NCBI RefSeq assembly: GCF_000091665.1
Contig: NC_000909.1
Coordinates: forward strand, 1,279,460 to 1,311,459
Source: Methanocaldococcus jannaschii DSM 2661
Lineage (GTDB): Archaea > AGJL01 > Methanococci > Methanococcales > Methanocaldococcaceae
DNA length: 32,000 bases
Direction: 5' to 3'
Part shown: positions 1 through 32,000 of the stretch, one piece after another
Layout of the letters: each line of letters starts with the position of its first letter
How positions within the stretch are numbered: position 1 is the stretch's first letter
Made by a program: the position numbers and the translations under genes
Notes under the pieces: model-generated
What the model was told of the DNA's origin: nothing
The model's input: the letters and a program-made list of their open reading frames with translations, nothing else
The model's database searches: none

Positions 1-1
1 G

Positions 2-802
2 CCAGGAGTTAAGCTATTAGAAGTTGCTGAATTTGTTGAAAATAGAATTAGGGAATTAGGAGGGGAGCCAGCATTTCCGTGCAATATATCAATTAATGAG
101 ATAGCAGCTCATTACACTCCAAAATTAAATGATAACTTGGAGTTTAAAGATGATGATGTTGTTAAATTAGATTTAGGAGCTCATGTCGATGGATATATAG
201 CAGATACAGCTATAACAGTAGATTTATCAAACTCTTATAAAGATTTGGTAAAGGCATCTGAAGATGCACTATATACAGTTATTAAGGAGATAAACCCTCC
301 AATGAACATTGGAGAGATGGGAAAGATTATTCAGGAGGTTATTGAGAGTTATGGTTATAAACCAATATCCAACCTCTCTGGACATGTGATGCATAGATAT
401 GAGTTGCATACAGGAATTAGTATTCCAAATGTCTATGAAAGAACCAATCAATATATAGATGTTGGAGATTTGGTGGCTATAGAGCCGTTTGCAACAGATG
501 GCTTTGGAATGGTTAAAGATGGGAATCTTGGAAACATATATAAATTTTTAGCCAAAAGACCAATTAGATTGCCACAAGCAAGAAAACTTTTAGACGTTAT
601 ATCAAAAAATTACCCTTATCTACCCTTTGCTGAAAGATGGGTTTTAAAAAATGAGAGCGAGAGGCTGGCTTTAAACTCGTTAATTAGGGCATCTTGCATT
701 TACGGTTATCCAATATTAAAAGAGAGGGAGAATGGAATAGTTGGCCAGGCTGAGCACACAATATTAATAACTGAAAATGGTGTTGAGATAACAACAAAAT
801 AG
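2..802 (+). CDS. map: Methionine aminopeptidase, type 2 (archaeal/eukaryotic class); 5' end cut by window edge
   Basis: The frame is open from nt 2 to TAG at 800-802. The translation PGVKLLEVAEFVENRIRELGGEPAFPCNISINEIAAHYTP...DLGAHVDGYIADTA...GHVMHRYELH...IEPF...AEHTILIT shows the pita-bread metal-ligand pattern of MetAP2. Confidence 0.9.
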   Translation, partial: PGVKLLEVAEFVENRIRELGGEPAFPCNISINEIAAHYTPKLNDNLEFKDDDVVKLDLGAHVDGYIADTAITVDLSNSYKDLVKASEDALYTVIKEINPPMNIGEMGKIIQEVIESYGYKPISNLSGHVMHRYELHTGISIPNVYERTNQYIDVGDLVAIEPFATDGFGMVKDGNLGNIYKFLAKRPIRLPQARKLLDVISKNYPYLPFAERWVLKNESERLALNSLIRASCIYGYPILKERENGIVGQAEHTILITENGVEITTK

Positions 803-899
803 TATAGAATATTTAAGTTTTTTAATAAAAAATGAGATTTTATTTTAATGTTTATTATAAGAGATATGCCCATAAAATCCAAAATATTAAAGTGAGAAA

Positions 900-1331
900 A
901 TGATTATTAAAAAATTAGAGGAGTTTGGAATAACTATTGACAGCTTATTGGATGCTGGAATGGATTTATATATTGGGAGTAATGAAGAAAGAGACAGAGT
1001 TAAAGAGAAACTTAAGGAGATTTTGTTAAAGCAGTTGTCTAACCCTAATGTCTCAACTTTGTTAATTGCAGCAATTTTGTTGGATAATGAAGGCAGAGCT
1101 AACAATCTGCCATTCAACTACAACGAAGACCCAAACTATGTGTATGTTGATGAGGTTATTGGATTAGCTATAGCAAATGAGATTGCTGGAACTAAGGCAA
1201 TATTTAACTTTAGATTCTATGATGCTAAAAAACCCGGAATAATTGGAGAGTTAGATAGGAAAGGCTTTATGTTCTTAGATGATGCTATAGCCGGTTTGTT
1301 GGCTGGGTGTATGAGTAAGGTGTTTGAATAA
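900..1331 (+). CDS. PgpA-family phosphatase domain protein (phosphatidylglycerophosphatase A / CobZ-like)
   Basis: 143-aa ORF preceded by AGTGAGAAA before the ATG. Motifs VYVDEVIGLAIA and FLDDAIAGLLAG resemble the two conserved Asp motifs of PgpA-type phosphatases. Confidence 0.5.
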   Translation: MIIKKLEEFGITIDSLLDAGMDLYIGSNEERDRVKEKLKEILLKQLSNPNVSTLLIAAILLDNEGRANNLPFNYNEDPNYVYVDEVIGLAIANEIAGTKAIFNFRFYDAKKPGIIGELDRKGFMFLDDAIAGLLAGCMSKVFE

Positions 1332-1333
1332 AG

Positions 1334-1756
1334 TTAAACTTCAAAGGTATCTTTCAATATGTCTCTAATCTCCTCTGAAACTTTTATTTGCTTCTCTAAG
1401 GCATTAAAAATATTCTCTAAATAGCTAATTGTTTTATCCAACTTTTTATTAATCTCTTTTAACTCATTCGTTGAAATCTTATTCAATCCATTAGGAAATT
1501 CAATATATGTATTTAAATCTCTTTCTTCTATCCTTTCAACCTTTATTAACCCACCATCATCTTCTAAATCTTTAATGATTTCCTTAAAAAGCTGTCTTTT
1601 CTTCTCATTGGGAAAGTTTGCCAAAATCCTAACACTGTCTTTATAAACATAAACAACCCCATTCACATCCAACAATTTTCCTAAACTCTCAACTTTATCT
1701 ATAAATTCAGCACACTCCACATTTCCATAAATTCTCAGCTCATAAGTTGTAGCCAT
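1334..1756 (-). CDS. Hypothetical protein; N-terminal half weakly acylphosphatase-like, C-terminal half helical/coiled-coil
   Basis: ORF with GGTGGCCTCC directly before ATG at 1756 (the track start at 1768 is TTG). It lies 20 nt downstream of the GTPase gene on the same strand. The functional call rests only on a weak pattern (YELRIYGNV...NGVVYVYKDSVRILANF). Confidence 0.45.
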   Translation of the reverse strand: MATTYELRIYGNVECAEFIDKVESLGKLLDVNGVVYVYKDSVRILANFPNEKKRQLFKEIIKDLEDDGGLIKVERIEERDLNTYIEFPNGLNKISTNELKEINKKLDKTISYLENIFNALEKQIKVSEEIRDILKDTFEV

Positions 1757-1776
1757 GGAGGCCACCAAAAATTTAA

Positions 1777-2952
1777 TTATTTTGCGGCAGAGACAATTTT
1801 AATAATATCATTATGCTTCAATTCGTAATCAGCTCCTACTCTAATCTTCTTCTTTGCATCTATTGCATAGATAAATTTCTCTCCCAACTCTGTATGCACC
1901 TTATAAGCTAAGTCTCTTGCAGTACTTCCTTTTTTAACCAAAAATGCATCTGGTAATACATTTCCTTGCTTATCTGAAAATTTGTTCTCATCTTCAACTG
2001 GATAGACAACAATCATATCCAACAAATCAAAATAAGCTTTATTTATGCATTCTTGGACTCCAGTTCCTCCATACTTCTTTAAAAAGTCCTTTATGTAATC
2101 AAAAGCTCTCCTCATCTGTTCATTCACTTTGCTTTCATCAATTATCTCAAAGTCATTTTCTTTTCTTTTTATAATTCCAGCCTTTTCAGCTCTTTTTAAA
2201 GCTAACTCTATCTCTGCAGATGTTGGAATAACTATATAGTCCTTAAACTCTTTCTTTAGCCTTTCAATATTCTTCTCTGCATCCGGGTGGTCTGCCTTAT
2301 TTGCAGCGATAATCATTGGTTTTGAAATTTTTCTAAGCTTTTTAGCCAAGTTTAGCAAATCTTCTTCAGTCCATTTAATTGGGCTTTCATCCATATCTCT
2401 AATAGCCATCTTTATGTCATCCTCATCTATATTCAATCCACTTAATTGGTCTTTTAAAGCTTTAACTATGTTCTTCTCTTGTTGGGCTCTTCTTGCCAAC
2501 TTATCCCAATTTTTCGTCAAAATGCTATAAATCCACATATCTATCTCATTTAATAAGAATTTAACATCCTCAACTGGGTCATAGTTTTCTGTTGGATTTC
2601 CTTCAGCATCTGTCTTTCCAGAGGCATCAACAACCAATATAAATGCATCTGCTTGCCTTAAATCATCCAAAAACTTGTTTCCCATCCCTCTACCTTCATG
2701 TGCTCCTGGGACTAAACCAGCCACATCTATAACTTCAACTGGAATATGTCTAATCCCATCTATACATTTTGAATTTCTTGGATTACACTTAACTCCCAAT
2801 TCCTTACAAGGACAGGGGCTTGTTATATAAGCGATACCTTTATTTGGTTGTATTGTTGTAAATGGATAATTTCCAATTTCTGCTGGTTTTTCAGTTAAAG
2901 CATTGAACATTGTTGATTTCCCTACGTTTGGTTTCCCTACTAAACCAATCAT
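1777..2952 (-). CDS. Obg/YchF-DRG family GTP-binding protein with C-terminal TGS-like domain
   Basis: G1 [10 protein letters not shown]3 DVAGLV, G4 NKAD, and a C-terminal DIIKIV-type TGS end. GGTGA lies upstream of ATG 2952 (the track start at 2958 is TTG). Confidence 0.85.
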
Positions 2953-3050
2953 TGCCAAGTTCTCACCATAAAAATATTGAGTATGGTGTTAAAATATTTA
3001 TATGACTTTATGTAGTAATGATATTTAAAATTACACAATAGGTGAAATGA

Positions 3051-3305
3051 ATGCCGTCTCCAAAAATTCAAGAGATAATAAATGAATTAGATAACTTAAT
3101 GAATAGAGAGAGGAAATATATTGAGTTGGTTGCCACAGTTGAATACTTGTTAAATTTGATAGAACCTTCAAAAAGAGAGAAATTTAAGGAAGCGTTATAT
3201 GATGCTGAAACTGTTGAAGATGTTTATGAACTTATAAAGGCAATAAAATTACAGCTTGGAATGCAAGGGGCAAGAAGATATTTATTAACCTTAGAAGGGC
3301 AGTAA
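3051..3305 (+). CDS. Hypothetical small protein (84 aa), helical
   Basis: ORF with AGGTGAAATGA-ATG context. I recognise no family. Confidence 0.45.
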   Translation: MPSPKIQEIINELDNLMNRERKYIELVATVEYLLNLIEPSKREKFKEALYDAETVEDVYELIKAIKLQLGMQGARRYLLTLEGQ

Positions 3306-3308
3306 CTA

Positions 3309-3326
3309 TTTTTATCTTTATTTTTT
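3309..3326 (+). terminator. Oligo-T tract (archaeal-type terminator) between convergent genes
   Basis: T5 (3309-3313) and T6 (3321-3326) runs immediately after the stop at 3303-3305. Confidence 0.3.
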
Positions 3327-3363
3327 ATTACCTTATAAATTTAAACTTTATAAATTAAATAAA

Positions 3364-3777
3364 TTAATTAGATATTGAAAGGAGAATAATCCCAATAATT
3401 ATAAGAACTATCCCAATCATTTGTGGAAGTGTTAGAGTCTCTTTTAAAAACAGTATTGACAGAGCTACTGTTATCGCTGGACCTATTGATGATAAGGGCA
3501 CAACAATGCTTGCTTTTCCTTTATATAACGCATAATATAACAATAGAGAACCAATCACTACTAAGACTGCTGATATTATTGCATAAGTAAGAATTTTTTG
3601 GTCAGTAATAATTATATTTTTATATTTGAGTAATATGATTAAACATAATATAATCCCAACTATATTTACCACTATCCATTGAAATAAAGGGTTTTTTTCA
3701 CAGACAATTTTCGCAAAAAATGTCCCAACCCCATAAAACACAGCCACTAAAAGTCCCAATATTATTGCTGTATCCAT
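3364..3777 (-). CDS. Small integral membrane protein, EamA/DMT-like half-transporter
   Basis: The 137-aa product is almost entirely hydrophobic with 4-5 predicted TM segments. Its size and pattern are typical of single EamA-domain proteins. Confidence 0.55.
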   Translation of the reverse strand: MDTAIILGLLVAVFYGVGTFFAKIVCEKNPLFQWIVVNIVGIILCLIILLKYKNIIITDQKILTYAIISAVLVVIGSLLLYYALYKGKASIVVPLSSIGPAITVALSILFLKETLTLPQMIGIVLIIIGIILLSISN

Positions 3778-3809
3778 ACTATCCCAACTTAATAAAAAAT
3801 AAAATTAGA

Positions 3810-4661
3810 TTATAAATTTTTAACGAATTCTTTTAAGAATTCTCTAAATTCAGGGAATCTTTCAGCTCCAATTTCTACATTTGCTTTTAACCATCCAAGA
3901 GCGTCCCCAATATCATATCTTTTACAGTTAATTTCAACCCCTATAATATCTTCCTCTTTTAAAAGTAGATTCATAGCATCTGTAATCTGAATCTCTCCTC
4001 CTCTTCCAGGAGGAGTTTCTCTAATTTTTTCAAATATCTTTGGAGATAATAAATAAGCCCCGGTTATAATCAAATTTGAAGGTGCCTCTTCAACTTTTGG
4101 TTTTTCTACCATATTTTTTATTTTATAAACGCCCTTTTCTATCTCTTCCCCATCAATTACTCCATATTTATAAACATCTTCTTTTGGAACTCTCTCTAAT
4201 GCAATAACTGAACAGCCGTATTTTTCATGAGCTTTTATTAAATCTTTTACAATATTTTTAGAGTAAATTGTATCTCCAACCATTGCTATAAAGTATTCCT
4301 CCCCAACAAATTCCTCCCCATACAAAATAGCATCTCCTAAACCTTTCTGCTCTTTCTGTCTTACATAAAATATATTCCCTAACCTATCAATTTCTTTAAT
4401 AATTTTTAGAAGTTCATATTTTCCAGATTTCTCTAATTTACACTCCAACTCATAATTTACGTCAAAGTGGTTTTCTATTGCCTGTTTTCCCTTCCCAGTT
4501 ACAAATAAAATATCCTTTACTCCTGCTTCTACCAAATCTTCAACAACATATTGCACTATTGGCTTATTAACTACTGGAAGCATCTCCTTCGGTTGAGCCT
4601 TTGTTATTGGTAATAGTCGAGTCCCAAAACCAGCCACTGGAATTACTGCCTTTCTTATCAT
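3810..4661 (-). CDS. galU: UTP--glucose-1-phosphate uridylyltransferase
   Basis: N-terminal AVIPVAGFGTRLLPITKAQPKEMLPV nucleotidyltransferase signature, with VEKP and DIGD motifs downstream. GGGAGAGG precedes the ATG. Confidence 0.9.
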   Translation of the reverse strand: MIRKAVIPVAGFGTRLLPITKAQPKEMLPVVNKPIVQYVVEDLVEAGVKDILFVTGKGKQAIENHFDVNYELECKLEKSGKYELLKIIKEIDRLGNIFYVRQKEQKGLGDAILYGEEFVGEEYFIAMVGDTIYSKNIVKDLIKAHEKYGCSVIALERVPKEDVYKYGVIDGEEIEKGVYKIKNMVEKPKVEEAPSNLIITGAYLLSPKIFEKIRETPPGRGGEIQITDAMNLLLKEEDIIGVEINCKRYDIGDALGWLKANVEIGAERFPEFREFLKEFVKNL

Positions 4662-4750
4662 CCTCTCCCTTTAGTAAATTTTTATTAAATTAATTTATGT
4701 TACAATTATATAGTATTAATATAGTAGGTATAAATAATTTGGTGATGATT

Positions 4751-5307
4751 ATGAAAAAGTATTTCGAGGAAAGTGCAAATGTGAAACTAAAATTCATTGA
4801 AGAAGATGAGGAAAAGTTAAAAAAAGCTATTGAAGTCATATATAATGCATTAAAAAATGGAAATAAAATTTTAATTTGTGGAAATGGAGGAGTGCAGCTA
4901 ACTCTCAGCATTTTGCCGCTGAGATTGTAGGAAGGTTTAAGTTAGAAAGGAAAGGATTGCCTGCAATTGCATTAACAACAGATATATCAATTTTAACAGC
5001 TATAGGAAATGATTATGGTTTTGATAGGATTTTTGAGAGGCAAGTTGAAGCTTTGGGAAAAGAAGGAGATGTTTTGGCCGGTATATCAACAAGTGGAAAT
5101 TCAGAAAACGTTATAAAGGCAGCTAATAAAGCAAAGGAAATGGGGATTTATACAATTGGTTTATTGGGAAAAGGTGGAGGAAAGCTAAAGGATATTGTTG
5201 ATTTGGCATTGGTGGTTCCTTCTAATGACACAGCAAGGATACAAGAGTGCCATCTAACAATTTATCATGTTATATGTGAGGAGGTTGAGAAAAAATTGGT
5301 GAAATAG
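4751..5307 (+). pseudogene. gmhA: Phosphoheptose (sedoheptulose-7-P) isomerase, interrupted by a 1-nt frameshift near 4890
   Basis: Frame 1 reads MKKYFEES...[12 protein letters not shown] and then runs into a stop at 4928-4930. The continuation [16 protein letters not shown]...[11 protein letters not shown]...QECH is in the +1 frame (track ORF 4876..5307). Restoring one base in ggagg/agtgc gives the canonical GNGGSAA..QHFAAE SIS-domain motif. Confidence 0.75.
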
Positions 5308-5922
5308 ATGATAATTGAAGATAGAGAAACGTTAAAAAAGAAGGCCAACAATAGTAAAGCATAGATTTGTTGCTATGGGTTATAATCAGCAATTGCTTAG
5401 GGTTGATTATGAAAAAATCTATCCAATAAACGATGAGTTAAGCAGTAAAATTTTGGGAGTTATTAAAAATCTCAATGGAAAATCAGATATATTAGTAATC
5501 TCTGATTATGCAAAGGGATTAATTACAAAGGAACTCATGGATGACATAAAAAAAGAATTTAAGGGAAAAATCTTAATTGACCCAAAACCAAAAAATGACT
5601 TTTATAAGGATGTCTATTTAATAAAACCGAATCTAAAAGAGGCTTCCCAAATTTTAGGAAGGGAGATAGAAAATAAAGATGATGAGTTGGAAAAATCTGG
5701 ATTGGAATCAGTTGATAAATACAATTCAAACTTTGTTATAACGAGAGGTGAAAAAGGAGCTACATTAATAACTGTTGATGAAATATTTACCATGTTCCAA
5801 CAGAAGTCAAAGAGGTCATGATGTTTCAGGGGCTGGAGATACATTTATCGCAGTTTTGGGCTATGCGTTAGAGAAGGGCGTTTGAAAAAGCTAAGGAGTT
5901 AGTTAATACTCAAAATGAATAA
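5308..5922 (+). pseudogene. Eroded D-glycero-D-manno-heptose-7-phosphate kinase (RfaE/HldE domain I-like, ribokinase family)
   Basis: Pieces of the family are spread over all three frames: MIIED..KKANNSKA* (remnant of GGAANVANN), PTIVKHRFVAMGYNQQLLRVDYE...ISDYAKG...IDPK...KPNLKE..., then HVPTEVKEV, DVSGAGDTFIAVLGYALEKG and AFEKAKELVN. The total length is only about two-thirds of an intact kinase domain. Confidence 0.7.
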
Positions 5923-5938
5923 ATTGTAGGGATTACTA

Positions 5939-6755
5939 ATGATTATAGCAGGAACTATGCCAATAAAAGGTTTAGATTTAACTATTGGAAAACCCATTTT
6001 AAAAGGAGATAAAATAATAAATAACAAGGAATTTCCTATTTCTATGGAGGGCCGGAGCTTTGATAGGGGCTGTTTTAAAAACTTTGGAGTATTTTGATGA
6101 AAAAGATGTTAAAGTAATAACTACAGGGGATATTGGAGAAGGGGATGGAAGCTTAAAGATTTATGACGCATTAAAAGAGATAGATGATGATTTGGTTATA
6201 ATACATTATATAAAACCAAAGATTTCAAAAATTAGAGAGATAAATTTCTCTCCAAAGATTATTGCAGATGCTGGAGGAATGTATGCTGCAAAGGCAGCAA
6301 ATATTGGAGATAAATTTTATCTCTTTTTGCCTGATGTTGGTGAATTGGCATTCTTAGCAGATGAAAAAGCTTCTCATCCAGCTTATGTTAGAGGTTTTAT
6401 ATCTGAGATAGACGATAATGAAGTGCCAAAACTCATTGAAAGGGATTATAAACTAAAAATGCCAAAGTATATGGTTGTTAAAGGGGAAACTGACTATACT
6501 ATTAGAGAGGAAAAGATAATTGATAAAATAAAAGAACCAAAAATAAAGGCAATGGAATGTATTGGTGGAACTGGAGATACTTTAACAGAGATAGTATCAT
6601 CTTTAATAAGTGTTGATTTTAAAACAGAGGAAGCACTGAGTTTAGGATGTAAAATAAATAGAAAACTTGGAGAGATAGCTAATGTTAATCCAAATACTCA
6701 AATTACAGAGATAATTAACGCCATTCCAAAAGCTTTAGAGAACACATTAAAGTAG
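5939..6755 (+). pseudogene. Carbohydrate-kinase (YjeF C-terminal / NnrD-like) family protein with apparent frameshift near 6047-6056
   Basis: MIIAGTMPIKGLDLTIGKPILKGDKIINNKEFPISMEG (frame of 5939) stops at 6095-6097. The main body ..AGALIGAVLKTLEYF...GGTGDTLTEIVSSL... is in another frame (track ORF 6060..6755, TTG). The GGTGDTL motif is typical of this kinase fold. A sequencing error cannot be excluded. Confidence 0.45.
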
Positions 6756-6864
6756 TTGAGGGCGGTGAATAGCATAATAATAAGAAAAATAAATAATAAA
6801 GTATTTATATAATAATCATCAGAAACTCTAAATGCGTAATATAAGAAAAATCAAGGTTGATAAC

Positions 6865-7893
6865 ATGAAGGTATCCGTATATGGAGCGGGGAATCAAAAT
6901 CTATACATAAATAAATTAAACCTTCCAGAAAAATTCGGTGGGGAGCCACCTTATGGCGGTTCAAGGATGGCTATTGAATTTGCTGAGGCAGGGCATGATG
7001 TTGTTTTAGCTGAACCAAATAAAAACATAATGAGTGATGATTTATGGAAAAAGGTTGAAGATGCTGGGGTTAAGGTTGTTAGTGATGATGTCGAAGCTGC
7101 AAAGCACGGGGAAATTCATGTTTTATTTACCCCTTTTGGTAAGGCAACATTTAGAATAGCAAAGACAATTATTGAACATGTTCCTGAAAATGCTGTTATT
7201 TGTAACACCTGCACTGTTTCACCTGTAGTGTTATACTACTCATTAGAACCAATATTAAGAACAAAAAGAAAGGATGTAGGAATTTCATCAATGCATCCAG
7301 CAGCTGTTCCTGGAACTCCACAACACGGACATTATGTGATTGGTGGGAAAACCACTGATGGAAAAGAATTGGCTACTGAGGAACAGATAAAAAAAGCTGT
7401 AGAGCTTGCCAAAAGTGCAGGAAAAGAGGCTTATGTTGTTCCTGCTGATGTTTCTTCAGTTGTTGCTGATATGGGGAGTTTAGTTACTGCAGTTGCTTTA
7501 TCGGGAGTTCTGGACTACTATACAGTTGGAAGAAAGATTATAAATGCTCCTAAGAAGATGATTGAACAGCAAGTTATCATGACCCTACAGACAATGGCTT
7601 CTCTTGTTGAAACATCAGGTATTGAAGGGATGGTAAAGGCATTAAATCCAGAGTTATTAATAAGGAGTGCTTCATCAATGAAGTTATTAGATAGACAGAA
7701 GGATTTAGATGCTGCCTTAGAGATTCTTCAAAACTTAGATGAAACATTAAAGGCAGAAGTAGAAAAAGCAGAAATAAAACCAACAACACTTGTAGCGGCT
7801 CAATCATTAGTTAAGGAGATAAAAACTTTAATAGGAGGGGCTGCTGCAGAGGGGGCAATAAAAAGAAGTGCAAGAAAATTATTTGAGCATTAA
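6865..7893 (+). CDS. hmdII: Hmd paralog (H2-forming methylene-H4MPT dehydrogenase-related protein, HmdII/III type)
   Basis: MKVSVYGAGNQNLY...PPYGGSRMAIEFAEAGHDV...SSMHPAAVPGTPQHGHYVIGG is highly characteristic of the Hmd family. A TATA-like tatttatata lies about 50 nt upstream. Confidence 0.85.
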   Translation: MKVSVYGAGNQNLYINKLNLPEKFGGEPPYGGSRMAIEFAEAGHDVVLAEPNKNIMSDDLWKKVEDAGVKVVSDDVEAAKHGEIHVLFTPFGKATFRIAKTIIEHVPENAVICNTCTVSPVVLYYSLEPILRTKRKDVGISSMHPAAVPGTPQHGHYVIGGKTTDGKELATEEQIKKAVELAKSAGKEAYVVPADVSSVVADMGSLVTAVALSGVLDYYTVGRKIINAPKKMIEQQVIMTLQTMASLVETSGIEGMVKALNPELLIRSASSMKLLDRQKDLDAALEILQNLDETLKAEVEKAEIKPTTLVAAQSLVKEIKTLIGGAAAEGAIKRSARKLFEH

Positions 7894-7924
7894 ACTTATA
7901 ATATTTTATTTTTAGGGGAGATTC

Positions 7925-8389
7925 ATGAAAAAAGATGAGGTTAAGGTTGTAGTTATTGGTTCAAGTGATGTTGGAAAAACAACATTAATGGAAAATTTAA
8001 TTGATAAAATTGGAAAAGTTGAATACAAAGGAATTACAACAGCTATTGACTATGGTTCATTAACAATAAAAGATAAGAAGATACACTTCTTTGGGACTCC
8101 AGGGCAGAAAAGATTTGAGTTCATGAGAGAATTGGCATTAAAAGGGACTAATTTTGCTTTAGTAGTGTTGGATGCATCAAAAGGAATAACTAAAGAAGAT
8201 GAAGAAATAATAAAATTATTAGAATCTAAAAAAATCCCGTACGGAATTTTTATAAATAAAACAGATGTTGGAGATATCGATACCTCCGAAGTTTATAACT
8301 TTTGCAACCCAAAATTCATTGTTAAAGGTTGTGCAGTGAAAAAAGATGGACTTGACGAACTTATAAATAAAATTATGTCCCACACATAA
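7925..8389 (+). CDS. Small Ras-like/MglA-like GTPase
   Basis: G1 GSSDVGKT, G3 GTPGQ, G4 NKTD. The 154-aa ORF has GGGGAG before the ATG. Confidence 0.8.
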
Positions 8390-8460
8390 CAAATAAATTT
8401 AAAAAATTATATATAGCAAAAACGCATAATTTACATAAGCCAGAGTATAAGGGTGAAAAT

Positions 8461-8805
8461 ATGATTGATAGGGTTTTGTTGGAGTTGAATAAGACTGAGG
8501 GTATTAAGGGTTCTATGGTTGTTGGTAAGGATGGTTTAGTTATTGCCTCTCAATTGCCTGGGAGTGTTGATGCTGAGTTAGTTGGGGCTATGGCTTCAGC
8601 AGCATTTGGGGCTGCTGAAAGAACAGCAGCAGAAATTGGAATGGGTACTTTAGAACAAACAATGATTGAAGGAGAGCACGGTAAAACCCTAATGGTCGAT
8701 GCAGGAGAGGGAATTTTAGTAGTCCTAACTGATGCGAAAGTTAATTTAGGTTTAATCAGAATAACAATGAAAAGAGCCGCAGAAAAAATAAAAGCAATGT
8801 TCTAA
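8461..8805 (+). CDS. Roadblock/LC7 (MglB-like) domain protein
   Basis: 114 aa with L..L....[13 protein letters not shown]......DAE.VGAMASA....AE and a size typical of Roadblock/LC7. It directly follows the small GTPase. Confidence 0.8.
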
Positions 8806-8818
8806 AATAATATTATAA

Positions 8819-9757
8819 TTATAAAATAGAGCTTAATGCTATAATAATTTCATTGATAACTTCTCTGTTCAATTCAGAGATATCAATTTTCTTTGTTTCA
8901 AATACAATCCCATTTTTTAAAATTCTATCATAGTTTGGACAGATTGTTGTTATTGATTTTCTATTGTCCAATTTTATTAAACTGTTTATTTTTTTAGAGA
9001 TATTTTTTGGATTATCGCATTCAATAAATACAGATATTCCCTCAAACTCTCTAAAATAGGCATTTTCAATTTCATCTTTAATTATTTTAGATGCCTCTAC
9101 ATATTTCTTATACGTTTTTTTAGCATTTAGTAACTCCTCTTTTAAAAGTCCAAAATAGTTTATTGTTTTATATGTTTTGGATAAAATTTTAATGTCATTT
9201 AAAGCATTACCTAATTTTTCTTCAATTTCTTTACTAATTCCTAAAAAACCACCGTATTCACAGTTTAATATCTTTGGAGTTCCAGTAGAGCAAACAACAA
9301 TATCTCCATATCCACAATCTCCTCCAATTTTTCCTGAAATATCTTCAATAAATAAAACCTCTCTCTCCTCACATAATTTTTTTATTTCTTTTAATGGTTG
9401 TGGAGCTAAATATCCAGCTAAAGATGTTAAAATAAGTGATGAGTTTTCTTTTAAACTTTCATCTAATTTTTCTAAATCAATAATTCCCAAATTCGTTTCT
9501 ATCATATTATTTTTTAGATTCAATAATTTAGGAAATTTTAAAAATCCCTGCCAACCTCCCATATCTGGGATTGAAATCTCGTTACTATAAATTTTTGCTA
9601 TCCACATTGATAAAAAGACTGCTGAACTTCCTGAAGGGAGGAACGTTATTTTATAATCCCTATTTAATAACTCGTTAATTATCATCTCAACTTCTTCTTT
9701 ATTCCCCTCTTTATTCATTAATCCATATATATTTGGTCTTCTATGCTTGAGAATCAT
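8819..9757 (-). CDS. PLP-dependent (fold type I, DegT/DnrJ/EryC1-like) transferase-like protein
   Basis: The pattern [11 protein letters not shown]...[11 protein letters not shown]...[22 protein letters not shown] matches the Asp and Lys-containing segments of DegT-type aminotransferases. Identification is from motif memory only. Confidence 0.4.
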
Positions 9758-9992
9758 CTTCTCACCATATCCCTCAATATTTGATAACGATATGACATAG
9801 AAATATTTATATATCTCCTATAATACAAAACAATTTTAATTAAATTTAACGTATTTTTAATTATTAGGTGGGGTTGGGGTAAAATATAAAGAATTATTTA
9901 AGAATAGGAGCCTAAAAAAAATCTTCACATTGTTTTAACATCGATGATAGCAGAGTTTTCAAGGTTGGGGATTTTAAATCAAGGAACAACAA

Positions 9993-10337
9993 ATGTTGTG
10001 GGTTCTGGGTGGGAAAAAGATAGCAAAGTGTTTAAAAGAGACAGTTAATCCAAAAGAAATAGAAGATAAGGAATTAATAAAATTTTTAATTAATTTTTGT
10101 GACATGTGCAATGATTTTGTTATTGATGATGAAAAAATAGGAATAAAAATTGATAAGTGTAAATATTGTCCAAAGCAGATTGGAGAAGCAGAAATTCCAG
10201 GAAGTGCATGTCCAATTCCCTCAATATTGGCAAGCTGCATGAGAGAATTGACTAAAAAAGATTACAAAATAAATTTATGGGATGGAAATAAGGTAATAAT
10301 AAAAGAAAACGGATATTGTTGGTTTAGGATTAAATAA
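9993..10337 (+). CDS. V4R (4-vinyl reductase-like) domain protein; N-terminus uncertain
   Basis: The C-terminal pattern C.YC........GSACPIPSILASCM...........V..E.GYCWFRI fits the Cys-containing V4R domain. Confidence 0.45.
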   Translation: MLWVLGGKKIAKCLKETVNPKEIEDKELIKFLINFCDMCNDFVIDDEKIGIKIDKCKYCPKQIGEAEIPGSACPIPSILASCMRELTKKDYKINLWDGNKVIIKENGYCWFRIK

Positions 10338-10374
10338 TTATTGTCCAAAAATAAATTAAAATAAATTAAGAATT

Positions 10375-11637
10375 TTAGATAACTGTCTCTTCTGGATAAG
10401 CAGGCATTTTGTGTTCTGCCATATCCAATCCCATTTTTTCTTCTTCTTCACTAACTCTTAATCCACCTAATGCAATACCAACAATCTTCGCTAAAATATA
10501 TCCAAGCCCTGTTCCATAAATAATACAAAATACTGCTCCAATTATCTGGTCTATTAAACTAACGCCTCCTGCTCCACCAAATATTTTTAATCCTAAAATT
10601 CCAGTTAAGATTGCTCCTATAACACCTGCAGTTCCATGGACAGGCACTACGCCACAGACATCATCCAATCCTGCTTTTTCAACAAGTTTATAGACAATTG
10701 GAACTTGCAATCCAGCAATTAAACCAATTATTAATCCACCTATTGGGCTAACAACATCTGTCCCTGAACAGATTGCAACTAAACCAGCGACTATTCCGTT
10801 GGCTGTAAATAGAACATCATTTCTTGAAGCAATTAATGCCCCTATTCCTCCTCCAGCCATTGCCATTGTAGTTGTAGCACATACAAGCCCTGAAATATCT
10901 CCTAAAGCCAATGAACTACCTACGTTGAATCCATACCAACCAATTGCCAATGCAAATGCCCCAAATACTGCCATTGGAATGTTGTGTCCCAATATTGGAA
11001 CTGGTCTTCCATCAACAAATCTTCCAATTCTTGGACCTAATGCTGCAATTGCTCCCAAAGCTAAAAAACCACCTAAACCATGAACAACCAAACTTCCAGC
11101 ATAGTCATGCCATGGAACTATACTTGCTCCCCAAGGTCCTAAATATACGAAGAGAGGATATAATAGACCTGTAATAATCAATGAAATTAGAACATAAGCA
11201 CTGAATTTTATTCTCTCTGCAACTCCTCCAGAGACAATTGTTGCAGCAGTAGCACAGAAGACAAGACCAAAGAACCAGCTTGCTAAGTCCAATCCATTAT
11301 TTGGCCAGTTTGTTCCAAGTATTTGTTTCCACCAATCTATAAATGCAGATAAATCAAAACCTTTTGAACATAAAATTCCACCAATGAATAACCATGCAAC
11401 ACAACCAATCAACCAATCAACCATGTTCTTCATCATAACATTATTAACATTTTTCTTCCTTACCTGACCACCTTCAAGCATCGCAAAGCCCCACTGCATC
11501 ATAAAGACAAGAACTCCCATTACTACAAGGAAGAACACATCTGAAGCATTTGCTAAGGTGGTCAATGCCTGAACTATTGAATGTATATCTGTGGCATTCG
11601 CAAACAAATCCGCAGTAGCTATGTTTTCACCCCACAA
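10375..11637 (-). CDS. amt: Ammonium transporter (Amt family)
   Basis: About 11 TM segments with family motifs MMQWGFAMLEGG, VHGLGGFLAL, GWYGFN and VPVHGTAG. The start is a TTG and is uncertain by a few codons. Confidence 0.9.
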   Translation of the reverse strand: MWGENIATADLFANATDIHSIVQALTTLANASDVFFLVVMGVLVFMMQWGFAMLEGGQVRKKNVNNVMMKNMVDWLIGCVAWLFIGGILCSKGFDLSAFIDWWKQILGTNWPNNGLDLASWFFGLVFCATAATIVSGGVAERIKFSAYVLISLIITGLLYPLFVYLGPWGASIVPWHDYAGSLVVHGLGGFLALGAIAALGPRIGRFVDGRPVPILGHNIPMAVFGAFALAIGWYGFNVGSSLALGDISGLVCATTTMAMAGGGIGALIASRNDVLFTANGIVAGLVAICSGTDVVSPIGGLIIGLIAGLQVPIVYKLVEKAGLDDVCGVVPVHGTAGVIGAILTGILGLKIFGGAGGVSLIDQIIGAVFCIIYGTGLGYILAKIVGIALGGLRVSEEEEKMGLDMAEHKMPAYPEETVI

Positions 11638-11664
11638 CTCTCTTTAAATTACATAATTAAATTT

Positions 11665-12049
<385 letters not shown>

Positions 12050-12058
12050 TAGGGAAAA

Positions 12059-12072
12059 GGAAATTACATTCC
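12059..12072 (-). promoter_or_regulatory. NrpR-type nitrogen operator GGAA-N6-TTCC upstream of glnK-amt
   Basis: The perfect palindrome ggaaattacattcc lies about 55 nt upstream of the glnK ATG and about 25-30 nt downstream of a TATA-like TTTTTATAC (minus strand, plus coordinates about 12089-12097). Confidence 0.7.
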
Positions 12073-12453
12073 TAACTACTCTAAAAATAGTATAAAAACT
12101 TTTCGGTAATTTATAGAGCCAAGTATAAAAATGTAGGAAATGCAAAATAAACAAATATTGGGATAAACAAGTAATTTATGGACTTTTATAATTAAATTTT
12201 TATATTTATAATTATATTATAGCGTATAATGTCATAAAACAATTAATACCCCAATCTTATTAACTTTAAATAAACTAATGTGGAAATAATATGGAAATAA
12301 AAGAAAATATCCAGTATTCACAGATAGAAAAATTTATATTTTACACTAAAATAATTTTAATAAATAATATCATAGTAATAATAATTTAACGAAATTCGTA
12401 AAATAGGGGGATTAAAATCGCATATTGCTAAAACCTTGGGGGAGGGGGTGAAT

Positions 12454-13380
12454 ATGGAAATATATAATGAAAGCATTTTATGGGATGAATATTTTGATGC
12501 ACTTGAAAAAAGAAATTATGAAAAAGCCCTATTATTGATAGACAAAATCTTAGAGGTTAGGGAATCTCCCGATGTTTATGTAAGAAAAGCAAGAATATTA
12601 AGAACATTGGGGGAAAATGATAAAGCATTAGAATATTTTGATAAAGCGTTAAAATTAAAACCAAAATATATTTTAGCAAATTTTTTAAAAGGAGCTTTAT
12701 TGGTAAGTTTGGGTAAATTAGAAGAAGCAAAAGAGGTATTCTTAAAATTATGCAGATTAGAAAAATCTGATTTACCTGTTAAATATGTAACTGCCTTTAT
12801 ACTAAAAAAACTTGGAGAGTATGATTATGCATTAAAAATTATTGATAAAATATTGAAAAAATATCCAAAATCAGCTATTGCCTGGGCTGAAAAAGGGGAA
12901 ATATTATATAGAGAAGGCAAACTTAAAAAATCATTAGAATGTTTTGATAATGCTTTAAAAATAAATCCCAAAGATTGCCAGTCCTTATTGTACAAAGGAG
13001 AAATATTATTTAAACTTGGAAGATATGGAGAAGCATTAAAATGTCTAAAAAAAGTTTTTGAAAGAAATAATAAAGATATTCGTGCATTAATGTACATAAT
13101 ACAAATTTTGATTTATCTTGGAAGATTAAATCAAGCCCTTGAATATACTAAAAAAGCTTTAAAATTGAATCCAGATGACCCATTACTTTATCTATACAAG
13201 GGTATTATACTAAACAAGCTTGGAAAATATAATGAAGCTATAAAATATTTTGATAAAGTGCTGGAAATTAACCCAAATATTCCAGATGCTTGGAATGGGA
13301 AAGCCATAGCTCTCGAAAAACTTGGAAAAATTAATGAAGCTATAGAGTGTTACAATAGAGCACTTGATATTTATGAATAA
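12454..13380 (+). CDS. TPR repeat protein (about 8 tandem TPR units)
   Basis: Recurring 34-aa units such as A..YFDKALKLKP, AW..KG..L...GK..EA..CF..AL.I.P and A..YFDKVLEINP. A strong GGGGGAGGGGGTGA precedes ATG 12454 (the track start at 12436 is TTG). Confidence 0.85.
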   Translation: MEIYNESILWDEYFDALEKRNYEKALLLIDKILEVRESPDVYVRKARILRTLGENDKALEYFDKALKLKPKYILANFLKGALLVSLGKLEEAKEVFLKLCRLEKSDLPVKYVTAFILKKLGEYDYALKIIDKILKKYPKSAIAWAEKGEILYREGKLKKSLECFDNALKINPKDCQSLLYKGEILFKLGRYGEALKCLKKVFERNNKDIRALMYIIQILIYLGRLNQALEYTKKALKLNPDDPLLYLYKGIILNKLGKYNEAIKYFDKVLEINPNIPDAWNGKAIALEKLGKINEAIECYNRALDIYE

Positions 13381-13417
13381 ATTTTTATATTTTAATTTAA
13401 ATTGAATATACCGTAAA

Positions 13418-13429
13418 TTATATATATAT
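13418..13429 (+). promoter_or_regulatory. glnA TATA box
   Basis: ttatatatatat is preceded by a BRE-like ccgtaaa and lies about 60 nt upstream of the glnA ATG. Confidence 0.55.
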
Positions 13430-13450
13430 GGAAGTAGGAAACTTACTTCC
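13430..13450 (+). promoter_or_regulatory. NrpR-type nitrogen operator at glnA (GGAA-N6-TTCC nested in a longer palindrome)
   Basis: ggaaacttacttcc (13437-13450) is a perfect GGAA-N6-TTCC. The extended palindrome ggaagta...tacttcc (13430-13436 / 13444-13450) directly abuts the TATA box. Confidence 0.75.
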
Positions 13451-13485
13451 AGAATTATTCAATCAAATTGCATTGGGGGATGGAA

Positions 13486-14832
13486 ATGAACGTCGAACAA
13501 GCAATAGAATATGTAAAGAAGAACAACGTTAAGTTCATAAGATTCCAGTTCGTAGATATCTTAGGATTCCCAAAAAATGTCGCATACCCAGTTAAGGCTG
13601 GAGAAAAAGGAATCGAAGAATTAAGAGAAATCTTTGAAAATGGAGTTTGGTTTGATGGTTCATCAATTACCGGTTTTGTTGGTATTGAAGAATCAGATAT
13701 GTTATTAAAACCAGATTTATCAACACTCTCTGTTTTACCATGGAGACCTGAAGAGAAAAGTGTTGCAAGAGTTATCTGTGATGTTTATAAAGATGAGAAG
13801 ACACCATTCGAAGGAGACCCAAGAAGCAGATTAAAAGCTATTTTAGAAGAATTAAAGAAAGAAATGAATGGAGAATACTTTGTTGGTCCAGAACCAGAGT
13901 TCTTCTTGTTAAAGAGAGACCCACACAACCCACACAGATGGGTTCCTGCTGACGATGGAGGTTACTTTGATGTTGAACCATTAGACGACGCTCCAGACAT
14001 TAGAAGAGATATCGTCTTAGCTTTAGAAAACCTCGGCTTCCACGTTGAGGCATCACACCACGAAGTCGCTCCAGGACAGCACGAAGTTGATTTCAAATTC
14101 GACAACGCTTTAAAGACAGCTGATAGCGTTATAACATTCAAGATGACAATCAAAAACATTGCTAAGAAGCACGGTTTAAAAGCTACATTCATGCCAAAAC
14201 CATTCTTTGGAATGAACGGAAACGGAATGCACTGCCACCAGAGTGTCTGGTTTAACGGAGAACCATCATTCTACGACCCAGAAGGGCCTTACAATGGATT
14301 AAGTGAAACATGTTTAAGCTACATTGCTGGAATCTTAAGCCACGCTAAGGCATTAGTTGCTATAACAAACCCAACAGTTAATTCATACAAGAGATTAGTC
14401 CCAGGTTACGAAGCTCCTGTAAATATCGCATGGGCAAACAAGAACAGAAGTGCTATCATCAGAGTCCCAGCTGCAAGAGGAAAAGCTACAAGAATCGAGT
14501 TCAGAGCTCCAGACCCAACATGCAACCCATACTTAGCATTTGCATGTATGTTAGCTGCTGGATTAGATGGAATTAAGAAGAAGATGACAGCTCCAGAGCC
14601 AGTTGAGAGAAACATCTTCAAGATGTCAGAAGAAGAGAAAAAGCAGTTAGGAATTGAGTCAGTTCCTGCAAACTTAGCTGCTGCATTGGATGAGTTAGAA
14701 TGTGATGAAGTCTTGCAGAAAGCTTTAGGAAAACACATATATGAAAACTACATGGAAATCAAGAGAGCTGAGTGGGATGACTTCAGAACAGCAGTTACTG
14801 ACTGGGAGACAGGTAAATACTTAATCTACTAA
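13486..14832 (+). CDS. glnA: Glutamine synthetase, type I
   Basis: Full-length GS motifs are present: FQFVDILG, GPEPEFFL, HHEVAPGQHE, NGMHCHQS, NSYKRLVPGYEAP and RIEFR.PD. The start is either ATG 13486 (MNVEQ, GGGGGA 6 nt upstream) or ATG 13480. Confidence 0.95.
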   Translation: MNVEQAIEYVKKNNVKFIRFQFVDILGFPKNVAYPVKAGEKGIEELREIFENGVWFDGSSITGFVGIEESDMLLKPDLSTLSVLPWRPEEKSVARVICDVYKDEKTPFEGDPRSRLKAILEELKKEMNGEYFVGPEPEFFLLKRDPHNPHRWVPADDGGYFDVEPLDDAPDIRRDIVLALENLGFHVEASHHEVAPGQHEVDFKFDNALKTADSVITFKMTIKNIAKKHGLKATFMPKPFFGMNGNGMHCHQSVWFNGEPSFYDPEGPYNGLSETCLSYIAGILSHAKALVAITNPTVNSYKRLVPGYEAPVNIAWANKNRSAIIRVPAARGKATRIEFRAPDPTCNPYLAFACMLAAGLDGIKKKMTAPEPVERNIFKMSEEEKKQLGIESVPANLAAALDELECDEVLQKALGKHIYENYMEIKRAEWDDFRTAVTDWETGKYLIY

Positions 14833-14834
14833 AA

Positions 14835-14860
14835 TTTCTTCTCTTTTACCTTTTTTTATT
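14835..14860 (+). terminator. Oligo-T tract after glnA
   Basis: tttcttctcttttaccttttttta includes a T7 run at 14851-14857, directly after the stop. Confidence 0.35.
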
Positions 14861-14921
14861 ACAGCAAAATTCCAAAGATTCCAATTATTTAATTTTAATA
14901 TAATTTTAAAAGGTGATTATT

Positions 14922-15620
14922 ATGAAGGCAATAACTGTTTTAAGTGGTGGATTAGATTCTACAGTAGTCACACTGATAGCTAAAGATTTAGGTTATGAAG
15001 TTACGGCAATAACTTTTAACTATGGGCAAAGAGCGGCTAAGAGAGAGATTAATTCAGCAAAGAAGATTTGTGAGATTTTGGGTATTGAACACATTGTTGT
15101 AGATTTACCATTCGTTAAACAGTTTGGAAAAAGCTCTTTAATAACTGAAAAGGAAATTCCAACATTAAAAATGGAAGAGTTAGATAGTGAGAAAGCTTAT
15201 GAAACAATGAAGGCTGTATGGGTTCCAGCAAGGAATGTAATCATGTTTGGTATAGCAAGCGGATTTGCTGAGGCATTGGATGCAGAGAAGATATTCATTG
15301 GAATAAATAAAGAGGAAGGAGTTACTTTCCCAGACAACACAATAGAATTTGTTGAGGCATTTAATAAAGTTTTGGAGTATGGAACACTAAATAAGGTTAA
15401 GATAGAAGCTCCTCTATATGACAAAACAAAGGAGGAGATTGTTAAATTAGGGGCTGAATTGGAGAAAAAGCTTGGTGTTGAGGTTTTGAAATATAGTTAT
15501 TCATGCTATCATGATAATGGAGAGGACTTTTTACACTGTGGGAAGTGTGAGAGCTGTATGAGAAGGAAGAGAGCTTTTTTAATGGCTGGAGTTGAAGATA
15601 AGACAAAGTATATTGAATAG
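14922..15620 (+). CDS. queC: 7-cyano-7-deazaguanine synthase (archaeosine/queuosine pathway)
   Basis: PP-loop VLSGGLDST and the C-terminal Zn cluster C.....HCGKCESC. AGGTGA lies 6 nt before ATG 14922. Confidence 0.9.
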   Translation: MKAITVLSGGLDSTVVTLIAKDLGYEVTAITFNYGQRAAKREINSAKKICEILGIEHIVVDLPFVKQFGKSSLITEKEIPTLKMEELDSEKAYETMKAVWVPARNVIMFGIASGFAEALDAEKIFIGINKEEGVTFPDNTIEFVEAFNKVLEYGTLNKVKIEAPLYDKTKEEIVKLGAELEKKLGVEVLKYSYSCYHDNGEDFLHCGKCESCMRRKRAFLMAGVEDKTKYIE

Positions 15621-15684
15621 GAAGATTGATTCTTTAATATGTTGATTTTTTATTTTGAGATGTTTAGAGCTTAATTGGGAGATT

Positions 15685-16665
15685 ATGAACAAAGATTCGT
15701 CAAATTTTCTATACAAATATTGGCTTAAAGGATGTGAGTTTTATAATAAAAAGGACTACGATAAAGCAATAGAGTATTTTAGTTTATCTAATAAAATCTT
15801 TAAAGAAAATGTCCCAAAATGTGATTATTATGGACTTAGAGAAGAGGCTTATAAAGAAATTTTAAATAACAACATTGAAGAAGGAATTAAAAAATTCGAC
15901 TGGTTTGTTGAAGGGATTTTGGCAGATGGAGATTATTATAATTTAAGTGGAGAGTTATCAACTATTGCCTCAATATTTGCAAAGATTGGGAAATTAGATA
16001 TTACAAAAAACTTTTTAAATAGTGGGGGAGAGTGGATTTATAACGATGTTATTAAAGATGCTAATTCAGAGGATATTTTAAAAAGTGTTTTAACTTTTGA
16101 CTTTAGCTATGAAGAAAGAAAAGAAATCTTAAACAGAGAGCCTCATTTAAGAAAACTATTTGAAGATAATATATATAATTTCAATTCAGATTTCTTTGAT
16201 TTTATGATGATGTTTTTTATAGGGGCTGGAAATTGGAAAAGATTTTTAGAAGTTTATGAGGAATTTAAAAATAAAATTAAAAGTTGCCAAATATCTAATG
16301 AGATTGTCAATGAAATCATTAAAAGATTTGACAAATCAATGAGTGATTTATTGGCTATTGCCCATCTACTAAAAGAAAATTATGAAAAATGCCTTTATTA
16401 TGTTATGCTATTTAAGGAATATTTTGATTTAGATGAATTTAATGAAATTGAGAAAAATAAGATTAATCTAATTGTGGATATTGCATATAATTTAAAAAAT
16501 GGCAATGTAAAAAAAGAAGAATGGCTAAATAGGTTAAATGAAATCTATAAAGAGATTATAAAACGACCATTACCAAATACCTATAAAGATGCCCATAATG
16601 ATGATTTATTAAATGAAATCTTGGATTATTATGTTTTGAAAGAGTTTATTGAAAAAAAGTTATAG
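15685..16665 (+). CDS. Hypothetical protein (helical, one TPR-like unit near N-terminus)
   Basis: ORF with GGGAG before ATG 15685. [20 protein letters not shown] looks TPR-like. I recognise no family. Confidence 0.5.
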
Positions 16666-16671
16666 TTGAAT

Positions 16672-17745
16672 TTAATCCTTTTTAACTCTCTTTTTCTTTA
16701 ATTCAACAAGTTTTTCAACTGCTTCTAAATCAACGTTCTCATCATAGGTTATATAACCATTATAAACTGCTCTCTTAAAGAATCCTTCTCCCCACTTGTT
16801 TCTTATTAAGACTGTTGAATAGCCTTTCTCAGTTCCCACATTACCAACTGAAATATCTGATGTTAAGCCAGTGAAATCTCCGCAAACCTTGCAACCATTC
16901 CTCATTGCAGACTCAACATCTTTAAGCTTATATTCAACAGTGTTTCCATTGATTAAGGTTATCTTTAACTTACCAGATTCGATATCCATCTTTTTAACTT
17001 CCCATGGCTCTATGCCATCTTCATTAAGCTTTTTAATCATCTTGCTGTAATCATAAGTCTCAAAACAGAACAGGGCAATTTTTAATCTTATAGCTTCTCT
17101 GAATGGCTTTAATAAGTCGTTATCTGATGATAGTATCTGATAGATAGCGTTTATAACACAAGGAGTCCCAACAACAGCTAATTTTTTAAGTTTCTTTTCC
17201 ATAACTGCTGTTTTTAACGCCTTTAATATTGGACCTTTCCATAGGTATTTGCTACCAGCAGACTTTAAAACATCTTCTTTTGATAACGCCAAATATGATT
17301 CTGGCTCTAAAGTCCATTTGTCATCCATCATTACAATGGCTCCATCTATTAATCCTTCATCAAACGCATTTGCCAATATGGCTGTTACAACTCCACCATT
17401 TTGGGCATTCTTTATCTCTATTGATGCTTTAGCTCTAACTGCCTTTAATATATTCCCCAATCCCTTTGGTTTTGGAATAGCAGATTTTTTTATCCTTGGG
17501 CAGGCATCGTAACAAGCTCCACAAGGGACGTCATAAACTACTGTCTTACAGAACTCTGCTGAAATTGGATGCTCAACGATATCTGCTGGGACTATTATAC
17601 AGGAACATTCATCGCACTCAAACTTTACTGGGCTTTCTTCTCTAAAATATAGGTTATTTACTGGACAAACTGCAACACAAGCTCCACAACCACTACATCT
17701 ATTAGTATCCCAAACTTCCTCTTTTAGGTTTTTGTAAGATTTCAT
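16672..17745 (-). CDS. FrhB/FdhB-family F420-binding iron-sulfur protein (coenzyme F420 hydrogenase/dehydrogenase beta subunit-like)
   Basis: N-terminal ferredoxin motifs CSGCGACVAVCP and CGACYDACP are followed by the FrhB-type body (VVGTPC..., GYSTVLIRN..G). AGGTGA lies 6 nt before ATG 17745. Confidence 0.8.
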   Translation of the reverse strand: MKSYKNLKEEVWDTNRCSGCGACVAVCPVNNLYFREESPVKFECDECSCIIVPADIVEHPISAEFCKTVVYDVPCGACYDACPRIKKSAIPKPKGLGNILKAVRAKASIEIKNAQNGGVVTAILANAFDEGLIDGAIVMMDDKWTLEPESYLALSKEDVLKSAGSKYLWKGPILKALKTAVMEKKLKKLAVVGTPCVINAIYQILSSDNDLLKPFREAIRLKIALFCFETYDYSKMIKKLNEDGIEPWEVKKMDIESGKLKITLINGNTVEYKLKDVESAMRNGCKVCGDFTGLTSDISVGNVGTEKGYSTVLIRNKWGEGFFKRAVYNGYITYDENVDLEAVEKLVELKKKRVKKD

Positions 17746-17825
17746 TAATCTCACCTAAGGCTCATTTTGGTGTTTCTTCTAAATAGTTTTAAAAATTGAT
17801 AAAAATTTCTATTAAATTACATTAA

Positions 17826-17912
17826 GTCGGGGAGTATAGAGCTTCCGCAACCATAGGGCTTCGCCTATTGGAATACTCCAGAGTGGGCTTCACTGCGTTC
17901 AGTCCCACTGTT
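17826..17912. ncRNA. GC-rich structured element (candidate small RNA or intercistronic RNA structure); strand undetermined
   Basis: This noncoding stretch is about 55% G+C by hand count, in a window that is AT-rich by eye. Nested helices are ggagtat(17831-37)/atactcc(17873-79), atagg(17853-57)/cctat(17864-68), agtggg(17882-87)/cccact(17904-09) and actg(17892-95)/cagt(17900-03). Confidence 0.35.
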
Positions 17913-17966
17913 ATAATAATGGACATTAATTAGGACTGAAAGTCTAACTTAATGGACGAGTTTTGA

Positions 17967-17989
17967 TGAAACTTTTACTAAAAGTTTCA
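17967..17989 (-). terminator. 10-bp perfect hairpin whose stem includes the stop codon of the GXGXG-subunit gene
   Basis: tgaaactttt (17967-76) pairs with aaaagtttca (17980-89) around a 3-nt loop. The TGA stop (17987-89, minus strand) lies inside the stem. Confidence 0.4.
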
Positions 17990-18763
17990 CATTAAGTCAG
18001 GAGTATATAACTTACCGAATGGTCTTTTTGAGATTGGTGCTATTTTTGTCCATTTTGAATTCAATAGTTTATTTTTAACATCTTCTGGCAGATTAAACCA
18101 TTTGCAGAATTCTTCAATGTATGGTTTTATTTTTTCTAAATCCTCTTCAGTAAATTCTTTTATATCTGCAGCAACACCTAATTGGTCTTTGTCTATCTCT
18201 CCTCTAATATAAATTGCCCCTCCATGAATTCCAGTTCCTATCATTCTTCCTTTAACCTTTCCTAAATCATTTCCTTTTTCATCAATGTTTAAGACAATTA
18301 TAATACCTCCAGCCATATATTCTCCTAAGAAATCCTTAGCTCTTCCACCAATCACAAGAACTGGAACTTTATCTTTATAAGCTTTCATGTGAATTCCACT
18401 TCTATAACCAACATCCCCTCTAACAAAAACCTTTCCTCCTCTCATTGAGTGGGCGGTTACATCCCCACTACTTCCATAGATAACTATTGTTCCATCATCC
18501 ATCGTGTTTCCAGGAGCAAATTCAGCATTTCCATGAACTATTATTGTAGGGCCGCTCATAAACATTCCTAAATCTCCACCAGGAATGCCGTAAATCTCTA
18601 TAGTTAAATCTTTCTTCTGTATTCCATCGGCAATAAACCTCTGCCCTAAAACGTTTTTTAAGACAATTTTTTTAATGTCTGGATTTTCCCTTAAAATTTC
18701 ATGTATTTTTTCATTCAGCTCTCTATAGTGCATATCCTTTGCATCTATAACAACCTCTTCCAT
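17987..18763 (-). CDS. Glutamate synthase, GXGXG-motif (alpha-subunit C-terminal domain) protein
   Basis: Repeated G.G motifs of the beta-helix domain (GIPGGDLGMFMSG, VHGNA....GNTMDDG, IYGSSGD, VRGDVGYRSG, GGIIIV, GIHGGAIYIRG). AGGTGA lies 6 nt before ATG 18763. Confidence 0.85.
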   Translation of the reverse strand: MEEVVIDAKDMHYRELNEKIHEILRENPDIKKIVLKNVLGQRFIADGIQKKDLTIEIYGIPGGDLGMFMSGPTIIVHGNAEFAPGNTMDDGTIVIYGSSGDVTAHSMRGGKVFVRGDVGYRSGIHMKAYKDKVPVLVIGGRAKDFLGEYMAGGIIIVLNIDEKGNDLGKVKGRMIGTGIHGGAIYIRGEIDKDQLGVAADIKEFTEEDLEKIKPYIEEFCKWFNLPEDVKNKLLNSKWTKIAPISKRPFGKLYTPDLM

Positions 18764-18791
18764 GCCTTTCACCTTTAAAAATTAAAAAATT

Positions 18792-18889
18792 TAAATAGAA
18801 CTTTCACAGTTTATATGCTGATTTTGGAATTTAGATGCCAAAGGCATCACCCTTCAATAAAGTATTTTTATTTGTGAAAGTTCTATTTA
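18792..18889 (-). repeat. 17-bp perfect inverted repeat enclosing an inner 6-bp hairpin; fills the gltB-FMN / GXGXG intercistronic spacer
   Basis: taaatagaactttcaca (18792-18808) is the reverse complement of tgtgaaagttctattta (18873-18889). The inner hairpin is gatgcc-aaa-ggcatc (18834-18848). The right arm contains the TAA stop (18887-89) of the upstream cistron. Confidence 0.6.
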
Positions 18890-20419
18890 TTCTCCAGCAG
18901 CTTTTATTCCTAAAACTTCTAACTCCTTCTCATTTAAGCCAACTCCTCTTAACCTATCTCTGTTTCCTCTTAAGCTTTCAATTGAGTTAATTCCAGCAGC
19001 TCCTAAGAGTTCTTTAATTTCATGTGTCCATGCCTTGATTAAGTTAGCTACTCTTCTTGCTCCAACTTCTGGGTCTAATCTCTTAACCAACTCTGGCCTT
19101 TGTGTTGCTATTCCCCAAGCACACAATCCAGTATAACATCTTCCACAAACTCTACAGCCAAGAGCAACCATTGCAGCAGTTCCAATATAGACAGCATCTG
19201 CTCCTAAAGCTATAGCCTTAAATACATCTGCTGAACATCTGATTCCTCCACTTGCTATGATGCTAATTTCATTTCTCAAACCTTCCTCTCTCAATCTTTG
19301 ATCTACTGCGGCAATAGCCATTTCTATTGGGATTCCAACATGGTCTCTGAATACCTTTGGTGCTGCCCCTGTCCCTCCTTTATATCCATCTATAACAACT
19401 GCGTCAGCATCACTTGTTGCTATTCCAACAGCAATAGCTGGAGCATTATGGACAGCTGCAATTTTAACAAACACTGGCTTTTTCCATCTTGTTGCTTCTT
19501 TCAAACTTCTAACTAATTGAGCTAAATCCTCAATTGAGTAAATGTCATGGTGAGGAGCTGGTGAGATAGCATCACTTCCCTCAGGAATCATTCTTGTTGC
19601 TGAAATTTCTGCTGTAACCTTCTCTCCAGGTAAGTGCCCTCCAATTCCAGGCTTAGCTCCCTGCCCTATTTTAATCTCTATTGCAGAACCTTTCATAAGA
19701 TACTCTTCATTAACTCCAAATCTTCCACTTGCAACTTGGGTAATTATGTGGTCTGCATAAGGGTAGAGAGCTTTTGGCAATCCTCCTTCACCAGTTCCCA
19801 TGAATGTTCCACATTCTTTAACTGCCTTAGCAAATGATAGGTGAGCGTTTAAAGACAAAGCTCCATAAGACATATGGGCAATCATTATTGGGGTATCTAA
19901 CTTTAAGTTTGGAGCTATTTTTGTTTTTAACTTAGCTTTTTTAATCTTCTTGCCATCAATCTCTTCTTCAACAAATTCAAACTCTAACTGCTTTGGTTTT
20001 TTACCAATGTAAGTTCTTAATTCCATTGGCTCTCTCAATGGGTCGATGGATGGGTTTGTAACTTGGCATGCATCTAAAACAATCTTATCAAAATAGATTG
20101 GGTGTTCTTTGGCATTACCCATCCCACTCAATAAAATACAGCCGGTTTTTGCTTGATTGTAAATATCAACCCTTGCATCTACATCCCATAATGGGTGGCT
20201 TCTCCAAGATATTGCATTTTCTTTAATTGTTATTGCATCCCTTGGACACATTACAACACATCTATGGCAAGCTCCACATCTGTTTGAGTAGCTAATAATT
20301 CTATCTCCTTCCCTCCTATAAACTCCCCAGGAACACTCTATTGTACATCTCTCACATAGCATACATCTGTTTGGGTCAACCTCTACTTTATACTTTGGTG
20401 GCACATAGCTGGGAATCAT
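18887..20419 (-). CDS. gltB: Glutamate synthase FMN-binding (central) domain protein with N-terminal 2x[4Fe-4S] ferredoxin
   Basis: CMLCERCTIEC and CGACHRCVVMCP are followed by the GltS FMN-domain motifs (MSYGALS, IKIGQGAKPGIGGHLPG, ISPAPHHDIYSIEDL, DGYKGGTGAAP, ASGGIR). Confidence 0.9.
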   Translation of the reverse strand: MIPSYVPPKYKVEVDPNRCMLCERCTIECSWGVYRREGDRIISYSNRCGACHRCVVMCPRDAITIKENAISWRSHPLWDVDARVDIYNQAKTGCILLSGMGNAKEHPIYFDKIVLDACQVTNPSIDPLREPMELRTYIGKKPKQLEFEFVEEEIDGKKIKKAKLKTKIAPNLKLDTPIMIAHMSYGALSLNAHLSFAKAVKECGTFMGTGEGGLPKALYPYADHIITQVASGRFGVNEEYLMKGSAIEIKIGQGAKPGIGGHLPGEKVTAEISATRMIPEGSDAISPAPHHDIYSIEDLAQLVRSLKEATRWKKPVFVKIAAVHNAPAIAVGIATSDADAVVIDGYKGGTGAAPKVFRDHVGIPIEMAIAAVDQRLREEGLRNEISIIASGGIRCSADVFKAIALGADAVYIGTAAMVALGCRVCGRCYTGLCAWGIATQRPELVKRLDPEVGARRVANLIKAWTHEIKELLGAAGINSIESLRGNRDRLRGVGLNEKELEVLGIKAAGE

Positions 20420-20464
20420 GATTTCACTTCCTCATGTTTTTATTTTTAATCTTTTAATCTTTGT

Positions 20465-21553
20465 TTATTTCCAAGGTCTTGCTATAACAGGCATTCCAGC
20501 GTCAGGCATCCAAACTCTATCTAAGTCAGGGCAGATTCTTCTTATAGCAGATTCTTCACTTGAAATAAATATCATATCATCCTTTTCAGCTGCAATTAAT
20601 GGTCTTAACTTAATTCTATCTGTTAAACCAAACATTGTTGTGTCTTTCTCAATATCTCCATTCATAAAGATTAAACCTTGAGGAGTTCCAACTGCTATTG
20701 CGAAAGGACCATTTAGCATAGCTCCTCCATAAGCCAATCTTATTGCTGTATGTAACTCTCTCTCTTCCTCTGGCATCTTATCTATTTCATCCCAAAATCT
20801 TGGTGCTAAAGCAGATAAGGCATACTCAACAGGGATTTTGTGTTTTCTCATCAATAAATCTAATATATAGGCAACAACTTCAGTATCGGTTAATAATCTA
20901 CACTTATAACCAAACATTTCAACAAATCTTTTGTTTGTTCCATAGCTTGTTATCTCTCCATTATGCACTACACTCCAATTTAATAAATTGAATGGGTGAG
21001 CTCCTCCCCACCATGCTCTTGTGTTTGTTGGATATCTTGCATGTGCTAACCACATATAACCTTCATATTTATCTATTCTATAGAATTTAGCAACCTCATC
21101 AGGCCATCCTACTGCCTTAAAAACACCTAAATCCTTACCACTTGAAATGACAAAAGCTCCATCTATTTTGTCATTAATCTCCATAACTATATCTACGACA
21201 ACATCTTCCTCTCTATCAGCAAATTTTTCATCAACTTCATAAAAGTATCTCCAAGGAATTTGTGTTTTTTCTATAATGCCATCTTCTGTTGGTATTTCCT
21301 CATCTTTAACTATTGTCCCATACTGCTCTAAGACATTCTCAACCTCTACCTTTATTTTCTCAAACTTTGGTGTGTTGTCAATTAAAATGTGGAATGCATA
21401 GCAATCTTTATACTTTGTTGGATATATTCCATAACCTACATAACCAGAACCCTTCCCATTACCTCTCTCTTTTAGACTATCTAACGCTAACGCTATCTTA
21501 TCCCCTTTTATCATTCTTTTTTTTCTACTCATAAAACCGATAATACCACACAT
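20465..21553 (-). CDS. Glutamate synthase glutamine amidotransferase (class II, Ntn) domain protein
   Basis: MCGIIG at the N-terminus. The Ntn mechanism needs Cys directly after the initiator Met, so ATG 21553 is the start rather than the track TTG at 21559. [10 protein letters not shown] and HNGEI are class II GATase motifs. GGAGGG lies upstream. Confidence 0.9.
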
Positions 21554-21730
21554 GAACAACCCTCCGTAGAGATATAAAAGAGATAGTTTTTTGGGTTTTC
21601 TAAATATTGGTTGAAGTTATATTTAAATAATTATGGTCTGAGACTTATGATTTGGAATATTACAATATATAAAATAATTTAATTTTAAAATAGAATAACT
21701 AAAATAAAATATTTAAACTAAAATTAAAAA

Positions 21731-22492
21731 TTAAATCTCTGGTGTTGGAGGTAAAGTTCTCTTATGCTCATTCTTTTTAATTAAATCAAACACATAGTTA
21801 ATAGTTTCCAATGGAATGTTTGTCTCTTTATGAATCTCCTCTGGAGTTTTGCCCTTCTCATAAAGCTTTAATATCGTATCTAAAGTTTCATACTTAATGT
21901 CAAGCTCCTCTTCATCTGTCTGTCCTTCCCAAAGCCCTGCTGATGGTGGTTTTTCAATAATTTCCTTTGGAACACCAATATATTTAGCAAGTTTTTTAAC
22001 CTCTGTTTTAAATAAATTGCCTATTGGTCTTATATCACAAGCAATGTCTCCATGTTTTGTTCCATATCCAACATAAATCTCAGATTTATTGGAAGTTCCA
22101 GCAACTAATAAATTATATTTATTTGCAAAGTAATAGAGGATGCACATCCTAATCCTTGCCTTTAAATTTCCATCCGCTATCTTATCAAACTCTCTCGTTG
22201 GGACATAACCTCCAGCACCAAATGCCTTTAAGATATCTGTTATATCTGAGATAATATACTTTATTCCTAAATTCTCAGCAACCATCTTTGCATGTTCAAC
22301 ATCTTTTGGATTTGTATTCTTCTCTGGCATTATTAAGCCGAGAACTTTATCTTTTCCAAGTGCCTTAACACATAAATAAGCTGTAACAGAAGAATCAATA
22401 CCCCCACTTAATCCAACAACAACTCCATTGGCATTGGCTTCTTCAACCTTCTCCCTGATAAATTTTGTAATCTTATTAACTATCTCTTCCAT
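21731..22492 (-). CDS. nadE: NH3-dependent NAD+ synthetase
   Basis: PP-loop GLSGGIDSSV, family body YGTKHGD, and C-terminal KR..P. GGTGA lies 4 nt before ATG 22492. Confidence 0.9.
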   Translation of the reverse strand: MEEIVNKITKFIREKVEEANANGVVVGLSGGIDSSVTAYLCVKALGKDKVLGLIMPEKNTNPKDVEHAKMVAENLGIKYIISDITDILKAFGAGGYVPTREFDKIADGNLKARIRMCILYYFANKYNLLVAGTSNKSEIYVGYGTKHGDIACDIRPIGNLFKTEVKKLAKYIGVPKEIIEKPPSAGLWEGQTDEEELDIKYETLDTILKLYEKGKTPEEIHKETNIPLETINYVFDLIKKNEHKRTLPPTPEI

Positions 22493-22512
22493 ACTCTCAC
22501 CCCATAACATTA

Positions 22513-22526
22513 GGAAATATGATTCC
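22513..22526 (-). promoter_or_regulatory. NrpR-type nitrogen operator GGAA-N6-TTCC in the nadE promoter
   Basis: The perfect palindrome ggaaatatgattcc lies 2 nt downstream of the TATA box and 20 nt upstream of the nadE ATG. Confidence 0.65.
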
Positions 22527-22528
22527 TA

Positions 22529-22537
22529 TTATATAAA
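22529..22537 (-). promoter_or_regulatory. nadE TATA box
   Basis: The minus strand reads TTTATATAA, a near-consensus archaeal TATA, 12 nt after the fdhA stop and about 40 nt before the nadE ATG. Confidence 0.55.
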
Positions 22538-22549
22538 CAATTCTATAAA

Positions 22550-24571
22550 TTAAATTCGTTCAATCTTTACAGCACACACCTTAAGCTCTGGAATTTTACA
22601 CAACTCATCTAACGCAGTATTGGTTAATACGTTAGGATTTGCCTCAACGAAGTGGAATGGCATAAATACAACTCCTTTTTTAATGTCTTCAGTTATTCTT
22701 GCTTTGGCAGTTATCTCTCCTCTCCTTGAAATCACCTTAACTAAATCACCATTCTCAATTTTTAATGATTTGGCATCATCTGGATTTATTTCAATAAATG
22801 GTTCATTAATCTCTTCAACTAAATTTTTGCATCGTCTTGTCATGGTTCCAGTATGGTAGTGGAATATTATTCTTCCAGTTGTTAGAATGAAAGGATAATC
22901 TTTATCTGGTAGTTCTGCAACTTCTCTATACTCAACTGGGAATATCTTTCCTCTACCGTTATCTGTTAAAAACTTATCTTTATGTAAGATTTTTGTTCCT
23001 GAATGATTTTCATCTAAACAAGGCCAATGAATGCCATCAATTTTTAATCTTTTGTAGGTTATGCCTCTATATTGAGGCGTAACTTTTCTAATCTCGTTAA
23101 ATATATCCTCTACCTTATTGTAGTTAAATTTATCTCCATAACCAAGTTTTTCAGCTAATTTTTTGATTATTATCCAATCCTCTAAAGCCTCTCCAGGTGG
23201 ATTTACAGCTTTTCTTATTAATTGAACTCTCCTTTCAGTGTTTGTAAAAGTTCCATCCTTCTCTGCCCAACATGCAGCTGGAAGAACAACATCTGCCAAT
23301 TTTGCAGTTTCAGTTAAGAATATATCTTGAACTACTAAAAAATCTAAGCTTTTTAATGCCTTTTCAACATGCTTAACATCCGGGTCTGATACTATTGGAT
23401 TTTCTCCCATTATGTATAGGAATTTAATATTTTTTCCAGATTCATCTATCATCTCTGGTATTGTTAAACCAGAATTTGGATTCAAGTCAGTTTTCCAATA
23501 CTCTTCAAATAATTTATAGCCATCTTCAACCTTTTGATACCCAGGAAATACATTTGGCAAAGCTCCCATATCACAAGCTCCTTGAACGTTATTCTGCCCC
23601 CTTAATGGATTAACCCCAGTTCCTTCTTTACCAATATTTCCGGTTATCATGGCTAAATTACACAATGCCTTGACAGCATCAACACCGTGTGTAAATTGTG
23701 TTACTCCCATGCAGTATATGATAGATGCCCTTTCAGCATTTCCATAAATTTTAGCACTCTCAATTATCAGTTCTTTATCAACTCCGCATATTTTTGATGC
23801 ATATTCTGGTGTATATTTTTTAATAATTTCTTTTAATTTCTCAAAGCCTTCTGTTCTATTTTTTATGAATTCTTTATCTATCAAATTTTCTTTTATAATT
23901 ACATTAATCATGGCGTTTATTAAGGCAACATTAGTTCCAGGAATTATTTGTAGATATATATCAGAGTTTTTTGCAGTTATTGTTCTTCTTGGGTCTATAA
24001 CTATTATTTTTGCTCCTTTATCTTTGGCTCTCATTATTCTTCTTGCGATTAATGGGTGTTGTTCAAAGGTGTTTGAGCCAATTATCAATATACAATCTGC
24101 TAATTCAATATCCTCTATGCTGTTTGTCATAGCACCGGACCCGAAGCATGCACTCATTCCAGTAACAGTTGCTGAATGTCACAACCTTGCACAATGGTCA
24201 ATATTGTTTGTCTTTAAAGCAACCCTTGCAAATTTTTGTAAAATGTAGTTATCTTCGTTAGTGCATCTTGCAGATGAAAAAAAGCCAATCTCATCCTTAT
24301 AGGTCTTTAAATTTTCTGCAATTACTTCTAAAGCTTTATTCCATGTAGTTTCAACAAAACCACTTTCTTTTTTTATCAATGGTTTTGTTAATCTATCCTT
24401 ACTGTGTATAAACTGATAGCAATAATTTCCTTTAGCACATAACTTTCCTTCATTTATTGGATGTCTTTTGTTAGGATGAATACCTATGACTCTGCCATCT
24501 TTAACTACCAACCCCAAACCACAACCTACTCCACAATAAGGGCAGATAGTATTTACAATCTTAAATTCCAT
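22550..24571 (-). CDS. fdhA: Formate dehydrogenase alpha subunit (molybdopterin/tungstopterin oxidoreductase), selenocysteine-containing; in-frame UGA at 24179-24181
   Basis: Track ORFs 24179..24610 and 22550..24157 are in the same frame, separated only by TGA. The read-through gives ..[29 protein letters not shown].., the FDH active-site context. The N-terminal 4Fe-4S motif is [18 protein letters not shown] precedes ATG 24571. Confidence 0.9.
24138..24153 (-). repeat. Coding-region arm of a 16-nt perfect long-range inverted repeat (partner 24605-24620)
   Basis: The plus strand reads gacccgaagcatgcac. On the mRNA this is GUGCAUGCUUCGGGUC (codons S-A-C-F-G-S), starting 25 nt 3' of the UGA. 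Confidence 0.9.
24179..24181 (-). other. UGA selenocysteine codon of fdhA
   Basis: The plus strand tca is TGA on the minus strand. It sits in frame at the conserved C/U position of the HCAR(L/V)-U/C-H motif, and a SECIS is present in the same transcript region. Confidence 0.85.
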
Positions 24572-24604
24572 GGTTTCACCTAATTCTTTTAAATTTTTAT
24601 TTTT

Positions 24605-24620
24605 GTGCATGCTTCGGGTC
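24605..24620 (-). repeat. 5'-UTR arm of the 16-nt perfect long-range inverted repeat (partner 24138-24153)
   Basis: The plus strand reads gtgcatgcttcgggtc. On the mRNA this is GACCCGAAGCAUGCAC, 6 nt (A6) 3' of the SECIS and 33 nt 5' of the AUG. Confidence 0.9.
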
Positions 24621-24626
24621 TTTTTT

Positions 24627-24673
24627 CGCCACCTGCTCCCTTGTATTATTTATATTGGGTTCGCAGGGTGGCG
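24627..24673 (-). promoter_or_regulatory. Archaeal SECIS element located in the fdhA 5' UTR
   Basis: The minus-strand RNA is CGCCACCCUGC-GAA-CCC-[16-nt AU loop]-GGG-A-GCAGGUGGCG. It forms a 10-bp GC-rich lower helix with one bulged C, the conserved asymmetric GAA/A internal loop, and three G-C pairs. It is the only other GC-rich noncoding island in the window. Confidence 0.85.
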
Positions 24674-24873
24674 GGTGCTATATCAGTTTAAAAACTGTAA
24701 ATTTTTATCCTATTTTTTAATTTTTATGTTTATAAATTTCTAAACATATTTAAATTAATTGATTATAGAAAAGTTTTTATAGAACTTCATAGACATAAAA
24801 AAGTGAGAACTTTAATTAGTAAAAAATGAATATAAATTAGCAATATTAGAACAAAATATGATAGGGGAAAATA

Positions 24874-25311
24874 ATGGATGTAGGAATAATACTTGGAATT
24901 CTCTCAGCCATGGGTTTTTTAGTATTTTTAGGGATTGGAGGCCATATTCTTATAGGATATGAAATAATAAGAAAGATTAGCAAAGCCTATGAAAAAGGGG
25001 AAGATGTGAAAGAACTTGAAAATAAAATAATAAATAAAAGTCATTTAACAAATACCTTAGAGAAAATAACAACATTCACACTAACTTCTATATTTCTCTT
25101 TGAGATGGAAAAATACAGGTATGTAATTGATGTTGGATATTCAATTTTGTTCTTAGTAACTTTAACGTTATATTTGGTGCCAAATCTTAGCCTGCTTGTA
25201 TGGGTTACATTCTTTGGAGCAACAGTTTTTATGATAATGTTGTGGATTCTTAGATTTAGAGCAATAAAAGAATTCAATAAAGCATTTATTGAAGAACTTA
25301 CAACACAATAA
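24874..25311 (+). CDS. Hypothetical membrane protein (3-4 TM)
   Basis: The 145-aa ORF has hydrophobic segments at both ends and a charged linker. GGGGA lies upstream of the ATG. Confidence 0.55.
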   Translation: MDVGIILGILSAMGFLVFLGIGGHILIGYEIIRKISKAYEKGEDVKELENKIINKSHLTNTLEKITTFTLTSIFLFEMEKYRYVIDVGYSILFLVTLTLYLVPNLSLLVWVTFFGATVFMIMLWILRFRAIKEFNKAFIEELTTQ

Positions 25312-25354
25312 AAATAAATACAAAAATAATAATAAATAGTGATGAGGTGATATC

Positions 25355-27070
25355 GTGTTCCTAAAAAAGAGACACTTGGAAATATTAAAAAAGATGAAAG
25401 AGACAGAAATGCAGAACGAGATAGAAAAAGCTCTACCAGAAGAGTTTAAAACAAGAGCTTTAGAGCTGTTTATATTAGGATTTGCTGAATTAAAAGGAGA
25501 TAAGATAATATTCACTGAAGCTGGTAAAAAATTGATGGAGATTGTTGATAAAATTGATTTAGAAAAGATTCCAGATATATTTGTAGATTCTGAGATTATT
25601 AAAATTATGGAATTGTTGGAGGAAACTGGAAATGTTCCAGAGGACTGGATGTTAATGTTAAAAGAGAGATTCTTAGCAGATGAAAATGGTTTAACAGAGA
25701 TTGGAAAAGAGATTTTAAAGATATATAGAGAGACACATCCAGTTGTTTATCTAACTCCTGAATTATTGGCATTTATAAAAGATATGCCAAAGATTGGAGT
25801 TTATGATGAGCTAATAACTTACAAAAACACTAAAGAATATGGAGATAACATAATTAATGCACTCCAAGCTATGAGATTGCTTTTAATTTCACCAAAAACA
25901 GAAAGTGGAAAGGCATTTTCTACAACAAAGGCATTGAACTATGTTTTAAAAGTAGCTTCATTAGTTCCAAACTTAAGTAGGGCTTTAATATTGAGAAAAG
26001 AGGACTTTGAAATTTTGGAGAGAGGAGAAACTACTGAAGAGATGACAGAAAGCGGTTTCTATGCTGAAGGAAAAGTTACTGAATTAGGACAAGCAATGAT
26101 GGACACTTATAAAGAGATGGGTAAGGTTGAGGAGAAAACCCTCCCAATCTATGTCTTAGAGGATGAGATTAAGGTTTTAAAGGCAATTGAAGAAATAAAG
26201 GAAAAGTATGAAACAAACCCTGAAATTATACCAACTTACGATGAAATTAAAAAGAGAACAAATATTGATGACTTAGGGGCTGTATTACACACCTTAGAAT
26301 CAAAAGAGTTAATAAAGAGAGAAGTTGTTAAAAATAAAGACACATATTGGATGACAGAGTTTGGAGAGAAGGTTAAAGATTTAGGAGAGGTATCAACAGA
26401 TGGAATGAAAGCTATAACCTATCCAGAAAGTGGAGATGTGCCAATTGCTGAATGGGTAATTAAAGGTAAAGAAGAAGGAACTGTAAAAAGAGGAATAACA
26501 GAAAAAGGAAAATACTTAATAAAATTATCAAAAACAATTAAAAGAAAGCCATACTTAACAAAATATGATATCTCAACTCTAATTAAGATTCCAAGAAAGA
26601 GATATATCCACAGAGATGAATTAGTTAAGTTAATCCAAGGTCATGTTGGTGGAGATGAGAAAGAAATCATTAAATCTTTAGGTGAGGCAGAATCCAAAGG
26701 ATTCATTAAAGAGTTGCAAAACAAGATGATTAAATTAACAGAATTAGGGGAAGAGGTTAAAACAGCTATAGAAATGGCGAAAATCCAAGAATTGTTGGCA
26801 ACAAAGTTTGCTGTAACTCCAACAACATTCAACATATTAAAAACCATCTATGACCATAAAGAAGAGTTTGATAAAGTTTGGAAAGAGAAGAGTGAGGGTA
26901 AAGAACATAAAGAAAATGAAATTGTATTGTTAGCTAAGTATCTATCTTTAACCCCAGAGGAGATTAAAAAGAACTTGGTTATATTAAAGAATGTTGGATT
27001 CATAGGGAAGAAGGGATTAACAGACGCTGGAGTTAAATTGGTAGAAGCTTATCTAAACTTCTACCAATAA
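25355..27070 (+). CDS. Hypothetical 571-aa protein built from about seven winged-helix-like repeats (DUF505-like by memory)
   Basis: The GTG start is preceded by GAGGTGA (4-nt spacer). The motif h-T-[ED]-x-G-x-x-h-x-x-h recurs as FTEAGKKLMEIV, LTEIGKEILKIY, VTELGQAMMDTY, MTEFGEKVKDLG, ITEKGKYLIKLS, LTELGEEVKTAI and LTDAGVKLVEAY. Confidence 0.6.
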   Translation: MFLKKRHLEILKKMKETEMQNEIEKALPEEFKTRALELFILGFAELKGDKIIFTEAGKKLMEIVDKIDLEKIPDIFVDSEIIKIMELLEETGNVPEDWMLMLKERFLADENGLTEIGKEILKIYRETHPVVYLTPELLAFIKDMPKIGVYDELITYKNTKEYGDNIINALQAMRLLLISPKTESGKAFSTTKALNYVLKVASLVPNLSRALILRKEDFEILERGETTEEMTESGFYAEGKVTELGQAMMDTYKEMGKVEEKTLPIYVLEDEIKVLKAIEEIKEKYETNPEIIPTYDEIKKRTNIDDLGAVLHTLESKELIKREVVKNKDTYWMTEFGEKVKDLGEVSTDGMKAITYPESGDVPIAEWVIKGKEEGTVKRGITEKGKYLIKLSKTIKRKPYLTKYDISTLIKIPRKRYIHRDELVKLIQGHVGGDEKEIIKSLGEAESKGFIKELQNKMIKLTELGEEVKTAIEMAKIQELLATKFAVTPTTFNILKTIYDHKEEFDKVWKEKSEGKEHKENEIVLLAKYLSLTPEEIKKNLVILKNVGFIGKKGLTDAGVKLVEAYLNFYQ

Positions 27071-27264
27071 CCAATAAGTATTTATACCATTTCTAAATCA
27101 TATTTTTAGTAGATGCAGTTAAATAGAAACTTATTATTCTTAATTTTTTATTTAAAAAACTCCAGACTAAACTAAATAAGTAATAATATTAAACAATAAA
27201 ATAACACTATATTTGTATATACCCATAATTCAAATTAAAAATTAACATAGAGGAGGGGGTAGTA

Positions 27265-27834
27265 ATGAACGTAACATTCGATGGAATATACAACGAAATT
27301 ATTGAAAATATGCATCACTTTGCATCTGAAGAGAAGGATTTTTCTAAATTGACACAATATAAGGACTTAATTAGTAAGACAATAGACGAAGTGGTTGAAG
27401 AGGTATTTAATGATATCTTCTCATATGAAAAAACAAAGACATTATTTGATGAGAGTAAAAGAAAGGAACTTGAGGAAGATTTTAAAAATTGGATAAAGGG
27501 TTTATTTGAAATATCCAATGATAGTGATTTAAATGAATTTTATAAAGAAATTGTAAAAAGAGGAATTAAATACGTAGAGAAAGATTTCCTACCAGAGTAT
27601 TTAACTGCAATAATTATTAAAATTGAAGACAGATTGAAAAATAAATTAAAAGAGGAATTAAAAGAAGATGCCCAGGAGATTGTTGATATTTTAGACGATT
27701 TATTGAAGAGGGTTATATTGTTAAATGTTGCTGCATACATGAACTTTGAGAGCAAGGTTTTAGATTATATTGGGATAAACCAAAACCTAAAAAAGAATGC
27801 CGTTAAATTGGGAATAAAAAAGATGGGATTATAA
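27265..27834 (+). CDS. Stand-alone globin-coupled-sensor-like (protoglobin/sensor globin fold) protein lacking the proximal histidine
   Basis: GAGGAGGGGG RBS. The segment IDEVVEEVFNDIFSYEKTKTLF...FKNWIKGLFE...EFYKEIVKRGIKYVEKDFLPEYLTAIIIKI aligns by eye with the HemAT-type sensor globin core (..FY..L.......I......L......H....F.G......R..IA.IH.RIGL.P.WY.), with Tyr at the His position. Confidence 0.4.
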   Translation: MNVTFDGIYNEIIENMHHFASEEKDFSKLTQYKDLISKTIDEVVEEVFNDIFSYEKTKTLFDESKRKELEEDFKNWIKGLFEISNDSDLNEFYKEIVKRGIKYVEKDFLPEYLTAIIIKIEDRLKNKLKEELKEDAQEIVDILDDLLKRVILLNVAAYMNFESKVLDYIGINQNLKKNAVKLGIKKMGL

Positions 27835-28566
27835 CTTTTTCTTTTTCTTTTTAACAAGATTTTCCAAATATTTTAAGTTTTCTTCAGTTCCAAATGCATA
27901 TATTACATCACCAGGTTTTAGAATAAACTCTGGATAAGGATTTATACAAAACTCCTTTTCTCTTCGAATACCTAAGATTGTAGCCCCAGTTTTTCCTCTA
28001 ATATTCGCATCTTTTAAACTTTTATATGCTAATTCAGAATCTTTTTCAATGACAAACTTTCTCAACTCAATATCTTCCTCATATTCATCTTTAGCTATCT
28101 TAATAAATGTGCTCAAAAAGTCCAAAATCCCTGGTCTAACAGAGACCTCAGCCATTCTTAATCCGCCAATTAAATACGGAGACACTACTCTATTAGCCCC
28201 AGCTATTTTTAATTTTCTTATGGCTTCCTTCTCATCTGCTTTAGCAGTAATTAAAATGTTTGGATTTAATTCTCTTGCTGTTAAGGTTAAAAACACATTA
28301 TCTGCATCAGAAGGAAGAGTAGCAATTAATCCCTTTGCCTTATCAATTTTTGCTTTTTTCAATACTTCCTCCTTTTTAGCATCCCCCACAATGTATAAAA
28401 ACTTATCTGGGTATTTTTCATACTCTTCCTTTAGGACATCTTCATTAATATCTATAGCAATAAATGGGATATTCTCTTCAATAAACTTCTCCCCCACAAC
28501 CTTCCCTAATCTTCCATATCCACAGATAATATAATGGTCTTTTAAAGTTTTAATCTTATTTTTCAT
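27829..28566 (-). CDS. Possible internally initiated soluble RCK-domain isoform of the K+ channel gene (Met99 start)
   Basis: The in-frame ATG at 28566 (..RLKK-M-KNKIKTLKDHYIICGYG) is preceded by GAGGT (28579-28575) with an 8-nt spacer, exactly at the TM/RCK boundary. Confidence 0.4.
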   Translation of the reverse strand: MKNKIKTLKDHYIICGYGRLGKVVGEKFIEENIPFIAIDINEDVLKEEYEKYPDKFLYIVGDAKKEEVLKKAKIDKAKGLIATLPSDADNVFLTLTARELNPNILITAKADEKEAIRKLKIAGANRVVSPYLIGGLRMAEVSVRPGILDFLSTFIKIAKDEYEEDIELRKFVIEKDSELAYKSLKDANIRGKTGATILGIRREKEFCINPYPEFILKPGDVIYAFGTEENLKYLENLVKKKKKKL

Positions 28567-28860
28567 CTTTTTCAACCTCACAAACTCTTCAAACTTCCCC
28601 TCAACAATGAACTCCGCTATTAAGCTGAAGAGATACATCACTATTCCCACACCAACACATAGGTAAACTACAGTTAATGTCCTCCCCAAAAATGTTTTTG
28701 GAGTAAAATCTCCATAACCTGTGGTTGTTATTGTAATAACACTGAAATATAGAGCTGTGAAATAATCAACCCCCTCAATTATGCTTATTAAATAGGCATA
28801 AGTTAAAATTAATGTTATTGAGAGAACTGCAACAATAACTAACTTCTTTGACGTCTCCAT
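27829..28860 (-). CDS. 2-TM K+ channel with C-terminal RCK/TrkA-N domain (MthK-type)
   Basis: Two TM helices flank the pore helix and the selectivity filter TTTGYGDF. The RCK Rossmann start is HYIICGYGRLG. GTGAAACC precedes the ATG. Confidence 0.9.
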   Translation of the reverse strand: METSKKLVIVAVLSITLILTYAYLISIIEGVDYFTALYFSVITITTTGYGDFTPKTFLGRTLTVVYLCVGVGIVMYLFSLIAEFIVEGKFEEFVRLKKMKNKIKTLKDHYIICGYGRLGKVVGEKFIEENIPFIAIDINEDVLKEEYEKYPDKFLYIVGDAKKEEVLKKAKIDKAKGLIATLPSDADNVFLTLTARELNPNILITAKADEKEAIRKLKIAGANRVVSPYLIGGLRMAEVSVRPGILDFLSTFIKIAKDEYEEDIELRKFVIEKDSELAYKSLKDANIRGKTGATILGIRREKEFCINPYPEFILKPGDVIYAFGTEENLKYLENLVKKKKKKL

Positions 28861-28924
28861 GGTTTCACATGATAATCTTTTAATTATTAATTTTTGGTTT
28901 TAAGGATTAAAAAAGATGGTTCTA

Positions 28925-29044
28925 CTACTCCTTAGCCAAATACTTTTTATCAAACTTAAAAGCCCAAATATAGAACATAATAGTAATAGCAAAAATAAAT
29001 ACTGCTAATCCAATAAAGCCGATGTAAAAGTTGTTTATCTCCAT
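28925..29044 (-). CDS. Unlisted small ORF, 39-aa single-TM peptide
   Basis: My hand translation is MEINNFYIGFIGLAVFIFAITIMFYIWAFKFDKKYLAKE*. A G6 tract lies 10 nt upstream of the ATG. It is on the same strand as, and 64 nt upstream of, the K+ channel gene. It falls below the ORF-track size cutoff. Confidence 0.35.
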   Translation of the reverse strand: MEINNFYIGFIGLAVFIFAITIMFYIWAFKFDKKYLAKE

Positions 29045-29180
29045 AACTACCAGCCCCCCTATTTTGCCATATTTTATAGATAACAACTAATAGGATATAA
29101 CCTTTTTGCTGTATTTACAAAACCTAATGGTTGTTAGTTGGATAAAAAGCTTCATGATGTTCTACAACTGGATGAAATCG

Positions 29181-29639
29181 CTAACTTGACAACTCCATTT
29201 CATAAAAATACTTGCAATTAAAAAAAACAACAACTGGGATAAAAAACACTAAAGCAACTGTTATTGGAGAGGCAATATTATGCTCATCCACATATTCGAT
29301 AATTTTTAAAAGTTCAAGAAATATGGCTATTGCAGACATATTTCCCATGAATTTCTTTTCATAATTTGATAATGGGACTCTTTTAAGGAATAAGAATCTT
29401 AATAATAAATATATCAATATAATAAATATCCAGACTGATGCAATTGGATGAATTATCTCAATCAAAAAACTAAAATTTTTCATAATCAACCAATTTATGA
29501 GAAAGGCAAGAATCACACTTAAAATACTAAAAATCATTTTTAGTCTATTCTCTTTAAATCTTGGAAAATAATCCATCAATTTTAATCCAGTAAGCTTTAT
29601 GAATATCAAATAAAATCCAAAAGCAAACACTACTCCCAA
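29181..29639 (-). CDS. Hypothetical integral membrane protein (about 5 TM)
   Basis: 152-aa hydrophobic ORF. The track start is TTG and the first ATG is at 29579, so the start is uncertain. Confidence 0.5.
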   Translation of the reverse strand: MGVVFAFGFYLIFIKLTGLKLMDYFPRFKENRLKMIFSILSVILAFLINWLIMKNFSFLIEIIHPIASVWIFIILIYLLLRFLFLKRVPLSNYEKKFMGNMSAIAIFLELLKIIEYVDEHNIASPITVALVFFIPVVVFFNCKYFYEMELSS

Positions 29640-29696
29640 AAATAATAAAATTAAGATAAAATTAAGATAAATGACTCCATCCTCTCCCTTAAAATT

Positions 29697-30425
29697 TTAT
29701 CTAAGCTTCAATACCTTATCTGGATATACAATTATTCCCTCATTGGTTATGTCAAATGGATGCCTCTTTAATGAATGGCTTGTTCCCCTCATCTTCCATA
29801 CGATTAAACTCCTCTTCAACTCTCCATCAATTTCATCCAAATCTAATCTTATAATCCCATCAACTGCATGCTCAACTCCTGGTCCTCCAAATCCTCTTTC
29901 TCCAACGGATATTTGAGAAGTGAAGATAGCAGTACATCCTAAACCAGAGATGACTCTTTTTAATAAAAAGACAGTTCTTCTTGCCAGCATTGGCTTGTTT
30001 ATGTATAGGGTAGTGACTGAATCAATTCCTATCCTCTTAGCTCCAATATCATTTATAGCAGTTTTTAAAACGTCTATTAACTCTCTCTCATCATTTGGGT
30101 CATTTACAACGTATTTTTCTCTTTTTGCAGCACTTCCTATTCCGTATGTAAAGGCATCGATTATAGCAAATTTTCCCTCTTCCTCTAACTTTCTAATATC
30201 CCATCCAAACTGTCTCATATTCTCTCTAATTTGAACAGGATGTTCCTCCAAAGCTACTAAAATACTTGGTTCATTGTAATCAACAACCCCCTTGTATAAA
30301 AATTGCTGACAGAATATGGATTTTCCAGTTCCAGGCCCTCCAGATAATAGAACAACATTCCTTTCAGGTATTCCACCGTGTAAGATTTCATCCATCCCAG
30401 GAATTCCAGTTTTTACTCTTTTCAT
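29697..30425 (-). CDS. KaiC-like / RecA-superfamily single-domain ATPase
   Basis: [31 protein letters not shown] (Walker A), FAIIDAF / IGIDSV (Walker B region), and a KaiC/RadA-like C-terminus [20 protein letters not shown]. Confidence 0.85.
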
Positions 30426-30485
30426 GTTTTCACCTTTAGTAGTTATTGTTTTTAATTATTTTTAATTATTAATTAAGTAAGGAAG

Positions 30486-30785
30486 CTAATCTCTCTCACT
30501 AAATGACTTCATTTCCAATTTCTTTTCAGGGATGTCATCTAAGAACATTAATGAACCCTGTACCTCTACAGCACATATCTTTGATGGGTCAATAATGGTA
30601 AATGACTTATTATCCATATTCCAAATTATTATTGGGTCTTTTTTTCCAGTCCATAGGTATTTTAATATGCCATTTTTTAAGTGTGTAACTGCGTCAAAAT
30701 CATATTCACCTTCTATTGCATTACCTTCGAAATAGATTTTTACATACAATTTGTCTATTTTCCTTCTTGGCATACTCCCCCACAT
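30486..30785 (-). CDS. Hypothetical small protein (95-99 aa) upstream of the KaiC-like ATPase
   Basis: The ORF has two candidate ATGs (30785; 30773 preceded by GGGGGAG). It appears beta-rich, and I recognise no family. Confidence 0.45.
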   Translation of the reverse strand: MWGSMPRRKIDKLYVKIYFEGNAIEGEYDFDAVTHLKNGILKYLWTGKKDPIIIWNMDNKSFTIIDPSKICAVEVQGSLMFLDDIPEKKLEMKSFSERD

Positions 30786-30890
30786 AATTAAATTTGATTT
30801 TATCTAACAAAATAATAATTTATTAATTAGCCATATTTATAAATATCCTATTCAATATTGCTACGGTGATACACTTTAACATGTGAGAAT

Positions 30891-31769
30891 ATGAGAGCTT
30901 ATCCCATCAAAACAAGATACATAAAAAGGGGAGAAAATTTTATCCCAATTGTTGTTGAAGCAATAAAAAATAGTGGAATTAAATTAGAGGATGGAGATTT
31001 TGTAGTATTAAGTGAAAAGATGGTTTCAACTGCTGAGGGAAATTTTATTGATGAGAGTAAATTTAAACCAGGAGTTTTAGCTTATCTCTGCTATTATTGG
31101 TCTAAATATCTTTGGGGCTATGTGCTTGGAAAGTTATTGAAAGTTAAAGAAGATAAAATAAAAAATTTGAGAAGAATGCCAAAGGAAGAGACTTTAAAGC
31201 ATAAACAGACAATTATAGAAATAGTTGGATTAAGATATGCCTTAAAACCTTATGCTGAAGGAGGAGTTGATTTAACAAACGTCCCTGGGACTTATGCCTG
31301 TCCTCTCCCAAAAAATCCAAAAAAATGGGCTGAGGAGTTATATAAAGAGATAAAAAAAGAATTAGGTGTTGATGTTGTTGTTATGGTTGCCGATACTGAT
31401 GCTACTTATAGAGTTTTGAATTTCTATTTTACCGCTCTTCCCTATGCAATTGATGGAATAATAAGTGGTATTGGAGTTTTTGGTTTCATTCTTGGAAGGT
31501 TGGCAGATGTTTTAAAGATTGGTGGATTTGCTGGATGCACACCATTAGCAATAGCTGGAAATGAGGTATATAAAAAGTATTCTATTGGTGAGCTTACAAG
31601 GATAGCTTTTATTTGTGATAGAGTGCATAAAACAATAAAAAACATTAATGAAGTTTTAGAAAAATACAACACCTATGTTATAACTGAAGAGATTTTGGAA
31701 AAATTGGAGCATACTCCAGTAGTAGTTGTTAAAATTAAGGAAGAGTATAAACCAGAATCTCAAAGATAA
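30891..31769 (+). CDS. CofE (F420-0:gamma-glutamyl ligase) family paralog with hydrophobic insertions
   Basis: PIKTRYIKRGENF...LEDGDFVVLSEKMVSTAEGNF and EGGVDLTNVPGTYACPLPKNP..WAEELYKEIKKELGVDVVVMVADTD parallel the CofE blocks (..GD..v..qKivSKAEGr.., aGiD.SNv..g...LLP.dPd.SA..ir..i......V.viitDT). Confidence 0.55.
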   Translation: MRAYPIKTRYIKRGENFIPIVVEAIKNSGIKLEDGDFVVLSEKMVSTAEGNFIDESKFKPGVLAYLCYYWSKYLWGYVLGKLLKVKEDKIKNLRRMPKEETLKHKQTIIEIVGLRYALKPYAEGGVDLTNVPGTYACPLPKNPKKWAEELYKEIKKELGVDVVVMVADTDATYRVLNFYFTALPYAIDGIISGIGVFGFILGRLADVLKIGGFAGCTPLAIAGNEVYKKYSIGELTRIAFICDRVHKTIKNINEVLEKYNTYVITEEILEKLEHTPVVVVKIKEEYKPESQR

Positions 31770-31838
31770 TTTTTAAAATAATTATTATTGCTGTTTTAAG
31801 CATTTTCTCATAACTCATTAGATATTTTCTGAAATACT

Positions 31839-32000
31839 TTACCATCCAAGCAATGCAAATATAAAGCCAATAACACCAATTAGTGTTGCCACATAGGAGA
31901 TAGGATATATCTGTTTAAATAAAAGTACTGGCGAAAATGCCCTAACAAATGTGGCCAATATAGGGAATATCAAAGCTATAGCAAAGTTTTCAACTATTGT
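31839..32000 (-). CDS. 3' end of a membrane protein gene continuing beyond the window
   Basis: The minus-strand frame is open from the window edge to TAA at 31839-31841. The translation is TIVENFAIALIFPILATFVRAFSPVLLFKQIYPISYVATLIGVIGFIFALLGW*. Confidence 0.4.
   Translation of the reverse strand, partial: TIVENFAIALIFPILATFVRAFSPVLLFKQIYPISYVATLIGVIGFIFALLGW

What the first reader, a model, noticed from the sequence alone, without database searches (positions are those of the whole stretch)
22513..22537. nadE has its own TATA box immediately followed by a perfect nitrogen (NrpR-type) operator
- On the minus strand the order is TTTATATAA, a 2-nt gap, GGAATCATATTTCC (GGAA-N6-TTCC), the GGTGA RBS, then the nadE ATG. 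All of this fits in the 57-nt gap after fdhA.
- GGAA-N6-TTCC is the established operator of the methanococcal nitrogen repressor NrpR, known at nif, glnA and amt/glnK promoters.
- I do not recall NH3-dependent NAD synthetase being part of that regulon.
- My rough hand estimate of chance occurrence is about 0.3 sites per 32 kb at this base composition.
- I saw three perfect sites. All three are in promoter position, just downstream of a TATA box, at ammonia-related genes.
Basis: partly seen in the sequence, partly recalled or inferred. Interest (0 to 1): 0.6.

Follow-up and report, generated by a model that had tools for sequence, protein, structure and literature searches.

The report
Nitrogen-repressor site on nadE promoter
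A perfect binding site for NrpR, the known nitrogen repressor of methanogens, sits just after the TATA box of the ammonia-dependent NAD synthetase gene of Methanocaldococcus jannaschii and is kept in five close relatives, so the gene is probably turned up when nitrogen is scarce, a modest new addition to a known regulon.

Summary
On the minus strand, a perfect TTTATATAA box (22537-22529) is followed after 2 nt by GGAATCATATTTCC (22526-22513). A GGTGA ribosome site and the nadE ATG (22492) come next, all within the 57-nt gap after fdhA. The window is M. jannaschii, and nadE is MJ1352, published as strictly ammonia-dependent.

- **Chance:** the window holds five perfect GGAA-N6-TTCC sites, not three, against 0.79 expected. 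Two lie inside genes.
- **Regulator:** the genome encodes NrpR (MJ0159).
- **Positive control:** all 37 glnA promoters found in the 40 Methanococcales genomes searched carry the same motif after their TATA box.
- **Conservation:** six of 38 nadE promoters (M. jannaschii plus five congeners) share the module TTTATATA, 3-9 nt, operator, 14-20 nt, ATG. All eight defined bases are invariant, while nearby intergenic DNA is 36% identical and the flanking genes differ.
- **Limits:** other congeners that encode NrpR lack the site, as do 80 distant nadE loci.

Most likely this is a lineage-specific NrpR operator that makes nadE nitrogen-regulated. No held paper links NrpR and nadE. Earlier scan notes report NrpR operators on other DNA, but not this one. 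Verdict: new member of a known kind, of moderate interest.

The parts
22529..22537 (-). TATA box TTTATATAA of the nadE promoter (8-mer TTTATATA at 22537-22530)
   Evidence: It has 0 mismatches to TTTATATA and is 100% identical in all six operator-bearing genomes.
22513..22526 (.). Perfect palindromic NrpR-type operator GGAA-N6-TTCC (minus strand GGAATCATATTTCC)
   Evidence: It is conserved at -28 to -34 from the nadE ATG in six genomes. Five of the six versions are letter-identical to glnA operators elsewhere in the order.
22505..22511 (-). Predicted transcription start zone (inferred only)
   Evidence: Inference from the usual archaeal geometry, with the TATA box centred about 26 nt upstream of the start. 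No TSS data could be obtained.
22497..22501 (-). Shine-Dalgarno GGTGA
   Evidence: GGTG is conserved in the alignment.
21731..22492 (-). nadE (MJ1352), a single-domain NH3-dependent NAD+ synthetase of 253 aa
   Evidence: TIGR00552 at 335 bits and NF010587 at 333 bits. The enzyme was assayed as ammonia-only in PMC3376133.
22550..24610 (-). Upstream selenocysteine fdhA, with its stop at 22552-22550. No T5 run lies between it and nadE.
   Evidence: and the sequence.
21695..21730 (-). T-rich tract (T5, T4, T4, T4) straight after the nadE stop, a likely archaeal terminator
   Evidence: Sequence. Its function is inferred.
20465..21552 (-). First glutamate synthase gene (Ntn amidotransferase domain, starting MCGI). 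It has its own TATA-like boxes at about 21610-21670 and no operator.
   Evidence: No site with 1 mismatch or fewer lies between 20425 and 22513.
13437..13450 (.). Operator at the glnA promoter (reference site in the same window)
   Evidence: It is conserved in all 37 glnA promoters found in the order.
12059..12072 (.). Operator at the glnK-amt promoter (reference site). A second, 1-mismatch site lies at 12036-12049.

Best explanation
The palindrome is a functional operator for the 2-oxoglutarate-sensing nitrogen repressor NrpR (MJ0159), placed between the TATA box and the transcription start of a dedicated nadE promoter. When ammonia is plentiful and 2-oxoglutarate is low, NrpR would bind at roughly -18 to -5 and block RNA polymerase recruitment or promoter opening. 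Under nitrogen limitation, 2-oxoglutarate would release NrpR and nadE would be derepressed together with glnA and amt/glnK. The likely benefit is that NadE here can use only free ammonia, so more enzyme offsets a low ammonia pool. Three things are shown: the sequence anatomy, the presence of the regulator, and the conservation of the site. Three things are inferred: NrpR binding, the transcription start and the physiological effect.
For: 1. The site is a perfect GGAA-N6-TTCC lying 2-3 nt after a perfect TTTATATA and 20 nt before the ATG.
2. The window holds 5 sites against 0.79 expected. The genome holds 48, against 14-33 for same-composition control palindromes. Nine are intergenic against 3.5 expected, P=0.01. 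With 265 intergenic perfect TTTATATA boxes, about 0.06 chance pairings of a box with an operator are expected per genome.
3. The intergenic, TATA-proximal sites include the canonical nitrogen genes of this genome: glnA, glnK-amt and the divergent amt/glnK pair.
4. All 37 glnA promoters found in the 40 Methanococcales genomes searched carry the motif after a conserved BRE/TATA.
5. NrpR is present with a wHTH and two NRD domains, and matches PDB 3NEK.
6. Six genomes share the nadE module. Mean pairwise identity is 1.00 for the TATA box and 0.92 for the operator, with all 8 defined bases invariant. It is 0.36 for the 30 nt upstream of the TATA box and 0.72 at nadE third codon positions.
7. The flanking genes differ among these six: fdhA, FrhB-like or MobB upstream, and GOGAT, DUF2254, sucD or pyrD downstream. 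The module therefore stays with nadE.
8. Five of the six nadE operators are identical to glnA operators elsewhere in the order.
9. MJ1352 is strictly ammonia-dependent (PMC3376133).
10. The NrpR consensus and its mode of action are published (PMC2723118; PMC4902934). The same TATA-plus-operator reasoning is used for Methanocaldococcus nif operons (PMC8809328).
Against: There are no binding, transcription-start or expression data for this promoter. The site is absent from 32 of 38 Methanococcales nadE loci, including congeners that encode NrpR (G005, G009, G011, G016). It is also absent from 80 distant nadE loci. M. maripaludis nadE is not in the published regulon. The six genomes are close kin, five of them in one clade, so the conservation is not six independent observations. 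The intergenic excess of the bare motif is only about 2.6-fold. The 2-3 nt spacing from the TATA box in M. jannaschii is shorter than the 5-9 nt seen in the relatives and at glnA.
Confidence: 0.7

Rival explanations
1. The palindrome is not an NrpR site. It is a chance AT-rich inverted repeat, kept only because it overlaps core promoter or 5'-UTR sequence needed for nadE expression.
For: Perfect sites do occur by chance: 39 of the 48 genomic sites lie inside coding sequence, and one of these, in a helicase gene, even follows a perfect TTTATATA. The bare motif is only about 2.6-fold enriched in intergenic DNA. The conserving genomes are close kin.
Against: The variation falls only in the N6 spacer. 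The eight defined bases never vary, while sequence on both sides changes and gains or loses bases. G011 keeps the TATA box and the SD but has replaced the palindrome, so the palindrome is not needed for a working promoter. The chance of a perfect site in this 57-nt gap is about 1e-3. Five of the versions equal bona fide glnA operators.
Confidence: 0.1
2. NrpR binds here, but the main consequence is not control of nadE initiation. The bound repressor acts as a roadblock to read-through from fdhA, or the promoter chiefly drives the downstream glutamate synthase genes by read-through past nadE.
For: No T5 terminator lies between fdhA and nadE. In G000, G006 and G011 the glutamate synthase genes follow nadE on the same strand and have no operator of their own. 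An earlier scan note, unchecked here, reports an NrpR operator on a GOGAT promoter in another archaeon.
Against: Presence of the operator does not track either neighbour. G001, G013, G014 and G002 have the operator without GOGAT downstream. G011 has GOGAT downstream without the operator. G006 and G002 have the operator without fdhA upstream. A run of T tracts follows the nadE stop, and GOGAT has its own TATA-like boxes.
Confidence: 0.1
3. The site is bound by a different, unknown regulator that recognises a similar dyad, so the signal it responds to is not nitrogen status.
For: Three other TATA-proximal perfect sites lie upstream of genes with no obvious nitrogen role: a DUF531 gene, a YedE-like fragment next to selD, and an ORF-free gap.
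Against: The motif is exactly the published NrpR consensus. It is universal at glnA in the order. No second candidate regulator was identified.
Confidence: 0.05

Closest known systems
NrpR operators of Methanococcus maripaludis (nif, glnA, glnK-amtB, two mod operons, the alanine symporter MMP1511)
   Same: The consensus GGAAN6TTCC is identical, the site lies in the promoter just after the TATA box, and the repressor family is the same (PMC2723118; PMC4902934).
   Different: The target gene, nadE, is not on the published regulon list, and M. maripaludis-type genomes have no operator at nadE. The site here is a single operator, unusually close to the TATA box (2-3 nt).
TATA box plus NrpR operator ahead of the nif operons of Methanocaldococcus sp. 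FS406-22
   Same: Same genus and same promoter architecture. The assignment there also rests on inference from sequence (PMC8809328).
   Different: Those operons encode nitrogen fixation. Here the target is a cofactor-synthesis enzyme in a non-diazotroph.
[quoted passage not shown]
   Same: [quoted passage not shown]
   Different: It is post-translational, works by protein-protein contact, is bacterial, and acts on the two-domain glutamine-dependent enzyme. In that study the single-domain isoform was not bound.
glnA promoter of the same genome (window 13437-13450)
   Same: One perfect operator lies between the TATA box and the SD, and it is conserved across species.
   Different: The glnA operator is universal in the order, in all 37 glnA promoters found. 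The nadE operator is present in 6 of 38.

Membership tests
NrpR nitrogen operator / NrpR regulon | Inverted repeat GGAA-N6-TTCC | tested here: met
   Perfect match at 22513-22526.
NrpR nitrogen operator / NrpR regulon | Located in an archaeal promoter, between the TATA box and the coding start, or overlapping the start site | tested here: met
   A perfect TTTATATA lies 3 nt upstream and the ATG 20 nt downstream. The start site itself is only predicted.
NrpR nitrogen operator / NrpR regulon | Cognate NrpR (wHTH plus NRD domains) encoded in the genome | tested here: met
   A 542-aa ORF matches PF08461 and PF01995 (twice) and is identical to PDB 3NEK, MJ0159. NrpR is present in 12 of 12 high-quality congeners.
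NrpR nitrogen operator / NrpR regulon | The same motif at the canonical targets (glnA, amt/glnK) of the same organism | tested here: met
   All 37 glnA promoters found across the order carry it.
NrpR nitrogen operator / NrpR regulon | Site conserved at orthologous promoters | tested here: inconclusive
   It is conserved in 6 of 38 genomes, with invariant half-sites and variable flanks. It is absent from the other 32, and from 80 distant loci.
NrpR nitrogen operator / NrpR regulon | NrpR binding in vitro, relieved by 2-oxoglutarate | not testable with these tools
   Needs EMSA or footprinting with MJ0159.
NrpR nitrogen operator / NrpR regulon | Nitrogen-dependent, NrpR-dependent transcription of the target | not testable with these tools
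No M. jannaschii nitrogen transcriptome was found.
Single-domain (type N) NH3-dependent NAD+ synthetase NadE | Match to the NadE equivalog models above their cut-offs, with no glutaminase domain | tested here: met
   TIGR00552 scores 335 bits (cut-off 63.65) and NF010587 scores 333 bits (cut-off 255). The protein is 253 aa.
Single-domain (type N) NH3-dependent NAD+ synthetase NadE | Uses ammonia but not glutamine as amide donor | not testable with these tools
   A published assay of recombinant MJ1352 found robust activity with ammonia and none with glutamine (PMC3376133).

The most novel reading that the evidence does not exclude
[quoted passage not shown] The TATA-operator-nadE module would be ancestral to much of the genus and later lost whenever nadE was captured by other operons. 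This would be regulatory, in-vivo-style evidence that single-domain archaeal NadE depends on the free ammonia pool, a question that De Ingeniis et al. 2012 left open.
Probability: 0.6. Interest if true: 0.45.

Novelty: new member of a known kind. Interest (0 to 1): 0.35.

Why it matters
If true, it extends the NrpR regulon beyond nitrogen uptake and assimilation to cofactor biosynthesis. It also links NAD homeostasis to nitrogen status in an archaeon. De Ingeniis et al. 2012 left open which nitrogen donor single-domain NAD synthetases use in vivo. Co-regulation of nadE with ammonia scavenging genes would support free ammonia as that donor. The patchy distribution gives natural controls for studying how archaeal regulons gain and lose members: G011 has the same promoter without the operator, and other congeners carry nadE inside other operons. 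The claim can be tested with the genetic systems published for M. jannaschii and strain FS406-22.

Tried and rejected
The M. jannaschii TSS study (Smollett et al. 2017) is not held under its DOI or its PMC id. No Methanocaldococcus nitrogen transcriptome was found. The supplements of the M. thermolithotrophicus diazotrophy study do not mention NAD synthase.
2. I tested whether the operator really serves the glutamate synthase genes downstream, and rejected this as the main reading. Operator presence does not track GOGAT linkage, T tracts follow nadE, and GOGAT has its own TATA-like boxes and no operator.
3. I tested whether the operator belongs to the 3' end of fdhA, and rejected it. Two operator-bearing genomes have other genes upstream.
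4. I looked for a wider NrpR-nadE link. There were 0 operators within 600 nt upstream of 80 distant nadE loci. Five Dehalococcoidia genomes with NadE homologues all encode NrpR, but the one contig I fetched did not hold nadE or any operator, so I dropped this line.
5. Rfam finds nothing at the site.
6. An RNA hairpin role is unlikely. The stem is only 4 bp, and the predicted start lies at or beyond the 3' arm.
7. Literature searches for NrpR together with nadE or NAD synthetase found nothing relevant. Kessler and Leigh 1999 is not held. Subscription papers by Lie and Leigh could not be checked for lists of M. jannaschii operators.

Full report
**Identity of the window.** The window is G000:C1:1279460-1311459 of a 1,739,927-bp genome in three contigs of 1,664,970, 58,407 and 16,550 bp. 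From my own knowledge these are the sizes of the Methanocaldococcus jannaschii DSM 2661 chromosome and its two extrachromosomal elements. The genome's NrpR is identical to PDB 3NEK, 'nitrogen repressor-like protein MJ0159'. The gene at 21731-22492 (minus strand) is a single-domain NAD+ synthase: TIGR00552 scores 335 bits and NF010587 scores 333 bits. The gene upstream is formate dehydrogenase alpha. De Ingeniis et al. 2012 expressed this very gene, MJ1352, and found robust NAD synthetase activity with ammonia and none with glutamine (PMC3376133).

**The observation.** Reading the minus strand gives, in order:
- the fdhA stop TAA (22552-22550);
- TTTATATAA (22537-22529);
- TA;
- GGAATCATATTTCC (22526-22513);
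- GGTGA (22501-22497);
- ATG (22492).

The intergenic gap is 57 nt. The window has five perfect GGAA-N6-TTCC sites, not three. The two extra sites are inside the methionine aminopeptidase and amt coding sequences. The expectation from dinucleotide shuffles is 0.79, and none of 100 shuffles reached five.

**Is it more than chance?**
- Genome-wide there are 48 perfect sites, against 21 for the reversed control pattern and 14-33 for the five other palindromes of the same composition.
- Nine sites are intergenic. A first-order Markov model of intergenic DNA expects 3.5 (P=0.01). The bare motif is therefore only modestly enriched, and 39 sites in coding DNA look like chance.
- Position and neighbouring genes discriminate better. 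The intergenic sites just downstream of a TATA-like box belong to glnA, glnK-amt, the divergent second amt/glnK pair and nadE. Three more sit at genes of unclear role, and a further intergenic site not counted here is CRISPR-repeat-like.
- The genome has 265 intergenic perfect TTTATATA boxes and a per-position probability of 1.8e-5 for the motif. About 0.06 pairings of a perfect box with a perfect operator are expected by chance.
- The chance of a perfect site anywhere in this 57-nt gap is about 1e-3.

**Positive control.** I recovered glnA from 37 of the 40 species-representative Methanococcales genomes searched. Every one carries a perfect GGAA-N6-TTCC a few bases after a conserved CCGTAAATTATATATA-type BRE/TATA. 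This shows the motif is the working nitrogen operator across the order, including every genome that lacks it at nadE. Xia et al. 2009 give GGAAN6TTCC as the NrpR consensus. They list the M. maripaludis intergenic sites as nif, glnK-amtB, glnA, two mod operons and an alanine symporter, and nadE is not among them (PMC2723118). NrpR with a wHTH and two NRD domains is encoded in this genome and in all 12 high-quality genomes of the genus.

**Conservation at nadE.**
- nadE was found in 38 of 40 genomes of the order.
- Six of them (G000 and the congeners G006, G001, G013, G014 and G002) have a perfect operator 28-34 nt before the ATG.
- All six share the layout: perfect TTTATATA, 3-9 nt, operator, 14-20 nt including GGTG, ATG.
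- Mean pairwise identity is 1.00 for the TATA box and 0.92 for the operator. All differences fall at two positions of the N6 spacer, and the eight defined bases are invariant.
- By comparison, identity is 0.36 for the 30 nt upstream of the TATA box and 0.72 at nadE third codon positions.
- Five of the six operator versions are letter-identical to glnA operators used elsewhere in the order.
- The neighbouring genes differ. Upstream is fdhA in four genomes, an FrhB-like gene in G006 and a MobB-like gene in G002. Downstream are the glutamate synthase genes in G000 and G006, a DUF2254 protein in G001, an unidentified 426-aa ORF in G014, sucD in G013 and pyrD in G002.

The TATA-operator-SD module has thus stayed attached to nadE through rearrangements. 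This argues that it serves nadE, and not fdhA or the glutamate synthase genes.

**Limits of the conservation.**
- The other 32 genomes have no perfect site within 1.5 kb on either side of nadE.
- In G005, G009 and G010, nadE lies close behind a potassium-channel/TrkA-like gene.
- In G011 the TATA box and SD remain but the palindrome is replaced.
- On a NadE+GlnA tree, five operator genomes form one clade. G002 groups with operator-less G011 on an early branch, so at least two changes are needed. Because the G002 module aligns base for base with the others, an ancestral module with later losses seems likelier than two gains. This is inference, the tree includes nadE itself, and the kin are not independent.
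- Eighty distant nadE loci, archaeal and bacterial, have no operator in the 600 nt upstream.

The feature is therefore lineage-specific.

**Mechanism.** In M. maripaludis, NrpR binds the operators when ammonia is plentiful and is released by 2-oxoglutarate when nitrogen is short (PMC4902934). Here the TATA 8-mer is centred near 22533/22534. The usual archaeal spacing of about 26 nt puts the start at roughly 22505-22511 and the operator at about -18 to -5. A bound NrpR would then hinder polymerase recruitment or promoter opening. In the relatives the operator lies 5-9 nt after the TATA box and would reach the start site itself. The start site, the binding and the nitrogen response are all inferred. 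The physiological logic is that NadE can use only free ammonia, so derepressing it together with the ammonia scavenging genes compensates for a low ammonia pool.

**Alternatives.**
- Control of glutamate synthase by read-through is not supported as the main role. T5/T4 tracts follow the nadE stop, the first glutamate synthase gene has its own TATA-like boxes, and no operator with one mismatch or fewer lies between the two genes. Operator presence also does not follow GOGAT linkage.
- A roadblock effect on read-through from fdhA cannot be excluded, since no strong T tract separates the two genes.
- No Rfam family matches the site.

**Novelty.** Full-text searches for NrpR with nadE or NAD synthetase found nothing relevant. 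A link between nitrogen status and NAD synthetase is known in bacteria, but as PII-NadE2 protein contact (PMC7646526). Earlier notes of this scan report NrpR operators on other genomes and nadE next to bacterial nrpR genes. Those are unchecked leads. I confirmed only that five Dehalococcoidia genomes with NadE homologues encode NrpR. I class the finding as a new member of a known kind: a credible, lineage-restricted addition to the NrpR regulon, of moderate interest and readily testable.

Noticed in passing
L002:3085-3098 (G000:C1:215084-215097): A perfect operator, GGAAACATATTTCC on the minus strand, abuts a TATTTAAATA box 15 nt before the ATG of a 169-aa DUF531 gene. That gene lies upstream of the A/V-type ATPase subunit I gene. 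It is a possible further NrpR target of unknown function.
   Followed up: partly
L003:3240-3257 (G000:C1:855739-855756): Two overlapping perfect operators form an 18-nt palindrome, GGAAGGAACTTTCCTTCC, in an ORF-free gap of about 850 nt, with a TATA-like box about 20 nt upstream. This could be the promoter of a nitrogen-regulated small RNA or small ORF. Rfam finds nothing there.
   Followed up: partly
L004:3071-3084 (G000:C1:1562570-1562583): CTTTTATAA is followed directly by a perfect operator. A 105-aa YedE/sulfur-transport-like ORF starts 181 nt downstream, and selD follows it.
   Followed up: partly
window 12036-12072: The glnK-amt promoter has a second, 1-mismatch operator (12036-12049) 9 nt from the perfect one (12059-12072). 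The perfect site lies about 18 nt after the TATA box, a two-operator layout unlike glnA and nadE.
   Followed up: no
window 13430-13450 and L047-L061: In Methanocaldococcus glnA promoters the canonical operator is nested in a longer dyad, GGAAGTA-N7-TACTTCC, which gives a second GGAA...TTCC register. The BRE/TATA CCGTAAATTATATATA is almost invariant across the order.
   Followed up: no
L001:2842-2855 (G000:C1:58841-58854): A single perfect operator lies between the divergent second amt gene and a P-II gene. TATA-like boxes flank it on both strands, which suggests one site shared by two promoters.
   Followed up: partly
L005:3245-3258 (G000:C1:1575744-1575757): This perfect site is part of a repeated unit (...AAGACCGTTTCGGAATGGAAAT...) in an ORF-free region. 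It looks like a CRISPR repeat and not an operator.
   Followed up: no
L164:2028-2041 (G000:C1:1361427-1361440): A perfect TTTATATA, 2 nt, then a perfect GGAA-N6-TTCC lie inside an 808-aa Hel308-like helicase gene. This is a reminder that the pairing can occur in coding DNA, or it may mark an internal promoter.
   Followed up: partly
L013, L014, L016 (G005, G009, G010): In these congeners nadE sits 1-51 nt behind a potassium-channel/TrkA-like gene and has a different N-terminus (MNN...). It seems to have lost its own promoter.
   Followed up: partly

Follow-up and report, generated by a model that had tools for sequence, protein, structure and literature searches.

Long-distance base pairing at recoding sites is known from viruses: the distal frameshift element of barley yellow dwarf virus and the distal read-through elements of tombusviruses are distant RNA segments that pair beside the recoding site and influence decoding. 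Viral recoding of this kind requires the pairing, and the distal partner is located far 3'. The fdhA element described here differs from them in having its partner in the 5' leader, and in that pairing was not required in the one reporter tested. To our knowledge, no methanogen gene other than fdhA has its SECIS in the 5' leader, which makes an RNA tether to the recoding site a natural clue.

Knowledge of the 5'-UTR SECIS of fdhA dates back to Wilting et al. (1997), as cited in PMC11881835. The closest description of a tether is that of Peiter, Einert, Just, Jannasch, Najdovska and Rother (2025; RNA Biol 22:1, PMC11881835), who reported complementarity of the fdhA1 SECIS flanks throughout Methanococcales and proposed the same positioning idea as is considered here, with the SECIS set 43 nt 3' of the UGA. 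In their Table S3, M. jannaschii MJ_RS07235 is listed with duplexes of "9 and 16"; as far as that paper indicates, duplex lengths were taken from MFE folds. In a reporter, the fdhA1 SECIS of M. maripaludis was shown to direct Sec insertion in vivo (PMC11881835). The canonical 3'-UTR SECIS of methanogens (fruA, vhuD; Wilting 1997 and Rother 2001, as cited in PMC9622424 and PMC11881835) shows the same GAA/A kink-turn-like hairpin with G-C clamps, but is located 3' of the ORF, while the fdhA SECIS is 5' of it, and ORF-complementary flanks have been reported only for fdhA1. The 3'-UTR SECIS works over 88-679 nt, with no distance constraints (PMC9622424). The bacterial SECIS (E. coli fdhF) resembles the tethered fdhA SECIS in being a recoding hairpin a few tens of nt 3' of the UGA, and both occur in one enzyme family; however, it is within the ORF, right after the UGA, and is bound directly by SelB (PMC11881835), whereas the fdhA hairpin belongs to the leader and reaches its place through base pairing.

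The fdhA gene and its leader hairpin

The window, which is the whole stretch of DNA analysed (32,000 nucleotides), contains the fdhA gene of Methanocaldococcus jannaschii (MJ1353 / MJ_RS07235; 22550-24571, minus strand), encoding the Sec-containing formate dehydrogenase alpha subunit. It has 673 codons, of which codon 131 is an in-frame TGA, and the ORFs 24179-24610 and 22550-24157 share one frame across this TGA. The UGA selenocysteine codon (24179-24181, minus strand) is part of HCARL-U-HSATV, a motif conserved among 12 Sec-type orthologues, and lies opposite a Cys in the homologue L090 (HCARLCH versus HCARL*H). Homologues of fdhA contain Pfam PF04879, PF00384 and PF01568 and are named formate dehydrogenase, and the proteins adjoining fdhA match M. 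jannaschii MJ1354 and NAD synthase exactly. As judged from the molybdopterin oxidoreductase domains in the homologues and the conserved motif, MJ1353 is FdhA with Sec at the active-site position. A Shine-Dalgarno-like GGUGA (24576-24580, minus strand) is found ahead of the AUG at 24571.

The SECIS hairpin of the leader (24627-24673, minus strand), located 56-102 nt upstream of the fdhA AUG, is CGCCACC-C-UGC-GAA-CCC...GGG-A-GCA-GGUGGCG, with a GAA/A kink-turn-like motif between G-C clamps. Written as CGCCACC.CUGC-GAA-CCC...GGG-A-GCAGGUGGCG, it shows the expected fold at -19.3 kcal/mol and an identical fold in a 621-nt context. The unpaired GAA on the 5' side is opposite an A on the 3' side and both are bracketed by G-C clamps, as is typical of methanogen SECIS elements. 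A search of Rfam for the SECIS gave no family at E <= 1. In the alignment of orthologues, helices 2 and 3 of the hairpin show both-sided changes in 8 of 13 pairs, and 89-100% of the cells are paired. The initial annotation had identified a Sec-containing fdhA with a 5'-leader SECIS, and the hairpin fold, the in-frame TGA and the Pfam domains of the homologues all bear this out. The hairpin is in the untranslated region of the UGA-containing fdhA mRNA and is putatively transcribed as 5' UTR. A candidate archaeal TATA box, TTTATAAA (24729-24736, minus strand), proposed from its sequence, is 57 nt upstream of AGCACC, and L081 and L083 have a matching box at an equal distance. A transcription start about 25 nt downstream of this box would place the SECIS and both of its flanks in the transcript; in PMC11881835 the start was taken as -300 by assumption.

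Complementary arms in the leader and the coding region

The plus-strand segments 24138-24153 (GACCCGAAGCATGCAC) and 24605-24620 (GTGCATGCTTCGGGTC) are exact reverse complements, as the initial annotation had stated, and are separated by 451 nt. Its placement of the two segments on the minus-strand mRNA is equally correct: the SECIS (24673-24627) is followed by AAAAAA (24626-24621) and then by GACCCGAAGCAUGCAC, so that the leader 16-mer begins 6 nt 3' of the SECIS base, and GUGCAUGCUUCGGGUC starts exactly 25 nt after the in-frame UGA (24181-24179). The 3' flank (24605-24620, minus strand), which is the upstream 16-mer of that annotation, pairs with ORF arm A (24138-24153, minus strand; codons S-A-C-F-G-S; +29 to +44, the U of UGA being +1) with perfect 16-nt complementarity. 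The linker between the SECIS base and this flank (24621-24626, minus strand) is single-stranded, A-rich and nearly invariant in the 12-locus alignment.

The annotation proposed a tether of a single helix. This helix exists, but a second arm had been missed. The 5' flank UAUAGCACC (24674-24682, minus strand) adjoins the SECIS on its 5' side and pairs with ORF arm B GGUGCUAUG (24128-24136, minus strand; codons G-A-M; +46 to +54), that is, 24682-24674 with 24136-24128, in 9 bp of which eight are Watson-Crick and one is G-U. A single C (24137) is between arms A and B, and both flanks of the SECIS are complementary to one contiguous segment of the fdhA ORF. The two arms are predicted to form a three-way junction, 41-42 nt after the UGA, at which the base of the SECIS is seated. 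The geometry originally described, in which a loop of about 450 nt sets the SECIS behind the recoding site, holds; the Shine-Dalgarno-like GGUGA is within this loop and outside the arms. The label "bacterial-like" for the UGA-proximal geometry is loose, since the hairpin is outside the ORF and its spacing is unlike that of the bacterial SECIS. Over the arms and the 25 nt that follow the UGA, the fold shows no local SECIS-like hairpin of the kind that the bacterial intragenic SECIS has.

The duplexes of 9 nt and 16 nt agree exactly with the "9 and 16" of Table S3 (PMC11881835). The complementarity of the SECIS flanks to the ORF in fdhA, M. jannaschii included, is already known (Peiter et al., 2025, PMC11881835), and the novelty that had been suggested for the tether does not stand; it is the same element, with no difference in kind. 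The present analysis adds pair-by-pair covariation, metagenomic variants, negative-control paralogues and the conserved A-rich linker.

The junction is found in both the MFE and the centroid folds of the 621-nt 5' segment of fdhA (z = -4.25), and in the predicted MFE at 37 °C and still at 85 °C, where the parameters are extrapolated. In two-strand (cofold) predictions the gain from UTR-ORF pairing is -13.7 kcal/mol. These folding predictions leave ribosome traffic out. Perfect 16-nt inverted pairs are common in the AT-rich 32-kb window: they are present in three places, and at least one is found in 53% of dinucleotide-preserving shuffles. A 16-mer pair with at least 8 G+C and arms at most 2.2 kb apart was found in none of 500 shuffles, counting non-overlapping arms only, and the number expected analytically is about 5e-4 with at least 8 G+C and about 1e-5 with at least 10 G+C. 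For this composition and distance, then, the earlier estimate of a chance far below 1e-3 is fair; for 16-mers generally it is not. A second match between the leader (24700-24681) and the ORF (24418-24399), of 20 nt and 85%, is probably due to chance: it is AT-rich, its leader part is in a local hairpin, and it is not conserved in L081 or L083.

Orthologues and covariation of the arms

The comparison set contains 12 orthologous 5'-SECIS loci from genomes and vent metagenomes, in which the arms were located by direct search for complementary stretches. Flanks are found in 12/12 of these SECIS-positive loci, with arm sequences that differ yet stay complementary. L089 shows the arms AGAUCCGAAGCACGCA and UGCGUGCUUCGGAUCU, in which the UTR compensates synonymous changes of the ORF; L081 shows GACCCAAAGGCCUCC and GGAGGCCUUUGGGUC, in which the UTR follows an amino-acid change from MSAC to LREA; and L144 shows AGACCCAAAGGCUUCCC and GGGAAGCCUUUGGGUCU. 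In most SECIS-positive loci, ORF arm A begins 25-26 nt beyond the UGA; in the remaining ones the arms are shortened or bulged and end at the same junction.

Between the 3' flank and arm A, both-sided changes are found at 8 of 17 aligned pairs, and 86.9% of the cells are paired. The core of the 5' flank and arm B, GCACC::GGUGC, is essentially invariant, with one unpaired cell in the 12 loci, and the pair next to this core switches between A-U and G-C along with the Ala codon GCU/GCC. Over all pairs, 84% of the cells are paired, versus 30-40% after a shift of the partner by 1-3 columns. Both-sided changes are present in 17/41 pairs, a number reached in 0/500 shuffles, although these shuffle statistics overstate independence because the 12 loci are related (about eight distinct arm haplotypes). 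The duplex energies of cognate UTR-ORF partners sum to -351.7, versus -243.9 for permuted partners (0/20,000 permutations). On this comparative evidence, the aligned loci show that the complementarity is conserved in Methanococcales fdhA genes with a 5' SECIS and is maintained by compensatory change. The orthologue alignment that the initial annotation had put forward as a check came out in favour of the pairing.

Three further loci, L085 and L145 of the Sec type and L090 of the Cys type, show neither a 5' SECIS nor flank complementarity in the sequence at hand. L087, which is on a short contig, has an identical ORF arm and 143 nt of upstream sequence, in which there is no SECIS. In a search of contigs with the full-length Sec->Cys FdhA, almost all matches were Cys-type Fdh from other phyla, and the only usable Methanococcales locus was L001; the in-frame TGA probably splits the tblastn match of Sec-type orthologues.

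Possible roles of the pairing

It is fairly probable, in our judgement, that the junction positions the SECIS beside the UGA-decoding ribosome, which is the mechanism proposed by Peiter et al. (2025, PMC11881835). Pairing of the flanks would close the loop of about 450 nt, build the three-way junction and in effect place the SECIS within the coding sequence, about 42 nt 3' of the UGA, so as to keep the SECIS and its recruited factor complex next to the ribosome decoding the UGA. With the UGA in the A site, the start of the helix (+29) would be beyond the mRNA covered by the ribosome, whose leading edge would be about 14-16 nt short of the helix. Each read-through ribosome would melt the junction, which could form again behind it, and Sec insertion per mRNA would rise modestly as a result.

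In the M. maripaludis bla reporter with a 5'-UTR SECIS, the activity is 385 ± 77 mU/mg with non-complementary flanks and 405 ± 75 with complementary flanks; since the two are equal, positioning is not required there (PMC11881835). In view of these values, the functional reading of the initial annotation is weaker than was implied. Complementary flanks gave about 3-fold less bla mRNA and about 2-fold higher activity per mRNA, and this 2-fold gain is a ratio that rests on the unexplained 3-fold drop of mRNA (PMC11881835). The reporter of Peiter et al. (2025, PMC11881835) shows that the tether is not essential and suggests a gain of about 2-fold per mRNA. Some lineages can do without the tether, since M. 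maripaludis S2 and X1 were scored as having no flanks and Methanopyrus has none at its 5' SECIS (PMC11881835).

The drop of bla mRNA at unchanged total activity (PMC11881835) would also fit a junction that mainly controls mRNA fate or expression level, either as a target of an RNase specific for dsRNA or as a translation-dependent switch coupling the stability of fdhA mRNA to UGA read-through and so to selenium supply. RNases specific for dsRNA were raised by Peiter et al. themselves (PMC11881835), and covariation shows selection for pairing, not for a particular purpose. We consider this role unlikely: it leaves unexplained the fixed target site about 25 nt after the UGA in 12/12 loci, although this site also encodes the highly conserved FGSGAM and would be a stable pairing anchor for any purpose.

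Alternatively, the arms may be a folding scaffold, in which clamping onto the GC-rich coding segment lengthens the basal part of the SECIS and makes it more stable at high temperature within an extremely AT-rich leader, while the placement with respect to the UGA would be incidental. Thermophiles have longer flanks (PMC11881835, text and Table S3), mutagenesis shows that the stability of the basal stem affects SECIS function (PMC11881835), and the fold at 85 °C, with extrapolated parameters, is -3.1 kcal/mol for the UTR alone versus -17.2 kcal/mol with the ORF segment. However, a local extension of the stem would be simpler for the same job, as in 3'-UTR SECIS elements, and the M. maripaludis fdhA1 SECIS placed in the 3' UTR without an ORF partner equals the fruA-derived minimal SECIS (428 versus 426 mU/mg; PMC11881835). 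We consider such a scaffold quite unlikely. That the match is due to chance, or is a decaying and functionless relic of an inverted duplication, is very improbable and, as the origin of the 16-mer, effectively refuted by the covariation: the abundance of such pairs in shuffles and the dispensability of the flanks in the reporter (PMC11881835) would agree with it, but no shuffle gives a pair of this composition and distance, each of the arm haplotypes has a matching partner, and both-sided changes and compensated synonymous changes of the ORF are found among the pairs.

The reporter shows no requirement for the tether, yet purifying and compensatory selection is clear, so the tether may serve a native function invisible to the reporter. 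Tentatively, it might become necessary for Sec insertion at high temperature or low selenium, or might couple fdhA mRNA stability to UGA read-through, and the conserved A-rich linker and the geometry of the three-way junction might be a recognition surface for a SECIS-binding factor. The evidence of compensatory evolution opens no new question; it sharpens the published puzzle of a pairing that is selected, yet dispensable in the reporter. The tether bears on how a UTR-borne archaeal SECIS communicates with the ribosome at the UGA.

Layout of the SECIS flanks and their coding partners

The minus strand of the window contains the gene for a formate dehydrogenase alpha subunit, read from the sequence with its AUG at 24571, its stop at 22550 and an in-frame TGA at 24181-24179 (codon 131). 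Since the proteins of its neighbours are exact matches to MJ1354 and the NAD synthase of M. jannaschii, this fdhA gene is MJ1353 (MJ_RS07235). The leader shows, from 5' to 3' on the minus strand, the 5' flank of the SECIS (UAUAGCACC, 24682-24674), the 47-nt SECIS hairpin (CGCCACC-C-UGC-GAA-CCC...GGG-A-GCA-GGUGGCG, 24673-24627), a methanogen-type element in which G-C clamps enclose the GAA/A motif, an A6 linker (AAAAAA, 24626-24621) and, past it, the 3' flank (GACCCGAAGCAUGCAC, 24620-24605). The coding sequence of the same strand contains ORF arm A (GUGCAUGCUUCGGGUC, 24153-24138), which begins 25 nt past the UGA, a single C (24137) and ORF arm B (GGUGCUAUG, 24136-24128). The 3' flank and ORF arm A are perfectly complementary 16-mers, and the 5' flank and ORF arm B are 9-mers that pair by eight Watson-Crick pairs and one G-U. 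Thus, the leader repeats 26 nt of coding sequence in antisense, interrupted mid-way by the SECIS and the A6 linker. The initial annotation had recognised the 16-nt complementarity between the leader and the ORF 25 nt past the UGA, which is exact, and the closed loop of about 450 nt; it described a single helix and overlooked the second, 9-nt arm, with which pairing gives a three-way junction.

The A-rich linker (GAAAAAAGAC, 24621-24626, minus strand) is nearly invariant in the 12 SECIS-positive loci of the homologue alignment A1. The junction has no linker nucleotide on the 5' side of the SECIS, and the ORF arms are 0-1 nt apart. As read from sequence, this one-sided linker and the near-contiguous arms would give a defined three-way-junction geometry, of which no discussion was seen in the available part of the text of PMC11881835 (Peiter et al., 2025, RNA Biol 22:1). 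We infer that the flanks are transcribed, supported by a candidate TATA-like box (TTTATAAA, 24736-24729, minus strand), which the loci L081 and L083 share at an unchanged distance. A 31-nt imperfect inverted repeat (77%; 24721-24751 and 24771-24801) in the divergent fdhA-MJ1354 intergenic region overlaps this box; it could serve to bind a regulator, or be merely low-complexity AT-rich sequence.

Chance expectation and predicted folding

The window has a G+C content of 32%, and perfect 16-nt inverted pairs are not rare in it: they occur in three places, and at least one is found in 53% of dinucleotide-preserving shuffles. None of 500 shuffles contains a pair with 8 or more G+C whose arms are at most 2.2 kb apart; the analytic expectation for such a pair is about 5e-4, and falls to about 1e-5 if 10 or more G+C are required. 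In the fold of the 621-nt 5' segment, the complete junction, with the SECIS and its 9-bp and 16-bp helices, is present in both the MFE and the centroid structures (z = -4.25). At 85 °C it is predicted to be among the few structures remaining in the MFE, with high-temperature parameters that are extrapolated. The pairing gain in a two-strand cofold is -37.2 kcal/mol at 37 °C and, with extrapolated parameters, -13.7 kcal/mol at 85 °C.

Other repeats are present in the window. A 20-nt stretch of leader 5' of the 5' flank (24681-24700) shows 85% complementarity to fdhA codons about 51-58 (24399-24418); it is AT-rich, its leader side is engaged in a local fold in the MFE, and L081 and L083 do not share it, so it is probably due to chance. 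The longest perfect inverted repeat, of 17 nt (TAAATAGAACTTTCACA), is at 18792-18808 and 18873-18889, and its 64-nt spacer holds an inner palindrome, GATGCCAAAGGCATC. A perfect 16-nt AT-rich pair at 5401-5416 and 29476-29491, with arms 24 kb apart, agrees with what the shuffles predict by chance.

Conservation and compensatory change

A query of genome contigs with the full protein, Sec changed to Cys, gave a single usable Methanococcales locus, that of Methanocaldococcus sp. 16A (L001); true orthologues of the Sec type ranked below continuous Cys-type homologues from distant phyla, probably because the tblastn alignment of the former breaks at the in-frame TGA. The homologue search then used a 130-residue fragment N-terminal to the Sec codon, which avoids split alignments; the other loci come from contigs encoding its closest relatives and from a scan of metagenome contigs. 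The SECIS-positive set contains 12 distinct loci (the window, L001, L086, L089, L081, L083, L144, L142, L141, L143, L147 and L146), which are related and represent about eight independent arm haplotypes.

In all 12, the 3' flank is complementary to an ORF segment ending 41-42 nt past the UGA (most ORF arms A begin 25-26 nt past it), and the 5' flank, whose sequence, like that of the 3' flank, differs between loci, is complementary to the adjoining codons. Relative to the window reference (GACCCGAAGCAUGCAC with GUGCAUGCUUCGGGUC), L089, in which the motif is the CAA variant described for M. vulcanius, shows two synonymous ORF changes, both compensated (3' flank AGAUCCGAAGCACGCA, ORF arm UGCGUGCUUCGGAUCU). 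In L081 and L083 (3' flank GACCCAAAGGCCUCC, ORF arm GGAGGCCUUUGGGUC) the leader tracks a protein change of MSAC to LREA. L144 has AGACCCAAAGGCUUCCC and GGGAAGCCUUUGGGUCU, the arms of L142, L141, L143 and L147 are shortened or bulged, and the M. maripaludis-like L146 has a 6-bp 5' flank and 5 + 5 bp on the two sides of a bulge. L146 also contains a second copy, UAUCUGAACCAAA, which lies 5' of the 5' flank, about 105-120 nt ahead of the AUG, and is complementary over 13 nt (two G-U) to the ORF segment targeted by both flanks; it could represent a mutually exclusive alternative pairing or a chance repeat.

Across the leader and ORF segments of A1, 84% of cells are paired, versus 30-40% with partners slid by 1-3 columns, and both sides have changed in 17 of 41 pairs, a number matched by none of 500 shuffles, the loci being related. 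In the 17-bp helix of the 3' flank and ORF arm A, both sides have changed in eight pairs and the paired fraction of cells is 86.9%, as good as in the SECIS stems themselves. The 5'-flank helix has an essentially invariant core, GCACC::GGUGC, and the pair next to it alternates between A-U and G-C according to the Ala codon (GCU or GCC). For cognate partners the leader-ORF duplex energies total -351.7 kcal/mol, versus a permuted mean of -243.9, and none of 20,000 permutations reaches the cognate value. At the level of sequence, the two-armed pairing between SECIS flanks and ORF is thereby demonstrated to be conserved and covarying; with the junction in the MFE and centroid folds, this supports the structural interpretation of the initial annotation.

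Three homologues without SECIS show no comparable complementarity in their available upstream sequence: the Methanotorris formicicus paralogue (L085, TGA), the M. voltae-like locus (L145, TGA) and a Cys-type locus (L090). The SECIS of the Sec-type L085 and L145 must be located elsewhere, presumably in the 3' UTR. In L085 (M. formicicus P0007), another ORF ends 15 nt ahead of the start codon. The metagenome contig of L087 (OFDI01006557.1, 1030 nt) encodes an N-terminal part 87% identical to the window protein, with an ORF arm identical across 16 nt and a TTG start codon; SECIS, complementary arm and Shine-Dalgarno sequence are all absent from its 143 nt upstream, and the contig may stem from rearrangement or from chimeric assembly.

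Published element and possible roles of the pairing

The initial annotation, aware of no earlier description, presented the tether as new, which is wrong: the same duplex is already in Supplementary Table S3 of PMC11881835 ("Methanocaldococcus jannaschii JAL-1, MJ_RS07235, 9 and 16"); the M. jannaschii element is this very instance of the fdhA1 "5'-SECIS with ORF-complementary flanks". According to that work, duplex formation would put the SECIS 43 nt 3' of the UGA, and the complementarity is conserved in Methanococcales, with longer flanks in thermophiles. It reports M. voltae as lacking a 5' SECIS, M. maripaludis S2 and X1 as lacking flanks, and Methanopyrus as having a 5' SECIS and no flanks (PMC11881835). 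Rfam has no family matching the fdhA SECIS. The junction resembles a bacterial intragenic SECIS in final geometry only, and the fdhA element is not one. A 2026 review of prokaryotic selenoproteomes cites PMC11881835 for its SECIS mutagenesis, and the fdhA flanks did not turn up in a term search of the review's text.

A ribosome that holds the UGA in its A site would cover the mRNA to roughly +12 to +15 (U of the UGA being +1); the helix begins at +29, beyond the covered mRNA, so the junction could persist during decoding. It would hold the SECIS and any recruited factor near the decoding ribosome, this proximity would increase Sec insertion per mRNA, and after read-through the ribosome would have to unwind both arms. 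In M. maripaludis a SECIS in the 5' UTR works, and Bla activity does not differ between non-complementary flanks (385 ± 77 mU/mg) and complementary ones (405 ± 75 mU/mg); the latter lower the mRNA about 3-fold, which makes the activity per mRNA about 2-fold higher (PMC11881835). These experiments lend weak support to the functional claim of the initial annotation, that tethering places the SECIS at the recoding site; from the reporter data, the effect of the tether on Sec insertion is modulatory at best. Control of mRNA stability or expression by the pairing, or a scaffold that helps the hairpin to fold at high temperature in an AT-rich leader, fits the covariation equally well, but both explain less well the fixed position beside the UGA. 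That target is also the highly conserved FGSGAM-coding stretch, a convenient slow-evolving anchor whatever the purpose.

The feature is thus already known, and the compensatory changes in environmental variants, the negative-control paralogues and the conserved A-rich linker are added here. This evidence sharpens a puzzle already in print: the pairing is under selection, and yet the reporter does without it.
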